Below the pieces are notes generated by a model. The model saw nothing but the letters and a program-made list of their open reading frames with translations, was not told the origin of the DNA and ran no database searches. From the NCBI GenBank assembly GCA_965246885.1, contig OZ251992.1:352001-416000 (forward strand): 64,000 nt of DNA, written 5' to 3'. Position 1 is the first letter of the stretch; each line of letters starts with the position of its first letter. Below, piece after piece: positions 1 to 64,000 of this stretch. Source of the stretch: Abditibacterium sp. (GTDB lineage Bacteria > Armatimonadota > Abditibacteriia > Abditibacteriales > Abditibacteriaceae). The position numbers were made by a program, and so were the translations under genes.

Positions 1-506
1 GCGTCCCAAACGTGCTGCGCGCCGATTTGCTTGATGGCCGCGAGCGCCTCTTGCTTTTGCTCCGCGCTACGGGCGAAGATGACGGAGCGGTATTGCGTGC
101 CCTCGTCTGGACCTTGCTTGTTGAGCGTGGTGGGGTTGCGGACGGTGAGTAGCACGTCGAGCAAGTCGCGGTAGGAGATGACTTTGGGGTCGAAGATGAT
201 GTTGACCGTTTCGGCGTGGCCGGTGTCGCCTTCCTCGACTTGGGCGTAGGTCGGGTTCTTGGTTTTGCCGCCCGCGAAGCCGGGTTCAACGGACGCGACG
301 CCCTTGAGTTGCTTGAAAATCGCTTCCATGCTCCAAAAGCATCCGGCGGCGAAGGTGGCGGTTTGTTGGCCGGGCTTGGCGACTTTCGGGGCGCCGATGT
401 GCATGGACTCGGACGCCGACGCAACTGCGCCTTGCGGGAGAGTATGCAACGCGACGGCGCCCAAACTGAGCGCGGCGACGAGCAAGAGGGCTTTGATGGG
501 TTTCAT
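1..506 (-). CDS. msrA: Peptide-methionine (S)-S-oxide reductase MsrA with N-terminal signal peptide (3' end runs off the window)
   Basis: Manual translation: MKPIKALLLVAALSLG... then QTATFAAGCFWSME (GCFW catalytic motif) and EGDTGHAETV; AGGA upstream of ATG. Confidence 0.93.
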   Translation of the reverse strand, partial: MKPIKALLLVAALSLGAVALHTLPQGAVASASESMHIGAPKVAKPGQQTATFAAGCFWSMEAIFKQLKGVASVEPGFAGGKTKNPTYAQVEEGDTGHAETVNIIFDPKVISYRDLLDVLLTVRNPTTLNKQGPDEGTQYRSVIFARSAEQKQEALAAIKQIGAQHVWD

Positions 507-605
507 GTGTCCTTATAAGGTGCAAGGCGCGGCGGAAAGTTCCCGAATGAGTTTGGAGTGCGCCCGTTAGGGCGAGACAAACGCCCTGACGGGCGCACTC
601 CAAAC

Positions 606-1349
606 TTAGTTCACATCCGCGCTCGTCAGCAGCCGGAATTTGGACTCGCGGGGCGTGTTGCGCTCCAAGATGCCGCCTTCAAAGGTGGCGTTTTCAAGGG
701 CCTTGGCGAGCGGGTCAACCGTCGCGCCGAGGTCGTCGGTTTGCTCTTTGTCGTCCTCGTCGGTTCCCTTGCGGTAGGCGAGTCCAGCGCGGATGGCGTC
801 CTTGGCGCGGGCGATTGCGTTCGGGAGATCGGGCGTCGAGGAAAAGCCTTTAAGGGTTTCGTTCATGGCGTCTTCGGCGCCGTCGGTGCCGCCCGCGACG
901 GCAAACGCGGAGTGCGTCGAGAACTCGCCGTCGTAGTTGAGCACGAAGAACTGGTCAGTCTCCGGCGTGCGGCCAAGCTCGGCAAAAGCGGCGCGCAGAA
1001 CGTTGGGCGAAGTCATCGGGTCGCCGAAAGCGCGCTTGAGCGGCGGGCTGAGAGTGAATCCGACGAGCCGTTGAATGGACACGTCGTCCGGCGAGCGGCT
1101 AAAGCCCTCTTGGTGACAGAAGTCAATGGACGCGAGGCGCACAGCTTCGACATCGGCTTGGTTGCCCAAGGCGCAGTACATTAGCTGGTCGTAGATCTCA
1201 AAGACCTTGCGCTGCGTCTTTTTGAGCGTCAGGAGCAACACGCCTTGATCGAAAGAAATGGCGACGACGGGCATGCCCGACTTGAGCCGCTCTTCGACAT
1301 ACTCAGCGCGGTTGGCGATGGATTGATTGAAATCGTAGGGACTATACAT
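606..1349 (-). CDS. prcA: 20S proteasome alpha subunit
   Basis: N-terminal YSPYD, RKVFEIYD, ALGNQADVE Ntn-hydrolase alpha-type motifs; directly downstream of the beta subunit. Confidence 0.9.
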   Translation of the reverse strand: MYSPYDFNQSIANRAEYVEERLKSGMPVVAISFDQGVLLLTLKKTQRKVFEIYDQLMYCALGNQADVEAVRLASIDFCHQEGFSRSPDDVSIQRLVGFTLSPPLKRAFGDPMTSPNVLRAAFAELGRTPETDQFFVLNYDGEFSTHSAFAVAGGTDGAEDAMNETLKGFSSTPDLPNAIARAKDAIRAGLAYRKGTDEDDKEQTDDLGATVDPLAKALENATFEGGILERNTPRESKFRLLTSADVN

Positions 1350-1361
1350 AAGGATGGGCGC

Positions 1362-2177
1362 TTAAAGCGCGTCGGCTTCGACGCGCTGGGCGGACACGTT
1401 CAACGACTGAGGCGCTTGGCCGGATTGCATGTCGTCCAAGACGCGCTGGAGTTCGCCCTCGTTGAGGTTGAGAATCCCGTCGCGCGTGACGGCCTTGGCG
1501 GAAGGGGCGATTTTGGCGTAGCCGCCGGTTGCGGCGTCGTTGTCGGCGGCGATGTCAAGCAGAATCAGGCACTCGCGCAAAGCGGTTTGTAAGTCCATCT
1601 CGGCGAAGGGGCCTTTGGTGCGGGTGATGTAATCGAAACTGCCGCGTATCGGCGCGCTGCCACTTCCGGCGGCGCCGAAGTCGGTGCTTTCAAAGCGCGC
1701 GCCCATCGGGTCGAAGAAGAAAATCTTGCCCTCGTTCGTCTGGACATCCCACGCGGAAAGCACCGGAACGAAGGTGCCGACACCTTGCAAAGCCATCGGC
1801 AAGTTCTGAACGAGGGCTTTGGTCATTTCGGCTAACTTGCCCTCCAGACTCATCGGCTGCAACTGCGAGCGGGTGTAGTACTTGAAGGAATGACGCAGGA
1901 AGCGGGCGATCTCGACGGCTTTGGCGAAGCTGCCGGAAATGGACACGAGCGTGTGGTCGTCGAGCGGAAGAATCTTCTCGCTCTTGTCGTACATGATGCT
2001 CATGCCCGCCGTCGCGCGGCGGTCGGCGACGTTGAGCACGCCGTCGCGGTATTTGACGGCAATCACCGTCGTGCCGTGCGTATCGAACGAGGCATCCGGG
2101 ATGGGTGCGGCAATGGGAATGGTAACGGGTGAAACGAGACGGCCAAAGTCGCCGTTCGTGTTGAAAGAAAGACTCAT
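1362..2177 (-). CDS. prcB: 20S proteasome beta subunit with propeptide
   Basis: HG|TTVIAVKY autocleavage site with catalytic Thr1, ADRRAT, GSGS, DAATGG motifs. Confidence 0.93.
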   Translation of the reverse strand: MSLSFNTNGDFGRLVSPVTIPIAAPIPDASFDTHGTTVIAVKYRDGVLNVADRRATAGMSIMYDKSEKILPLDDHTLVSISGSFAKAVEIARFLRHSFKYYTRSQLQPMSLEGKLAEMTKALVQNLPMALQGVGTFVPVLSAWDVQTNEGKIFFFDPMGARFESTDFGAAGSGSAPIRGSFDYITRTKGPFAEMDLQTALRECLILLDIAADNDAATGGYAKIAPSAKAVTRDGILNLNEGELQRVLDDMQSGQAPQSLNVSAQRVEADAL

Positions 2178-2186
2178 AAAAATCAA

Positions 2187-2267
2187 AGCCACAGATGGAC
2201 ACGGAAAACACGGTTAGGCATCAGGCAACCCTGCTCGCATCCGTGCCTTCCGTGTCCATCTGTGGCT
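2187..2267. repeat. Perfect 20-bp inverted repeat (long hairpin) between ubact and prcB
   Basis: AGCCACAGATGGACACGGAA (2187-2206) and its exact reverse complement (2248-2267). Confidence 0.9.
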
Positions 2268-2273
2268 CCTAAA

Positions 2274-2468
2274 CTACTGGCCGCTACGTTGGCGGTAGCG
2301 TTTGGCTTGATCGGGGTCAACGCGCTTCATGCGGTCGAGGATGTTCTTGGAGTCGGGGCGCTTGACCGAAGGCTTGCTCGGCCCGGTCTCGTCGCCGCCG
2401 GGACGGGGCGACGGGTCACTTGGCAACTGGCGACGACCGGTTTCGTCGGCCCGAAATTCGTGTTTCAT
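2274..2468 (-). CDS. ubact: Ubiquitin-like protein UBact (64 aa)
   Basis: Small charged/Pro-rich protein ending ILDRMKRVDPDQAKRYRQRSGQ (R-S/T-G-E/Q C-terminus); GAGGT RBS; immediately upstream of prcB-prcA. Confidence 0.9.
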   Translation of the reverse strand: MKHEFRADETGRRQLPSDPSPRPGGDETGPSKPSVKRPDSKNILDRMKRVDPDQAKRYRQRSGQ

Positions 2469-2610
2469 AGTGGAATTACCTCGCGGGGACTCGAAGGCGC
2501 CGGACGTGCAAGAGGGGCCTTCACCGCTTCCAGACGCGCGGCAAATGGCGCGGGTTTCCGGTGCGGCGGCGGCATTTGCGGGAAGTCCGATAGCTTTAGC
2601 GGCGAAGTCG

Positions 2611-3675
2611 GTGCAAAAGGGGGCGCCAGTGACTTCTTCGCCGCTTGCATCGCCGTCTAAACTGGGCCTATCGCCGGGTTTTTGGGCGATGCTATGGCGG
2701 GCCGCCGTGTGGCTGGGCGCGCTGCATCTGGCGCTGCAATTCGCCTTGATGGTGCCCGCGCTGTGGGGACGCACGGACAGGATGCGCGATGTCGCGGTGT
2801 ATTACGACGCGCTGCAACGCTTCTCTCGCGGAGCGAGAGTGTACCAGCCTTGGCCGGGCTACGGCGTGCAAATGACGCCGTTTCGCTTCTTCTATGCGCC
2901 GCCGTTTCTGCTTTTTCTGCGACCCTTTGCGGGGCTGGACTTCCTGACGTTCGCCCGCGTGTGGTCGTGCCTGCTGCTTGTTCCGTTTTGGGTGTACGCC
3001 TTTTGCCTCAGCCGCTTGGCAACGGGCCGATGGGATGCCAAAGTCGCGCTGGTGTTCGGCTTGGCCATCGAGTTTGGGCGCGGCTACGCTTCAATTTCGC
3101 TGGGCCAAGCGGAGCCTTGGATGTGGATGCTGTTCGGTCTGGCCCTCACGACGCGCACGCGGGCCGGTTGGCTGGCGCTCGCCACCCTCGTCAAGATTCA
3201 TCCCTTGTGGTCGCTGTGTTTGGCCTTGGGGCAATCCAAGGGCGCGTGGAAGTCGGCGCTGCTGTTCGCTCTGCCGGTATTGGCGGCGTCGCTGTGGTTA
3301 GTGGGCACGCGCAACTGGGCGATGTGGTGGCCCGCCACGCAACCCGTTGCCTCGCAGGGCACCTTCAACTCCGACAACTGGTCGCTGTCGTTCTTCGCGC
3401 TCCGACTGCTCCATTGGATTGGGTTGCTGAAAGCGTCTGGCACGCTCCCCGCGTGGGCGAAAGCGTGGCTGTCGGTGTGCGCGGTCGGCGGGCCGTTGGG
3501 CGTGATGTGGGCGGCGCGCCGTCAGTCGCCAAATTTGCGCCTCGCTTTGGTGGCATGCGCGGGGGTGTTGTGCGCGCCGTTGTGCTGGACTTTGTATTTT
3601 CCGCTCTTTTTGCTGCCGCTCGCGGTTTGGTTGGGAGAACGCTCGCTGTCAATGGCTCCGGAGGCGGCGCGATGA
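2611..3675 (+). CDS. GT87/DUF2029-like polytopic membrane glycosyltransferase (paralog 1; start uncertain, 2545-2689)
   Basis: RDVAVYYDA, FFYAPPF, LGQAEP, LVKIHP motifs; many hydrophobic segments. Confidence 0.75.
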   Translation: MQKGAPVTSSPLASPSKLGLSPGFWAMLWRAAVWLGALHLALQFALMVPALWGRTDRMRDVAVYYDALQRFSRGARVYQPWPGYGVQMTPFRFFYAPPFLLFLRPFAGLDFLTFARVWSCLLLVPFWVYAFCLSRLATGRWDAKVALVFGLAIEFGRGYASISLGQAEPWMWMLFGLALTTRTRAGWLALATLVKIHPLWSLCLALGQSKGAWKSALLFALPVLAASLWLVGTRNWAMWWPATQPVASQGTFNSDNWSLSFFALRLLHWIGLLKASGTLPAWAKAWLSVCAVGGPLGVMWAARRQSPNLRLALVACAGVLCAPLCWTLYFPLFLLPLAVWLGERSLSMAPEAAR

Positions 3676-4706
3676 AGGCGGTTTCCTCACGGGTGCCCGC
3701 GCGCCGCGCGCCCTTCTCGCCCGCGTTTGGCGCGCTTCTGTGGAAATGCCTCGTGGCGTTGGGGGCGTTTCACGCCCTCGCGCAGTTGCTATATTCTCTG
3801 CCGTTGGAACTATCGCGCACCGACACGGCGCGCGATACCCTCGTGTATTACGACGCCCTGCAACGACTGATGCGCGGCGCGGCGGTGTATCAGCCTTGGC
3901 CCGACTACAACGTGCAAATGACGCCGGGGCGCTTCTTTTACTCGCCCGCGTTTTTGCTACTCCTGCGGCCCCTCGCGGGGCTGGACTTCGTAGGGTTCGC
4001 GCGCGCGTGGACACTGTTGATGCATGGCGCGTTTTGGGCGTACGCCTTTTGCCTTGGTCGCTTGGCGACGGGCAAATGGAACTTCCCCGTCGCCTCCTTA
4101 TATGCGATGGTGGCCAACCTCGTGTTCCAAGGCCACACGGCGCTGTCCATTGGCCAAGCGGAGCCGCTCATGTGGATGCTGTTTGGCTTCGCGCTCGTAT
4201 CGGCGCGCACGCGGGCGGGGTGGCTGGCGTTGGCGACCCTTGTCAAGATTCATCCCTTGTGGTCGCTGTGTTTGGCCTTGGGGCAATCCAAGGGCGCGTG
4301 GAAGTCGGCGCTGCTGTTCGCTCTGCCGGTATTGGCGGCGTCGCTGTGGTTAGTGGGCGCGCGCAACTGGGCGATGTGGTGGCCCGCCACTGCGCCCGTT
4401 GCCTCGCAAGGGACAATGAATCCGGGCAACGTCTCGCTGTCGTTTTTGGTGCTACGGGCGCTGAGTTGGGCCGGGTTATGGAAGGCGAGCGGAACATTGC
4501 CGTTGTGGGCCAAAGCGTGGCTGTCGGCGGGCGCGGTCGGCGGGCCGCTTGGCATGGCTTATGGGTTGCGCCGCCAGTCGCCGGAGTTACGCCTCGCGCT
4601 GGTGGCGTGTGTGGGCGTACTGCTGGCGCCTCTTTGTTGGACGGCGTATCTCCCGCTGCTGTTATTGCCGTGCGCCGTGTGGCAAGGAGCGCGCGTCACG
4701 CGGTGA
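3672..4706 (+). CDS. GT87/DUF2029-like membrane glycosyltransferase (paralog 2)
   Basis: ATGA overlap with paralog 1 stop; RDTLVYYDA, FFYSPAF, IGQAEP, LVKIHP. Confidence 0.78.
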   Translation: MKAVSSRVPARRAPFSPAFGALLWKCLVALGAFHALAQLLYSLPLELSRTDTARDTLVYYDALQRLMRGAAVYQPWPDYNVQMTPGRFFYSPAFLLLLRPLAGLDFVGFARAWTLLMHGAFWAYAFCLGRLATGKWNFPVASLYAMVANLVFQGHTALSIGQAEPLMWMLFGFALVSARTRAGWLALATLVKIHPLWSLCLALGQSKGAWKSALLFALPVLAASLWLVGARNWAMWWPATAPVASQGTMNPGNVSLSFLVLRALSWAGLWKASGTLPLWAKAWLSAGAVGGPLGMAYGLRRQSPELRLALVACVGVLLAPLCWTAYLPLLLLPCAVWQGARVTR

Positions 4707-4828
4707 CAGACGTACGCCGACGAGTGACAGACATACGCCGACGAGCGACAGACGTCGGCGGAGCAGTGACAGACGTCCCGGACTGAGGCAGAGACGACAG
4801 CGCAAACGTGACAGACGTCTTTATTTGG
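4703..4828. repeat. Six-unit array with 21-bp period, core GTGACAGACGT
   Basis: Units start at 4703, 4724, 4745, 4766, 4787 (degenerate), 4808. Confidence 0.88.
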
Positions 4829-4839
4829 AAAACCGGAGT

Positions 4840-5898
4840 ATGATTTTCTTACCGAGACAACGGGCATCGTCTGACCGAGCGCGGCCCTTCTCTCCCGCGT
4901 TTCTGGCGCTCTTGCACCGGACGCTGGTGGGGCTGGGCATCTTTCATTTGGTGGCGCAACTGCTATTGTGGTTCCCCATCGAGTTCGCGCGCACCGACCA
5001 CTGGCGCGATATCGCAGTTTATTACGACGCTTTGCAGCGTTTCACGCATGGGGGGAGCCTCTACCAACCTTGGCCGCAGTATGGCGTGCAAATGACGCCT
5101 TCGCGCTTCTTTTACTCGCCGGTATTCCTGCTACTGTTGCGTCCCCTCGCGGGGCTGTCGTATCAGGGGTTTTCGCACGTGTGGCTGGTCATGGTATTCT
5201 CGGCGTTTTGGGGATATTGCGCGTGTTTGGGGCGGCTGACCTCGAACCGGTGGGACTGGCACGCAACGCTCTTGTATGGTCTGGTCATTGACACCCTGAT
5301 GGAGGGCTACACCGCGCTATGTTTGGGGCAATTCGAGCCGTTCATGTGGCTGCTGTTCGGCCTCGCACTCACTTCAAAGCGCAGCCGCGCGGGGTGGCTG
5401 GCGCTCGCGGCTCTGGTGAAGATTCATCCGGTCTGGTCACTACTGCTCGCTTTGACCCAAGACAAACGCGCGTGGAAAGAGGCGCTTTTGTTCGCGCTGC
5501 CCGTCGTGGCGGTGAGTTGGTGGGTGGTGGGCACGCGGACGTGGCTGATGTGGTGGCCCGCAACGCAACCGGTCGCGTCGCAGGGCACTTTTTACGTGGG
5601 GAACTGGTCGTGGCCGTTCACGGTCTTGCGCTTGCTCGCGTGGAGGGGATGGTTGGAAGCGAGCGGGACGCTCCCCGTGTGGGCGAAGACGTGGCTGTCG
5701 GCGTGGGCGGTGGGCGGGCCGTGTGGGATGGCGTATCTCGCGCGCCGCCAGTCGCCCGAACTTCGTTTGGCGCTGGTCGCGGGTGCGGGCGCCCTGTTCG
5801 CACCGCTCTGCTGGGGGTTCTATTACCCGCTTCTTTTGTTGCCATACGCAGTATGGCAAGGGGAACGCCGCTTGGGAAGTGGGCGCGAGAACTCCTGA
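4840..5898 (+). CDS. GT87/DUF2029-like membrane glycosyltransferase (paralog 3)
   Basis: GGAG before ATG; RDIAVYYDA, FFYSPVF, LGQFEP, LVKIHP. Confidence 0.78.
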   Translation: MIFLPRQRASSDRARPFSPAFLALLHRTLVGLGIFHLVAQLLLWFPIEFARTDHWRDIAVYYDALQRFTHGGSLYQPWPQYGVQMTPSRFFYSPVFLLLLRPLAGLSYQGFSHVWLVMVFSAFWGYCACLGRLTSNRWDWHATLLYGLVIDTLMEGYTALCLGQFEPFMWLLFGLALTSKRSRAGWLALAALVKIHPVWSLLLALTQDKRAWKEALLFALPVVAVSWWVVGTRTWLMWWPATQPVASQGTFYVGNWSWPFTVLRLLAWRGWLEASGTLPVWAKTWLSAWAVGGPCGMAYLARRQSPELRLALVAGAGALFAPLCWGFYYPLLLLPYAVWQGERRLGSGRENS

Positions 5899-5929
5899 AA
5901 AACACGAAACCCGCCGCTCGTTCGCGCAT

Positions 5930-5949
5930 ATAGTTAGGCGGCTTATTAT
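5930..5949. promoter_or_regulatory. Probable MarR operator (imperfect AT-rich palindrome)
   Basis: ATAGTTAG-gcgg-CTTATTAT just upstream of the marR start. Confidence 0.55.
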
Positions 5950-5966
5950 TTGCAAGGAGAATCTCC

Positions 5967-6524
5967 GTGCCCGAATTGTTGTTGCTACGCGACCTGCCGC
6001 GCTATGAGATGTTGCAGGAGAAAGCGAAGCGGTATCCCGACTTAGACGCCGGAGCCGTCGAAGCGACGCTGGTCTTGCTGCGGGTGGCGTCCGACGTTTT
6101 GGAAGGGTTCGGCGCGCACTTCACCCGCAACCGCACCTCGCAAGGGCGCTATATGGTGATGATGATGCTCGACCGCCCTTGCGCGTCGGAGGGTATGTCG
6201 CCTTCCGAGATCGCCGAGAAGTTAGGCGTGTCGCGCGCGACAGTGACGGGTTTGGTGGACGGACTGGAGCGCGACGGGTTCATCTCGCGCCACGCCCATC
6301 CCGAAGACCGCCGCGCTTTCTGCATCCAGCTAACTGCCAAAGGCCAGACCTTTTTAGCCGAGCTTTTGCCCGATCACTACCGCCGCGTGGCGGGGTTAAT
6401 GGCGCACCTCGACGAGGACGAGCGCCGCCAGCTTATCTCGCTCCTTGCCAAAGTCGCGCAAGGGCAAGGCGCCATGCGCGACGAAAACTGGGTTCCTGCC
6501 CCCGATTCCTCTTTACTCCGATGA
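5967..6524 (+). CDS. MarR family transcriptional regulator
   Basis: SPSEIAEKLGVSRATVTGLVDGLERDG HTH; DRR and LT.KG wing motifs. Confidence 0.92.
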   Translation: MPELLLLRDLPRYEMLQEKAKRYPDLDAGAVEATLVLLRVASDVLEGFGAHFTRNRTSQGRYMVMMMLDRPCASEGMSPSEIAEKLGVSRATVTGLVDGLERDGFISRHAHPEDRRAFCIQLTAKGQTFLAELLPDHYRRVAGLMAHLDEDERRQLISLLAKVAQGQGAMRDENWVPAPDSSLLR

Positions 6525-8443
6525 AAACCGTTGATCGCCCCGCACCCGTCCCCGATGGCGCGTCCGAAACACCCGCCCCCACCCCGGCGCCGCCCCAAGC
6601 GACGGCCCCCAAAGACCCGGCCCCTAAAAAAGCCGACCCGAAGAAGCGGCGTTTGGCACTTTTGATTGGCATCCCCGTCGCGCTGGTCGTGGGACTGTAT
6701 GCGCTCAAGCAGGTTCGCTGGGCGCAGTGGCATGTTTCGACAGATGATGCGTACATCACGTCCGATGTGGTGCAAATTACCCCGCAGGTGAACGGGCGCA
6801 TCGAAAAACTGCTGGTTTCCGATAATCAGCTGGTTCACAAAGGGCAAGTGCTGGCTGTTCTCGATGCCGCGAGCTACCAGACCGCCCTCGAAAGCGCGCG
6901 GGCGAACTTGGCGGTCGCGGTCGCCGCCCAAAACGCCGCCGCAGAGCAAGTGCGTTTGACGGGCGCAACAGGAGATGCGCAAGTATCGCAAGCGCAAGGC
7001 GGCATCGAACAAGCGCAAAGCGGCATCGGCCAAGCCCAAGCGGGCGCGCTGCAAGGCGCGGCGGGCGTCGAGAACGCGCGCGCGTCCATTGTGGCCGCCC
7101 GCGACAACGCCTTGGCCGCGCAGACTTTAATTGGTTCGGCGCAGGCTACGCGCGAGCGTTCAATTCAAGCCGCGCGCGCCGCCCAAACTCAAATCGCCGC
7201 CGCCCAAGCCCAATTTGGCGGCGCGCAACAGAACGTGCAAGTCGCCGCCGCGCAACTACGCGCCGCCATTGCCGCCCGCGCCCGCGCCGTGCAAGCGCTC
7301 GCCGCCGCCCGCGCCAACGTTGTCACCGCCACGAGCGGCATCGCGTCGGCCCAAGCCCAAATCCGCGTGGCACAGGGCAACATAGACGCCGCCAACGCCC
7401 AGTTGGAGCGCGCCAACCGCGACTATGCCCGCGCGCAGGAACTCTTCGCCGGGGGCGCGGCGCCGCGCTCCAGTGTGGACGCCGCCGAAGCCGCGCAAAA
7501 ATCCGCGCGCGCCGCGCAGGACAGCGCAACCGCCCAACTCCAAGCCGCAGGCCAGACGCTCCAGCAAGCGCAGTCGGCGGTCGTGGCACGCGAGTCCGAT
7601 GTCGAGTCGGCGCGCGAAGGCATCAACGCCGCCGACGCGCAAATCGCCGCGACTCGCGCCGGGGTCGCCGCCGCGCGCGAGTCAGTCGCGGGCACACAAG
7701 CGCAAATCGCCAACGCGCGCGCCCAATATGGTGCCGCGCAAGGCGCCGTCGCGGAAGCGCAAGCGGGCATCGCGTCCAACCGCGCCAAAACCGTCGCCGC
7801 CGCCGATGCCATCGCGCAGGCCCAAGCCGCCCTCGCCAACGCCCGCGCTTCCCAAGCGGGCGCCGAGCAAAACGTCGGCATCGCGCGCGGCAAAGCCACC
7901 CAAGCGCGCGGCCAACTCCAGCAAGCGCGCACCGGAGGTCAGCAAGTTTCGGTCGCCGTCGCCAATCTGAAGTCCGCCATCGCCCGCGTCGGCCAAGCGC
8001 GTGCCGCCCTCGCCCAAGCGCAAATTGACGTGGGCCGCACCCGCTTGGTCGCGCCCGTTGACGGCACCGTTTCGCGCCGCACCGGTCAAACCGGCCAGCA
8101 AGTCGCCCCCGGCCAAGCGATCATGGCGCTCGTGCCCCAGAACGACCTCTGGCTGGTCGCCAACTATAAGGAAACGCAACTGGGCCACGTCCGCGAAGGC
8201 CAGCGCGCCGACATCGAGATAGATTCCCTGCCCGATTACAAATTCAAGGGCCACGTCCAAAGCATCTCGGCGGGCACGGGCAACATCTTCGCGCTTCTGC
8301 CCGCCGAGAACGCGACCGGCAACTTCACCAAAGTCGTCCAACGCGTGCCGGTCAAAATCACTTTCGACCCGAACCAACCCGGCTTAGACCGCTTGCGCGC
8401 CGGTTTAAGTGCCGCGCCCACGATTGAAACGGACAAGAAGTAG
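6521..8443 (+). CDS. EmrA/HlyD-family periplasmic adaptor with very long Ala/Gln-rich coiled coil
   Basis: N-terminal TM, STDDAY, LVAPVDG, ANYKETQL, LLPAENATGNFTKVVQRVPV. Confidence 0.92.
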   Translation: MKTVDRPAPVPDGASETPAPTPAPPQATAPKDPAPKKADPKKRRLALLIGIPVALVVGLYALKQVRWAQWHVSTDDAYITSDVVQITPQVNGRIEKLLVSDNQLVHKGQVLAVLDAASYQTALESARANLAVAVAAQNAAAEQVRLTGATGDAQVSQAQGGIEQAQSGIGQAQAGALQGAAGVENARASIVAARDNALAAQTLIGSAQATRERSIQAARAAQTQIAAAQAQFGGAQQNVQVAAAQLRAAIAARARAVQALAAARANVVTATSGIASAQAQIRVAQGNIDAANAQLERANRDYARAQELFAGGAAPRSSVDAAEAAQKSARAAQDSATAQLQAAGQTLQQAQSAVVARESDVESAREGINAADAQIAATRAGVAAARESVAGTQAQIANARAQYGAAQGAVAEAQAGIASNRAKTVAAADAIAQAQAALANARASQAGAEQNVGIARGKATQARGQLQQARTGGQQVSVAVANLKSAIARVGQARAALAQAQIDVGRTRLVAPVDGTVSRRTGQTGQQVAPGQAIMALVPQNDLWLVANYKETQLGHVREGQRADIEIDSLPDYKFKGHVQSISAGTGNIFALLPAENATGNFTKVVQRVPVKITFDPNQPGLDRLRAGLSAAPTIETDKK

Positions 8444-8458
8444 GGGGCGTAACCCACC

Positions 8459-10036
8459 ATGCAACACCCACGCGGCGCCGCGCGCCCCGACTACGAAAAC
8501 TACACCGTCTTCACGCGCTGGATAGTGCTGGCGGCGGTCGTGTTGGGCGCCGTCTTGGAGATTCTCGATACCACCATCGTGTCGACCGCTATTCCCCAGA
8601 TGCAGGGAAACTTGGGCGCGACGCTGGACGAGATCGGCTGGGTTTCGACGGGGTATATCGTGGCGAACGTGATTGTGCTTCCGCTCACGGGGTGGTTTTC
8701 GGCGCGCTTTGGGCGGCGGCAATACCTCGCGGCTTCGATGGCGTTTTTTACGTTCGCGTCCTTTATGTGCGGGATGTCGGGGAGTTTGTGGGGGCTGGTG
8801 TTTTGGCGCATCATGCAGGGGGCGGGCGGGGCGGCGCTGATTTCGACGGCGCAAGCGACGATCCTTTCCATCTTCCCGCCCAAGCAGCACAACATGGTGC
8901 AGGGCATCTTCGGCTTGGGCATCATGGTGGCGCCCACACTGGGGCCAACCATTGGCGGCTACATTACGGACTACTACTCGTGGCCTTGGGCGTTCTTTGT
9001 CAATATCCCGCTCGGCTCCTTGGCGGTGTTTCTGGTGTTGTCGTTTCTCAAGGACGACCAGAACCAGCGCGCGCCGGGCAAGGTGGACGCTCTCGGCATC
9101 GCGCTGTTGGCGCTCGGCTTGGGCTGCTTGCAGACGGTGTTGGAGAAAGGCAACCGCGAGGACTGGTTCGATTCGAGCCTCATCATTACTCTGACCATCC
9201 TCGCGCTCGTCGGGTTGGGCGGCTTTATCTGGTGGGAACTGCGCACCGAAGCGCCCGCCGTGAACCTGCGCATCCTGAAGAACCGCGCGTTCCTCGCGGG
9301 GTGGGCGCTCAACTTCGTGGTGGGCATCGGGCTGTACACGTCGGTGTTCATCTTTCCGGTGTTTATGCAGTCGCTGCGCGGTTACACGGCGCAAGAGACG
9401 GGGATGCAACTCATCCCGCGCGGGTTGACGACGGCCATTGTGACCATCGTCACCATCCGCATCACGGCGAAAATCCAGCCGCGCTATATGCTGGCGCTTG
9501 GCTCGGTTCTGTTTGCCATAGCGATGCTGTATTTCCACTCCATCACCTTGCAAACCGGCCCAGACCAATTGCTGTGGCCGATGATTATTACCGGCGCCTC
9601 CTTTGGGATGCTGATTGTGCCCTTGTCCGCCGCGACACTCGGCTCGCTGAAGCCGCAGGAAATCCCGGCGGGCGCGGGGCTGTTCAACCTGATGCGGCAA
9701 CTGGGCGGCAGCGTCGGGATAGCCAGCGCCGCGACGGTGCTCGACCGGTGGAGCGAGCAGGCGCGCGGCCCCTTGATAGAAGTCATCAACCCGCTCAACC
9801 CGACGTGGACAGACCGCCTAACCGCCATGACGCGCGCCTTCCAGTCGAGCGGCCTCGACGCCACCGTCGCCAACGCGCGCGCTTACGCCCTGATGGAGCG
9901 CCTGATTCAAGCGCAAGCCTCCGCCATTGCCTTCGAGAAAGCCTACTTCGCCCTCGCCATGCTCTTTTTGGCGACCATCCCCCTGCTGTTCCTGTTCAAG
10001 GACGTAAAGGGCAAGCCAAGCGCCGAAGCGCATTGA
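8459..10036 (+). CDS. DHA2 family (EmrB/QacA) MFS efflux permease
   Basis: LEILDTTIV, GWFSARFGRR, APTLGPTIGG, LEKGNREDWF, FNLMRQLGGSVG. Confidence 0.93.
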   Translation: MQHPRGAARPDYENYTVFTRWIVLAAVVLGAVLEILDTTIVSTAIPQMQGNLGATLDEIGWVSTGYIVANVIVLPLTGWFSARFGRRQYLAASMAFFTFASFMCGMSGSLWGLVFWRIMQGAGGAALISTAQATILSIFPPKQHNMVQGIFGLGIMVAPTLGPTIGGYITDYYSWPWAFFVNIPLGSLAVFLVLSFLKDDQNQRAPGKVDALGIALLALGLGCLQTVLEKGNREDWFDSSLIITLTILALVGLGGFIWWELRTEAPAVNLRILKNRAFLAGWALNFVVGIGLYTSVFIFPVFMQSLRGYTAQETGMQLIPRGLTTAIVTIVTIRITAKIQPRYMLALGSVLFAIAMLYFHSITLQTGPDQLLWPMIITGASFGMLIVPLSAATLGSLKPQEIPAGAGLFNLMRQLGGSVGIASAATVLDRWSEQARGPLIEVINPLNPTWTDRLTAMTRAFQSSGLDATVANARAYALMERLIQAQASAIAFEKAYFALAMLFLATIPLLFLFKDVKGKPSAEAH

Positions 10037-10473
10037 AGCGGCAGGCCGGTGTACTGGATGCGCCAGTTGCCCGCTTTTACGGTTTGGAAGCCGATTTGTT
10101 TGTCCGCAGGCGCGTCGCCGGGCGCGAAGGCAACCCGCAGGTTGCCCGCGCTTGTCCAAAGCAGTCGCGGGTGGAAGTCGCCGTTTGTTTGGAACACGAT
10201 CTCTTCCCGCTTCAAGTCCGCCGCCAAGTCCAGCTTGCTCCCCGCGTCGCGGACAATGACGAAGGAGGCGAACCCGGTCGTCGCGCCGCAATCGCGCTCA
10301 AAAGCGTAGGCGACCCACTTTTTGCCGGGAGAGATAGCTGTTGAGTAGACCTTGCCGCCACACCCGAATAACTTGAACCCCTCCCCCGCGCGGTCTAACG
10401 CCCACGCCCCCACTACAAGCAGCAAAAGCGCGCCCTCAAAGATGGCAACGGCGACGGCGACCTTGTGTTTCAT
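9943..10473 (-). CDS. Hypothetical membrane-anchored protein
   Basis: N-terminal TM segment, SPGKKWVAYAFERDCGATTGF motif; 3' end overlaps the convergent MFS gene. Confidence 0.6.
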   Translation of the reverse strand: MKHKVAVAVAIFEGALLLLVVGAWALDRAGEGFKLFGCGGKVYSTAISPGKKWVAYAFERDCGATTGFASFVIVRDAGSKLDLAADLKREEIVFQTNGDFHPRLLWTSAGNLRVAFAPGDAPADKQIGFQTVKAGNWRIQYTGLPLQCASALGLPFTSLNRNSRGMVAKKSMARAK

Positions 10474-10524
10474 GGCGCGCGAGTTTCGGGAACATGCGAG
10501 GACGCCCGCAAGCACTCAGGTGTC

Positions 10525-11229
10525 CTACAGCAAAGATAGTTGCTCCGGCCCGCTCTGTTGGGCGCGCTCGATTAAACTGGCGTCGTCGTTGACGACGTTG
10601 CCGACGCGCTTGCCAATGGGGAAGGCTTCCATGTCGGTGTCGGGGTATGTTTGCAAGAGGTTTAACGCTTCTTCGGCGCCGATTTGGGGGTCGAGCCAGA
10701 CGTTTTCCCAGTCGGGGCGCAGGATGATCGCCATGCGGTGATGAAGGGTGGAAAGGAGGGGATTGGGTGGCCCGGTGATGATCGTGCAGGAGCGAAGCGG
10801 GGCGTCGCCGGGGCCGTTCCACTCTTCCCATAGGCCCGCGAAAGCGTAAATGCGGTTGTCGCGGAAGTGGATGTAGTGCGGCGTCTTATTCTTATCCTCC
10901 TGCTTCCACTCGAAGAAGCCATCGGCGGGAATGAGGCACCGGCGGCGCCCCAAGGCGTGCTTGAAGCTCGGCTTCTCTTGGAGGGTTTCGACGCGGGCGT
11001 TGATGAGCTTGGTGCCGATGGACTCGTCCTTGGCCCAACTGGGCACAAGCCCCCAACGATAGCCTTCGAGCGCACGCACACCATCGCCGTGCGCGTTTTG
11101 GGTGATGACGGCGACGGGTTGGGTGGGCGCGATGTTGTAGCGAGCGGGGAACTCGAAGAGGGTCTGCTGGGTGTCAAAGCGCGCCGCGACTTCTTCGACG
11201 GAGTGGCGCAGGGTGAATCGTCCGCACAT
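10525..11229 (-). CDS. SOS response-associated peptidase (SRAP/YedK/HMCES family)
   Basis: MCGRF N-terminus (catalytic Cys2), YNIAPTQ, WGLVP, INAR, RRCLIPADGFFEW, HHRM. Confidence 0.95.
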   Translation of the reverse strand: MCGRFTLRHSVEEVAARFDTQQTLFEFPARYNIAPTQPVAVITQNAHGDGVRALEGYRWGLVPSWAKDESIGTKLINARVETLQEKPSFKHALGRRRCLIPADGFFEWKQEDKNKTPHYIHFRDNRIYAFAGLWEEWNGPGDAPLRSCTIITGPPNPLLSTLHHRMAIILRPDWENVWLDPQIGAEEALNLLQTYPDTDMEAFPIGKRVGNVVNDDASLIERAQQSGPEQLSLL

Positions 11230-11294
11230 GACGGGGGTGTGGGGCGAGTTGGGGGCCAACGGCTCCCCGCCGCGCCGTTCATACTTCCCCCGCC

Positions 11295-12047
11295 ATGAGC
11301 CAATCCAATCCTGTCCGCGTCCTCGTGTGGGACGAGAACCCGCACCACGCGCCCAAAGAACTCTACCCCACCAGCATCCGGGGCGCCGTCGCCGACGCCC
11401 TCAACGCCCTTGGTGGCGGCCAAATCCAAGCCGACACCGCGCACCTCGACGAAGAAAGCCAAGGCATCACCGCCGACAAGTTGGCGGGTTACGACGTGCT
11501 GATGTGGTGGGGGCACGGGCGCCACAACGAAGTCGAGGATGGCATCGCCGCCACCATCAAAGCTGCCGTGCACGACAACGGACTCGGCTTCATCCCGCTC
11601 CATTCGGGGCACTACTCCAAGCCCTACGCCGCCGTTTTGAACGCGAACGGGCACCTATACGGCGGCTGGCGCGAAATCGAGGGCTTCGAGCCGGAAGAGA
11701 TCACCGTCTGCGCGCCCAAGCACCCCATCGCGGCGGGCATCGGGGACTTTACGCTCGACGCCGAGGAGATGTATGGCTCGCCGTTTGGCGCCCCGCCCTT
11801 CGAGACCCTCGTGTTTCAGTCCTTCTTCCCGCACGGCGGGGAGTATTTCCCCTGCGGCTTCACCGTGACGGTCGGCAAGGGCATTGACCCCGCCTTCACG
11901 TCGGGCGAAGGCAATGGCGCCAATCAAGGCAAAGGCGCGGGCCGCGTTTTCTACTTCCGCCCCGGCCACGAAACCGTGCCCACCTACCACAACCCCACCG
12001 TCCAAACCATCCTGAAGAACGCCGCAATGTGGTGCGCAGGGCGGTAA
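11295..12047 (+). CDS. ThuA-like (trehalose utilisation / GATase-like) protein
   Basis: VLVWDEN, DVLMWWGH, LHSGH, EEMYG, GRVFYFRPGHET. Confidence 0.88.
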   Translation: MSQSNPVRVLVWDENPHHAPKELYPTSIRGAVADALNALGGGQIQADTAHLDEESQGITADKLAGYDVLMWWGHGRHNEVEDGIAATIKAAVHDNGLGFIPLHSGHYSKPYAAVLNANGHLYGGWREIEGFEPEEITVCAPKHPIAAGIGDFTLDAEEMYGSPFGAPPFETLVFQSFFPHGGEYFPCGFTVTVGKGIDPAFTSGEGNGANQGKGAGRVFYFRPGHETVPTYHNPTVQTILKNAAMWCAGR

Positions 12048-12063
12048 GGGTTCGCCACCAACC

Positions 12064-12091
12064 GTAGGGACGGAGCAAGCTCCGTCTCTAC
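12064..12091. repeat. GTAG-type REP-like palindrome between convergent genes
   Basis: GTAGGGACGGAGC-aa-GCTCCGTCTCTAC; contains the flippase stop codon. Confidence 0.7.
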
Positions 12092-13608
12092 GATGCAGGC
12101 TTGCGCCGAAAGCGCGACAGGACATCCAGCCACAGCGCGGGGGCGAGGGTGCGGAGCAAACCGAAGTAAATCGCCGTTCCCATCACGCCGGGCAACGCCA
12201 CCGCCGCCACGTGCGAAAAGGGGAACAGCGTCCGCGCCAACAGCAGAGGCACGACCTGCGACAGCGCGAATAAGCCGAACGCGCCGCCGAACACGCCCAA
12301 CACCTGCGTTAGCTTGCCGCCCAGTGGCCGCACGCCCAAATACACCCGCAATGGCCCAAAGAGCGCGATGCACGCTCCCACCGCGCACGCCATCCCTAAG
12401 GCGCCTCGCGCGTGCGCCGCGAACAACCCCACTATGAGGAACGTGAGGGCGTGCGCGATGCTGGACAACGTGAGGACTTGAAAGCGGCCCTGCGCTTTGA
12501 GGAGCGCCTCGCTGGTCGCGTCGGCCACGCGAATCGCCATACCGACGGAAAGCACCACCAATATCGGCGCGGCGCCCGCCCACTTCGCATTGAAGAACAG
12601 CGCCAAAAGCGCGGGCGCAATCACCGCCGGAAGCAAGCACAGCAGCCCGCCCGCCACCGCCAAAGCGCGCGTCGCCCGCAGATAGACACTCAGTTGGCGC
12701 TCCCTGTCGAGGTTGAGGCGCGACAGCGACGGCAACAAGACGGAGTTAATGTTGTTCGACAGCAGAAACAGCGTTTGCTGCGAGAGGTTGTACGCGAACG
12801 CGTACAGCCCCACTTCCCCCGGCGACACCACGCGGCCCAAAATGATGTTGTCCCCCTGCCACAGTGCGAAGTTGCATAACCCCGTTACGATGAGTAGCCC
12901 GATGCCATGCAAGAGATATTTCCACTTGCGCGTTTCCAGATGAAGCCGAATGGGGGGCCGCGTCACGGCGTAGAGATACAAGCAACGCGCGCCGTGCGCG
13001 AGCGCGAGCGGCAACACGAATGATACGGCGCCCAAGTGGAGCGCCGCAAACGTAACCGTGAGCGCCGCCATCGCGATCATCGTCACCAAGTTGGCGCGCG
13101 CCAACAGCGAGAAGCGCATTTCGAGTTCCAGCTTGGCCTGCGCCACGTTGGTGAGGGCGATAAAAGTCGGCGACAGCGACGCGATGCGCACCAAGAGCGC
13201 CAAATGGGGCCGCTCGTAAAAGCGTTCCAAGAGCGGCGCGAACCCCCACACAAGCGCATAACCGCCCAGCGCGATGAGCACCGACAGCCAAAACGCCGAG
13301 TTCGCGCGGCGCTCAAAGTGCTTGGGGCGCCGCACCAGCACTTCGCGCGTCCCGGCCTCTTGCATCCAGCCCACGCCGAGCGTGATGGCATACGAAATGG
13401 TGAACAAGCCGAAATCGGACGGCGAAAGCAACCGCGTCCACAACAGTTGCCCGACCAGCCCGACGACCTTGGATAAGACGGTTTGGGCCAGTAGCCACAC
13501 GAACCCCGACGTTGTGCGCCGTCCCAACTCCCCTGCTGATGGGCGCGGCGTTTCTGGCGCGGGCGAGTCGGATGAGGGGCGCGCAAGTGGCGGCGGGGTT
13601 GGGGTCAT
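12088..13608 (-). CDS. Oligosaccharide flippase (Wzx/MOP superfamily)
   Basis: TRLLSPSDFGL, GDNIILGR, VGLYAFAY, VLLPSLSR; many TM segments. Confidence 0.88.
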   Translation of the reverse strand: MTPTPPPLARPSSDSPAPETPRPSAGELGRRTTSGFVWLLAQTVLSKVVGLVGQLLWTRLLSPSDFGLFTISYAITLGVGWMQEAGTREVLVRRPKHFERRANSAFWLSVLIALGGYALVWGFAPLLERFYERPHLALLVRIASLSPTFIALTNVAQAKLELEMRFSLLARANLVTMIAMAALTVTFAALHLGAVSFVLPLALAHGARCLYLYAVTRPPIRLHLETRKWKYLLHGIGLLIVTGLCNFALWQGDNIILGRVVSPGEVGLYAFAYNLSQQTLFLLSNNINSVLLPSLSRLNLDRERQLSVYLRATRALAVAGGLLCLLPAVIAPALLALFFNAKWAGAAPILVVLSVGMAIRVADATSEALLKAQGRFQVLTLSSIAHALTFLIVGLFAAHARGALGMACAVGACIALFGPLRVYLGVRPLGGKLTQVLGVFGGAFGLFALSQVVPLLLARTLFPFSHVAAVALPGVMGTAIYFGLLRTLAPALWLDVLSRFRRKPAS

Positions 13609-13690
13609 GAAAGGCGCGCCAGTTTAACGCGCGCTTTTTCGCTTCTGGATACACCGCACCGCGCGCCGTTTTCTCAAACTGTGCCCCTCA

Positions 13691-15172
13691 ATGTTGCAAA
13701 CCTATTTAGCCGTTGACTTGGGCGCCGAGTCGGGCCGCGTCATGGCGGGTCGCTTCGACGGCAGCACGCTGGAACTGTCCGAACTGCACCGCTTCCCCAA
13801 CCGCTTCGCCAACGTGAACGGCACGCTCCACTGGGATGCCCTGCGCTTATGGAACGACATCTGCGACGGCCTCGCCAAAGCCGCCGCCTTGGGCGAGGTC
13901 GCGGGCATCGGCGCTGACACGTGGGGCGTTGATTTCGCCCTCTTGGACGAGCGCGGCGCCATGCTGGGCAACCCCGTCTGCTACCGCGACGCGCGCCACG
14001 ACGGATACATCGAGCGCGCCGCGCGCACTGTCCCCAAGCGCGACATCTACGAGCGCACCGGCCTCCAGTTTCTGGGCTTCAACACGCTCTACCAACTCCT
14101 TGCCGTCTGCGCTCAATCCCCGCGCGACTTGGAGCGCGCCGCCACCCTGCTCTTCATGCCCGACCTGCTTCACTTCTGGCTATCCGGCGAGCGGCGCAGC
14201 GAATACTCTATCGCCTCGACCTCGCAAATGCTCGACGCCCGCGCGCGCAGTTGGGACACGGAGTTACTCGCCCGTTTCGGCTTGCCGACGGGCATCCTCG
14301 CGCCGCTTGTCGCGCCCGGCGACGCCATCGGGAGCTTGCGCCCCGACCTCGCCGCACGCTTGGGACTTTCCGCTTCCACCCCGGTCGTCGCGCCCGCGAG
14401 TCACGACACCGCCAGCGCGGTCGCGGCGGTGCCCTTTGCGCACCCCGGCGAACGCGCCGCCTTTTTATCGAGCGGCACGTGGAGCTTGATGGGCCTCGAA
14501 CTGGCCGAGCCGCTCATCAGCGACGACAGTTACAACCTCGGCTTTACCAACGAGGGCGGCGCTTTTGGCACCATCCGCTTACTCAAGAACATCGCGGGCT
14601 TGTGGCTGCTTCAAGAGTGCCGCCGCGACTGGCAAGCGCGCGGGCAAGAGTGGTCATACGCGCAATTAGCGCACTTGGCGGGCGAAGCGGGCGATGGCGG
14701 GAGCTTCGTCGAACCCGACGAAGCGCGCTTCGCCAGTCCCGGCGACATGCCGCGCAAAATCGCCGACTTCTGCCGCGAAACCGGCCAGACCGCGCCCGCG
14801 ACCGAAGCCGAGTTCGCGCGCTGTTGCCTCGACTCTCTCGCCCTCAAGTATCGCTGGACGTTCGAGAAATTGGAACACTTGGGCGGCCAAAGCCTTGACG
14901 CGCTCTACGTCGTGGGCGGCGGCAGTCAAAACGAACTGCTCAACCAACTCACCGCCGACTGCATCGGCAAGCCTGTCATTGCGGGGCCGGTCGAGGCGAC
15001 GGCGGCGGGCAACATCCTTGTCCAAGCCGTCGCGCGCGGCGCCATCAACGACGCCGCCCAAGTGCGCGCCGTCGTGCGAGGCTCCTTCGCGTCCAAACGC
15101 TTCGCCCCGCGCCCCGCAGAACGCGCGCGATGGGACGAGAAATTCGGACGCTTCGGGGGGTTGATGGGTTAG
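13691..15172 (+). CDS. rhaB: Rhamnulokinase (FGGY carbohydrate kinase)
   Basis: LAVDLGAESGR, DTWGVDF, YRDARH, HDTASA, SSGTWSL, FTNEGG, GPVEATAAGN. Confidence 0.88.
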   Translation: MLQTYLAVDLGAESGRVMAGRFDGSTLELSELHRFPNRFANVNGTLHWDALRLWNDICDGLAKAAALGEVAGIGADTWGVDFALLDERGAMLGNPVCYRDARHDGYIERAARTVPKRDIYERTGLQFLGFNTLYQLLAVCAQSPRDLERAATLLFMPDLLHFWLSGERRSEYSIASTSQMLDARARSWDTELLARFGLPTGILAPLVAPGDAIGSLRPDLAARLGLSASTPVVAPASHDTASAVAAVPFAHPGERAAFLSSGTWSLMGLELAEPLISDDSYNLGFTNEGGAFGTIRLLKNIAGLWLLQECRRDWQARGQEWSYAQLAHLAGEAGDGGSFVEPDEARFASPGDMPRKIADFCRETGQTAPATEAEFARCCLDSLALKYRWTFEKLEHLGGQSLDALYVVGGGSQNELLNQLTADCIGKPVIAGPVEATAAGNILVQAVARGAINDAAQVRAVVRGSFASKRFAPRPAERARWDEKFGRFGGLMG

Positions 15173-15175
15173 CGC

Positions 15176-15260
15176 GTGGGATTTGGGGTTTAGGACTTGG
15201 GGTTTGGGAGTAGTCCTTACAACCCCGAACCTTACATTCCACACCCAACACCCCCTCCCC
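15176..15260. repeat. Heptamer-periodic G-rich/C-rich hairpin element (STRR-like)
   Basis: gtgggat-ttggggt-ttaggac-ttggggt-ttgggag followed by complementary C-rich heptamers. Confidence 0.65.
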
Positions 15261-16148
15261 ATGCAACTCTGGCTCAAGCGCGACCATTTCAACCTCTCCG
15301 ACCCTTGGGAACACGTGGATTTCCAAGTGCGCTCGGCGTTCGATGTCGTGGGCGGCGCGGGATGGCACATCGGGCCGGAGCGCCAACTATGGAACGAACT
15401 GTGGCTGGTGCGCGAGGGGAGCGTGCGCATCGCTTTGGATGAGCGCGTGCAAACGGTGAGCGCGCCCGCTCTGGCGCTGCTGTCGGTGTGCGGGCGGCGC
15501 GATACGCGGCACGTCGCGGGCAGTCGGCTGTCCATCTTGGGCTTTTCGTTTGACGCGACGCTGTGGGGGGCGCTGGACTTTGCGGCGATGCTCGATTTGC
15601 CGATTTCGTGGCCCCTTGAAACGGCGTCCTGCGAGCCGCTTTTGGGGCGTATGGTCGAGGAAACGCGGGCGCGGCGGGCGGGATATTCGCTCGCGGTATC
15701 GGGGTTGGGGGCGCTGGCGTTTGTGGAAGTGCTGCGCTCGCGGCCCCCGGCGGAAGCGGTGCGCGAAGTGGAGCTTCTGGCGCGTCACCCGGAACTGTCG
15801 GGCGCGTTGGAATTTATCGCGGCGCGCTGGGCGGAACCGCTCGACGTGCCGCAACTCGCGCGCGCGGCGCATTTATCGCCCAAGCATTTTGGCAGCAAAT
15901 TCCGCGCGGCGCTGGGGGCGACGCCAATGGAGTTCGTGCGCCGCTTTCGCCTCAACCGCGCGCGCAACCTGCTCGCAGCGGGCGATGAAACCGCAGCGAC
16001 CATCGCGCTGCGGTGCGGCTTCGACGACGCGGCGCACTTCTCGCGGGCGTTCAAGCGCGAGTTCGGCGCCACGCCCGGCGAGTTCCGGCGGTCGGTGAGG
16101 CGGGGACAGGCCCCGGCGCCCGCTTCGCGCGCCTTTATGACTGACTGA
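15261..16148 (+). CDS. AraC family transcriptional regulator
   Basis: N-terminal cupin-like region; LARAAHLSPKHF, CGFDDAAHFSRAFKREFGATPGEFR. Confidence 0.92.
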   Translation: MQLWLKRDHFNLSDPWEHVDFQVRSAFDVVGGAGWHIGPERQLWNELWLVREGSVRIALDERVQTVSAPALALLSVCGRRDTRHVAGSRLSILGFSFDATLWGALDFAAMLDLPISWPLETASCEPLLGRMVEETRARRAGYSLAVSGLGALAFVEVLRSRPPAEAVREVELLARHPELSGALEFIAARWAEPLDVPQLARAAHLSPKHFGSKFRAALGATPMEFVRRFRLNRARNLLAAGDETAATIALRCGFDDAAHFSRAFKREFGATPGEFRRSVRRGQAPAPASRAFMTD

Positions 16149-16150
16149 CA

Positions 16151-16318
16151 CACGTGCGCCGACAATTCCCGCAGTCGCGCCGACAATTCCCGCACGTGCG
16201 CCGACGATTCCCGCAGTCGCGCCAGCGACCGCCCGACGACGGCGCAGGCTTGAATCGGGAGAATCATCCTTTGGCGCCAGAAAATCGTCCTTTCGGTCAA
16301 GACGGCGGGCGAGGGAAT
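16151..16318. repeat. Eight-unit 21-bp-period intergenic array
   Basis: Units 1-4 CA(CGT/GTC)GCGCCGACAATTCCCG in ABAB order; later in-phase units carry AATC(A/G)TCCTTT and GACGGCG..GAAT. Confidence 0.85.
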
Positions 16319-16337
16319 GGGGAAATTGAAAGGCGCA

Positions 16338-17165
16338 ATGAACGAACCACTTACCCACGCGCCGACAGTCTCGCTGTCGCCCTCGCAAATCGCCTTTTTC
16401 AAGAGCAACGGCTTCTTGTCACTGCCCGTGCTGACCACTCCCGACGAAGTCGCCATGATGCGCGACGCCTACGACGACATCTTCAACCGCAAAGCGGGCC
16501 GCGAAGTCGGCGACCAGTTCGACCTCGCGGGCACCGACGAAGAAGGCAAGGAAGCGGCGCTTCCGCAGATTCTGACGCCCGAAAAGTATGCGCCGCAACT
16601 GTGGGACACGCAGGCCCGCGCCAACGCGCTTCATGTCGTGCGCCAACTGCTGGGCGAAGATATGCAAGCAACCGGCACGCACGCCATCTTCAAACCTGCC
16701 CAGCACGGCGCCACGACGCCTTGGCACCAAGACGAAGCGTATTGGGGTAGCGAGTGGGAGTATCGCTCGGTGAGTGTGTGGGTGCCCTTGCAAGACGTGG
16801 ACGAGGAGAACGGCTGCATGCAGTTCGTCGCCGGAAGCCACAAGGAAGAAGTGCAGCCGCACCGCCCCATCAACAACGACCCACGCGTGCATGGCCTCGA
16901 ACTGACCGAGGAAGCCCCAATTGACCTCAAGCACGCCGTCGTGTGCCCGCTCGAAGCGGGCGGCGCCACGATTCACCCCTCGCGCACCCTGCATTTCACC
17001 GCCGCCAACCATTCCAATCGCCCGCGCCGTGCGCTGATTATGATGTTCGGCGGCAACGCGCGCAAGCGGAGCGAGTTGGGCCTGCCGGAGCGCAACTTCG
17101 CATGGCAGAAGGTGCAGAACACGGCGCGCGCCGCGCGGAGCGCGGGGGCGGACGCGGCGAAGTAA
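16338..17165 (+). CDS. Phytanoyl-CoA dioxygenase (PhyH) family Fe/2-oxoglutarate enzyme
   Basis: TPWHQD (HxD), ENGCMQFVAGSH, TLHFT...RR. Confidence 0.9.
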   Translation: MNEPLTHAPTVSLSPSQIAFFKSNGFLSLPVLTTPDEVAMMRDAYDDIFNRKAGREVGDQFDLAGTDEEGKEAALPQILTPEKYAPQLWDTQARANALHVVRQLLGEDMQATGTHAIFKPAQHGATTPWHQDEAYWGSEWEYRSVSVWVPLQDVDEENGCMQFVAGSHKEEVQPHRPINNDPRVHGLELTEEAPIDLKHAVVCPLEAGGATIHPSRTLHFTAANHSNRPRRALIMMFGGNARKRSELGLPERNFAWQKVQNTARAARSAGADAAK

Positions 17166-17188
17166 GCAGGATTGAGTTATCGTGCGGC

Positions 17189-17219
17189 GTGAAGGGCAAC
17201 CACATGGGCTGCCCTTCAC
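17189..17219. repeat. REP-like palindrome (AGGGCAACC family)
   Basis: GTGAAGGGCAACC-acatg-GGCTGCCCTTCAC; related copy at 30676. Confidence 0.65.
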
Positions 17220-17239
17220 GTTTAACATCTCGACAAACC

Positions 17240-17270
17240 AACTCCCGCGCTCGAAGAGCGCGGGAGTTTA
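17240..17270. terminator. Intrinsic terminator-like hairpin between convergent phyH and dksA
   Basis: AACTCCCGCGCTC-gaa-GAGCGCGGGAGTT followed by T residues. Confidence 0.7.
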
Positions 17271-17275
17271 CTGTT

Positions 17276-17788
17276 TCACTCGCCTTCGGACATCGCTTGC
17301 ATTTGGGCGGTAAGGCTCGACCAAGGCAGTAGTTCAAGGCGCGATTTGGGGATGGGTTCTCCCGAAACGTCGCAGATGCCGTAGGTGCCGTCTTGGATTT
17401 TCTGGAGGGCGTGCTCGATGGCGGTCATCGTTTCCTCGATCTCCTCTTCGACGCCCATGTCCATTTCTTTGTCCATCAGGCTGGAGGCGAGGTCGGCGGT
17501 GTCCTCTTCGCCCTCGGCGTCTTCGGGCAAGTTGCCGTCCATATCGCCCGCGCTGCGGCGCACGTAGTCGCGCTCTTCCTCGAACTTGTTCATTTCCTCG
17601 AACAAGCGGTCGCGGAAGTGGACGATGTCGAGGTCTTTGCGTTGTTGTTCGGGGATGTCGCCCGCAAGGGCGGCGTTGAGGACTTCGGGGGAAGAGTTGT
17701 CGCCGCCTGTTCCCATAAGCGAAGCGGAGGACGCCTGTGACTTGCGCTTGCGCGGTGCGGGCGAGTCGTTTTGATCTTTGATTGCCAT
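17276..17788 (-). CDS. TraR/DksA family transcription factor with degenerate zinc finger
   Basis: Coiled coil with DTADLA tip; ALQKIQDGTYGICDVSGEPIPKSRLELLP. Confidence 0.85.
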   Translation of the reverse strand: MAIKDQNDSPAPRKRKSQASSASLMGTGGDNSSPEVLNAALAGDIPEQQRKDLDIVHFRDRLFEEMNKFEEERDYVRRSAGDMDGNLPEDAEGEEDTADLASSLMDKEMDMGVEEEIEETMTAIEHALQKIQDGTYGICDVSGEPIPKSRLELLPWSSLTAQMQAMSEGE

Positions 17789-17827
17789 GTGCTAAATAAA
17801 CCTTTCCCTCGCACGCTCCTGCCGATG

Positions 17828-19111
17828 TCAGTGGTCGTCGGGCGAAGCGGCGAGCGAATCTATCAACTGCTTTTTCCACGCGGCGCGCTGGCTTTGATAA
17901 GCCGCTTCGTCCACTTGGCCCGCCTCGAAAGCGTCGTCGAGATCGGCCAAGTGTTGCACCAACTCGCGGCTGTCGGGCGTAAGAGTCGGTGCGACCGCGA
18001 AGCCGTTGAGCGGGGCAAAGCCCGCGTTTTCGGCGCCGCGCGCGGAAGTGTGCGAAGAAACGCTTGCACCCGTGCGGCGTTCCGCCCGTTTTGGTTTGAG
18101 TAGCGCAACGGGCAAGAACAAACACAGCGCGCCGACCAACCCCGCGAAGCCCCAGAACAGCCCCGACACGGGCCGCGACACCTTCACGTCGAGCATCTCG
18201 CCCGCCGGAACCCCCGCCGCGTCGCCGTTGGGCGCGCCAACCGCGTTCACCAAGCGCGTTTCGGTTTTGCCGTCAACGGGCAGGTTCATCGGCGCTTCGG
18301 CGCCCAGTTGCGGAGCCGAGACTTGCAACTCCTTGTCGTCGGTCTGGCGGGCCACAAAGAAGAACTTGGTCGGGTTGGTCGCTTCGCGCGACAAATCTAC
18401 CGTCTTGCCCCAAGGCAATTTAGAAGGCCAGTCCATATCGTAGGAGAAGATGACGGCGTTGAACTGCCTCGGCTCTCCGTAGGCGCTGGGCACGATGGGC
18501 TTGACAATGCCCCAACCATCGTTAGTTTGCACCATCTGGGCGTTGACCTTGGGGTCAATCTTGACGTTGCGGGCGCCCTTGGGCACGTTGAGCATCACGG
18601 AGACATGGCGCGGGCCAAAGCCAAGGTAGGTGAGGTTAGAGGGGTTCTCGACGACGATGCGCTCGATGACGTGCAAGCCGGTCGGGGTGGACTTGATGGC
18701 CAAGTGGTGCACTTGGAAATCAAGGGGAGCGGCGTTGGGCTGCGTGGTGGTGTCGAAGACGAGCAACTCCACCTTTTGCGGGTTGACGTTGAGGCCGAGT
18801 TGCTTGAGGTTGCCCGCGCCGTCGTAAGCGACGGTAGTGTAATCGTAGCCGCCGTGCGGAATGTTGGCGAACAGCAGATCGCTTTTGCCCAGTTCGCGCG
18901 GCGCAAAGCGGAAGCGCCCCCCCGCGTCGGTGGTGGTGGTGTCCACGACGGTTTTGGCTTTCCCGTCGGGCGTTTGGATAAGCTGCACCGGCGCACCGGG
19001 CAGCAGGGCGTTTTTATGCGAGCCGTCGCGCGCAATGCCGGAAATTGCGACCGGCGCGGCAGAGGCGATGGAGACGCTTAATAGAAGGGCGGTGAGAAGT
19101 TGGAATTTCAT
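17828..19111 (-). CDS. Secreted/membrane protein with carboxypeptidase-regulatory-like N-domain, C-terminal TM and CcmI/SHOCT-like tail
   Basis: Signal peptide; TTTDAGGRFRF; TM FWGFAGLVGALCLFL; LADLDDAFEAGQVDEAAYQSQR. Confidence 0.65.
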   Translation of the reverse strand: MKFQLLTALLLSVSIASAAPVAISGIARDGSHKNALLPGAPVQLIQTPDGKAKTVVDTTTTDAGGRFRFAPRELGKSDLLFANIPHGGYDYTTVAYDGAGNLKQLGLNVNPQKVELLVFDTTTQPNAAPLDFQVHHLAIKSTPTGLHVIERIVVENPSNLTYLGFGPRHVSVMLNVPKGARNVKIDPKVNAQMVQTNDGWGIVKPIVPSAYGEPRQFNAVIFSYDMDWPSKLPWGKTVDLSREATNPTKFFFVARQTDDKELQVSAPQLGAEAPMNLPVDGKTETRLVNAVGAPNGDAAGVPAGEMLDVKVSRPVSGLFWGFAGLVGALCLFLPVALLKPKRAERRTGASVSSHTSARGAENAGFAPLNGFAVAPTLTPDSRELVQHLADLDDAFEAGQVDEAAYQSQRAAWKKQLIDSLAASPDDH

Positions 19112-19112
19112 A

Positions 19113-19451
19113 TCAATCAGGGGAGGCCCCCCGTTTGCGCCGCTCCCGCGCGACCCAAATCTCCGCTTCCGCCGCCAAGTCAGCGCGGCGCGCGCGGCGG
19201 AAGTTCCAGATGAGGCGCTCGACGTTGAGGAGCGGCGGAAGTGCGGACGGCGCGGCTTGTTCGAGGAGCAAGCGGCGCCCTTGCCATTCGGCGTCGTCTA
19301 TTTTTTCGAGGTCGCGGTCGAGGTCGAGTTCCTCGACGCCGGGAACATAATCGGTTGAGCGCAGTTCGCGCTTGGATTCACCCGCCCACAAGGGCATGAG
19401 GATATACGCGAGCGCGGCGAGGCCGAGCAATAGGGGAAGCAGAACGGTCAC
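19113..19451 (-). CDS. Small CcmI-like membrane protein
   Basis: GTGA overlap with ccmF stop; TM then EELDLDRDLEKIDDAEW. Confidence 0.6.
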   Translation of the reverse strand: MTVLLPLLLGLAALAYILMPLWAGESKRELRSTDYVPGVEELDLDRDLEKIDDAEWQGRRLLLEQAAPSALPPLLNVERLIWNFRRARRADLAAEAEIWVARERRKRGASPD

Positions 19452-21541
19452 GCGACCAACTCCCGTTCGCGCTCGGCTTTGGGCGCGGAGATGGCGGCGC
19501 GGCGGGCCGGGTCGCGGCGCGGCGGGATGAAAGCGACGAGGGTGCCGATGATGAAGAACGCTTGCGAGACCCAAATCCACATCACGAGCGGGTTCATATA
19601 CGCCTTGATGGACGCGGTGTTGTCTTTGGTATCGAAGCCGTCCAAGACGAGATATAGGTCGTTGGCGGGCGTCGAGCGGATGGCGGGGCGCCGCGCCGAC
19701 TGGCCTGCTTCGTCCTGCGTTTGTGGGTTGGCCGCCGTTGCCGCCGCGAAGAAGTCAATCTTGGGGCGCATCGGCGCGTCGTTGGCCGTCACTTGGCCGT
19801 TCGCGTCGAAGACGGTCACGCGCGCAGTGATTTGGTCGCGCAGGTGCTCCTCCAACTTGGCGGGCCGCTCCAAGCCGTCGAAGCGCAAGACGTATTCCGA
19901 GTCGCGGTTAGAATCCTTAACGCGCATCTGCTCGCCTTTGTGGAGCAAGATGGAGGGCGTCTCGACTTTGAACATGGAGCTGCCGGTGAGTCCAACGAAC
20001 ATGACGGCGACGCCCAAGTGCACGATGTAGCCGCCGTAGCGCGCGGGATTAAATGAGATAAGGTCGGCTCCGGCATCCACGACAGAGGAGCCGCGCTTTT
20101 GGCGCAGAACGCGGACACCGCGCGCGAACTCCCAGCCAATCGCCAGAAACACGAAGAACGCGAGGGTAAACGCCGTCGCCGCTCCCGTCCGCCAGCGCCC
20201 TAAGTACCACAAGACCGGAGAGAACGCAATCGCCCACAGAACGGGGAACTTGAGCACGCGCCACGCCCCGGCCAGCGTCGTCTTCTTCCAAGCGAGAAGC
20301 GGGCCTACCCCGGTGAGCGCCAGAAGTGCCAAGCCCATCGGTGCAACGGTCGCGTTGAAGTAGTCCTTTGACACGTTTACCCGCACGTTGCCGAAAGACT
20401 GGGAAAGCGTCGGATACAGCGTGCCCAGCAACACCGCGAGCGTGCAGCCAAGCAGCAGGTAGTTGTTGAGCATGAACGCGCCCTCGCGCGAGAGCGCCGA
20501 TTCGATGCGCGCGTCGCTCGTAAGTTCCGCGCGGCGCCAGTAAATCAGCGCCATCGCCGCCACGAGCATGAAGCCCAAGAACCACAGGAAGTAGGTGCCG
20601 ATGTTCGACTCGGCGAAAGCGTGCACGCTTTGCACGACGCCCGACCGCGTGAGGAAGGTGCCGAACACCGACAGCAAAAAGGTCAGCGTCACGAGCGCGA
20701 TGTTCCAGTTCTTGAGCAGGCCGCGCCGCCCTTGCAGCATGATGGAGTGCAAAAACGCCGTCGCGCACAGCCAAGGCATCAGGCTCGCGTTTTCGACGGG
20801 ATCCCACGCCCAGTAACCGCCCCAACCCAGCGTCTCATACGCCCACACGCCGCCCAACACGATGCCGACGGTCAGCACAATCCAAGTGAACAGCACCCAG
20901 CGCCGGATAAGAGTTACCCAAATCTCATCGAACTTGCGGTGAAACAGCGCCGCGACCGCAAAAGCGAACGGCACGGTGCAACCGACATAGCCCGTATACA
21001 GCGTGGGTGGGTGAATCTGCATCCAATAGTTTTGAAGCAGGGGATTCATGCCGCGCCCATCGGCGGGGATTTGCTCCATAACCACCCAAGGCGACGCCGC
21101 GAACGCGACCAACCCCGCGAAAAAGAGCGTCACGAGCGCGATAACCGAAGTGGCGATGGGTGAGAGTTCCTGCCCCGACCGCCGCCCGCCCTTGGACACC
21201 AAGATGCCATACGTCGCTAAGACAAACGTCCACAAAAGGAGGGAGCCGCCCTGCCCGCCCCACAGCGCGGAGATTTTAAAGGGGAGCGGTTGTGCCTTGG
21301 AGGAATTCTCGGCGACATAGGCGAGCGCGAAGTTGTTCGTCAGAAACGCAAATATCAACAAGGCGCACGCCGACGCGATAAAGGCCCACGTCACGAACGA
21401 AGCGTTGTGCGCCGCTTCGAGCCACGCCGCCCGCTTGGGAGCGGCGCGCGGGTGATACGACCACGCCGTCGCGCCGATGTTCAGCGCGCAACCGAGCATC
21501 GCCAGCAGAATGAGCCAATGCCCCAAGGAAGCTAAAAGCAT
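19448..21541 (-). CDS. ccmF: Cytochrome c-type biogenesis heme lyase CcmF
   Basis: LWGGQGGSLLLW, GMNPLLQ, IHPP, WAYETLGWGGYWAWDPVEN, LTRSGVVQSVHAF. Confidence 0.96.
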   Translation of the reverse strand: MLLASLGHWLILLAMLGCALNIGATAWSYHPRAAPKRAAWLEAAHNASFVTWAFIASACALLIFAFLTNNFALAYVAENSSKAQPLPFKISALWGGQGGSLLLWTFVLATYGILVSKGGRRSGQELSPIATSVIALVTLFFAGLVAFAASPWVVMEQIPADGRGMNPLLQNYWMQIHPPTLYTGYVGCTVPFAFAVAALFHRKFDEIWVTLIRRWVLFTWIVLTVGIVLGGVWAYETLGWGGYWAWDPVENASLMPWLCATAFLHSIMLQGRRGLLKNWNIALVTLTFLLSVFGTFLTRSGVVQSVHAFAESNIGTYFLWFLGFMLVAAMALIYWRRAELTSDARIESALSREGAFMLNNYLLLGCTLAVLLGTLYPTLSQSFGNVRVNVSKDYFNATVAPMGLALLALTGVGPLLAWKKTTLAGAWRVLKFPVLWAIAFSPVLWYLGRWRTGAATAFTLAFFVFLAIGWEFARGVRVLRQKRGSSVVDAGADLISFNPARYGGYIVHLGVAVMFVGLTGSSMFKVETPSILLHKGEQMRVKDSNRDSEYVLRFDGLERPAKLEEHLRDQITARVTVFDANGQVTANDAPMRPKIDFFAAATAANPQTQDEAGQSARRPAIRSTPANDLYLVLDGFDTKDNTASIKAYMNPLVMWIWVSQAFFIIGTLVAFIPPRRDPARRAAISAPKAERERELVA

Positions 21542-21632
21542 GAGAAAAAGGATTGATAGAAGAAACGCCAAAGGAGCGACGCCGCGCCGCTCCTCTTCTT
21601 ATGGGTTCAAACCGGGCGGTCACATCGCCCGC

Positions 21633-22088
21633 TCACGACGACGGCGCGCTCACCATCTTCCCTTGCACCGCCCCGCCGCCCTCGCCCGCTTTGTATTTGG
21701 AGGGGCACTTGGTGAGCACGTGCTCTGCCCGCAGCACTCCGGGCGCGATGTAAGTGCCGTCTATTTGCACCGGCCCACCCGCGCGGAACGAATCGGGGAG
21801 CGCGTCGGTATACGACACGGCGACGGCAACCTTGCCTTCAACGACCTGAAAGTGCGACTCGCGCACCACACCGTCGGGCGTTTGGCGCGGCACGAACTGG
21901 ACGGGCGCCTTCCCGACGAAGCCCACCACGCGCAAATGGCGCCCGACGAACGAATCGCCCCCGCCATCCTTGGCGCGTAGCTGCGCGACCGGCACGTTTT
22001 GCGACGTGCCGCTCTGGAGCGACGACACCACCAAAAACCCCATCGCCGCCAAGATGAGCGCGCCACCCGCGAAAAGCCGTGTTTGCAT
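21633..22088 (-). CDS. ccmE: Heme chaperone CcmE, CxxxY type
   Basis: N-terminal TM, LPDSFRAG, VLTKCPSKY. Confidence 0.9.
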   Translation of the reverse strand: MQTRLFAGGALILAAMGFLVVSSLQSGTSQNVPVAQLRAKDGGGDSFVGRHLRVVGFVGKAPVQFVPRQTPDGVVRESHFQVVEGKVAVAVSYTDALPDSFRAGGPVQIDGTYIAPGVLRAEHVLTKCPSKYKAGEGGGAVQGKMVSAPSS

Positions 22089-22208
22089 AGGAAGTTGGAC
22101 GCTTAGTTTAAGGCGCCATTGCGCGCGAAATCGAAAAGATTGCCAAGCGCAGCGCAGTTGATTCGCGCCCCGGTGCGCACAGTCGCGGGATGGGGCACAC
22201 TTCCCTCC

Positions 22209-22817
22209 ATGACAACGACTTTAGCGAGCGCCCCCACTTTCGAGGAGACGCACCGCCTGAAATGGACGCGCGACACGTTCCACCGCGCGTGGGAGATGGG
22301 GCTGTTTGGCGAGGGCCGCGTTGAACTGGTCTACGGGGAAGTCATCGAAATCATGTCAATGAGTCCACCACACGCGCTTGTCCTTCGGCTCTTGCGCGGC
22401 GCTCTTTTGCAAATCTACGGCATCGGCCCCAGCTACATCGTGGACAGCCAGATGCCGTTTTTGGCCGCTAACGAATCCCAACCGGAGCCGGACTTGGCGG
22501 TTTACGTTGGCTCGCCCTTCAACTACGAGGGCACCCACCCCGGCGAAGCGCTACTTTTGGTCGAAGTCTCCGACGCTACGCTCACCTACGACTTGGGCAC
22601 CAAGGCGCGCTTATATGCCCAAAGCGGCGTGCCGGAATACTGGGTCGCCGACCTGAGCGCGGGGCTACTCCACGTCCATCGTTCTCCACTCGCCTCGCCC
22701 GCCTTCGAGGGCGGCTACAGATACCAAAGCATCACCCGCCTGACGCGCGCCGATTCCGTCCCACTCCCCGGCACCGCCGCATCTTTGCTTGTAGGCGACG
22801 TGCTACCCGCCCTTTGA
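22209..22817 (+). CDS. Uma2 family (PD-(D/E)xK) putative endonuclease
   Basis: RVELVYGEV, PEPDLAV, LLVEVSD, KARLYAQSGVPEYW. Confidence 0.92.
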   Translation: MTTTLASAPTFEETHRLKWTRDTFHRAWEMGLFGEGRVELVYGEVIEIMSMSPPHALVLRLLRGALLQIYGIGPSYIVDSQMPFLAANESQPEPDLAVYVGSPFNYEGTHPGEALLLVEVSDATLTYDLGTKARLYAQSGVPEYWVADLSAGLLHVHRSPLASPAFEGGYRYQSITRLTRADSVPLPGTAASLLVGDVLPAL

Positions 22818-22819
22818 GG

Positions 22820-24700
22820 CTACATCCCTACCAAGCGCGAGGGGCGGATGCGAAAGAACAGTTGAAACCCGGTATGCCGCGTGCCGCCGTAGATGCCGCT
22901 TAAAGAAGCGGGGTTCTGGTCGAAGGTTGCTTGCGCGCCGATGCCGACATCTAAGCCTTGGCCGTGCTTCACGTCATGGACGAAGCCCACCGCGAGCGAG
23001 TTGACCGGGAACAGCTGGTCTTGGAAGTTGGCAGGGGGCAACACTAACTCCCCACCCGACTTCTGGACGCGCTCGAAGCGCCCGTAGACCGTGTCCGCGC
23101 CGCGCTGCACGTTCGACTCGAACAGGAACGAGTTGGACGCGCCCCCGCCGAATAGAGCGCGCGAGTCGTTGTTGCGCCCGAAAACGAAGGAGTTCGCCCA
23201 GTTCGCGTCGCGTCCCAACGGGCGGTTGTAGATAAGCGAAGCCGTCGTCCGCCCGCGCCTCGTGACTTCCGGGTCGGCGGGTTCGGGGCGGCGGAGCGAG
23301 CCATACGAGACTTGCAGCGCCAGATCGCGCGTCGGGTTCCACGAGGCGCGGCCCGCAAAGGAGTCGAGGCGCGGCGTGTCGAAGGAATAACGGTTCTCGT
23401 TCGGCTCTTCGCCTTTGAAGGCGCTGCCTTCCAGCTTAAACTTGCCCGTCGAAAAGCCCGCCGTCAGCACGCCAAAGGTGATGTGCGTCGAGTCCTGCCA
23501 ATGATGGCCGAGCGGCGCGTCGGGGTTGTCCATCGCTGACAGGCGGTGCATAAACGCGGGCGGGCCAAGCGCCGGTTCGCCGGGGTAGCCGACATATAAG
23601 GAGAGCGAGTTGGTCTTCCCCACGCGCCGTGAGTAGGTCGCCGACAGTTCGGACACGAGGTCGTGCGGGTGCTGGCGGTCGTGAATCGGGCGGTTGCGAT
23701 ACGACTCGCCGCTTTGATAAAGGAGCGGATAGCCGCTTCCGCCTTCCAAGATGGGGTCGAGCGACAGCATGACGTGAGCGCCGACCTGCCCATTCTTGCC
23801 GAAGGGTTTCGACGCCATGCCCATGAACATCGAGGGCGCATCGAAGCGGGAGCGCGTGTCGAACGAGGGCTGGCGCCCGCTCCCAATACGGGTGTAACGC
23901 GGAAAGATGTCGCCGTGCAGCATCAGCATGGTGTCCCCGCGCATCTTCATCGCCGCATAAAGCGGCGACGAATCGGGAACCCAAGAAGTGCCCGAACTTT
24001 CGCGCGCCATCGGGTCATTCAAGTCCACCGAGGAGCGCATATTCATCGCGCCCATCTTCATACCGCGCATATCCATCGCGCCCATCTTCATACCGCCCAT
24101 GTCGCCGTCTGGCGCGGGCGAAGCGGGGGGCGAAGCGGGCGCGGCGCCGACGGCAACCGTGCCAACCATGCCGCCTTTGGCGTGGCCGCGCACGGAGCAA
24201 AAATAGGTGAAGGAGCCAACAGCCGAAGCGTGCAGGGTTATCTCTTCGGCGTTATATTTCCCCTCGTCGCCGTGCGCGATTTTGGCGGTGCCGGGCGCGT
24301 CCTTCACATCGGGCGCGATGGGGAAGGGCAACTTCGGGGAACCGAAGTGGATGTCGTGGAACATGTCGCCGTCGGTGTTGACGAACAGAACGGTCAGCGT
24401 CGCGTCTTTGGGCACGACGAGCGCCGGGTTGCGAAGTCCCGCGATACGGTAGGACAGCATGTCGTCTTCCGGCCCGGTCGTCACCACGAGGCGAACTCTG
24501 GCGGTTTGAAAGGTGAGGGTCTTGCCATCGGCGGAAGCGTCGCCGGGGGTAGCTTCGCCTTGCAAGCGGGCGAGATCGGTGGCGGCGATAGTTTTGGCCG
24601 TGCGGTCTTGGAGTTGAAAAGGAGCCGTCGCGCCGTTTTGGGCGAAGGCAGGGATGGAACAAAGGGTCGCGGCGAGGGCGACAAACGGGAGTTTTTGCAT
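22820..24700 (-). CDS. Secreted fusion: rusticyanin-like cupredoxin, Met-rich linker, putative outer-membrane beta-barrel
   Basis: Signal peptide ending AFA; MFHDIHF and YFCSVRGHAKGGM (C-x4-H-x4-M); two GMKMGAM repeats; SGTSWVPDSSP, DRQHPHDL, GHHWQDSTHI; alternating beta-strand pattern to the C-terminus. Confidence 0.75.
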   Translation of the reverse strand: MQKLPFVALAATLCSIPAFAQNGATAPFQLQDRTAKTIAATDLARLQGEATPGDASADGKTLTFQTARVRLVVTTGPEDDMLSYRIAGLRNPALVVPKDATLTVLFVNTDGDMFHDIHFGSPKLPFPIAPDVKDAPGTAKIAHGDEGKYNAEEITLHASAVGSFTYFCSVRGHAKGGMVGTVAVGAAPASPPASPAPDGDMGGMKMGAMDMRGMKMGAMNMRSSVDLNDPMARESSGTSWVPDSSPLYAAMKMRGDTMLMLHGDIFPRYTRIGSGRQPSFDTRSRFDAPSMFMGMASKPFGKNGQVGAHVMLSLDPILEGGSGYPLLYQSGESYRNRPIHDRQHPHDLVSELSATYSRRVGKTNSLSLYVGYPGEPALGPPAFMHRLSAMDNPDAPLGHHWQDSTHITFGVLTAGFSTGKFKLEGSAFKGEEPNENRYSFDTPRLDSFAGRASWNPTRDLALQVSYGSLRRPEPADPEVTRRGRTTASLIYNRPLGRDANWANSFVFGRNNDSRALFGGGASNSFLFESNVQRGADTVYGRFERVQKSGGELVLPPANFQDQLFPVNSLAVGFVHDVKHGQGLDVGIGAQATFDQNPASLSGIYGGTRHTGFQLFFRIRPSRLVGM

Positions 24701-24786
24701 GGTAACTGGGTTTGGGAAGCGCGCAAAAGGCACGCGGACGCCCGCTCAAGGGAAGCCCAGAGCGGAAAGGTCATCGGGACAAACAG

Positions 24787-25224
24787 TTACAATGCGGGTG
24801 GGCCGCGCGGAGGGGTCTGAGAATCGAAGAGTAACGGCGGCGGTCGCTTGGGTGCGGTCGCGTACATGACGCGCGACGTCGGGAACTGCCGCGCCGTCCA
24901 AACCGGCGCCGCGACGGGCAAAGCGAGGTGGAACGACGACGTCCCCGCCGCTTCTTTAACCGGCACAAATGGGGCGGGATGCGAGCGCAAGCAACCGCAC
25001 GTCGCGCCCGCGACTTTGCCCTTGAACGCCGCTCTGTGAGCGCACATCGGGCACGCCGGTTCTTTGACAACTCGGACGCAACGCGGACAATGCGCCGCCA
25101 AAGCGTGGGCTGTTGGCGATAGAGCCGCACCCCCGCCGAAGACGAGCGATGGTAGCACCATCATCCAGATGGAAAGCAACGCGAGTAGCGCGTCCACTCG
25201 CAGGCGGCGCGGCGGCGGGGGCAT
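24787..25224 (-). CDS. Cys-rich leader ORF (DUF2946/CruR/CutF-like) with C-terminal RGPP motif
   Basis: Hydrophobic N-terminus, CPRC, CPMC, CGC, ends PPRGPPAL; 86 nt upstream of the cupredoxin fusion on the same strand. Confidence 0.72.
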   Translation of the reverse strand: MPPPPRRLRVDALLALLSIWMMVLPSLVFGGGAALSPTAHALAAHCPRCVRVVKEPACPMCAHRAAFKGKVAGATCGCLRSHPAPFVPVKEAAGTSSFHLALPVAAPVWTARQFPTSRVMYATAPKRPPPLLFDSQTPPRGPPAL

Positions 25225-25366
25225 ATCGAACACCTTTCAAACGCGCATGGGGGCGCTCTGTTCCCTGTCCGGGGTTATCCCTCTTCATCGCGGCGCCGAA
25301 GTTGCAATTTCTCTGACACCCGCGCCGCACGGCTAAACTCGGCGCTCTTGGGCTTGGCCCTTCTTT

Positions 25367-25747
25367 ATGGACAACAACATTCCCCACTGGGTTGCGGTGG
25401 CCGTCGGCCTCGCCAGCGTCATTCAGATCTTTACGGCGCTTGTGGCGCTTGTTTTGGGTGTCATCGTCATCGTGATTCTGCTTCAAATCAAGAATCAACT
25501 GACGCAGGACATCGTGCCGACGGTCGCCTCGACGCTTCGCAACGTCGAGAAAATCAGCGTGGACGCCGCCGCCACCACCCACAACGTGACCGGCGCGGCC
25601 AACCGCGTCTCGAACCTCATCGGCAACGCCGCCAACCGCATGGAATCGCCCATCATCCGCATCGTCGGCGTCGCCAGTGGCCTCATCGCGGCGGGCCGCT
25701 CCGTGAGCGGGAAAAAGAACGACAAAAAGCGGAAGAAACTCTTTTAG
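25367..25747 (+). CDS. DUF948/YoxC-like membrane protein
   Basis: N-terminal TM helix followed by heptad-like amphipathic helix and basic tail; paired with YtxH-like gene. Confidence 0.6.
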   Translation: MDNNIPHWVAVAVGLASVIQIFTALVALVLGVIVIVILLQIKNQLTQDIVPTVASTLRNVEKISVDAAATTHNVTGAANRVSNLIGNAANRMESPIIRIVGVASGLIAAGRSVSGKKNDKKRKKLF

Positions 25748-25810
25748 GGTTTGGGATGCGGGGTTTGGGTTCTAAACCCTCAATCCTAAACCCGAAATCC
25801 CACACCCGCA
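25744..25810. repeat. Heptamer-periodic G-rich/C-rich hairpin element (STRR-like), second copy
   Basis: ttagggt-ttgggat-gcggggt-ttgggtt ... accctca-atcctaa-acccgaa-atcccac. Confidence 0.65.
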
Positions 25811-25816
25811 GCTACT

Positions 25817-26365
25817 ATGGCACAAATCATTGAAACGCCCGACAAAATCGTGGTCGTCACGGGAACGCCGTTCAGTTCGGGCGTGCGCTTGCTCGTTGTC
25901 GGCGCGCTCATGGGCGCGGGCGGGATGTATTATTTCCTGACGAAAGGGCAACCGCAAAAGAAGTTCAAACCGGCGCGCGCCCTGCTGGTGAACCCCGTCA
26001 AGCGCCGGGGTCAGGCGGTTTTAGATGCGGGGCAAGCGAAGTTAGACGACGTGACGGACACCGTTTCGGGCGCCGCTTCGGACGTTCAAGACCGCATGGA
26101 GGACGCGGGCGAAGCGCTCGAAGAACGGGCCAAGAAGTTGCTCGGTCGCATCAAAACGCTCGCCGTCAAAGCCAAAGATTTGGCGCAAACGACGGGCACG
26201 GCGCTCAAGCCGCACCTGCAAGAGGCCATCGAAGAAGGCAAACGTGCCGCCGCCGAAGCACAAGCGCGCCTCAAGCAAGACGTGACGCGCGCCGGAGACC
26301 GCCCCGCCTTGGCCGAGGAAGACGGAGAACTCCCGTCGCAAAAGCCCGATAAACACATCGAATAG
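25817..26365 (+). CDS. YtxH-like membrane-anchored helical protein
   Basis: LLVVGALMGAGGMYYFL segment; LQEAIEEGKRAA helical C-terminus. Confidence 0.6.
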   Translation: MAQIIETPDKIVVVTGTPFSSGVRLLVVGALMGAGGMYYFLTKGQPQKKFKPARALLVNPVKRRGQAVLDAGQAKLDDVTDTVSGAASDVQDRMEDAGEALEERAKKLLGRIKTLAVKAKDLAQTTGTALKPHLQEAIEEGKRAAAEAQARLKQDVTRAGDRPALAEEDGELPSQKPDKHIE

Positions 26366-26400
26366 ACGGCGTTCGTCCGCCCACCGCCTCCCCACACCGA

Positions 26401-26526
26401 AATCGGGGAGGAAATTACGCCATGCGGGGAGGCGGTAGTGCCGTGCGGGGAGGAATTCTTCCCGTGCGGGGAGGAAATCACGGGACGAGGGGAGGAAATC
26501 ATCGCGTGCGGGGAGGTATTTATCCC
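26401..26526. repeat. Six-unit 21-bp-period array, core GGGGAGG
   Basis: GGGGAGG at 26405, 26426, 26447, 26468, 26489, 26510. Confidence 0.9.
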
Positions 26527-26571
26527 ACGACGGACGGCGGCAGTCAGAGCACCGCCCTCGGTTGAGGATGG

Positions 26572-26778
26572 TCAGACCAACTTATCGTATTGCGCTTGGT
26601 AATCGGAGCCGACGCGCGCTGACCAGAGATTCAGCGTCTTGTTCACGCACTTGAAGTGCAAGGGGGCGTGGTAGGGGTCTTACCGAAGTAGGGCGAAATT
26701 CTTGTCGCCGAGCTTTTGCACTTCTTGCGGAAGCCTGCGATACAAGAACCAGAAGCGAGGCAGGGCGAAGTGTTTCAC
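26572..26778 (-). pseudogene. RelE/ParE-like toxin pseudogene
   Basis: GTG start overlaps antitoxin stop; VKHFALPRFWFLYRRLPQEVQKLGDKNFALLR*DPYHAPLHFK...WSARVG; in-frame TAA at 26680-26682. Confidence 0.75.
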
Positions 26779-26972
26779 AATGGGCGGCTCAACCCGGATT
26801 TTATTTCCGCGTCCACCTCTGCCAGTAACGCGTCCAACTTCCCGCTTTGCGTGTCGCGGGCGATTTGCTTGTCCCACTCGCGCGCCCGTAGCTCTTCGAG
26901 GTGCAGGGCAAGCGCGTCGCGCTCTTCTGGCGACAACGCTTCTATCAGCGATTCGATTTCTTTAACGCTCAT
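26775..26972 (-). CDS. Putative type II antitoxin (65 aa)
   Basis: MSVKEIESLIEALSPEE...WDKQIARDTQSGKLDAL; upstream of and overlapping the toxin. Confidence 0.78.
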   Translation of the reverse strand: MSVKEIESLIEALSPEERDALALHLEELRAREWDKQIARDTQSGKLDALLAEVDAEIKSGLSRPL

Positions 26973-27055
26973 ACCCGTCAGTGTGCCACGCCGATAAATG
27001 CGGAGATACGTCGCTGGAGGGGAACGAAGCGGCGGCGGCGGGTTCTGAATGGGGC

Positions 27056-28933
27056 ATGACTTCCGGTTGGCGCGTGTTGGGACTCTTGTTGCTCCTCTGC
27101 TTTGCGGGGGGGCCGCGCGGCGCGTTCGCTCAGTCGCCGGTGACGTGGAGCGCGAGCGCACGAACGAAAGATGCGCGTGCCGGGGAAGTGGCGGTGGTGG
27201 CCTTGCGCGCCCAGATGCAAGCGGGCTGGCACATTTACGCGCCGACGACTCCGGCGGGGGGGCCAATCGTCACCACCATCGAAGTTGCGCCGGGCGCGAA
27301 GTTAGCACGCGCGGGCAAGACCACGCAGCCCTTGCCACTGCGCAAGTTCGACAAAGGCTTTGGCATCGAGGTCGAGACGTTCGAGAAGGACGTGACTTTC
27401 GGGGTGCCGCTTAAGCTGGCAAGCGACGCGAAGGGGAGCGTCAAAGCGGCGCTCCGGGTGCGTTTTCAAGCGTGCAACGCGCGGGTATGCTTGCCGCCCA
27501 AGACGGTGACGGTGCCGTTTACAGTTCAGGTGGCGCCGGGCCAAGCGCGCCCGGAGCGCCAGAAAGTCGCGCTCCCGCCCGTCTTTCCCCCGACTGCGGC
27601 GGCCAAGCCCGTCGCTATCAACAAGGGCGGCGGCAGTCCGCTCGCGTTTCTGCTGACGGCGTTTAGCGCGGGGTTTTTGGCGCTTTTGACGCCGTGCGTG
27701 TTTCCGATGATTCCCATCACGGTCTCGCTCTTCACGCCCAAGAACGGCGAGAAGCGCTCTCTGGCGGGGCCGCTTGTTTATTGCTTGGGCATCATCAGCA
27801 CGTTCACGCTTGTGGGCGTGCTCGTGTCCCTCTTGTTTGGGGCGGCGGGGCTGACGTTGTTCGCGGCGAACCCGTTTGTCAACCTTGCGCTCGCGGCGCT
27901 CTTCATTACGCTCGCACTGAATCTGTTCGGGGCATTCGAGATTTTCGTGCCCGCATCGGTGTTGAACCGCGTGTCGCCGCGCGGCAAAGAAGGGCTGCTC
28001 GCGCCTTTTCTGATGGGGCTGGCGTTCACGCTCACGTCGTTCACCTGCACCGTCCCGTTTGTGGGCAACACCCTTGTTTCCGCCGCGACGCAGGGCGTGT
28101 GGCTTCCGGCGTTAGGGATGCTCGCGTTTTCGACGGCTTTCGCCCTGCCGTTCTTCGGTCTCGCACTGTTTCCGGGCGCCCTCGCCAAGTTGCCGCGTTC
28201 GGGCGAGTGGCTGGTGTCGGTCAAAGCGTTCATGGGCTTCTTGGAGTTGGCGGCAGCGCTCAAGTTCTTGCAAGTCGCCGATCAAACGCTGGGCTTGGGG
28301 TTGATTACGCGTCCGGTGTTTCTGGCGATTTGGTTTGCGCTCGCGCTTGTGGCGGGGCTGTATTTGTTGCGCGTCTTGCGCTTGGCGAAGGATTCGCCGG
28401 AGCAGAAAATCGGCCCCTTGCGGCGCGTCTTGGGAGCCGCGACACTTTGTGTCGCGGCATGGATTCTGTCCGCTTTTAATGGCGGCTCGCTCCACGACCT
28501 GAACGCGTATCTGCCGCCGCGCGATTATGGGATGCGCACGGAGGCCAAGTCGCAGTGGGTCAAGAACGACTTGGACGGTGCCCTCGCGCTGGCAAAAGCG
28601 CAGAACAAGCCGCTTCTCATCAACTTCACCGGCAACGCTTGCACGAACTGCCGCTTGATGGAAAGCGACGTGCTGCCCACACCGGAGGTAACGCGCGAGT
28701 TGGGCGCGTTCGTGGCGGTGGAACTGATTACCGACGGGAGCGACCCGAAGTCGCGCGCGTTTTCGGAGTATCAGCAGCAGCATTTCGGCACCATTGCCAT
28801 TCCACTATACGCGGTGCTGGCGCCCGATGGACAGATACGCGGGCAATTGGCGGGCTTGGAGCGCGACCCCGACAAGTTCGCGGCCTTTCTGCGGGAAGCG
28901 CGCCCCGCGACGAGGGTGGCACAAGCGAATTAA
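27056..28933 (+). CDS. dsbD: Protein-disulfide reductase DsbD-like (N-domain, TM domain, thioredoxin domain)
   Basis: GWHIY, QACNARVCLPP, LTPCVFPMIP, SFTCT, ACTNC. Confidence 0.88.
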   Translation: MTSGWRVLGLLLLLCFAGGPRGAFAQSPVTWSASARTKDARAGEVAVVALRAQMQAGWHIYAPTTPAGGPIVTTIEVAPGAKLARAGKTTQPLPLRKFDKGFGIEVETFEKDVTFGVPLKLASDAKGSVKAALRVRFQACNARVCLPPKTVTVPFTVQVAPGQARPERQKVALPPVFPPTAAAKPVAINKGGGSPLAFLLTAFSAGFLALLTPCVFPMIPITVSLFTPKNGEKRSLAGPLVYCLGIISTFTLVGVLVSLLFGAAGLTLFAANPFVNLALAALFITLALNLFGAFEIFVPASVLNRVSPRGKEGLLAPFLMGLAFTLTSFTCTVPFVGNTLVSAATQGVWLPALGMLAFSTAFALPFFGLALFPGALAKLPRSGEWLVSVKAFMGFLELAAALKFLQVADQTLGLGLITRPVFLAIWFALALVAGLYLLRVLRLAKDSPEQKIGPLRRVLGAATLCVAAWILSAFNGGSLHDLNAYLPPRDYGMRTEAKSQWVKNDLDGALALAKAQNKPLLINFTGNACTNCRLMESDVLPTPEVTRELGAFVAVELITDGSDPKSRAFSEYQQQHFGTIAIPLYAVLAPDGQIRGQLAGLERDPDKFAAFLREARPATRVAQAN

Positions 28934-29028
28934 GCGCGGCGAGTGATTTGCTAAAGCATCCTCCAATTGCATCGGGGTCAGGCGCCGTTTGGCTTGGCCT
29001 TAGTTTAGTTTGCAAGGCGGAACCCTTT

Positions 29029-29739
29029 ATGCTCAATCCCAAGGAAGACGCGGCGCTCGACATGGGCGCAGAAGGCGTCAAATCTCCGGCGCGGCGCCAA
29101 TTTTTTGCCCTCGCCACTGCCGTTGGCGGCGTCGCCCTCGCAGGCGCCATTTATAAACCGGCGCAGGCCGACATCGTTGCCACCCTCGGCAAGATATTCT
29201 ACCTCGACCCAACCGTCCTCAACTTCGCGTTCGCCATTGAGGAACTCCAAACCGACTTCTTCTCCCGCGTGTCCCGCGCTTACGGCTACTCGCAGTTGTC
29301 CGGCGAAGAGCGCGCGGCGTTCTCGCTTATGGGCAGTCAAGATATGGCGCACAAGGACATCTTGTATGCCCTCCGCGACGCCATCGGCGCCAAGGATGCT
29401 GGCTCGTTCGAGACGCTCAACGCGAGCGAGTCGCGCCGTCCGCGCATCTTTACCTATCCGCAGTTGAATTCGCGCGAGCAACTACTGGCCGCCGCGCTCG
29501 ACATCAAGGAGAACACGCTGTTCACGTATCACGGCGCCGTCGGTCTGCTCGGCAACAAGAAGCTGCTTTCGACAGCGGTCGCCATCGCGGGCATCGAAGG
29601 GCGTCACGTCGCCATTCTCTCGCAGTTCGTGGGCCAATCGCCCGTGCCCGCACCGTTCGAGGGCGCCATCAATGCCACCGTCGCGGGCAACCGCTTCGCC
29701 AAGTATGGCCTGAAAGGAGGCTCTCCCCAACAGTCATGA
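29029..29739 (+). CDS. Ferritin-like domain protein with Tat-type signal
   Basis: RRQFF twin-arginine motif; LNFAFAIEEL, IEGRH. Confidence 0.8.
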   Translation: MLNPKEDAALDMGAEGVKSPARRQFFALATAVGGVALAGAIYKPAQADIVATLGKIFYLDPTVLNFAFAIEELQTDFFSRVSRAYGYSQLSGEERAAFSLMGSQDMAHKDILYALRDAIGAKDAGSFETLNASESRRPRIFTYPQLNSREQLLAAALDIKENTLFTYHGAVGLLGNKKLLSTAVAIAGIEGRHVAILSQFVGQSPVPAPFEGAINATVAGNRFAKYGLKGGSPQQS

Positions 29740-30602
29740 AACCCGAAATCATTACCCCGAACCGCGACATCGTTACGCCCGGAAATGTCCCTGCGCAGCC
29801 CGTTGCCGCACCGAGCGATTGGTCGCGCCATGCGGCACTACTCGTTGGCGTCGCAGGTCTGGCCGGAATCGCTTCCGCGCAGGACGCTACGCCCGCAACA
29901 CCAACGACTGGCACTCCCGCCACGCCAACTACCGGCGCCGATACGACAATGCCGATGTCTAACGGTGGCATTATGCACGGCGGTATAATGCCCGTAGTGC
30001 CCGCGCCCACCGACAGCCAAGCCGTTGAGGGCAACTCCGCCGTGCCCAGCACGTCGAAGAACCCGAACAACCCCGCGCTCACCATTCCCAAGAGCGGCAA
30101 GAGCGCCAAGAAGAGCGACATAGACATCCTCAACTTCGCGCTGGGCTTGGAGTATCTCGAAGCCGAGTTCTACGCCCGCGTCGTCGCCGCCCAAGGACGC
30201 CGCGCGTATCTCAATCCGCGCGTGTTTGAGGCCGCGCAGCGTTTGGCGGCGGATGAAGCCGCGCACGTCACGGCCATCACCGACATCTTGACCCGCGCGG
30301 GCGCTACCCCCGTCACCAAACCGACGTTCAAGTTCCCCGACGCCGCCTTTTACTCTCCCGTCGCGTTTCTCGACATCGCAACCAGCATGGAAGAAACGGG
30401 TGTCGGCGCTTACTCCGACGCCGCGCCGAAAGTCGTCTCGAAAGACGTCTTGCGCTTCGCCGCGTCGGTGTATGGCATCGAGTGCCGCCATACCGCGCTG
30501 ATCCGCCACCTCGCAGGCCGCTCCTTCGCCCCCACCGACACGGAAATCCCGCTTTCGATGGAAGAAGTTCAGCGCCGCGTGGCGCCCTTCATCGCAGCGT
30601 AA
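29736..30602 (+). CDS. Ferritin-like domain protein
   Basis: DILNFALGLEYLEAEFY, DEAAH, EETGVGAY, IECRH; ATGA overlap with previous gene. Confidence 0.88.
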   Translation: MKPEIITPNRDIVTPGNVPAQPVAAPSDWSRHAALLVGVAGLAGIASAQDATPATPTTGTPATPTTGADTTMPMSNGGIMHGGIMPVVPAPTDSQAVEGNSAVPSTSKNPNNPALTIPKSGKSAKKSDIDILNFALGLEYLEAEFYARVVAAQGRRAYLNPRVFEAAQRLAADEAAHVTAITDILTRAGATPVTKPTFKFPDAAFYSPVAFLDIATSMEETGVGAYSDAAPKVVSKDVLRFAASVYGIECRHTALIRHLAGRSFAPTDTEIPLSMEEVQRRVAPFIAA

Positions 30603-30620
30603 AGCCAAAGCAAAAGGAAC

Positions 30621-30648
30621 CAAGGCCGCGACACATGTCGCGGCCTTG
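30621..30648 (+). terminator. Terminator-like hairpin
   Basis: CAAGGCCGCGAC-acat-GTCGCGGCCTTG after the ferritin-like pair. Confidence 0.65.
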
Positions 30649-30675
30649 ATTGCCTTTAGGGACTAATTCAGTCGC

Positions 30676-30702
30676 AAGGGCAACCCCTGTGGTTGCCCTT
30701 AC
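30676..30702. repeat. REP-like palindrome (AGGGCAACC family)
   Basis: AAGGGCAACC-cctgt-GGTTGCCCTT-AC; overlaps the stop codon of the adjacent gene. Confidence 0.65.
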
Positions 30703-31181
30703 ATGCCAGAAGCGAGCGTCCGGATATGCCCCGCCAACTCCTCCACGCTCCCGACTATCTCCACTTCGGGGCGCGCCAGTTCCAGTTGGATGAACAAGTC
30801 AGCGCGTCGCATGTACTCGGGGTGCGCGCCGACGAGGATGGGTTTGGGGTTGCCGCTCGCGTCGCGCCAGTTCGCCCACGCGCCGAGTTCGTAGAGGGTG
30901 ATGGGGCAAAGCGTTTCCCTCACGAACCAGAACGAGACGGCGCGGGCGGACTTTAAATGATGGTGTTCCCAAGCAATTTGCTCGCGGAGCGCGTTCGGGT
31001 CGTGGGCGGGGTAGTCGTTGCGGCGCGGGTTGAGGAGGGTGAGATCGGTGTCGGCCAAGCGCTCGACGAGGTCGCTTTGCCAGTCGGGAACGACGGCGCC
31101 CACCCCAATGCCACCCGCCAGAAAGACGCTCTTTCCCAGCAGTTCGGGCGGGACGGTGGCGGGCGCGCGGAAGAGGTGCAT
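30699..31181 (-). CDS. Nucleoside 2-deoxyribosyltransferase-like protein
   Basis: SVFLAGGI, WQ, LNPRR, QIAWE, CPITLYELG. Confidence 0.85.
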   Translation of the reverse strand: MHLFRAPATVPPELLGKSVFLAGGIGVGAVVPDWQSDLVERLADTDLTLLNPRRNDYPAHDPNALREQIAWEHHHLKSARAVSFWFVRETLCPITLYELGAWANWRDASGNPKPILVGAHPEYMRRADLFIQLELARPEVEIVGSVEELAGHIRTLASGM

Positions 31182-31184
31182 CGG

Positions 31185-31910
31185 TTAGGGGCGCGGGTTA
31201 AGCTGCGAGGCGGCGGCCTCGTCGAGGAACCAGACGAGTTCGCCGTCGGTGGGCGCGACGCCGGTCGCGGGCAGAGTGTGCACGTCGCGCGGGCCGTTGA
31301 TGATCTGCTGGATGCGCGCGGCTTTGGCGCCTTCGGTGACGAGGAAGTAGACCTTGCGCGAGGCGTTGATTTCGGGAAAAGTGAAGGTAACGCGGCGCAC
31401 GAACGGCTCCAACGTCGAAACGGGCGTCGCCGTCACACGCTTGGCGACTTCGTCGAGTTGAGGCGAATGCGGGAACAGCGAGGCGGTGTGCCCATCGGGG
31501 CCAAGGCCGAGCAGGTTAACATCCACGCGCGGCCCGAACTGGCGGATGCGGCGCTCATAGTTCGCGGCGGCGAGGTCGGGGTCGCTCTCCTCGCCTTCGA
31601 TGCGCACGAGGCACTGTGAGATTTCGTAACCGAGCGTTTGCTGCGCCATGAGGAAGTTCGAGTTCGGGTCGTCGGGCGCGACGGCGCGGTCGTCGCCAAA
31701 GAGGAGGACGATGTTTTCCCATGCAAAGCGCCCAAACCAGTCGTCGGAGCCAAGCCGTTGATACAGCGCCTTGGGCGTGGAGCCGCCGGACAGCGCGAAG
31801 ATGAACACGCCGCGCGCGGCGATGGCTTCGCGTGCGTCATCCGCGAGGGCGGCTGCGAGGTCTTCGACTAACTGCGCCGCGTCGGGGGCGATGTGGATGT
31901 GAGTGGACAT
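31185..31910 (-). CDS. pgl: 6-phosphogluconolactonase
   Basis: ALSGGSTP, GDDRAV, SNF, LLGLGPDGHTASLFP. Confidence 0.95.
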   Translation of the reverse strand: MSTHIHIAPDAAQLVEDLAAALADDAREAIAARGVFIFALSGGSTPKALYQRLGSDDWFGRFAWENIVLLFGDDRAVAPDDPNSNFLMAQQTLGYEISQCLVRIEGEESDPDLAAANYERRIRQFGPRVDVNLLGLGPDGHTASLFPHSPQLDEVAKRVTATPVSTLEPFVRRVTFTFPEINASRKVYFLVTEGAKAARIQQIINGPRDVHTLPATGVAPTDGELVWFLDEAAASQLNPRP

Positions 31911-31919
31911 GATGTTGGC

Positions 31920-33437
31920 TTAGTTGACCGGTTTGTGCCAGCGCCTGCCGTCTCGGTTGATGAACTCGTCGGCTTCGGTTGGCCCCCAACTTTGCGGGGC
32001 GTACTCGAAGGGCGGGGGCGCGGCGCCATCTTTCCATGCGTTGAGGATGGGGTCAACGATGCCCCACGCAGTTTCGCTTTCGTCGCGGCGGGTGAAGAGC
32101 GTCGAGTCGCCGATAAGCGCGTCGTGGAGCAGGCGCTCGTAGGCTTCAGGCGGCTCGGCGCCGAAGGTCTCAGCGTAGTCGAAGCTCATGCGCACGTCGC
32201 GGATTTCGTTGCTTCCCGGCACTTTGGCGTTCATGCGGAGCGCGAAGCCGTCATTGGGCTGGATGCGCATCACGAGCATGTTGGATTTGAGGCGCGCGCT
32301 GGACTCTTCGTTGTAAAGCACGTTGGGCACGTCCTTCCAGCGAATGACGACTTCCGAGACGCGCTCTTCGAGGTTCTTGCCGTGCCGCAAGTAGATGGGC
32401 ACGCCGCTCCAGCGCCAGTTGTCCACTTCGAGCTTCAAAGCGACGTAGGTTTCGACGTGCGAATCGGGAGCGACGCCTTCAGCGGTTTTGTAACCCTCGT
32501 ATTGGCCGCGCAGGGTGTTGCGCGCGACCTGTTCGGGCGTCATCGGCTTGATGGCGCGCAGCACTTTGAGCTTTTCGTCGCGCACGTCGTCGGCGCCAAG
32601 GCTGGTCGGCGGCTCCATGCACACGAGGCTCATCACTTGGAACATGTGGTTGACGACCATATCCCGCAACGCGCCAGAGGTTTCGTAGTAGCCTGCGCGC
32701 TTGCCGACATCCACCTTTTCGGCGACGACGATCTGGATGTGATCCACGAAGTGCGAGTTCCAGATTGGCTCCCACAAGAGGTTGCCAAAGCGCAGCGTGA
32801 GGATGTTCTGCACAGTCTCCTTGCCAAGGTAGTGGTCAATGCGAAAGACCTCCTCTTCGGGGAAATACTTGGCGATGAGTGCGTTGAGGTCGCGGGCCGA
32901 CTGGAGGTCGGTGCCAAAAGGCTTTTCGACGATGACGCGGCGCCAGCCTTTGGCACCAGCCTTGCGCGCGCTCTTGCGGATCTCGCCGAGGTTCTGAATG
33001 ACCGGCGCGAACTCTTCGGGCGGGATGGAGAGGTAATACAAGCGGTTATCGCCCGCACCGACTTGTTGGCCGACTTGGACGAGCCGCTCTTCCAACTTCT
33101 GGTGCGAGGCCGCGTCGCCGTAGCCTTCGCCCTGCTGATAGAAAATGCGGCCTTCCAACCACTTCCACTTGGCCTCGTCGAACGGGAGGCGCGCGAACTC
33201 CTTGATGCCCTCGCCCAAACTTTGGCGAAAAGCGGCCTCGTCTTGCGGGCGGCGCCCGAAGCCCACGATGGCGAACTCGTCGGGCAGTAGGTTCTGCGCG
33301 GCCAAGTCGTAGAGCGCGGGAAGCAACTTGCGGCGCGTCAGGTCGCCCGTCGCGCCAAAGATGGTCATCACGCACGGCGGCGAGCAGCGCGAACCGGAAC
33401 GCGGGGAAGCGGAGTTGGAAACGGTGGAGTCGGACAT
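31920..33437 (-). CDS. zwf: Glucose-6-phosphate 1-dehydrogenase
   Basis: IFGATGDL, EKPFG, RIDHYLGKE, EAYERL. Confidence 0.97.
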   Translation of the reverse strand: MSDSTVSNSASPRSGSRCSPPCVMTIFGATGDLTRRKLLPALYDLAAQNLLPDEFAIVGFGRRPQDEAAFRQSLGEGIKEFARLPFDEAKWKWLEGRIFYQQGEGYGDAASHQKLEERLVQVGQQVGAGDNRLYYLSIPPEEFAPVIQNLGEIRKSARKAGAKGWRRVIVEKPFGTDLQSARDLNALIAKYFPEEEVFRIDHYLGKETVQNILTLRFGNLLWEPIWNSHFVDHIQIVVAEKVDVGKRAGYYETSGALRDMVVNHMFQVMSLVCMEPPTSLGADDVRDEKLKVLRAIKPMTPEQVARNTLRGQYEGYKTAEGVAPDSHVETYVALKLEVDNWRWSGVPIYLRHGKNLEERVSEVVIRWKDVPNVLYNEESSARLKSNMLVMRIQPNDGFALRMNAKVPGSNEIRDVRMSFDYAETFGAEPPEAYERLLHDALIGDSTLFTRRDESETAWGIVDPILNAWKDGAAPPPFEYAPQSWGPTEADEFINRDGRRWHKPVN

Positions 33438-33548
33438 AAGAAAAGGCGCCTGAGGCGCGGCGGCGCGCGCTTTGTAGGATAGCCGCGCGTCCCCCTTCGC
33501 GTTCAAGATACGGGCCGCGCCGCCCCGGCTGGAAGACAATTACCCGCA

Positions 33549-34340
33549 CTAAACGGGCGCGGTTTCGGATGCGGCGGCGATGGCGGCCTCGACGGGCGAC
33601 AGGGCACGGCGCGCGGGGTCGAAGTTCATCGGCTCGTGCAAGCCGACAGCGGGATTGCAAATGAAGCGCACGTCACCGCCGGTCTTGACGCTGCGCGCGT
33701 GGAGCATGAACGGATGCAACAGCGCCACGTCGCCCGGCTCGCCCGTGAGTTCGACGGCGCGCGCCGTTAGATCGGGAATGGCGGCGCAGACGCGCCCCGC
33801 CAATTGGTGGACATCCAACCCTTCCGGCTCGGACGCGGCCAAAATGCGCGCCGCGACGCCGTGCGAGCCGGGGCAAACCGCCGTGCCGCCCTCGCCGCGC
33901 GCGATGTCGGAGAAGATAAATAGCGGCAACAGCCCTTGGTCGCGGCTGTTCAAGTGGTGGTGAAACTGGATGCCGTCCACGTGCCAACCTTTGTCGGGCG
34001 CCGTCCAAGGCGGCGCGGCGAAACCGGGAAACGCGACGGGCCACCAGCCGAGAGTGTTGGGCACCCAATAGCGCCCCGCGCCCAGAAGCTGGTCGAGCGC
34101 GGCGAGAACGCGGGGTTGCCACACGCGGGTAAACGGCTCGCCGCCAAAGGACTTCTGGATGTGAACCACTTCGCGCCAAGTGTCGGGCGCGGCGCGTTGC
34201 ACGCCCTCTTTTTCCAGTTCGCGCCACAGCGCGGCGCGCACGTCCTCCGCCAAAGCGCGCGGAAACGCGCCGCGAAGGAGGGTGTAGCCGTCGCGGGCGA
34301 ATTGTTCGAGTTGGTCGGCGCAAAGAATGGGTTGGGACAT
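33549..34340 (-). CDS. PhyH-like Fe/2-oxoglutarate dioxygenase
   Basis: FARDGY, GWHVDG, GGTAVCPGSH, GDVALLHPFMLHA. Confidence 0.85.
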   Translation of the reverse strand: MSQPILCADQLEQFARDGYTLLRGAFPRALAEDVRAALWRELEKEGVQRAAPDTWREVVHIQKSFGGEPFTRVWQPRVLAALDQLLGAGRYWVPNTLGWWPVAFPGFAAPPWTAPDKGWHVDGIQFHHHLNSRDQGLLPLFIFSDIARGEGGTAVCPGSHGVAARILAASEPEGLDVHQLAGRVCAAIPDLTARAVELTGEPGDVALLHPFMLHARSVKTGGDVRFICNPAVGLHEPMNFDPARRALSPVEAAIAAASETAPV

Positions 34341-34354
34341 GGCGGCTTTCAAGG

Positions 34355-35164
34355 TTAACCGACAATTTGCGGCCACGCGCCGCACAGATGGCCCTCGTGA
34401 AAGCGAATCTCGCCCGCCCTTAGCGCGCTTTCGAGGGCGGACGGCGCGAGGTTGCACAGCGTGCCCTCCCTCGTGACGACGCACTTGCCGACTTCTTCGG
34501 GCGGCAGCACTTCCACGATCTCGCGCGCCGATGCCAGCATCGCGCGCCACTTGGCGCCCAGTGCGAGCGGGTCGGGCAGAGTGCCGTCGAAGGACAGTTT
34601 GCGCAGTTCGGGAGCGGAAAAGCGCGTCGAGCGCGTCGCCTCGTCGAGCAGGAAGAGCGGCGAGTAGCCGGGGTCTTTGCCGCACGCCGCCCACGCCAGA
34701 AAGCCCAGATGCTGCAAATTATCGCTACAGGTCATGGTGTCCACCCAATCGCGTGGCTCGATGCGCCCGACGAAAGCCAGCACTTTGTTCGTCGCGCTGT
34801 CGAGGGGGTGGAGTGTCAGCCCCAAGTCGGGGTGTTCTATGAGCGGAAAGAAGCGAAACGCACTGTCGTAGGCCCACTGCATCACGAGTTCCTCGCCGCC
34901 GCGTTCGATGCGCGCTTCGATGAAGGTCGGGAAACGCCGCAACTGCTGCACGGCGTAGCCGCTCCCTTCCAACAGGGCACGGTCTTCGTCCCACGACTGG
35001 CCAACCGCCGCTTCGCTGTCGTGGAACACGTCCACGTCGTCCGACAAGCGCGTGCCGCCCAAGAGGAGGTTGAGAGCCACGCCACCCGCGACATAGCCTT
35101 TTTGCGCGGCGCGGTTTTGCGCCAGCAAACGGCAGACAGTGCGCTGAAAGGGAGTGAGGGCCAT
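34355..35164 (-). CDS. AbiEii-like nucleotidyltransferase (putative type IV TA toxin)
   Basis: YVAGGVAL, RLSDDVDVF, NKVLA, RIEPRDWVD. Confidence 0.75.
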   Translation of the reverse strand: MALTPFQRTVCRLLAQNRAAQKGYVAGGVALNLLLGGTRLSDDVDVFHDSEAAVGQSWDEDRALLEGSGYAVQQLRRFPTFIEARIERGGEELVMQWAYDSAFRFFPLIEHPDLGLTLHPLDSATNKVLAFVGRIEPRDWVDTMTCSDNLQHLGFLAWAACGKDPGYSPLFLLDEATRSTRFSAPELRKLSFDGTLPDPLALGAKWRAMLASAREIVEVLPPEEVGKCVVTREGTLCNLAPSALESALRAGEIRFHEGHLCGAWPQIVG

Positions 35165-35167
35165 CGT

Positions 35168-35362
35168 TTAGACCGCCAAGCGCCGCCGCAGGAGCATCGC
35201 GCGCACGAAAATCGCGCGGTCGCCGCGCGCAGCGATGTCCTTCAATACCCCGCGCGCTTCCTCGCTGGTCTGCGGATAGTAATCGGCGCGCATCCACCAC
35301 AGCGCGCGGGCGCGGTGCTCGTCCATGAATTGCCAAATTTCGCGTTTGAGGTCGTCGTTCAT
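35168..35362 (-). CDS. Small partner protein of the AbiEii-like gene (putative antitoxin)
   Basis: 64-aa ORF 3 nt upstream of the NTase gene; RARALWWMRADYYP motif. Confidence 0.65.
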   Translation of the reverse strand: MNDDLKREIWQFMDEHRARALWWMRADYYPQTSEEARGVLKDIAARGDRAIFVRAMLLRRRLAV

Positions 35363-35434
35363 CGCCCTTCCAGTTTGCCGCGCCCGAAGATGGGACGGAC
35401 GGACGAAAATTGGCGACACTGGCGGCTGATTCCG

Positions 35435-36070
35435 ATGCAGTCACCTTTTTCCAACACGAACGCGTTTGGCGCCCGCTCGACCGACGCCCGCTTTGGCTTC
35501 CAAAATTACATCATCAAGCGCAAGGCGCTGCAAATGTTCGGCGCCACGCTCTACCTCTACGGCCCCGACGAGCAGATGATCATGTGGGGGCAACGCCAAG
35601 CGTTCAAGCTCAAAAGCGAACTGACGCTGTTTTCCGATGACACGCAGTCGCAGGCCATCATCCGCCTCGTGCCGCGCACCATCCTCGATATGTCGGCGGC
35701 CTACGATGTCTACGACGCCATCACCGGCCAAAAGGTCGGCGTCTTTAAGCGCAAGGGTTTAACCTCCATGCTGGTGCAGGACACATGGACGATCATGGAC
35801 ACCCAAGACCGCGAAGTCGGGCAAGTGCAAGAGGATTCGGCGCTACTGGGCTTCATCCGGCGCTACGTCGAAAACGCGGCGATTCTATTCCCGCAAAAGT
35901 TCCACGCCACCCTGAACGGCGTTCCCGTCGCCGTGTATGCGCGCCATAAAAACTTTTTCACGTCGCGCATGGATATAGACTTTTCCGCCGACACGAACGC
36001 CCTCTTCGACCGCCGGTTGGGGCTGGCGATGGCAATGCTCCTCGAAGCCGTCGAGCATAAAGGCCGCTAA
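35435..36070 (+). CDS. LURP-one/scramblase-like hypothetical protein
   Basis: QAFKLK, AYDVYD, RKGLTS, QDTWTI, DRRLG motifs. Confidence 0.65.
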   Translation: MQSPFSNTNAFGARSTDARFGFQNYIIKRKALQMFGATLYLYGPDEQMIMWGQRQAFKLKSELTLFSDDTQSQAIIRLVPRTILDMSAAYDVYDAITGQKVGVFKRKGLTSMLVQDTWTIMDTQDREVGQVQEDSALLGFIRRYVENAAILFPQKFHATLNGVPVAVYARHKNFFTSRMDIDFSADTNALFDRRLGLAMAMLLEAVEHKGR

Positions 36071-36072
36071 AC

Positions 36073-37068
36073 ATGCAATACACACCCAACTCCGCGCGCT
36101 ACGACGCGATGCAATACCGCCGCGCCGGTCGCTCCGGCCTCAAACTGCCCGCCGTATCACTTGGCCTGTGGCACAACTTCGGCGGCGTGGACAGCCTCGA
36201 AAACGTGCGTGCCATGCTGCGCACCGCCTTTGATTTAGGCGTCACCCACTTCGATTTGGCCGACAACTACGGCCCGCCTGCCGGGAGCGCCGAAGCGAAT
36301 TTTGGCTTGCTCGTCAACCAAGACTGGCGTCCCCTGCGCGACGAACTCATCATTTCCACCAAGGCAGGATGTGGCATGTGGCCGGGGCCGTATGGCAACT
36401 GGGGGAGCCGCAAATACTTGTTGGCCGGCTTGAACGCCAGTTTGAAGCGGATGAACCTCGATTATGTGGACATTTTTTACCACCACCGCCCCGACCCCGA
36501 CACGCCACTCGAAGAAACGATGGGCGCGCTCGCTTCGGCAGTTCAAAGCGGCAAGGCGCTCTATGCCGCGATTTCCAACTACCCCGCCGAGCGCGCCGCA
36601 CAAGCTGCGCAGATTCTGCGCGACTTGAAGGTGCCGTGCTTGCTCGACCAGCCGTCTTATTCCATCTTCAACCGTTGGCTCGAACGGGACGGCTTGCTCT
36701 CCACCCTTGAAACCGAGGGAGTCGGTTGTATCGTGTTCTCGCCGCTCGCGCAGGGGATGCTGTCGGATAAGTATCTCGGCGGCATCCCGTCCGATTCGCG
36801 CGCCGCCAGTGCGACCGGCTCTCTATCAGAAAGCGCCCTGTCGCCCGAAGCCATCGAGCGCATCCGCGCGCTCAACGCCATAGCGCGCGAACGCGGACAA
36901 TCCCTCGCGCAAATGGCACTCGCGTGGTGCCTGCGCCATCCGCAAATGACTTCGGTACTCATCGGCGCAAGCAAACCCGCGCAGATAGAGGACAGCGTGG
37001 GCGCCCTGCAAAACCTCGACTTTTCCGCCGAGGAATTGGCGCGCATTGACGAAATCGCGCCGAGGTAA
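36073..37068 (+). CDS. Aldo/keto reductase, L-glyceraldehyde 3-phosphate reductase (MgrA/Gpr-like)
   Basis: GLKLPAVSLGLWHNFG, HFDLADNYGPP, ISTKAG, DIFYHHRPD, FSPLAQG. Confidence 0.92.
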   Translation: MQYTPNSARYDAMQYRRAGRSGLKLPAVSLGLWHNFGGVDSLENVRAMLRTAFDLGVTHFDLADNYGPPAGSAEANFGLLVNQDWRPLRDELIISTKAGCGMWPGPYGNWGSRKYLLAGLNASLKRMNLDYVDIFYHHRPDPDTPLEETMGALASAVQSGKALYAAISNYPAERAAQAAQILRDLKVPCLLDQPSYSIFNRWLERDGLLSTLETEGVGCIVFSPLAQGMLSDKYLGGIPSDSRAASATGSLSESALSPEAIERIRALNAIARERGQSLAQMALAWCLRHPQMTSVLIGASKPAQIEDSVGALQNLDFSAEELARIDEIAPR

Positions 37069-37080
37069 AGGTGTTCCCGC

Positions 37081-38307
37081 TTAGGAGAACATCTTTTTCA
37101 GGAACCCGCCTTTCTTGGCGGGTTCTTCCATTGGCGCGGCTTCGAGGCCCAGTATCTCGTGCGCTAAACGGTTGATCTCCTTGGCGATGGGGGTGGTGGG
37201 GTCGTAGATGACGAACGGCTTGCCCTCGTTGATGGAGCGCACCACGATGCGGCCATCGGAGGGGACTTTGGAGATCATCTTGACGCCCAACACGTTCTCG
37301 ACATCGGCGAGGGAGATGCCGACATCGGAGTTGGCGCGGTTGAGCACGGGCTGTATCTTTTCGGGCGTGTAAAGTTGCCGCAGCATCTCCAAGGCGGTGC
37401 GGGTCTTGTGCAGCGCGAGCAGGTCGAGCGAGGTGAGGAGCAGGACGGTCTTGGCGGCGTCGAGAACGGCGAGGGTGGTGTCTTGGAGTTGCGAGGGCGT
37501 GTCCACGATAATGACATCGTAGTTGTCACGCAGGGTGTCAATGACTTGCTCGACGGTGTAGACGGTGATGGACTCGGCGTATTGCGGCGTCGAAGGCGCA
37601 ACCAACACTTTGAGGCCCGATTCGGGATGCACCGTCAGATACTGCTCCAACAGTTCGGCGTCAATCCCGCCGTGCCCCTTCTGGGCGAGGCCCGCGATGG
37701 TGTTTTGCGGGGACAGGTTGAGCATTAGGTCTATGTCGCCGAACTGCAAGTTGAGGTCAACCAGCGCCACGCGCGGCGGCTTGCCTTCGGCGCCCAAGAT
37801 TTTGGCGAGCGCGACGGCAAGGTTGGCCGAGAGCATGGATTTCCCGGCGCCGCCTTGGGGCGAGTAGATGGCGATGACATCGCCGCGTTTGCGCGAGGGG
37901 TCTTGCGAGGGCGGCGCGGCGAAGTCGCGTTGCTTGGCGGCGGTGGTGTGAACGTGGCGAACGGCGGAGAGAAGGTCGTCGTTCGAGACGGGACGCATCA
38001 AGCAGTCACGGGCGCCAGCGCGCATCAAGCGGCGCATCAGTTCCATATCCGCGCCGTCGAGGAGGACGATGGTCGCGGTATCGGCGTTAGCTTCGGCGAT
38101 TTCGTCGAGTATGGACAGCGAATCGCCGCCCAAAAGGGCGCCGTCGAGGAGGACGACCGCCGGGCGCAATTGACGGCACAAATCGAGGGCGCTGCGCCGG
38201 TCGTTGGCACTACCGACCACCGAGACTTCGGAGTCGCGCGACAACATGATTTCCAAGTCGCGGCAGGAATCGGCGCGGGGATCGGCGAGGAGGACGGAAA
38301 TAGGCAT
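37081..38307 (-). CDS. cpaE: Tad pilus CpaE/TadZ (receiver plus MinD-like ATPase)
   Basis: N-terminal REC domain; SPQGGAGKS, LVDLNLQFGD, IIVDTP, VLNR. Confidence 0.88.
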   Translation of the reverse strand: MPISVLLADPRADSCRDLEIMLSRDSEVSVVGSANDRRSALDLCRQLRPAVVLLDGALLGGDSLSILDEIAEANADTATIVLLDGADMELMRRLMRAGARDCLMRPVSNDDLLSAVRHVHTTAAKQRDFAAPPSQDPSRKRGDVIAIYSPQGGAGKSMLSANLAVALAKILGAEGKPPRVALVDLNLQFGDIDLMLNLSPQNTIAGLAQKGHGGIDAELLEQYLTVHPESGLKVLVAPSTPQYAESITVYTVEQVIDTLRDNYDVIIVDTPSQLQDTTLAVLDAAKTVLLLTSLDLLALHKTRTALEMLRQLYTPEKIQPVLNRANSDVGISLADVENVLGVKMISKVPSDGRIVVRSINEGKPFVIYDPTTPIAKEINRLAHEILGLEAAPMEEPAKKGGFLKKMFS

Positions 38308-38420
38308 GAGAGCAGGTGGAAAGTCTAAGGAGGCGGAAACAGAACCCGGAGAGTAAGCGATGGGCACGCCCATCGGTGGCTGTCGCGCGTGCCCGTCACT
38401 TACTCTCCGGGTTCTTGTTA

Positions 38421-41372
38421 TCAACCGGGCGCGCGTGTGGTGGATTGGAACAGGATGGCGTTGGAGTCTTGGCGCGACGGGAGTTGCGGGAACGACGGCA
38501 TGCGGTCTTTAAACGCTTCCGTTGTTGGGGTCGCGGGCAAGGAGTCTATGCGCGGGGTCATGAAAATGGCCAACTCCGTTTCGTTGTTCTCGAAGCGGTG
38601 CGACTGGAAGAGGGAGCCGATGATGGGGATGCTGCCCAAGATGGGCACGCGGCTGGTCTGCTGGCGCTTCTCGTTGGTGATAAGGCCGCCCATGATGATG
38701 ACGTCGCCGGGACGCACGGCGAGCGAGGTGTCAATGGAGCGCACGGTTTCGCCGGGGATGAGCGCACCATTGAGGTTGATTTCAAAGGTGCGGTCGGGCT
38801 GGGTGATATCGGCGCGGATTTGCAAGAGGATGGTGTTGTCGTCGGACACGGTCGGGCGCATCGAGATGATGACACCATAGCGCCGGAACTCGACGCTTTG
38901 CGCCGTCGCGCCCGTTGTGGCGACGGCGGACGGGACGGGTCGCTCGCCGCCGATGGTGATTTGCGCGGGCATCCCTTCGACGGCGCGGATGTTGGGGCGC
39001 GACAGGACGCGGGCGTCGCCGCGCGATTCGAGGGCGTTGAGTTGAACGCGGAACGGGTCAATGAAGCTCCCGCCGCCAAAACCGCCAAAACCGTTGCCAG
39101 CGAGGGCTTGGCCCTCCTTGAAGGTGGGGGAGATGGTGCGCGTCGTTACGCCGTTCGAGATGGTCTCGCCCGTTGTGGTGGCCGTGCCGAACTGCGCGCC
39201 CAAGTTGCGTAGCGCGGTGCGGGAAATCTCCACGACGCTGGTTTCAACAGTCACGTTGCGCACCGTCGCTTGGGAGGGGTCGGTGATGCGCACAAACATT
39301 TGCACGCCCAGCGCCCGCAAGTAGCCGCCTGCCGGGTCGTAGGCAGGGAGCGCTGGTTCGATGCCCGATGGCCGCAACGTGCCCGCCGCGCTTTGGAACA
39401 GGATGGTGCCGTAGCGTTTGACGGTTTCATAGTCGCCGCGCGTGGCGACGGTGCCGTAGATGGCGGCGGAGTTGGGCGAGGTGCGCGAGACGGTCACAGT
39501 GGTAATACCCGTCACGGCGCGCAATCGCTCGGTGAGCGTCCTGTCTTCGCCTTGGAGCGCCTGCGTTTGGTAGTAGGGGTCTTGCGCGCTGGTTTGACCG
39601 GGCACGACGATAAAGGGCATGACGGGCTGGCCGAGCGAGGGCAAGATGCGCAAAATCGCTTCGGCGTCTTCGGCAGAGGCGGCGCGCGCTTTGAGAGCGA
39701 GACCGCCCGGAAGCGCGACGAGTTCAATACTGGAGTTGCCCGTCAAGCGGCGCAAGTTGCTTTGCAGGGCGCCTTCGGGACTGGCGCTGTAGGTGCCCGT
39801 CGAAACGGTGTCAATGGTGGGCGCGCTGGAGTCGGCGTATAAAGAACTCAGAACGCGGCTCACATAGAAGGACGCAGTGGCCTGCGCGCCCTCAACTTCG
39901 GCGGCGTTGCGGAGTGTGCCCGTCAAGCGCGCGGCGAGGGTGCCGTCGGGCAAACGCACGACGGACGTGCGCACGCGCGGGTCGGCGAGCGCGATTTGAA
40001 TGGACGCCTCGACAGCGCGCGGGTCGCGCGACAATAGAGGCGCAGCCGAGGTGCCGCCGCGTGCGACGGTTTGGACGCGGTAAACGTTGGCGCGTCCAAC
40101 GGCGTCGCCGGGGTAGCGCGCGGTGAAGACGGCGAGGGTCGAGATGCCCGCTCCGGTGCCGGTCACGGCGATGGTGCGGGCGTTAATGGCGCGGGCGTCC
40201 ATCACGTTCGGATCGGAAAAGAAGACCGACAGGATGTTGTCGGGGAACGACACCAAGCGCGCCAAGCCTTGCGTCACTTCGATGCCGGGGCGCGGGCCAC
40301 CCATAGCGACGCCGTGCGGCAGGTGTGAGGTGGTGCGATACGGTACGCTCGCGTTTTGGACGCGGGCGGGTTGGGGCAGGATGGGCGACACGCGCGCCGG
40401 ACGCGGCGCGGGGAATCCGGCATCGGCGGGCGGAAGGGGGCGGAGCACGACGGCCCCTCCCGGCGTGGCGGAAAAGGTCGGCGGACGCTTCGCGGGAGTC
40501 GGCGAACCGGTCGCGCGCGCCCCGGAATGACCCGCCGACGCTGGGAGATCGGGCAGAGAGGGCGTTGGAACGGCGAGCGAGTCGTCCGGCAAGTTCAGCG
40601 TGCCCCCATTCGCCGTGCCCGCCCCCGCCGGAGTGGGTAGCGTCGCGCCGAAATTGGTCGGGCCGTTGGGCGTTCCGGCGGGCGGGTTGATGACCGCGCC
40701 GCCATTGGGAAACCCGGCGGGAGCCGTCGCGGAGTTAACACCGGACGAAAACAAGCCGCTTCCCGCTCTGTTTAACGGTTGCACACCGCCCAGATTGGAG
40801 GGGATAGTTGGCATCTGCGAGAGCGGGTCGGAGGCCGCGAGTTGCGATTGCGCGCGTTGCGTCACAAGCGGTTGCTCAACCGCATGGGCAGATACAACAG
40901 CGACTGGAAGCGGAGCCGGAACGGGCGCCATTGGAATGGGCATCGGCGGCGTGGCGAGGGAATGTGAGTGGGCGACAAAGCGGAACAGGAGATGGTCGCG
41001 CGTGCCATCGGGGTTCTCGACGCGCACCCGGACGGCGCCGGGAGAAAGGGCGCGCACGGTCAGCGTGCCGCTTTGCGCGTTGATGTGCGCGTTTTGGGCG
41101 CCGCTCACCACGATCCAGCGCGCGCCGGACGCAAGCGGAAAGCAGGCACTTTTGCCCACACGGAGCATCATCGGCGGCGCCACAACTGGCGCGAGCGAGG
41201 CGCTATGAGCGCGCGGCGCATAAAAGGCGGGCCACACGAGGACAAACCCCAAACACAGCGCGCGGCGCCGACGCAGGGAAAAGAGCGGTTCGGGCGCGGC
41301 GAGCGAGCGGGTCAAAACGCGCGGCGTCCGGTGCGAACGCAGGGCGGACGCGAGAAATGGCGAAGAATTCAT
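38421..41372 (-). CDS. cpaC: Tad pilus secretin CpaC/RcpA with long Pro-rich N-terminal region
   Basis: VLSRPNI, GGERPVP, SVEFRRYGV, VPILGSIPIIGSLF, ETELAIFMTP. Confidence 0.88.
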   Translation of the reverse strand: MNSSPFLASALRSHRTPRVLTRSLAAPEPLFSLRRRRALCLGFVLVWPAFYAPRAHSASLAPVVAPPMMLRVGKSACFPLASGARWIVVSGAQNAHINAQSGTLTVRALSPGAVRVRVENPDGTRDHLLFRFVAHSHSLATPPMPIPMAPVPAPLPVAVVSAHAVEQPLVTQRAQSQLAASDPLSQMPTIPSNLGGVQPLNRAGSGLFSSGVNSATAPAGFPNGGAVINPPAGTPNGPTNFGATLPTPAGAGTANGGTLNLPDDSLAVPTPSLPDLPASAGHSGARATGSPTPAKRPPTFSATPGGAVVLRPLPPADAGFPAPRPARVSPILPQPARVQNASVPYRTTSHLPHGVAMGGPRPGIEVTQGLARLVSFPDNILSVFFSDPNVMDARAINARTIAVTGTGAGISTLAVFTARYPGDAVGRANVYRVQTVARGGTSAAPLLSRDPRAVEASIQIALADPRVRTSVVRLPDGTLAARLTGTLRNAAEVEGAQATASFYVSRVLSSLYADSSAPTIDTVSTGTYSASPEGALQSNLRRLTGNSSIELVALPGGLALKARAASAEDAEAILRILPSLGQPVMPFIVVPGQTSAQDPYYQTQALQGEDRTLTERLRAVTGITTVTVSRTSPNSAAIYGTVATRGDYETVKRYGTILFQSAAGTLRPSGIEPALPAYDPAGGYLRALGVQMFVRITDPSQATVRNVTVETSVVEISRTALRNLGAQFGTATTTGETISNGVTTRTISPTFKEGQALAGNGFGGFGGGSFIDPFRVQLNALESRGDARVLSRPNIRAVEGMPAQITIGGERPVPSAVATTGATAQSVEFRRYGVIISMRPTVSDDNTILLQIRADITQPDRTFEINLNGALIPGETVRSIDTSLAVRPGDVIIMGGLITNEKRQQTSRVPILGSIPIIGSLFQSHRFENNETELAIFMTPRIDSLPATPTTEAFKDRMPSFPQLPSRQDSNAILFQSTTRAPG

Positions 41373-41402
41373 GGCGAAAAGGACGAAATGGGACGGCGAA
41401 AA

Positions 41403-42671
41403 TTAGCTCGCAGGAGCGGGTAGCGGCACGGTCTCGGTGCGCAGGATTTTGCCGTCGCCGTAAACCGGAATCGAGTAGCTTTGCTGGGGTGTCGGCGCGG
41501 GCGCGGCGGAGGCGGAAAGGCCGGAGTCATTCGGCGTGTTGAGATTACCACCGACTTTAGCGGGCGTAACACCTCCGGCAGACGGGAAGACCAGCCCACC
41601 GTCATTCACTTCGAGCGGACGCTTGCCGCCGCGACGCAAGCGCGGCCCGCCGCTTCGCGGTGCCGCTCCAGCAAGACCGGCCAGCGACTTCATCATGTCT
41701 GCTCCCATCTTGGCCACCGGGTCGTTACTCCCTTTTTTGTGGTTTTCGGCGTAGGGCGCGATTTGCAACTTCGTCACCGATACGCTTTGCACGCCTGCCG
41801 TTCCCAAAGCCCCATCGGGGCCATCTTCGGTGGGCGCGATTTCCGTCGAACGGTTGCCGGGAAGCGCGGGGCGCACGAGGAAGTCGAGTGTCGCGTTCGA
41901 GGCCAGAGCCAGTTGCAACTGCGCGGCTTGGCGCGGCGTCACTTCCAGCGTCAGCGCCGGGTCGGGGCGCGGCGCATTGGGCGCGGGGGTGGGCGTTGCG
42001 GCGGGAGCAGCACTGGCGCCACCGTTGCCATCGCCCGCGTCAGCGCCGGTTTTGCTGCTCGCTTTCAGTGGCCCGCGCATGGCGGCAGACACGTTCGGAA
42101 AATCGTTCGCCGATACGTCCACGCCCAAGACGCGCACGTTTTGAATGAGCGTGCGCGACTCTTGGCCATCGAAGGCGGCCAGAACGTCTATCGTGTTGCC
42201 GATGCGAACGAGGTCGTGGAGCGTGGGCTTGTTCGCAATGGGCACGATCATCGCGCGCGTTCCGGGACGGAGCAGACCGGCGATGCCGGTTTCCGACACG
42301 TGGCCAACGAAGTCGTTTGCGGGGCGGATTTTGGAACCGGCGGGAATGTCCACGCGCGTAATGAAGCCCGCGCCCTGCCCTTCGATGTCGGTGATGTACT
42401 CCTTGGTGGATGGCACATCGGACGGCCCCATCGTGAGCATATCGGGCGTGACGATGGAGTTGGCCGGGATGTCCACCCGCGCCGTAGCGATGCGGCCCGT
42501 CGGCGTTTTGGCTGAGACGGTCTGCGCGTTCGGGTCAGAAATGGCGTCGTTTGTCAAAGCGACGCTTTTGGGAGCCGTGCGCAAGTGCGACAAGGAGCGG
42601 AAAGCGCCGTAGAACCCAACGGCTCCCACAATGAGGAGCAAACCCACGAGAATTTTGCGGTTAGAACGCAT
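41403..42671 (-). CDS. cpaB: Flp pilus assembly protein CpaB/RcpC
   Basis: N-terminal TM, SAF domain, LRPGTRAM, IDVL, IQNVRVLGV, LTLEVTP. Confidence 0.88.
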   Translation of the reverse strand: MRSNRKILVGLLLIVGAVGFYGAFRSLSHLRTAPKSVALTNDAISDPNAQTVSAKTPTGRIATARVDIPANSIVTPDMLTMGPSDVPSTKEYITDIEGQGAGFITRVDIPAGSKIRPANDFVGHVSETGIAGLLRPGTRAMIVPIANKPTLHDLVRIGNTIDVLAAFDGQESRTLIQNVRVLGVDVSANDFPNVSAAMRGPLKASSKTGADAGDGNGGASAAPAATPTPAPNAPRPDPALTLEVTPRQAAQLQLALASNATLDFLVRPALPGNRSTEIAPTEDGPDGALGTAGVQSVSVTKLQIAPYAENHKKGSNDPVAKMGADMMKSLAGLAGAAPRSGGPRLRRGGKRPLEVNDGGLVFPSAGGVTPAKVGGNLNTPNDSGLSASAAPAPTPQQSYSIPVYGDGKILRTETVPLPAPAS

Positions 42672-42905
42672 GGCAAATAGGAAGAAGCCGCCCGTCGCGC
42701 CGCCCTTTGCGAGGGGCCAGCGAGAGGTTAAGGTCTTAACTCTCTTCGCTGAGGCAACGTTGTCGCCAAGCCCCGCCGCAAAGCGCGCGAGTTCGCGCCC
42801 CTGCGTGCCCTATTTTAACGGTTAAACCGCCTCAGCACCACTTCCGCCGCCAAAACAGCCCGCGCGCGGCGGGCTGTCAGGAGCATTTGCAGGGACAAGT
42901 GCGGC

Positions 42906-44423
42906 TTAGCCCGCTTCCAGCGCCGCTTCGCGTTCGCGCTCGGCGGTAGGCGAGGGGAGCAAACTGACGCGGGTGATGCGCACGCGCTCGACGGCTTCGA
43001 CGCGAATCTTCGCGCCATTGATTTCCACCTCGTCGCCCACTTTGGCGGGGCGCCCCAGTTCGGTCAGCACCAGCCCCGCGACGGTATCGGCCTCATCTTG
43101 GCGAAAGCCGGTCTCGAAGCGCGCGTTGATTTCTTCAATGAGCGTGCGCCCCGCCAGAAAGGTGCGTCCTTCGGCGTCCTGCCCCAACTCTTCGGGTTCC
43201 ACTTCGTCGAACTCATCCGACATTTCGCCGAACACTTGATCGAGCAGGTCGCCCAGCGTCACCAAGCCCGCCGTGCCGCCGAACTCGTCTATCACGATGG
43301 CCATCTGCTGCCGCGTCTTCTTAAACTGCACCAGCAGTTTGTCGGCAGTCGAGGTTTCCGGCAAGCGCAACGTTTCGCGCATGATGGGCATCAGCGAGAC
43401 TAACTCCTCATCCCCGCCCGCGCCCAGCTTGGCGATGAACGGCACTAAGTCCTTGAGGTGCACCACGCCAATTACATCATCGAGCGAACCCGTATACACC
43501 GGCACGCGCGAGTGCGGATGCGAATGAACCCACGCCCGTAGCGCCAAGCGCGGCAGTTGGAGCGGCAGGGCCTGCACCTCGACGCGCGGCACCATCACTT
43601 CGCGTAGCGTCAAGTCCGAAAAGCGCACCACGCGGTGCAAGATGTCGGCTTCGATGGCGTTAAGTTCGCCGCCCTCATGCGAGCGGGACACCAGCAAGTC
43701 CAACTCTTCGGGCGAGTGGACGTTGTCGTGCTCGCCCACTTCCTTCACGCCCAAAACGCGCAAAATCGCGCGCGCCACGCCCGTCAAAGCCCACACGAGC
43801 GGCGTCGTGAGTCGCACAAACAGCGACATCGGGCGCACGCACAACATGGCCACCGCTTCGCTCCTTTGCAGGGTGATGGACTTGGGCACCAGTTCGCCCA
43901 GAATGACGTGCAACGACGTCATCAGCAGATACGCCAGCACCGTCGCCACGCCCACGCGCGTCAGCAGGAGCACCGAATCGGGCATCCACCAGAACAAGCG
44001 CCACATGAGCGGCTCCAACGTGTTCTCGCCCACGCTACCCAAAATCAGCGAGGCGACCGTCACGCCGATTTGCGTCGCGGCAATGTACTTGTCCAGCCGC
44101 CGAATGGCGCGTTGCACCGCCTTGGCGCCCGCCGAGCCTTCTGCCGCGAGTTGGTCAATGCGCGTCTTGCGCACGGCCACGAGGGAAAACTCCGACGCCA
44201 CGAAGAAGCCGTTGAGAAGCACGAGCGCGAGCACAACGGCCAGTTTCCAACCGATGCCGCGCAGGTCACCTTCAGGGGCCGGAATCGAGGTCGCGGGCGC
44301 GGCGAGGGCCGCAACGGGCAAGGTGAGGACGCCCAAAAGGGCCAACAAAAGCGCGCGGCGCGGCCAAGGGGCGCGACGCGCGGAGCGACTTCGAGGAAGC
44401 GCGGGGTCTAAAGACGGTTGCAT
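42906..44423 (-). CDS. Hemolysin-family CNNM (DUF21) + CBS + CorC protein
   Basis: NGFFVASEFS, TQIGVT, GELVPK, EVMVPR, HSRVPVY, VIDEFGGTAGLVT. Confidence 0.92.
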   Translation of the reverse strand: MQPSLDPALPRSRSARRAPWPRRALLLALLGVLTLPVAALAAPATSIPAPEGDLRGIGWKLAVVLALVLLNGFFVASEFSLVAVRKTRIDQLAAEGSAGAKAVQRAIRRLDKYIAATQIGVTVASLILGSVGENTLEPLMWRLFWWMPDSVLLLTRVGVATVLAYLLMTSLHVILGELVPKSITLQRSEAVAMLCVRPMSLFVRLTTPLVWALTGVARAILRVLGVKEVGEHDNVHSPEELDLLVSRSHEGGELNAIEADILHRVVRFSDLTLREVMVPRVEVQALPLQLPRLALRAWVHSHPHSRVPVYTGSLDDVIGVVHLKDLVPFIAKLGAGGDEELVSLMPIMRETLRLPETSTADKLLVQFKKTRQQMAIVIDEFGGTAGLVTLGDLLDQVFGEMSDEFDEVEPEELGQDAEGRTFLAGRTLIEEINARFETGFRQDEADTVAGLVLTELGRPAKVGDEVEINGAKIRVEAVERVRITRVSLLPSPTAEREREAALEAG

Positions 44424-44521
44424 GTAAAAGCAGACAAGGCCATGCCGCGCGAAACGGGGCACGCCAAAGAAACGCGGCGGAGCGAGAACCGTTCCGAATT
44501 TAGCAGATACTCCACCTGTCG

Positions 44522-44623
44522 GGGGCAGCGCCCATAGGGGCAGCGCCCATAGGGGCAGCGCCCATAGGGGCAGCGCCCATAGGGGCAGCGCCCATAGGGG
44601 CAGCGCCCATAGGGGCAGCGCCC
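44522..44623. repeat. Perfect 15-bp tandem repeat (GGGGCAGCGCCCATA), 6 full copies plus 12-bp partial
   Basis: Read directly; lies between two divergent genes. Confidence 0.97.
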
Positions 44624-44723
44624 GGGAAAATTTATTGCCCGCGCGCCCGCGAAATGCCCCACAAAGGGCGCGCGGCGTGATAAAATGCCGTCAACGGTTT
44701 GCCCAAACCCGTCCCGATTCCTC

Positions 44724-45926
44724 ATGCCTCGCATAGATTCCCTGACGGCGCAAATGCGCCAACGCTCGGTCAAGCGTGTGTCGGTGCGCTCCGACGAGAA
44801 GATGCAACTCTTCGACGACCAAGGCCGCTTGCTGGGCGCCGGAGCCGCCTTGTCGGGCGAGGTCATCGCGGGCTTGCTGTCGCAAATCGCGCCTTCTTCC
44901 TTGGACGGCACGCCCATCTCGTTCCCCTATTCCGGGCGCGACGGGCAATTCGAGGTTTCCATCAAAGACGGCGGCAAAGATTTCGACCTCCACGCCCTGT
45001 CCTTCGCCCACAGTGCCCCGCTTCAAACGCACTCCCAGCCGCAAACCCAAAGCGTTACGGTCGCTGACTCAACTTTCACCGTGCCCGACGTGGCGCCCGC
45101 TTCGGCCCCCGCCACCGCTCCAGTTGCTGCGCCCGCCCTGCTCGCCGAGTGGTTTTACCTGAGCGGAGCCGAGCAAGTCGGCAACAACTCACCCGATCAA
45201 ATCCGCGCCCTCATCGCCGGAGGCCAAATCAGCCCCGACACCCAAATGTGGACGGCGGGCATGGCGGATTGGCTCCCCGCCTCACAAACCGAGTTCGCGC
45301 CCTTCCTGCCCGACCCAAGCGCCGCGTCCGCGAGCGGTCACACGTCCGGCGCCGCTTTTGAAAAGCCCCGCACCTACGGCAACGGCCCCTACAACATCTA
45401 CGGCTCCGGCGACGACGACAACACCAGTGGCACCGGCGAAGACGCCGAAGTGCCCTTGGAAGCGCGCGGCCTGTTCAACGTCGGCGCCGCGCTGTTCCCC
45501 TCGCTGTGGTGCTACTGCATGGGGCTGGAATCGTGGGGACGCGCCATCTTCTTTTTCAACATTATCTGGTGGAGAATGCCCTGGATGTTGTTCCCCTTCT
45601 TCTTGTTGCTCAAAGTCCTCGCCTGCCTTTACTTGGGCGTTTGCGGCAACCGCTTGGGATGGCAACACCGCCGCTTCACATCGGTGCAGGACTTCAAAAA
45701 GTGCCAGTTCCTGTGGGCCACCGTCTCGGCGGGCGTGACCGCTTTCCTCGCCCTTGCAATCGTGCTCATCATGATGTGGGCGCAGGGCCAAGCCAACATC
45801 TACAACGCCACCCTTCATTCCGGCTCGTCGTCAAGTAGCACGATTCCTCCCGGCAACGGCAAACCGTTTGGCAACTTGCCGGGCGCCGATCCATCCGTTC
45901 CCTCTCCCGCTCCCGGCACGCCGTAA
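44724..45926 (+). CDS. GYF_2 (DUF4339) domain membrane protein
   Basis: WFYLSG...GQISPDTQMWTAGMADW; C-terminal TM region with GNRLGW; TGaTAAAAT extended -10 at 44678-44686. Confidence 0.75.
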   Translation: MPRIDSLTAQMRQRSVKRVSVRSDEKMQLFDDQGRLLGAGAALSGEVIAGLLSQIAPSSLDGTPISFPYSGRDGQFEVSIKDGGKDFDLHALSFAHSAPLQTHSQPQTQSVTVADSTFTVPDVAPASAPATAPVAAPALLAEWFYLSGAEQVGNNSPDQIRALIAGGQISPDTQMWTAGMADWLPASQTEFAPFLPDPSAASASGHTSGAAFEKPRTYGNGPYNIYGSGDDDNTSGTGEDAEVPLEARGLFNVGAALFPSLWCYCMGLESWGRAIFFFNIIWWRMPWMLFPFFLLLKVLACLYLGVCGNRLGWQHRRFTSVQDFKKCQFLWATVSAGVTAFLALAIVLIMMWAQGQANIYNATLHSGSSSSSTIPPGNGKPFGNLPGADPSVPSPAPGTP

Positions 45927-45944
45927 GCCACTCCCTTCAACGGG

Positions 45945-45977
45945 CACGCCCGCGACTTCGGGGAAGTCGCGGGCGTG
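45945..45977. terminator. Terminator hairpin between the GYF gene and the convergent tRNA
   Basis: CACGCCCGCGACTTC-ggg-GAAGTCGCGGGCGTG, 15-bp stem. Confidence 0.75.
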
Positions 45978-45987
45978 TTCTTGGGTC

Positions 45988-46061
45988 AGCCGCCTGCCGG
46001 AATCGAACCGGCGACCTTCTCATTACGAGTGAGACGCTCTACCATCTGAGACTAAGGCGGC
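45988..46061 (-). tRNA. tRNA-Thr (anticodon CGT), CCA not encoded
   Basis: Acceptor GCCGCCT/AGGCGGC, anticodon arm TCTCA-CTCGTAA-TGAGA, T arm GCCGG-TTCGATT-CCGGC. Confidence 0.95.
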
Positions 46062-46090
46062 ACCTCTGATGTAGCCAAAGGCTACAGAGA

Positions 46091-46096
46091 ATTATA
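46091..46096 (-). promoter_or_regulatory. Consensus -10 box for the tRNA gene
   Basis: TATAAT about 30 nt upstream of the tRNA 5' end. Confidence 0.6.
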
Positions 46097-46197
46097 AACG
46101 GCGCGCGCCCGCGCCGCAAGGCGAATCGGTGACTGAAGCGTCCCTGCCCCGGCCCACTTCGTTCCGCCCGCTCGTGACGGCAGAGGCGGAACTCCTC

Positions 46198-46420
46198 GCT
46201 TCGCGGACGGCGACGGCTCGTCCGCCGCCTTCCCCGGACAAAAGAATTACCTCCCGGATTCTTCCGCAGACCTCTGGGAATCGCTGACAGAGGGCGGCGA
46301 AGCGGCGCCAGACGTCTGCCACCCTTTCACCGCCCTCTGTCTTGGCGCCGCCCGCCTCTGGAATGGCTCCGGGAGGCCGGTGGGAGCGTGACGCACGTCT
46401 ATCGCCGCTTCCCAGAGGGC
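46198..46420. repeat. Degenerate 21-bp-period array downstream of rfbB
   Basis: cagacctctg (46267), cagagggcgg (46288), cagacgtctg (46309), ccgccctctg (46330), cccgcctctg (46351). Confidence 0.55.
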
Positions 46421-46423
46421 GTT

Positions 46424-47437
46424 TTATTTGGCGGCGAGGCGCGCGCTGTATTGGCGGGCGTAATAATCTTTGTAATCGGCGCCGTCGCGGATGGGGCGCC
46501 ACCAATCCTCGCGGGTCTTATACCAACTCACCGTTTGTTCGAGGGCGGTTGCGAACTCGAAGCGGGGCGCGTAGCCGAGGGATTTGATTTTGTCGAAATT
46601 GAGCGCGTAGCGGCGGTCGTGACCGGCGCGGTCTTCGACGTGCTTGATGAGGGATTCGGGCTTGCCGGTCAAGCGCAGGATGTCGAAAACGACGTCCTTG
46701 TTGTAACGCTCGTTGCCGCCACCGACGTTGTAGGCTTCGCCCGGCGTGCCCGCTTCGCCCGCGATGAGGATGCCTAAAGCGTGGTCGAGGGCGTAGATCC
46801 AGTCGCGGCGCTGCAAGCCGTCGCCATAAACCGGGAGGGCGCCATCGTCTATGGCGTTGGTCGTCATTAAGGGGATGAGCTTTTCGGGGAACTGGTAGGG
46901 GCCAAAAGTGTTCGAGCCGCGCGTGGTGATGACGGGCAAGCCGTGCGAGATGAAGTAGGAGCGCGCAATCAGTTCGCCGCCCGCCTTGCTCGCGGCATAC
47001 GGCGAGCGCGGCTCCAACGGGTCAGTTTCAAGCGAGTAACCGTGTTCCACGTCGCCATACACCTCGTCCGTCGAGACTTGAATAAAGCGCGAGATGCCCG
47101 CTTTTTTAGCGGCTTCGCACAGGACGTAGACGCCGTAGACGTCGGTTTGCACGAAGGCGCCCGCGAGGTTGGGGTCGCCCATGAGGGAGCGGTCTACGTG
47201 CGATTCCGCCGCGAAGTTGAAGACCATGTCGCAGCCCTCCATCGCGTGCGCGACGATTTGGGGGTCGCAGATGTCGCCCTCGACGAACGCGGCGCCCGTG
47301 CCTTCGAGGTTCTCACGGCGTCCGGCGTAGGTCAGCTTGTCTATCACGACCACTTCCCAGTCGGGGCGCTCCGCTTCGACGAGGCGAACGAAATTGGAGC
47401 CGATAAACCCGGCGCCGCCGGTGACGAGAATCTTCAT
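46424..47437 (-). CDS. rfbB: dTDP-glucose 4,6-dehydratase
   Basis: VTGGAGFIG, DKLTYAG, AAESHVDRS, STDEVYG, YAASK, QFPEKLIP. Confidence 0.95.
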   Translation of the reverse strand: MKILVTGGAGFIGSNFVRLVEAERPDWEVVVIDKLTYAGRRENLEGTGAAFVEGDICDPQIVAHAMEGCDMVFNFAAESHVDRSLMGDPNLAGAFVQTDVYGVYVLCEAAKKAGISRFIQVSTDEVYGDVEHGYSLETDPLEPRSPYAASKAGGELIARSYFISHGLPVITTRGSNTFGPYQFPEKLIPLMTTNAIDDGALPVYGDGLQRRDWIYALDHALGILIAGEAGTPGEAYNVGGGNERYNKDVVFDILRLTGKPESLIKHVEDRAGHDRRYALNFDKIKSLGYAPRFEFATALEQTVSWYKTREDWWRPIRDGADYKDYYARQYSARLAAK

Positions 47438-48354
47438 ACCGCCTTAAAATCTACCCGAAACCGCGAGGTGTCGCGTCGCTGCGCGTGGTCGTGTGTGACG
47501 AACGATGCGCCCTGCCGGTCTATCTCCAAATGCCGTGAGAACACGCCCGCGTACAGTTGCGGGATGATGTCGCCCCGCCCGATGCGCCCATAGCCGCGCG
47601 AGTCGGGACAATGTATCTGCCAGACGTTGCCCCCGGCCTTGTAGGGCGGGAACAAGTGATGGTCGGGGTGCAAGTGAATGTGCCCCGACATCCAAAACGT
47701 CGGCGCCTCGCGCGCCAGCATCGCCCGAAGCAGGTCGCCCTTCGGCTCTATCGAAGCCGAGCGCGATTCTTCGTAGTACACCAAATCCAACCGCCCGCCC
47801 AACAAAACCGGCGCGTGGCAAAACACAAAAAGCGGCAAGGGCGTGTCCAGTTGCCCCCCGAACCACGCGAGTTGCGCGTCGGAGATGGTCTCTTGCTTTC
47901 GGTTGCCGATGTCGTCCAGGCTGAGAAACACAAAGCGGCCCAAGGCCGAATCGAACGCGCGCCACAACCCATCCACTCGCCAAAAGCTCTGGAACTGGTC
48001 GAGTTTGGCGCGCTGCTCGGCGTCGCCCGCTTGCTCCCAATACTCGCCGTATTCGGGCGAATCGTCGTCCACCGACTCAAAGTAGAACTCGTGATTGCCC
48101 GCGAGGGCCGTGAACGGACGCGCTACCCCCACCGCGAAGTCGCGCACCGCGTCGTACTCGCGCGGCGTTGCGTAGGCGCGCACCATGTCGCCCAGAAATA
48201 CCACATAATCCGCGCGGTCGAGATACGCGCGGTTGCCCAGAATCATCTCCGGTTGCGGCGTGCGCGGCAAGTGCAAGTCGGAAAACGGCAGTATGGTGAG
48301 GCCGTCGGCCAGTTGGGGCAAGGGCGAGGGCGGCGTTGGGACGGGACGAAGCAT
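47434..48354 (-). CDS. Calcineurin-like metallophosphoesterase
   Basis: SDLH, LGDMV, GNHE, FCHAP, SGHIH. Confidence 0.9.
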   Translation of the reverse strand: MLRPVPTPPSPLPQLADGLTILPFSDLHLPRTPQPEMILGNRAYLDRADYVVFLGDMVRAYATPREYDAVRDFAVGVARPFTALAGNHEFYFESVDDDSPEYGEYWEQAGDAEQRAKLDQFQSFWRVDGLWRAFDSALGRFVFLSLDDIGNRKQETISDAQLAWFGGQLDTPLPLFVFCHAPVLLGGRLDLVYYEESRSASIEPKGDLLRAMLAREAPTFWMSGHIHLHPDHHLFPPYKAGGNVWQIHCPDSRGYGRIGRGDIIPQLYAGVFSRHLEIDRQGASFVTHDHAQRRDTSRFRVDFKAV

Positions 48355-48363
48355 GAGAAAGGG

Positions 48364-49128
48364 TTACGAGGTCGGAGTCTGACGCCCCGCCCGCGCTTCC
48401 TCAATGCGCCGCGCGCGGTCTACCAACTTTTCGCACGAGGGCGTCAGGTGCGTCATCAGGTTGCCGTCCACACGGCCCAGTCGGAGCATGACGCCCGTCG
48501 AGAGCATGTTCAAGACCATCTTTTGCGCCGTCCCCGCTTTCATGCGGCTCGACCCCGCGAGCGCTTCCGGGCCGACAAAAGGCGCGATAAACACGTCGCA
48601 ACGCCCCTTCATGGCCGCTTCGGGATTGACCGAAATGCCCGCGCTCCAAGCTCCGATGGCGCGGGCATGGTCGAGGGCGCCCAGCACATACGGCGTGCGC
48701 CCCGATGCCGCGAGGCCGACCAAGCAGTCCCCCGCCCCGAAGCCCGCCGCCGCTAAGTCGCGCGCGCCGTTTTCGGTGATGTCCTCGGCGCCCTCTTGCG
48801 AGCGGAACATCGCCTCGCGCCCGCCCGCAATCAGCCCTTGCACAAGGTCGGGAGGCGTGCCAAAAGTCGGCGGGCACTCGCTCGCGTCCACTACACCCAA
48901 CCGCCCCGACGTGCCCGCCCCACTATAAAACAAGCGGCCCCCTTGCGCCAAGCGCGCGGCAATGGCTTCGACCGCCAGAGCCACTTGCGGCAACACGAGG
49001 CGCACGGCGGGCGCCACCAGATGATCTTCGTCGCTGATGAGCGCGAGCGCCTCAAGCGTGGGCAAGCGCGACAGTTCGAGGGTGCGCGGGTTGACGCCTT
49101 CGCTGGGCAAGTTGGAAAGGTCGGTCAT
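48364..49128 (-). CDS. murQ: N-acetylmuramic acid 6-phosphate etherase
   Basis: GAGTSGRLG, DASECPPTFG, ASGRTPYV, GSSRMKAGTAQK; lacks the usual C-terminal extension. Confidence 0.93.
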   Translation of the reverse strand: MTDLSNLPSEGVNPRTLELSRLPTLEALALISDEDHLVAPAVRLVLPQVALAVEAIAARLAQGGRLFYSGAGTSGRLGVVDASECPPTFGTPPDLVQGLIAGGREAMFRSQEGAEDITENGARDLAAAGFGAGDCLVGLAASGRTPYVLGALDHARAIGAWSAGISVNPEAAMKGRCDVFIAPFVGPEALAGSSRMKAGTAQKMVLNMLSTGVMLRLGRVDGNLMTHLTPSCEKLVDRARRIEEARAGRQTPTS

Positions 49129-49154
49129 GGAAGATAGTTTGCCGTCGCGCGCTT

Positions 49155-49727
49155 TCACACCGGCCAGAGCGTCTTGGCATCGGAGATGGCGCGTCGGAGT
49201 TGCACGGGGTCGGTGCCGCGCGCTCCGCGCAGGTCGGCGCCGCGCAGGTCGGTTTTGTCGAGGTTGGCGCGCCCCAAGTTGGTGCCGCGTAGCCACGCGC
49301 CGCGCAAATCGGCGCCCACGAGAAGCGCGCCGCGCAGGTCGGCGCCGTGCAAATGAGCGCTTCGCAAGCGGGCAAAAGGCCACTCGACGCCCGCCAGACG
49401 CACGCCCGATAAGTCCAAAGGCCGGTGCTCGAAGCGCAAAGGCCGCCCGCCCAAGGCCGACAGCGCGGCGCCGACATCAAGGGGCAAGCGCTCCTCGGAT
49501 AGGGGCCGCTCAAAAGTGCGGCGGCGCACAAAGGCCGATAAGACATCCTCGACCGCTTCGCCCCACTCGTCTGCTTCGTTCCACAGCGCGCGGCACAGCG
49601 CCACCCCCGCCAAGCGCGCCGCGATGCCCTCTCCTGCCAGAAGCGCCGCCGCCGTTTCAAAGCGCGCCGAGGCGTTTCGCGCTGCGCGGCGCGCGAGCAG
49701 GTGGTCGAGTTCGGGCGGCAAGAGCAT
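49155..49727 (-). CDS. Pentapeptide repeat protein
   Basis: AHLHG ADLRG ALLVG ADLRG AWLRG repeats. Confidence 0.85.
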   Translation of the reverse strand: MLLPPELDHLLARRAARNASARFETAAALLAGEGIAARLAGVALCRALWNEADEWGEAVEDVLSAFVRRRTFERPLSEERLPLDVGAALSALGGRPLRFEHRPLDLSGVRLAGVEWPFARLRSAHLHGADLRGALLVGADLRGAWLRGTNLGRANLDKTDLRGADLRGARGTDPVQLRRAISDAKTLWPV

Positions 49728-49746
49728 GGCGGAGGGAGGCGGCCTC

Positions 49747-50718
49747 TTAAACGGCGCTTCGCATGGACGGCAAAGCCATATCCGCTTCAGAGGGGGCCGA
49801 TGCGGACGGAGTGGCAGGCGCGGCGCGCGGCGGGGTGTTGGCGGCAACCGGGTCGAATTCGGGGCGCACGTTTTCGGGTAGCTTGGTGGCTTTGTCCATG
49901 TGCGCGGTTTGCAACTGGGCGACGGTGAGGCCCGACGCGCCAGTGAGGTCGGCGCCTTCAAGGTGTGCGCCATCCAAAACAGCGCCCGCCATATGAGCCT
50001 TCCACAGCCACGCGCCGCGCAAATCGGCGCTTTGCAACACGGCGCCTTCGAGGTTGGCCTCGTAAAGCTGCGCGTTTTCGAGGTTGGCGAAGGGCGCATA
50101 CACGCGGGCGAGGGCCACGCCGTGCAAATCGAGGCGGCTGTCGGGCGCATCGAAAGCGCGGGTGCGGCGCCCAATGACAGTCAAAATCGCTTGCACGTCG
50201 GCACCGGGGCGGGCGGGCGCGATGTCCTCCTCGCGCCAAGGCGCGCGCGAACGGGCGAAAGCGGCGAGGACTTCCATGACCGGCCCGTGATCGGCTTTGG
50301 ACTCGCGCGCCAAACGTTCGAGCGCGTAAATGCCGCCCAAGCGCACTTCGAGCGACTCGTGCCCCAACAAGGCCATCGCCCCGGCGTAGCGCGCCGTTTC
50401 GCCCGCTTGGGCCGCGAAAAAAGAGGCGCGCTCGGACGCGGCTTGCGTCGCGCTGCTTTGTTCCAAGACATGGCTCATCAGGCGCAAGTTGTGGCTCAGT
50501 TGCACCGCGCACCACGCGAAGACACCCGCGAGAAGAGAAAGGGCAAAAGCGCCGCGCCACTGCGCTTCCAAGGAGAACTTCGTCGCAGGAGCGACGGGCA
50601 AGCCATGCACCGCGACCGACGGCCCGCCCAAAAAGAGGGCGACGATGATGGCCACCGCAACGACCGCGCGAATGGGAAAGGGCGCGGGTGTGTTGGCGTC
50701 GGGGGGTGCGGACTGCAT
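49747..50718 (-). CDS. Membrane-anchored pentapeptide repeat protein
   Basis: Two TM segments, RLGGIYALERLA motif, ANLEN AQLYE ANLEG repeats. Confidence 0.88.
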   Translation of the reverse strand: MQSAPPDANTPAPFPIRAVVAVAIIVALFLGGPSVAVHGLPVAPATKFSLEAQWRGAFALSLLAGVFAWCAVQLSHNLRLMSHVLEQSSATQAASERASFFAAQAGETARYAGAMALLGHESLEVRLGGIYALERLARESKADHGPVMEVLAAFARSRAPWREEDIAPARPGADVQAILTVIGRRTRAFDAPDSRLDLHGVALARVYAPFANLENAQLYEANLEGAVLQSADLRGAWLWKAHMAGAVLDGAHLEGADLTGASGLTVAQLQTAHMDKATKLPENVRPEFDPVAANTPPRAAPATPSASAPSEADMALPSMRSAV

Positions 50719-50928
50719 GGAAACAAAGGAAATAGCGGCTTCGCCGTTGGCATCCGGCGAGGGGGAAGCGAGCGGCATGCCCTTGGGTTTTCCTTGAAAA
50801 CCGGACGCGCACCCATAAAAAGCGGAGCCAAGTCCCCTGAAAAGTTCCGTAGGCAAGGGGAAGCAAACACCGATTTCGCCGTTTTCTAAGAGGTTGCCGA
50901 CAAAAGGCGCGGCGTTTCGCCAAAGCAA

Positions 50929-50956
50929 AGCGCCCGCTTCAGGGGAAGCGGGCGCT
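50929..50956 (-). terminator. Intrinsic terminator of the response regulator gene
   Basis: AGCGCCCGCTTC-aggg-GAAGCGGGCGCT with T-rich tail on the minus strand. Confidence 0.7.
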
Positions 50957-51003
50957 GGGAGTTGGGTTGCTGTTTCGGCGCGCGACGAAGCGGCGCCGTT
51001 TGG

Positions 51004-51717
51004 TTAGTCCACGACTTTGAAACCTAAACCCCGGTCGGTGACGATGAAGCGCGGCGAGGAGGGCGACGGCTCGACTTTCTCGCGCAAGCGGTGGATGTAG
51101 GCGCCGAGGTTGGAAGGGTTGATTTTGGTGCCTTCACCAAAGGCCTCGTCCACGAGTTGTTGGCGGCTCATCATCACGTTCTTGCGGGCCATGAGCGCGC
51201 GGAGCAGGGCGAACTCGCGCTTGGTGAGCGAGATGGGGCGGATTTCGCCGTTCTCCAAGCGCATGTAGACCTCGCGGCGGTCAGCGTTGAGGAAGATGGG
51301 GCCAGCGCGCAGGGCGACGGCGCGCGACGGCGCTTCGGCCCCTTTGCCTTTGAGCATGGCGATGTGCAAACGCGCGCCCAACTCGGCGGTGCGGACGGGC
51401 TTGACCAGAAAGTCGTCGGCGCCCACTTCGACTGCCGCGACCGCTTCGCTCTCGTCGCCGCGCTGGGTCAGGACGATGATGGGCGCGCTCGTCGCGTAGT
51501 CGCCTTGAGCGCGCATGGTGCGCAGCAAGTTCTCACCGACGCCCTCGCCGTTGATGTTCATCAAGATGGCGTCGGGCCGGGCTTCGCGCAACTTGTCGAG
51601 GGCGCCCTGTTCCGAAGTGGCCAGCGACGACTCGAAGCCGACTTCTTTGAGTTGTCCCGCGATGCCCTGAAGGGCGGTCTTGTCGTTTCCTACGACTAAA
51701 ATATGTTTGATCTTCAT
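51004..51717 (-). CDS. OmpR/PhoB family response regulator with atypical receiver
   Basis: GADDFLVKP, LTKREFALL, YIHRLREKVE, IVTDRGLGF. Confidence 0.9.
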   Translation of the reverse strand: MKIKHILVVGNDKTALQGIAGQLKEVGFESSLATSEQGALDKLREARPDAILMNINGEGVGENLLRTMRAQGDYATSAPIIVLTQRGDESEAVAAVEVGADDFLVKPVRTAELGARLHIAMLKGKGAEAPSRAVALRAGPIFLNADRREVYMRLENGEIRPISLTKREFALLRALMARKNVMMSRQQLVDEAFGEGTKINPSNLGAYIHRLREKVEPSPSSPRFIVTDRGLGFKVVD

Positions 51718-52063
51718 AACGGGGTTTCCGTGTTTGTGGCGGACGCCGTGCGTGTGCACGGCGTCCGCGCCCCTTCTTGAACCCTGACAGGACTTGCCAA
51801 AGCCAAGAGAGATGATAGTTCGGAGCGAGCTTCTAACGATCCGGGTCGCCGAGGCGTTGCACTCCTTCTCCTTTCAAGTGTTAAGCCAATGACGCTGTCT
51901 TAATCCTTGGAAAGCTCCTCTTTTCGGGAAAAAGTGTTGCATTTTTTACTTTCGCCCCGCCAACAGTCGCCCTCTCCCACTAAATCACTTTTGTGGAGTG
52001 TGATAGAAACGCGCGGAAGCCGCCTGAGATTTCCAATAGCTTTCGCACGATGGGTGTGGAGAT

Positions 52064-52597
52064 TTGCGAGGAATAGGCGAGCGGTTGGACAGTCCGGCCC
52101 GCCAGTGCCACCGCGCGCAGCAGTGCTTTTACACTATTCTTGTTTTGCCCGTCCTCAAGAAACCCCTGTCCCCGCGCCGCGACGAGATTTTCCAGCCGCT
52201 CGACAAGCCGCGTTACCTTCTCAACGGCGACCGCTTCCCCGATCTGTACACTCTCCTCGAAACCCCGCGCGACGCGACGCGGCGCGCACTCGAAGAGGCC
52301 ATCGTCGAGGCCACCTCGCAACTGCTCGCAGTCAACTTTTCGCGCGGCATGACGCCCCGCCTACGCCTCGTCGAACGTTTTACACCTGATTTCCGCCTGC
52401 TTCTGCTCGACCCCAAGCGCCGCGCGCGCTACGATGCCCTGCTCCTCGCCCACGAACGCGGCGACCAGACCGCCCCACCCTACGCCGCCTTTCTCGCGGG
52501 TGAAGAAGGCGAATCCCTCCTCCAACGCGCCCGTCGCCGCGCCAAAACCGTCGGCGAGCGCCTCGTGGTAACGTGGCGCGATTCGCCATATATTTAA
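52064..52597 (+). CDS. Hypothetical protein with degenerate J-domain-like motifs (start uncertain)
   Basis: DLYTLLE..RDA and LLDPKRRARYD resemble DnaJ helices I and IV; no HPD motif. Confidence 0.45.
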   Translation: MRGIGERLDSPARQCHRAQQCFYTILVLPVLKKPLSPRRDEIFQPLDKPRYLLNGDRFPDLYTLLETPRDATRRALEEAIVEATSQLLAVNFSRGMTPRLRLVERFTPDFRLLLLDPKRRARYDALLLAHERGDQTAPPYAAFLAGEEGESLLQRARRRAKTVGERLVVTWRDSPYI

Positions 52598-52605
52598 AGC
52601 AGATT

Positions 52606-53502
52606 ATGTCCAACTCCTCCCTCTTGCTCCTCTACGCAGTGGCGAATCTGGCTGGGTTTTGGCACACAGGCAAGGCAAGCGCTCAAACCCGCGATTCACC
52701 CGGCGGCCTTGGATACGACTCCGGTTTGGGCGCGCGCATTAGCGCCATGTGGCCCCTTGGACAGCAGCAGGAAGGCAATTCCAAATACTTCGTCATCTGG
52801 CGCGGCAAACCAACTGCCTTTCCGCTTTACGTCGAGGCGGGTTGGAATGGCGGTTCGGTTCGTCCCAACGAGCCTAACATCCGCGTGCGAGTGCGCGCCT
52901 TCGGCGAAAAAGGGCGACCAGCCGGACAAATCAACGGGCCGGGAGCAAGCGACGATACCTTTCTCACGAAAAAGACTTGCACTTTCACGCCACCCAAACC
53001 GGGCATTTACAAACTTACTTTAGAATGGTTGGATGTTAGTGGTCACGTATTGCCTCAGTGGGATCCCAAGCCCAAAGGTCGTCAGATGCTGAGCAACGAC
53101 AGCACCCTCGCGCGCACCATGACGCTCTGCGTGTATCAAGTGCCGCGCCCGCAGGCCATCGTCATTTTGGGTGGTTGGCAAGCTGTGCCCGGCGAGACCG
53201 ACCTTTACAAGCGGTCAATTGGCATCAATTGGAACAACCCTCGCACAACGCCTCCGGGTTACTCCTATTATGTGGCCAGAACCGACGTGCCCAAGCAACG
53301 CGCGGTCAAATTGCGTGTTGCCCCCGTCTTCCCGGTTAAGGGATTGGACAAAGTGTCGTGGCTGTCCGCATCCGTCGTGAACGTTAATATGATGTTTGGC
53401 TACCAAAACGATGTGGCCACTCAATTCTTCCGCTACTTCCCACTCCGCGATACGCCGCGCGATTTGGACTCCTACCGCGTCAAAGTTCAGGTGCTACCGT
53501 GA
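52606..53502 (+). CDS. Secreted hypothetical beta-rich protein
   Basis: Signal-peptide-like N-terminus (..KASAQ); FTPPKPGIYKLTL Ig-like strand. Confidence 0.65.
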   Translation: MSNSSLLLLYAVANLAGFWHTGKASAQTRDSPGGLGYDSGLGARISAMWPLGQQQEGNSKYFVIWRGKPTAFPLYVEAGWNGGSVRPNEPNIRVRVRAFGEKGRPAGQINGPGASDDTFLTKKTCTFTPPKPGIYKLTLEWLDVSGHVLPQWDPKPKGRQMLSNDSTLARTMTLCVYQVPRPQAIVILGGWQAVPGETDLYKRSIGINWNNPRTTPPGYSYYVARTDVPKQRAVKLRVAPVFPVKGLDKVSWLSASVVNVNMMFGYQNDVATQFFRYFPLRDTPRDLDSYRVKVQVLP

Positions 53503-54608
53503 GACAACCTTTATCGGGCGCCGAAAAGAGTTTGGGGGGTGCACTCGCGCTGCTTTTTGTGGCGGTGGGCACGTTTTTGGTGTGGAAGAAGGCGTCGTCT
53601 CCGCTTCTGGTGGGAACATTGCTGCCCGTGACGAGCGCCCAATTTCTGGCCGATGACAGGATTTTGGTCGTGACACAGTCGCCCTCTGGCCCGTTTCCAG
53701 TTGTGGCCGTAACGCACACGGATGGCGCCCAAACAAGTGTGTCGCGGGTGTGGGATTCGCAGATCAATGTTTATAGCTCGCCCGTCTCAGCCGATGGCCG
53801 ATGGTGGTTGGTGCGCGATTACAACTTCCGCAACCCGACCATCTCGCTTTTCGATTTGAACTCGCTCATACAGGTTCGCACTTTTACAGGAGATGGGTCG
53901 TGGCTGGATTCACGTCATTTTGAGATAGCGACGAAGGGCGTCGCGCAAACATGGGGCATCTCCAAACAGGGCGGCCTATCCTTGCAAAGTCAACATATAT
54001 TTTCCCGGCCCACCCTGCGACAACCTTCTCCCGATGGCAAAGCCGCGCTTCGCGTGGTCGAACAGAAGAAACGCGTGCTGGAAACGGACACGAACTCGTC
54101 TACTTATTCCTTGGTGCCGCGCGACTATCTGCGCTCACAAACCACCGTAGTCGCGGTTCCGGGTGGCAAACCGATTGGCGCCTTGTCCGGGGACTCATGG
54201 CGCTCGCTGTCATGGCGTGAAGGCGGCAAGCAACTTTGGGGGCTGGCTTTTGTGGACGGTGTGTTTCCCGGTCGCGGCGACATTATGCGCTTCGACCTCG
54301 CCACGTGCCGTAGCACCGCCACGCGCTTGGAAATGCCGGAGAACGTGTTGCGCTCTTACTCCTTGTCCTACTTAGAGTTCCGCTTTTCGGGCGATGGGCG
54401 GATTTTGGTGGCGTCAACTCTTGATGGCGCCCTGCTTGTGTGGGGCGCGGCGGACGGGCATTTTCTCCGGCTCCTTCCTTCGCCAAACGACCGCTTTTAC
54501 CGGACGCTTGGCCCTCCGCAAATCTCCGCCGACAGCCGTTTGCTCTTGCGCCCCACCCCACAAGGCGTCGAAATCTACCGCACCGAACAGTTTTTACCCC
54601 GTCGTTGA
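53499..54608 (+). CDS. Membrane-anchored WD40-like beta-propeller protein
   Basis: GTGA overlap; TM; VSADGRW, SPDGK, FSGDGRILV, ISADSRLL repeats. Confidence 0.72.
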   Translation: MRQPLSGAEKSLGGALALLFVAVGTFLVWKKASSPLLVGTLLPVTSAQFLADDRILVVTQSPSGPFPVVAVTHTDGAQTSVSRVWDSQINVYSSPVSADGRWWLVRDYNFRNPTISLFDLNSLIQVRTFTGDGSWLDSRHFEIATKGVAQTWGISKQGGLSLQSQHIFSRPTLRQPSPDGKAALRVVEQKKRVLETDTNSSTYSLVPRDYLRSQTTVVAVPGGKPIGALSGDSWRSLSWREGGKQLWGLAFVDGVFPGRGDIMRFDLATCRSTATRLEMPENVLRSYSLSYLEFRFSGDGRILVASTLDGALLVWGAADGHFLRLLPSPNDRFYRTLGPPQISADSRLLLRPTPQGVEIYRTEQFLPRR

Positions 54609-54695
54609 AAGAGCACCCAAATTTTTTTCGTTCTTTTCTCCTATTGTTCGCGTCTTCTATTCCCGCGTTCCGGTTTCCGGCTCCCGCTTTCGACA

Positions 54696-55967
54696 ATGGC
54701 TAATCCCCTCCGCGATTTTTTCTTTGGCACTCTCTCCGGCCAAACGGTTCCGAAAAAGGAATTGACCGATGCGCTCACGCCGCGCCGCTCTTTTGCCGAC
54801 GTCATTCTGCCCGCTTCGACGCGCCAGCAGCTCGAATACGCGCTCGTGCAAATCAAGAAGTCCGACCTCATCTTCGGCACGTGGGGCTTGGGCGAGCGGC
54901 ACGCGACGGGCCTTGCGCTCGCCTTCAACTTCGCGGGGCCGCCGGGAACGGGCAAAACGATTTGCGCCGAAGCCGTCGCCTTTGAAGTCGGCAAGCGCCT
55001 CCTTGTTGTGCGCTACGCCGAAATGGAATCTCTTTGGGCGGGCGAAACCTCAAAAAACGTCTCGGCAGTGTTCCGGCTCGCCAAAGAAACCGACGCCGTT
55101 TTGTTTTTCGATGAGGCCGACGCCATCGCCACGCGCCGTTTTGGAAGCGTGACGCAGGGCTACCAGCGCGAAGCGAACGCGGTCGTCAACGTCCTGCTCA
55201 AGGAATTGGAAGAGTTCGACGGCGTGGTGATTTTCGCCACCAACCTCGCGCAGAACTTCGATCCGGCCTTCGAGCGCCGCATCCGCACCCACATTCTCTT
55301 CGAGATGCCCGACGCGACGGCGCGCGAGAACATCTGGCGCGTCCAACTGCACGCCCGCAAGACGCCCCTCGCCGACGACGTGAACTTCAAAGCCCTCGCC
55401 GAAAAGTACGACGTGGCGGGCGGCGACATCAAAAACGCCGTCCTCAAGGCCGCGCAAATGGCGAGTGCCGAACCCGTGCCAGACGCCGAGAAGAAGATAC
55501 AGCAACGCCACTTCATCGCGGGAATCGAGGAAGTGCTCAAGTCCAAGACCGTGATGGAGCAGTCCATCGTGGACGGCGACGGCTCCAATCGCGGCCCGAT
55601 GGACGCCGGAACGATGAGCCAAATCTCGACCGCGTTTTCGCAACTCGCCACCAATCAAAGCGCGATGGGCGATGACCTGCACGCCCTGACGGAGCGCTCC
55701 GGGGCCATCGAAGCGCAGTTCTCCGCTCTCCCGGAACTCTTTCAAAACTGGGAAGCCGCCCAAAACGCTGCCCGCGCCGCCCTCCGCGAGGACTTCGTGG
55801 GGCAATTAGAACGCTCCGGCGCCCATGCCATCGAACTGCGCACCGACCTCGCCCGCTCCGACGAGCGCCTGAGCGCTGCCCTCGCGCAAACCAAGCTCGC
55901 GTTTGCCGTTGGCATCGTGGGCATCCTCACCGGAATCATCGGCATCATCGTCGCCTTCATGCGGTGA
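54696..55967 (+). CDS. AAA+ ATPase with C-terminal coiled coil and tail TM anchor
   Basis: GPPGTGKT, VLFFDEAD, ATN, DPAFERRI; C-terminal FAVGIVGILTGIIGIIVAF. Confidence 0.9.
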   Translation: MANPLRDFFFGTLSGQTVPKKELTDALTPRRSFADVILPASTRQQLEYALVQIKKSDLIFGTWGLGERHATGLALAFNFAGPPGTGKTICAEAVAFEVGKRLLVVRYAEMESLWAGETSKNVSAVFRLAKETDAVLFFDEADAIATRRFGSVTQGYQREANAVVNVLLKELEEFDGVVIFATNLAQNFDPAFERRIRTHILFEMPDATARENIWRVQLHARKTPLADDVNFKALAEKYDVAGGDIKNAVLKAAQMASAEPVPDAEKKIQQRHFIAGIEEVLKSKTVMEQSIVDGDGSNRGPMDAGTMSQISTAFSQLATNQSAMGDDLHALTERSGAIEAQFSALPELFQNWEAAQNAARAALREDFVGQLERSGAHAIELRTDLARSDERLSAALAQTKLAFAVGIVGILTGIIGIIVAFMR

Positions 55968-56108
55968 GGCCCCGAAAAAGAACGCGCCCATACATCTCGT
56001 GAAAACTCTGGCATTGGCTATAATCTGCTTATCGTTTCTCGCGGGTGAGTTCGCGCGGCAGCCCAAAGGGAGCGATGGGCGTGGTAATTGGAGAGGAGAC
56101 AAACCGAT

Positions 56109-57769
56109 ATGCACAGAAAAATCACAATGGGGGGGGGCAATCTAAGCTGCTCTGCTTGTTCGCCGCTTTATGCGCTGGAGTTCCAACCGCCGCTCACGCG
56201 GGGTCTTATACGGTCAAATATACGGGTGGAGGCGCCACATGCCAGCAAAATCCGCCAGCGTATGTGACTGTCCCGGCCTCCTTGGACGGCAATGGCTACT
56301 ATGGTTCCATTGGTGGGGCATCAGATGGTTCGGCCAAATGTGCGGGCACCATGACGGCCACCTTCACATGGAAGCCCGTTGATATAAACGATTCGCCACC
56401 GACAAATGTTGTCATCGCCGAAGAGGAACAAACATCTGCGAGTTACTACAGACGCGGTAGGACAGGGCCGATAAATGTGCCCGTCGTCAATGATCTGGGC
56501 TTCACTTCCACCGTCACCACATCCGTGACCACATCTACAGCCACAGCGAATGGCACGCGCTACTAGACAGTGTCGAATCCCGGCGCCAGCTTTTCGGTTA
56601 ACGTTTCTCCTGCCGCCACAGTTGACGGCCAAGGTCTTGGCGGAACTGGTCAGGCACAAATTGCTTACAAAGCCACCGCGACCCCGTTGGAAATCGTCTT
56701 GACCGGCGGGATTGGAGCGAAAGGCCAAAAGAGGTTTCTCATCGGCCAGCAAGTGAGCGCCTCGATCAACTCTGGCAGTGTCCCCATCCTCCTCAACAGT
56801 TACAATTGGAGCGCGGATAATGGCTCGCCGTTCAGCACCTACAACGTGGTGTGGAAAGATGCATCCTCGCCCACATCGGCGACATTTGTTCCTTTGGGCG
56901 CGCAGACGCAACCCACCACGACGTTCTACTTCAAGCAAGTCCCGGCGGGCAGCGACAACACAAAAGGTGTACTGGCGAATGTCTCCACGCCAGTGAAGTT
57001 ATTTGTGCCCCCAGGAGCATTGCCCGCCGGGGGGTTGACGACGACCTTGACATGTCCCTGCACGATTGATTTCCCAACCAAAACGCTCGATGTCCACTGC
57101 GGCACCCTCCAGCCTCTGCCCAACGCCACCAATCCACAGGCATTGGGGCTTGCTGGCGTCACGACCCCAGCTGATATCACCACGCCTACACCAATCCCCT
57201 GTGGCATCTACTGGCGTGGAAAGGTCACGACGCCGATGGTCGGGGCTACTGACGGTTATCCTACAGGCGCCGGTTGGAACGTGACCCAGCTCGTAAAAGT
57301 GGCGCTTTTGCGCACAGAGAAAGGCGTCGCACAGGATGCGCCTGCCAATGATCTCAAAGACCTCGCTTTAGACGGCACATTTGGTTATGGGCCTACCTAT
57401 CCCAGTCTTTACCCTGCCGACGGACAATATCCTTGGGGGAGTCAGGACATCGCCAGCGTAGCCCCCATTGATGCAGATACGACGGCTATTTCGCTCAACG
57501 ACGGCTTCTTCGACTACATGATGTATTTGCCGCCCGGAAATGGCAGTTGCTTCGTGCCGCTAAGCAAGTTCAAGTGGTTTTGCACAGGTCAGGCGCAACT
57601 CGTCAAAGGTTCTCCAAGCGTTTGGCAATACAACATACCCACTCCAAGCGCCGGATGGTCATCGGAAGGAGAGTATCCAGATCACCCGCAGTGGACAACC
57701 AACGTGGCCAATGTGCCCACCGTGGGCCAAGGCTTGCAGTGGAGGACAAAACCCACACCCCCGCAGTAG
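56109..57769 (+). pseudogene. Large secreted beta-rich protein interrupted by a G9 frameshift and an in-frame TAG
   Basis: GGAGAGGAG RBS and ATG at 56109 out of frame with the signal peptide across G9 (56129-56137); TAG at 56564-56566 separates two in-frame ORFs. Confidence 0.72.
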
Positions 57770-57781
57770 AAAAGGACGACT

Positions 57782-58621
57782 ATGCAACCCATAAACAAAA
57801 CTCTCGGTGTAGGCGCTGCGATGATGGTCGCTCTCACCCTCGCGCGCTTGGCTTGTGCCCAAGGGCAAGTCGCGCCCGCACCGCCCAACAACGGTGTCGG
57901 TACCAACGCGACGCTGGGCGGCCCAAACGCGGAGTTCGGGAAGGTGATGGACGCCATATACAAACGCATCGGTGACGCCGACGCCAAAGCGCAAAAGCTT
58001 TTAGAGGCGGGGCATTTGGCCGAAGCAGAGCAAGCGTGCTACGAGGCACTGGCGATCAACCCCAAATATCCTTACATAGAATCACAGCAACTGTTGGGCG
58101 ACGTTTACCGCGAGCAGGGACGCTACAAGGAGGCCATCGAGATGTATCAGAAGTCGCTCACACACGGCGAGGGCGACGATGCCGTGCCGCTCTACTTCGC
58201 GTGGTGCTACCTCAAGATGGGCGACCTGCCCAGCGCCCGCAAGTTCTACTCACCTAAGCAACAAGCTCTTGTCGTGGGCAAGAGGGATCAGGCCGCCTAT
58301 TTGGGGATGCTGCCGGGCGACAAAACCGCCAAGCAGATGGAGATCAGCCTCATTTTGGCGCTGGGAGGACACAGAGACGCACATGGCGAACGCCTCTGGA
58401 AAAAAGTGCTGGTCTTGGCGCCTCAGAACGCGTTGGCCGCATGGTGGATCGCAAACGACTTGGATTTTCTCGGCAAGCGCGACGAAGCGGCGCCTTATTG
58501 GGCACGCGCGGCGGTCTTCGGCAGGGGCTTCGTCGCCCGCGAGGGGCGTATCGAAGTCCGTAATCACCTGATGCCCGACAAAGCGGCGCAAGCCCTACGC
58601 GACGCCAAGCGGATTCGGTAG
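57782..58621 (+). CDS. Secreted tetratricopeptide repeat protein
   Basis: AAGGA RBS, signal peptide, LGDVYREQGRYKEAIEMYQKSL TPR. Confidence 0.85.
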   Translation: MQPINKTLGVGAAMMVALTLARLACAQGQVAPAPPNNGVGTNATLGGPNAEFGKVMDAIYKRIGDADAKAQKLLEAGHLAEAEQACYEALAINPKYPYIESQQLLGDVYREQGRYKEAIEMYQKSLTHGEGDDAVPLYFAWCYLKMGDLPSARKFYSPKQQALVVGKRDQAAYLGMLPGDKTAKQMEISLILALGGHRDAHGERLWKKVLVLAPQNALAAWWIANDLDFLGKRDEAAPYWARAAVFGRGFVAREGRIEVRNHLMPDKAAQALRDAKRIR

Positions 58622-58648
58622 GGGTTCGTCGTTTTCCCTTCGCCTGGG

Positions 58649-58785
58649 CGGGGATATAAAATCCCCGGCATCCGGGCGCAAGCGCCCAAGCGTCCTGCCG
58701 GACGCGCCACATCGGTAATGTGCCATGTGGCAGCGCGTTCGGAGAACGCTTGGCGAAGCCGGATGCCGGGGATTTCATATCCCCG
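58649..58785. repeat. REPIN-like long inverted repeat
   Basis: 27-bp arms with 1 mismatch (CGGGGATAT(A/G)AAATCCCCGGCATCCGG), each arm internally palindromic; inner segments also complementary. Confidence 0.85.
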
Positions 58786-58819
58786 ACGCCCTCACGGGCG
58801 CATTCCAAACATCATTCTC

Positions 58820-61800
58820 TCACACGGCGCCCGCCAGCGCGCCTTTTTTGGGCAACACCAGCGCGGTGGTGACCGCGTAGCCGAAGCGGGTTTCGACATC
58901 GGCGGCGGAGAGGGGGCGGGCGAAGAAGTAGCCTTGGCCCCAATCGCAGCCCAAACTGAGCAGGTGCGCGGCTTCGCCCGCTTCCTCGACGCCTTCGGCG
59001 ACGACCTTTAAGTGCAGGGCGTGCGCGAGGGAAATCATGCTCGACACGATCACTGAGTTGCCCCCCGGCTCGTCTATCTTGGTGACGAACTGGCGGTCTA
59101 TCTTGAGGTAGTCGAAGGGGAAGTCGCGCAGATACGCGAGCGCGGAGTAACCCGTGCCGAAGTCGTCAATGGCGAGCGAAACGCCAAGTTCTTTGAGCGC
59201 GTTGAGGGTTTCGAGCGTTTCTCCCGTTCGCTCGACGATAGCGGACTCGGTGATTTCCAAGATGAGGTTGGCGGGCGGAAATTCGGTCTCGGCCAACACC
59301 AGCGCGACCGACGCGACGAAGCCATCCATGCGCAGTTGGTGCGGCGAGACGTTAACGGCCATCCTGAGCGGCAGGCTATGCCGCGCGTGCCACAGTTGGG
59401 CTTGGCTGCACGCGGCGCGGAGCACCCATGCGCCGAGCGGCGCGATCAGCCCTGTTTCCTCGGCGATGGGAATGAATTCGCCCGGCGCCACGAGTCCGCG
59501 TTCGGGATGCTCCCAGCGCACCAAGGCTTCAAAACCGGTGAGGGTATCGCGCGTCAAGTCCCACTTGGGCTGAAAGCGCAGCGAGAACTCCTGCTTCTGT
59601 AGAGCGCGGCGCAGGTCGTTTTCGGTGTCCAAGCGCTTGAGCGCGCCCTCGCCCAGATGCGATTGGTAGATTTCGTAGCGCGCTTTGCCCCGTCGCTTGG
59701 CCTCGTAGAGGGCGGCGTCGGCTTGGCGCAGCATCTCGTCGGGATGGTTGTAAAGGCCGCTCGAAAAGGTGATGCCAATCGAAGGCGTCGTGAAGACTTC
59801 CCGCCCGCCGATGAAGAACGGCTCCCGCAGCGCTTCCAACAGCCGCTCCGCGACGTTGATGGCGTAGCGCGGCCCGTCCATCTGCTCCAACAGGATGACG
59901 AACTCATCCCCGCCAAAGCGCGCGGCGGTATCTCCGGCGCGCAGGGAATCCTTCAAGCGGCGCGCGATGCCCAGCAGCATCTCGTCGCCCACGCCGTGCC
60001 CCAGCGAGTCGTTGATGTATTTGAAGTTGTCCAGATCAATGAACAAGACGGCCACCGTCCCTTCTTCGCGGCGCTGAATCAGGGCGTGTTCAAGACGGTC
60101 TTTGAGGCGCTTGCGATTCGCCAGCCCCGTCAGGCCATCGTGCGAGGCGTGGTAGTAGAGGCTCGCTTCCATTACGCGGCGCTCCGTGACGTCCGACACC
60201 GAAGCCACCATGCCCGCGAAATGGCCGCGCTCGTCCATGAGCGGCGCCGCGTTGACTGACACGATCAGCCGCTTTGCGTCGGCGCCCTCGCAAGCATATT
60301 GCACCTCATACACCGACTCACCGAGCATCTTCACGCGCACAAAGGGCGACTCATCGGGCGAAAGCGGCCCCCCCTCGACCGTCGTCATTTTCCAAGTGGG
60401 CGAGTCGAAGGTGCGCGCGCAAATCTCCTCGCGCGTCAGGCCAAAGACGCTTTCTGCCGCGAGGTTGGCAAACGAAATTTGCCCGTCGGCTTCGGCGATA
60501 ATGATGGCGTCGGCGGCGGTCTCGACGATGAGTTCCAATCGCTGTTGCGAAGCGCGCAACGTCTCTTCGGACGTCTTCCTGTCCGAGATGTCAATGCACA
60601 CGCCCACCATCTTGAGCGCTTCCCCATTGCCGCGCAAAAACGTCTCATCGTCGGCGGCGCCTTTGGGCAAGAGCGCCTTGCCGCGCAACATCCAGTGGCG
60701 GCGCGCGCCATCGGCCCGAATGACGCGAAACTCGACCGTCACGACCTCCCGCCGCACAAACGCGCGCGAACACGCCGACACCACTCGCCCCTTATCGGAC
60801 AGGAAGATGTGCTCCAACCACGCCGACCACGTGCGCGGAAACTCTCCACACTCATAACCGAGCAGGGAATCTATATCCCCGTGCCACTCCAACTCGTCCG
60901 AGTGCTGCCCCAACACAAAAAAGGCGTCGCCTGCGCCCAGCCCGGTCTGCGCCATCTCACGGAAGAGGTGCTCGGAGTGCCGCAGGCGGTTGGTGAATAT
61001 CTGGAGTGTGGCGAAAGTCGCGTTGATGTTCGAGCCAAGGTGCGCGATTTCGTCGTCGCCCGTCACCGCGACGCGGCGCGACAAATCGCCCGACCCGCGC
61101 ACATCGTCAATGAACGTGTTCAGCCCCGCGAGCGGAGACAACACCAACCGCTCTAACGGCACAATCGCCGCCATGAGCGAGAATAAGCCGCACCCGAACA
61201 AGACCAGCCCGAACGCGTTGAGCGCAATTTCCCCGCGCGACGAGGCGACGTTGGGAGAACTCATCTCCAACAGCGCGGCGGGCTGATCGTAGACGTCCAG
61301 CAACCAATCGGAGATGGTCGTCGCCTCGCTTCCGTGCGTAAGGGTGCCGCTTTTTAAACTGCGCTCTTGCGCGCTTAACTGGTCGAGAGGGCGCACCCGA
61401 ATGGCGTAGCCAAACTCGGCGAAATCGCCTTCCAACTGCGAAGCCGAAATGCGGCGCGCGGTGATAATGGTTCCGCGCGGCGGCGCCGTTCCATCGTCCG
61501 AAGTAACGGGAAGCGCCGACAGCCACAACAGGCCGTCCGCCGCTTCCAGAAATCCACCGTGCGGCGCGCTCTCGTCCCGACTGAGCAGGGCATCGTCGGG
61601 GCGTAAATGAGCGCGCAGTTCGGGCGGAAGCGGCAACGGATGCCCCGCTTTGTCGCGGTAAGAATGCCACAACAGTTGCCCCTGCGTGTCCGTGACAGCG
61701 ACCAAGTCGAAGCGGTTAAAGCGCAAAACCGGCGCGCTAAAATTACGTTGCGCCCACGCCGCGTCGTGCGTCGGCACCCAGTTGTAAAGCTCGTTCCACG

Positions 61801-62005
61801 CGCTCCACCCGCGTAGCCCCAGCGCTTCTTTTTGAATCGAGCGCGATAGGGCGATCTGGGCGCGCGCCATTTGCCTGCGCGACTCCGTTTGCTCGACGCG
61901 CGTGAACTCGCCCAGCACAAGCGGGCGAATCGCGCAGTACACCACCAGTAACAGGGCCGTCAGGACGCCCGAAATGAGGAGCAGAGTTTTAGTGCGAAGC
62001 GTCAT
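58820..62005 (-). CDS. Membrane diguanylate cyclase/phosphodiesterase (CHASE4-HAMP-PAS-PAS-GGDEF-EAL)
   Basis: HDGLTGLANR, DLDNFK, RFGGDEF, FEALVRW, LEITES, IDDFGTGYS, VAEGVE. Confidence 0.95.
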   Translation of the reverse strand: MTLRTKTLLLISGVLTALLLVVYCAIRPLVLGEFTRVEQTESRRQMARAQIALSRSIQKEALGLRGWSAWNELYNWVPTHDAAWAQRNFSAPVLRFNRFDLVAVTDTQGQLLWHSYRDKAGHPLPLPPELRAHLRPDDALLSRDESAPHGGFLEAADGLLWLSALPVTSDDGTAPPRGTIITARRISASQLEGDFAEFGYAIRVRPLDQLSAQERSLKSGTLTHGSEATTISDWLLDVYDQPAALLEMSSPNVASSRGEIALNAFGLVLFGCGLFSLMAAIVPLERLVLSPLAGLNTFIDDVRGSGDLSRRVAVTGDDEIAHLGSNINATFATLQIFTNRLRHSEHLFREMAQTGLGAGDAFFVLGQHSDELEWHGDIDSLLGYECGEFPRTWSAWLEHIFLSDKGRVVSACSRAFVRREVVTVEFRVIRADGARRHWMLRGKALLPKGAADDETFLRGNGEALKMVGVCIDISDRKTSEETLRASQQRLELIVETAADAIIIAEADGQISFANLAAESVFGLTREEICARTFDSPTWKMTTVEGGPLSPDESPFVRVKMLGESVYEVQYACEGADAKRLIVSVNAAPLMDERGHFAGMVASVSDVTERRVMEASLYYHASHDGLTGLANRKRLKDRLEHALIQRREEGTVAVLFIDLDNFKYINDSLGHGVGDEMLLGIARRLKDSLRAGDTAARFGGDEFVILLEQMDGPRYAINVAERLLEALREPFFIGGREVFTTPSIGITFSSGLYNHPDEMLRQADAALYEAKRRGKARYEIYQSHLGEGALKRLDTENDLRRALQKQEFSLRFQPKWDLTRDTLTGFEALVRWEHPERGLVAPGEFIPIAEETGLIAPLGAWVLRAACSQAQLWHARHSLPLRMAVNVSPHQLRMDGFVASVALVLAETEFPPANLILEITESAIVERTGETLETLNALKELGVSLAIDDFGTGYSALAYLRDFPFDYLKIDRQFVTKIDEPGGNSVIVSSMISLAHALHLKVVAEGVEEAGEAAHLLSLGCDWGQGYFFARPLSAADVETRFGYAVTTALVLPKKGALAGAV

Positions 62006-62087
62006 GTCGGGGGGTGCTGTTCTGAAAGAAAGTTTCGCTTGCGCGCGCCGGACGCGCCAAATCCGGCTTTACACTATGACGCGCATC

Positions 62088-63968
62088 ATGTCGCTATACA
62101 CCGAGTTTTCCAAGGGCTGCTCCCTTTTCCAGTTTTTCGCCATTTCCGAAAGTGAAGCCGCACCCGCGCCCGCCGTCACTCCCAAACGGAGCGAAGTCCC
62201 CGTCGAAATGACGTGGGACTTAACCCTCGTCTACCCCTCCCCCGCCGCGTGGGAGGCCGACTTCGCGCGCATCGAAGCCGCCCTGCCCGCCTTTGACGCT
62301 TTCTCCGGCCAATTGGGAAACGCTCGCTCCCTCTTGGACTGTTTGAAATTGCGCGACGAATCCGGCGCCCAAATCGGCAAGTTGGGTTCCTACGCGTCCC
62401 TCTCCAAATCCGGCGACAACACCGACGCCGATGCGCAGTCTCGCTTTGACCGCGTCAGTGGTCTGTACGCCCGCCGCGCCGCCGCGACCTCGTGGATCGA
62501 ACCGCAAATCCTCGAATTGGCGCCCGATGCCTTGCGCGCGATGTTAGATGCCGAGCCGGGATTACGCGTCTATGACTACTACTTCCAAACGCTTGAACGC
62601 GAGCGCGCCCACACCCGCTCCGCCGAAGTCGAGGAAGTCCTCGCCCTCCTCAGCGAGCCACTGGGCGCCGCACAGACCGCCTTTCGCCAGTTCGACAACG
62701 CCGACCTCAAGTTCCCGAACGTTCTCGACGAGAACGGAACAGAGCAGGAACTCACGCACGGCAAATACATTAACTTCCTTCAAAGCCCGCACCGCGAAGT
62801 GAGACAGCGCGCGTTCGAGGCGATGCATGGCACTTTCGCCGGGTGGCGCAATACGCTCGCGGCCACCCTTGGCGGAACCGTCAAAACCCACGTCGCCCTT
62901 TCCCGCGTGCGCGGCTACGAGTCCGTGCTTCACATGGAACTCGACCCCGACGCCATCCCCACCAGCGTTTATACCAACCTCATCTCCACCGTCCACGAAC
63001 GGCTCCCCGTCTTGCACCGCTACCTGCGCCTCCGCAAAAAGCGCCTTGGGTTGGACACCCTTAAGATGTGGGACTTGTACGTTCCCATCGTGCCCCAAGT
63101 CGAGCGCAAAGTCGCATATGAAGAAGGGCGGCGGCTGGTCATGGAATCTATCAAGCCACTCGGCGAACAGCCCACGCAAATCATCAAACGCGGCTTCGAG
63201 GAGCGCTGGATAGACGTGCTCGAAAACGAAGGCAAGACCAGTGGCGCTTTCTCGAACGGCTCGTTCCTCACCCCGCCTTACATGTTGCTCAACTACCAAG
63301 AAAAGCTCGAATCCGTCTTCACCCTCGCCCACGAATGGGGTCACTCGCTTCATTCTTACCTTTCGCGCGAAACGCAGCCGTACGTGTATTCCGGCTACAC
63401 CATCTTCGTCGCCGAGGTCGCCTCCACCCTGCTCGAAGCCTTGCTGTCGCATTATATGCTCGAAGATGCGCGCGCCAAAGGAGATAAGGAGTTGCAGATG
63501 TATCTCCTCAATCAAGTCGCCGAACGCTTCCGCACGACCCTGTTCCGCCAGACTCTGTTCGCCGAATTTGAATTGCGCATCCACGAAACCGTCGAACAGA
63601 ACGAAGCCTTGACCGCGCAGAAGATGAGCGAGATTTATCTGGACATCAACCGCGCTTACTACGGCGCCGAAGTCGAAGTGGACGAGGTCGCCGCCATCGA
63701 ATGGGCGCGCATCCCGCACTTCTACTACGGCTACTACGTCTACCAATACGCGACGGGCATCTCGGCGGCGCAAAGTTTGGCGAAGCAGATTCTGGCCGAA
63801 GGCGCTCCCGCCGTCGAACGGTATCTCAGCTTTTTGCGCGGCGGCAGTTCGCAAACTTCCATTGACCTCTTGAAAGGCGCTGGAGTGGATATGACCTCCC
63901 CCGCTCCCATTCACGCCGCATTGGATGCTTTCGAGGACGCCGTCGCGCAAATGGAAAGCCTCGCGTAG
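62088..63968 (+). CDS. pepF: Oligoendopeptidase F (M3B); start uncertain (62076/62088)
   Basis: TWDL, GKTSGAFS, TLAHEWGHS (HExxH), AEVAS, WARIPHFY, YVYQYATG. Confidence 0.95.
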   Translation: MSLYTEFSKGCSLFQFFAISESEAAPAPAVTPKRSEVPVEMTWDLTLVYPSPAAWEADFARIEAALPAFDAFSGQLGNARSLLDCLKLRDESGAQIGKLGSYASLSKSGDNTDADAQSRFDRVSGLYARRAAATSWIEPQILELAPDALRAMLDAEPGLRVYDYYFQTLERERAHTRSAEVEEVLALLSEPLGAAQTAFRQFDNADLKFPNVLDENGTEQELTHGKYINFLQSPHREVRQRAFEAMHGTFAGWRNTLAATLGGTVKTHVALSRVRGYESVLHMELDPDAIPTSVYTNLISTVHERLPVLHRYLRLRKKRLGLDTLKMWDLYVPIVPQVERKVAYEEGRRLVMESIKPLGEQPTQIIKRGFEERWIDVLENEGKTSGAFSNGSFLTPPYMLLNYQEKLESVFTLAHEWGHSLHSYLSRETQPYVYSGYTIFVAEVASTLLEALLSHYMLEDARAKGDKELQMYLLNQVAERFRTTLFRQTLFAEFELRIHETVEQNEALTAQKMSEIYLDINRAYYGAEVEVDEVAAIEWARIPHFYYGYYVYQYATGISAAQSLAKQILAEGAPAVERYLSFLRGGSSQTSIDLLKGAGVDMTSPAPIHAALDAFEDAVAQMESLA

Positions 63969-64000
63969 CAAAGAAAGAATTGGGCGCGGCCACTGTTCGC

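Follow-up and report, generated by a model that had tools for sequence, protein, structure and literature searches.

A cysteine-rich leader ORF with a putative RGPP arrest motif and a predicted start-hiding helix ahead of a rusticyanin-porin-like gene in Abditibacterium

A 64,000-nt stretch of an Abditibacterium genome (the window) holds an open reading frame (ORF) of 145 aa, P0001, on the minus strand (24787 to 25224), followed by a gene, P0002, for a rusticyanin-like domain fused to a porin-like barrel. Taking the ORF and its position, a predicted helix over the start codon of P0002, and an inferred stall with Pro142 in the ribosomal P site jointly, we conclude that P0001 is very probably an arrest leader with a start-hiding helix. 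The whole proposal goes further: a stall at the RGPP motif would melt the helix, and the target would be switched on by high periplasmic copper. Our analysis leaves this fuller version evenly balanced between right and wrong. That P0001 is not regulatory, or not a gene, is very unlikely. With 2 contigs that total 3.55 Mb, the genome is 92.7% complete. The NCBI taxonomy lists the family Abditibacteriaceae under Abditibacteriota; GTDB places the family in Armatimonadota. A genome of the same family has the same barrel and leader.

The sequence-only reading had described P0001 without giving a strand. The ORF is open on the minus strand, to which all coordinates below refer unless stated otherwise; in the plus-strand reading the same interval is closed by stop codons. 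P0001 was counted from an ATG, and the ORF list also holds an alternative GTG start at 25233 (148 aa). The features named in that reading (a hydrophobic, export-like start, CPRC, CPMCAH, CGC, and a terminal PPRGPPAL) were all found in the protein. The hydrophobic segment follows an RRLR n-region and spans residues 12 to 30 (25135 to 25191), where the best 19-residue Kyte-Doolittle mean is 2.09. By hydropathy it is predicted to be a Sec signal or an N-terminal anchor; by eye, the basic n-region, hydrophobic core, and an Ala-x-Ala near residues 39 to 43 would suit a cleaved signal or an uncleaved anchor. The protein contains six Cys and five His. Its Cys clusters are CPRC (Cys46 and Cys49, 25078 to 25089), CPMCAH (Cys58, Cys61, and His63, 25036 to 25053), which aligns with the CC/CxxC cluster of relatives, and CGC (Cys76 and Cys78, 24991 to 24999), which lies 61 residues ahead of the arrest Arg.

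Toward the C terminus, an upstream di-proline motif, RPPP (residues 127 to 130, 24835 to 24846), is followed by PP at residues 138 and 139 and again at 142 and 143. The last pair belongs to the putative RGPP arrest motif (residues 140 to 143, 24796 to 24807), which sits two residues from the end of the protein. The predicted stall register puts CCA (24801 to 24799) in the P site and CCC (24798 to 24796) in the A site; it was taken from the reported toeprints of ApcA, ApdA, ApdP, and CruR (PMC12992588). The ATG of P0002 (24700) lies on the same strand, 86 nt past the leader stop, exactly the gap given in the sequence-only reading. Because the gene on its other side is divergent, P0001 is the first gene in its unit. 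A promoter scan of the minus strand ahead of the leader gave no sigma-70-like site, and the stretch from leader to target gave no terminator-like one. Antisense to the leader, on the plus strand at 25064 to 25091, is a promoter-like TTGACA-16-GACAAT, 276 nt ahead of the divergent gene, with 0.5 such sites expected by chance. P0001 begins, unusually, with Met-Pro-Pro-Pro-Pro (25210 to 25224), which would retard the first steps of elongation and was not observed in relatives.

Domain searches divided the 626-aa P0002 (22820 to 24700) into a signal peptide, a rusticyanin-like domain, a Met-rich linker, and a barrel. The cupredoxin domain (residues 52 to 184, 24149 to 24547) matched TIGR03095 at an E value of 2.9e-16 and rusticyanins in the PDB at about 1e-11; at 60 bits against an equivalog cut-off of 146.7, it is rusticyanin-like only. 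Its C168-x4-H173-x4-M178 is a type-1-like copper-ligand motif. The linker has 14 Met in residues 195 to 260. The domain of about 400 residues that follows (225 to 626, 22823 to 24028), with conserved HDRQHPHD, HR, and HH motifs, belongs to no Pfam or NCBIfam family, and P0002 matched no TonB-receptor family in either database. From a fold model and its homologues, it appears to be an unnamed porin-like beta-barrel. The model, built from 12 sequences, was all beta (pLDDT 63.5, pTM 0.67), and its best folds were trimeric porins (Foldseek E 1.4e-9; Z 20.9, rmsd 3.9, 304 residues aligned). Against this model of middling confidence, OprC came at rank 50 with Z 10.0, compared with Z of about 20 for the trimeric porins.

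Barrel homologues were numerous, with 7,117 matches among 8,000 scored candidates and the barrel present in 83 of the 401 genomes of the phylum sample. Their N-terminal module varies: among the top 120 homologues, 53 had the rusticyanin-type motif and 38 an HMBD motif. The rusticyanin-like domain was a separate gene near the barrel at loci L117, L122, L134, and L137, with an ArsP-type permease between the two at L122; the fusion is thus one of several arrangements. At own-phylum loci such as L143, L154, and L159, leader and barrel were often separated by a gene for a YtkA-domain protein of about 400 aa, and 38 of 79 own-phylum regions had a tblastn match.

To score co-occurrence, we combined 79 of the 92 non-self barrel places in the own phylum (contig-edge and fragmentary places, and one that overlapped, were left out) with the best 80 of 523 confirmed barrel loci from GTDB. 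Removal of 2 duplicates and of 15 loci with <2 kb upstream left 142 loci. The leader filter required 80 to 230 aa, a hydrophobic start, at least 3 Cys, and [RHQ][AG]PP near the end; the H and Q variants were admitted only after HAPP had been noticed in Verrucomicrobiota. A leader-type ORF on the same strand, no more than 3.5 kb upstream of the barrel homologue, was found at 98 of the 142 loci, which, as in our other locus counts, are kin and thus not independent. They came from three phyla (own phylum, 47/74; Acidobacteriota, 16/20; Verrucomicrobiota, 35/48), and the remaining 44 loci had no leader inside 3.5 kb. At the same 142 loci the antisense control gave 1 ORF and the control motifs gave 0. 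A fresh metagenome set, scored with essentially the same filter, had a leader at 47 of 53 loci, 44 of them with HAPP, and both controls gave 0; another 27 of its 80 loci were too short to score. Within the own family, 6 of 27 genomes bear the barrel, and all 6 have the leader: four leaders adjoin the barrel gene or a preceding rusticyanin gene, and two head a longer gene run. The co-conservation upstream of barrel homologues that the sequence-only reading looked to as a check therefore came out in its favor.

The filter by itself is not specific. Applied to the whole 3.55-Mb genome it passed 4 frames, so that a single-strand stretch of 3.5 kb would be expected to hold 0.002, and the control motifs also passed 4. 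P0001 is above chance on two other grounds: it stands ahead of the barrel in 98 of 142 loci, and it ranks first when scored with a leave-one-out profile. With a profile of 40 own-phylum leaders from which P0001 had been withheld, its frame ranked 1 of 33,977 six-frame segments (E 4.6e-5; next, 0.016). An Acidobacteriota-only profile failed to single it out (rank 8, E 7.6), and P0001 was not among the matches of a Verrucomicrobiota-only profile, so the kinship of leaders across phyla rests on their common build and position. A profile of 56 leaders matched 792 proteins at E of ≤0.001. The best 150 of these all had at least 3 Cys, and 144 ended in RAPP, HAPP, or RGPP, a count that is partly circular because the profile itself contains the motif. 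A direct protein search with P0001 gave no homologue at E of ≤1 among 284 candidates, and Pfam and NCBIfam searches of the leaders gave nothing above cut-off. The codon score of the leader was -0.108, compared with 0.304 for the target gene and -0.081 for a plus-strand frame; this is lower than in ordinary genes, and its codon usage is not gene-like. Two sets of contigs that cover P0001 listed no differences from it and thus held no variants on which selection could be scored. In the Atlas look-up, P0001 had a recognition of 2521 and a first match of 0.96.

The other leaders are just 14 to 27% identical to P0001, yet their build is constant. The export signal is followed by Cys clusters, two or three in number, by a linker rich in Pro and, in most leaders, by another PP; the terminal motif falls 1 to 7 residues ahead of the stop (87 loci with an assignable next start). 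Among 98 leaders, CC occurred in 86, CxC in 48, and CxxC in 10. The last Cys pair was 56 to 70 residues from the motif in 83 of the 98 (61 in P0001), and most of the remaining 15 had a single Cys at 67 to 71. A last pair at 43 to 47 residues was seen in none of the 98 leaders and in none of 144 scorable profile matches. Another PP, no more than 25 residues away from the arrest motif, was present in 41 of 47 own-phylum and all 35 Verrucomicrobiota leaders and in 2 of 16 from Acidobacteriota. At the titled Verrucomicrobiota loci, all 35 leaders carried HAPP, after a conserved LDTGPP...SFAEL block.

Folding of the intergenic RNA, which had been suggested along with the ORF, returned a structured element. 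The last two leader codons, the stop codon, and 7 further nt (24780 to 24795) form the 5′ arm of a predicted closing helix, assigned from RNA folding and covariation. Its 3′ arm, from folding and duplex energy, consists of the target start codon and the bases before it (24697 to 24714), and two predicted hairpins make up the multibranch interior (24715 to 24779). By this prediction the target start codon pairs with the last codons of the leader, which would hide it. Compared with shuffled sequences, the fold had z scores of -2.97, -3.59, and -3.48 in three fragments and -2.50 and -2.24 in two others. The target start has no Shine-Dalgarno sequence, as is usual in this genome, where 13% of 1,602 starts reach -6 kcal/mol. 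The duplex of the leader's own 5′ arm with its own start region was computed at -15.3 kcal/mol. No shuffled arm of 1,000 did as well, and neither did most foreign start regions (7/499 did) or foreign arms (15/499 did). Among ordinary gene pairs, 41 of 499 reached this value and 21 of 499 showed a cognate excess of at least 7.

We applied the pairing test to the 87 of 99 leaders with an assignable next start. Cognate pairing was stronger than non-cognate pairing at 31 of 43 own-phylum loci (-11.0 versus -7.6, P = 9e-6) and at 11 of 15 Acidobacteriota loci (P = 0.010); the 499 ordinary gene pairs had no cognate excess (235/499, P = 0.45). In Verrucomicrobiota the test failed, with the cognate pairing better at 17 of 29 loci (P = 0.30) and a median opening gain of -0.2. 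Because the start-hiding helix is unsupported there, the coupling of leader to target may differ in that phylum. The helices of the three closest loci line up on a common UAA/UUA; 91% of cells are paired versus 28 to 50% in slid controls, and 4 of 12 pairs had changed on both sides versus 0 to 1. This compensatory count was matched by 16 of 500 shuffles and comes from three sequences, too few for a real probability and the same from which the structure was derived. When a ribosome covering -12 to +14 relative to the P site was modeled, opening the start region cost 9.3 to 10.5 kcal/mol at the six codons before Arg140 (9.6 at Pro139), 4.7 at Arg140, and 2.5 at Pro142. In the same model the helix is opened just as much by a ribosome that terminates two codons later; the switch must therefore rest on dwell time.

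We propose that P0001 is a cis-acting leader that is exported cotranslationally. Judged from published RGPP peptides, the ribosome translating it would be arrested at RGPP, with Pro142 occupying the P site. The stalled ribosome would melt the predicted helix over the start codon, and the target would be translated. At the stall the Cys clusters, with the last pair about 61 to 67 residues before the motif, would be just reaching the periplasm. LepB is reported to fold in the periplasm when the peptidyl transferase center is about 70 residues away (10.1101/2021.02.06.430026), and with the leader spacing this suggests a Cys pair just leaving the translocon. Folding or disulfide formation would then pull the chain free unless metal bound the thiols, as proposed for CutF, and the rusticyanin-fused porin-like protein would be made when periplasmic copper is high. 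The least certain step is that the ligand would be copper and that its excess, not its scarcity, would prolong the stall. RGPP is described as the strongest arrest motif in several peptide contexts, and RAPP-type arrest as resistant to EF-P (PMC12992588); most RAPP-like stretches from ordinary Escherichia coli and Bacillus subtilis proteins are reported not to arrest efficiently (PMC10987492). Of the posttranscriptional switch put forward in the sequence-only reading, the regulatory arrangement has gained from co-conservation and the structured RNA, while stalling and copper sensing are still inferred.

That reading had also likened P0001 to CruR and CutF, both taken as DUF2946-like. The likeness held in build, but DUF2946 membership did not survive the HMM search and the motif spacing. 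P0001 gave no match to PF11162 (gathering score, 23.7 bits) at E of ≤1, and none of 49 leaders did so at E of ≤0.05. Among the best 150 profile matches, one scored 22.8 bits, below the cut-off, and a genome search gave nothing over the cut-off and nothing at the leader locus. An Atlas cluster with 23% DUF2946 was listed at 0.93 for P0001, with only 114 shared features. In DUF2946 the distance from CxxC to RAPP is described as kept at 45 residues, within one or two (PMC9426467). Other DUF2946/CruR traits are present in P0001: two CxxC, a C-terminal RAPP-class motif, an export-like start, and first place in the operon. CruR (Bp2923 of Bordetella pertussis, the DUF2946/PF11162 prototype), for which arrest has been reported (PMC12992588), likewise has 145 aa, an export-like N terminus, a Cys motif, and a RAPP-class motif 2 to 3 residues from the end, and it is the first gene ahead of an outer-membrane barrel. 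P0001 differs in its Cys-to-motif distance (61, and 78 and 90 for the CxxC motifs, versus the conserved 45), in a target that is porin-like and not TonB-dependent, and in control that looks translational where that of CruR is chiefly Rho-dependent.

CutF of Rhodobacter capsulatus resembles P0001, as judged on build, in its <150 aa, export-like start, several Cys, and C-terminal di-proline, in a same-strand gene <100 nt away whose initiation region is hidden by a stem (a predicted one in P0001), and in a metal-related target. By the published rules for CutF-like proteins, of which 5,334 were reported in 2,804 proteomes (PMC9973294), P0001 has ≤150 aa, PP in its last 15 residues, and a same-strand downstream gene at <1,000 nt; prediction and covariation indicate a stem over the initiation region that a stalled ribosome could reach. 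The two differ in motif (RGPP, RAPP-type and reportedly EF-P resistant, versus the EF-P-relieved PPP of CutF), in Cys pattern (CxxC, CxxC, and CxC versus CxxxC plus two Cys), and in target (an unnamed porin-rusticyanin fusion versus a multicopper oxidase). Unlike that of CutF, the predicted P0001 helix covers a start without a Shine-Dalgarno sequence together with the leader's own stop codon. The sequence-only reading credited P0001 with more Cys motifs than "single-CxxC prototypes," which was overstated: CutF has its CxxxC and two more Cys (bioRxiv 10.1101/2025.02.05.636593), CruR is described with a further semiconserved Cys (PMC9426467), and the usual pattern in the P0001 family is CC plus CxC.

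A motif near the C terminus of a small exported protein is also reported for ApdA, ApdP, SecM, and the RAPP/RGPP ("RQH") set of Streptomyces lividans (PMC12992588 and PMC10987492), and the logic of a stall that melts a stem is common to our proposal, SecM-secA, and uDF_RQH-secDF2. Compared with the RQH set, P0001 has a downstream gene that is not sec or yidC and paired Cys clusters at a fixed distance, and, unlike in that set, HAPP is fixed in the Verrucomicrobiota branch (35/35); HAPP arrest has been reported for one secDF leader (PMC10987492). CopL of Xanthomonas and Stenotrophomonas and CzcI of Cupriavidus are, similarly, described as small genes with Cys codons that act in cis and stand first in metal-resistance operons (PMC9973294). 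None of the leaders scored over cut-off against CopL and CzcI family models, and 1 of 56 touched CzcI at E 0.0068. Many phyla are reported to have RAPP/RGPP leaders ahead of genes for TonB or Cu functions (PMC12992588). We found no description of the P0001-type leader family or of the barrel family in the literature searched, whose supplements may hold members; the three supplementary files of PMC9426467 contained no Armatimonadota or Verrucomicrobiota terms.

The sign of the response was read from gene context, and the copper-resistance neighbors of homologues favor copper excess. A gene for a P1B-ATPase (8), a CsoR-like protein (11), a multicopper oxidase (6), or CusB (2) was present in 20 of 79 own-phylum regions, a count without a baseline, and the filter found a leader in only 10 of these 20. 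The three plasmid homologues were all by metal-resistance genes, two of them by Cu-type P-ATPases. The Pontibacter homologue lies two genes past a copper-translocating ATPase; the two in Sphingobium lie opposite a MerR-family gene and ahead of DUF305, one with a TIGR01511 ATPase nearby. The locus in the window has no resistance genes as neighbors, and a CsoR family search of the 92.7% complete genome found none. According to bioRxiv 10.1101/2025.02.05.636593, the stall turns the target on in CutF and CruR alike, and copper causes the stall in CutF and ends it in CruR.

A CruR-like logic is accordingly the first alternative to weigh, and we consider it unlikely but by no means negligible. With the same leader and helix, the ribosome would stall when copper is scarce and the porin would import copper for cuproproteins; metal would free the stall, the helix would close, and Rho would terminate transcription. 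CruR has a motif of the same class, RAPP, and is reported to head an import operon (PMC9426467). The target here is porin-like by model and fused to a cuproprotein, import is the more natural role for a porin, and the genome encodes Rho. The RNA is also C-rich, the 78-nt windows from 24860 and 24740 having C minus G of 19 and 18, in the top 1.3% and 1.8% genome-wide. However, the first of these is rich in Pro codons and the window from the stop codon is ordinary (top 26%), the neighbors with a clear sign are resistance genes, and the Cys-to-motif spacing is 61 where that of CruR is 45.

It is rather improbable that the leader senses a cue other than copper, such as periplasmic disulfide formation, Sec export, or Zn, Ag, or Hg. 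The targets bear Cu-type modules (rusticyanin, cupredoxin, HMBD, YHS, and YtkA), which argues against such a cue. Downstream of the target, at 17828 to 22088, are ccmE, ccmF, a short gene, and a gene for a 427-aa protein with a weakly CcmI-like end, with a Uma2-family gene on the other strand between the target and this group; on the other side, at 26981 to 28933 on the plus strand, are a DsbD-like gene and two ferritin-like genes. A link of the leader system to ccmE/ccmF and dsbD was rejected, since they are beside barrel homologues in none of the 79 own-phylum regions, which likewise counts against a disulfide cue.

We think it highly unlikely that P0001 is a free periplasmic metal-binding protein, a chaperone or buffer cotranscribed with the porin, in which the Pro motif is incidental. 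An export signal, six Cys, and five His would suit such a protein, and a chaperone role was the first conjecture for CutF (PMC9426467). Against it, the motif is fixed 1 to 7 residues from the stop at 87 loci while the body has drifted to 14 to 27% identity, RGPP is reported to be strongly avoided in ordinary proteins (PMC12992588), and the stall site and the predicted helix are in matching register. That P0001 is an ORF left open by chance in a GC-rich and Pro-rich stretch, for which the missing direct homologue (0/284), the missing family, and the poor codon score could be cited, is scarcely credible given its first rank of 33,977 under the leave-one-out profile, the co-occurrence at 98 of 142 loci, the 792 profile matches with their partly circular motif count (144/150), and the Atlas recognition of 2521 with a first match of 0.96.

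The leader system, then, is CutF-like in its working and has a motif of the class found in CruR, ApdA, and ApdP; the class is already large, and no new regulatory principle is involved. There is a serious possibility, which we lean slightly against, that these leaders form a separate, unnamed family of transmembrane thiol/metal sensors in Armatimonadota, Acidobacteriota, and Verrucomicrobiota. In such a family a ruler of about 60 to 67 residues would set a Cys pair where the translocon opens into the periplasm when the ribosome stalls, resistant to EF-P, at RGPP, RAPP, or HAPP. The sensors would control copper porins, rich in His and Met and with interchangeable periplasmic Cu modules, that form a large family not yet described, and the same porins would be under an unrelated CxxC/poly-Pro leader in Sphingobium. 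If so, stalling leaders would have been recruited convergently to a single metal channel. PMC12992588 names as open the question of how a RAPP-type stall is released or strengthened by a ligand, and the present leaders offer a clean test case, with a Cys-to-motif ruler of 61 to 67 residues versus the 45 of DUF2946, a strong RGPP, and a short helix with natural compensatory variants. They also point to a function, probably copper handling in hard-to-culture soil bacteria, for a barrel family whose members number thousands and which neither Pfam nor NCBIfam names.

In two Sphingobium plasmids, ORFs annotated as hypothetical proteins (L286:10950-11288 and L288:10967-11311) have a signal, one CxxC, and a terminal GPAPPPP and stand two genes ahead of the barrel homologue; they are CutF-type leaders missed by PF11162. 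Comparison of the Sphingobium ORF with P0001-type leaders by hhalign gave a probability of 1.2%, no detectable kinship, and it had no DUF2946 match. Extra leader-type ORFs, pointing away from or toward the barrel and heading other genes, were found at L119 (7183 to 7707, minus strand) and L131, the latter heading a CusB-like run on the opposite strand. As these ORFs head nonbarrel genes, the leader family appears to serve other metal operons also.

A second leader was found in the same genome as P0001, on the minus strand (G000:C1:2226306-2226767; L195:7307-7768). It is a His/Cys-rich protein of 153 aa that ends in RGPP plus 7 residues, with a hairpin of -18 kcal/mol directly past the motif and just ahead of the next start, which follows 15 nt on. 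It heads genes for an AhpC/TSA redoxin, a protein of 309 aa that is unnamed and has CxCGC near its N terminus, and a TlpA-like redoxin, and the barrel-leader profile hardly sees it (rank 142). In the window, past a gene of 182 aa, about six degenerate 21-nt units beginning CGGGGAGG lie at 26404 to 26526, with a 14-nt inverted repeat at 26383 to 26436.
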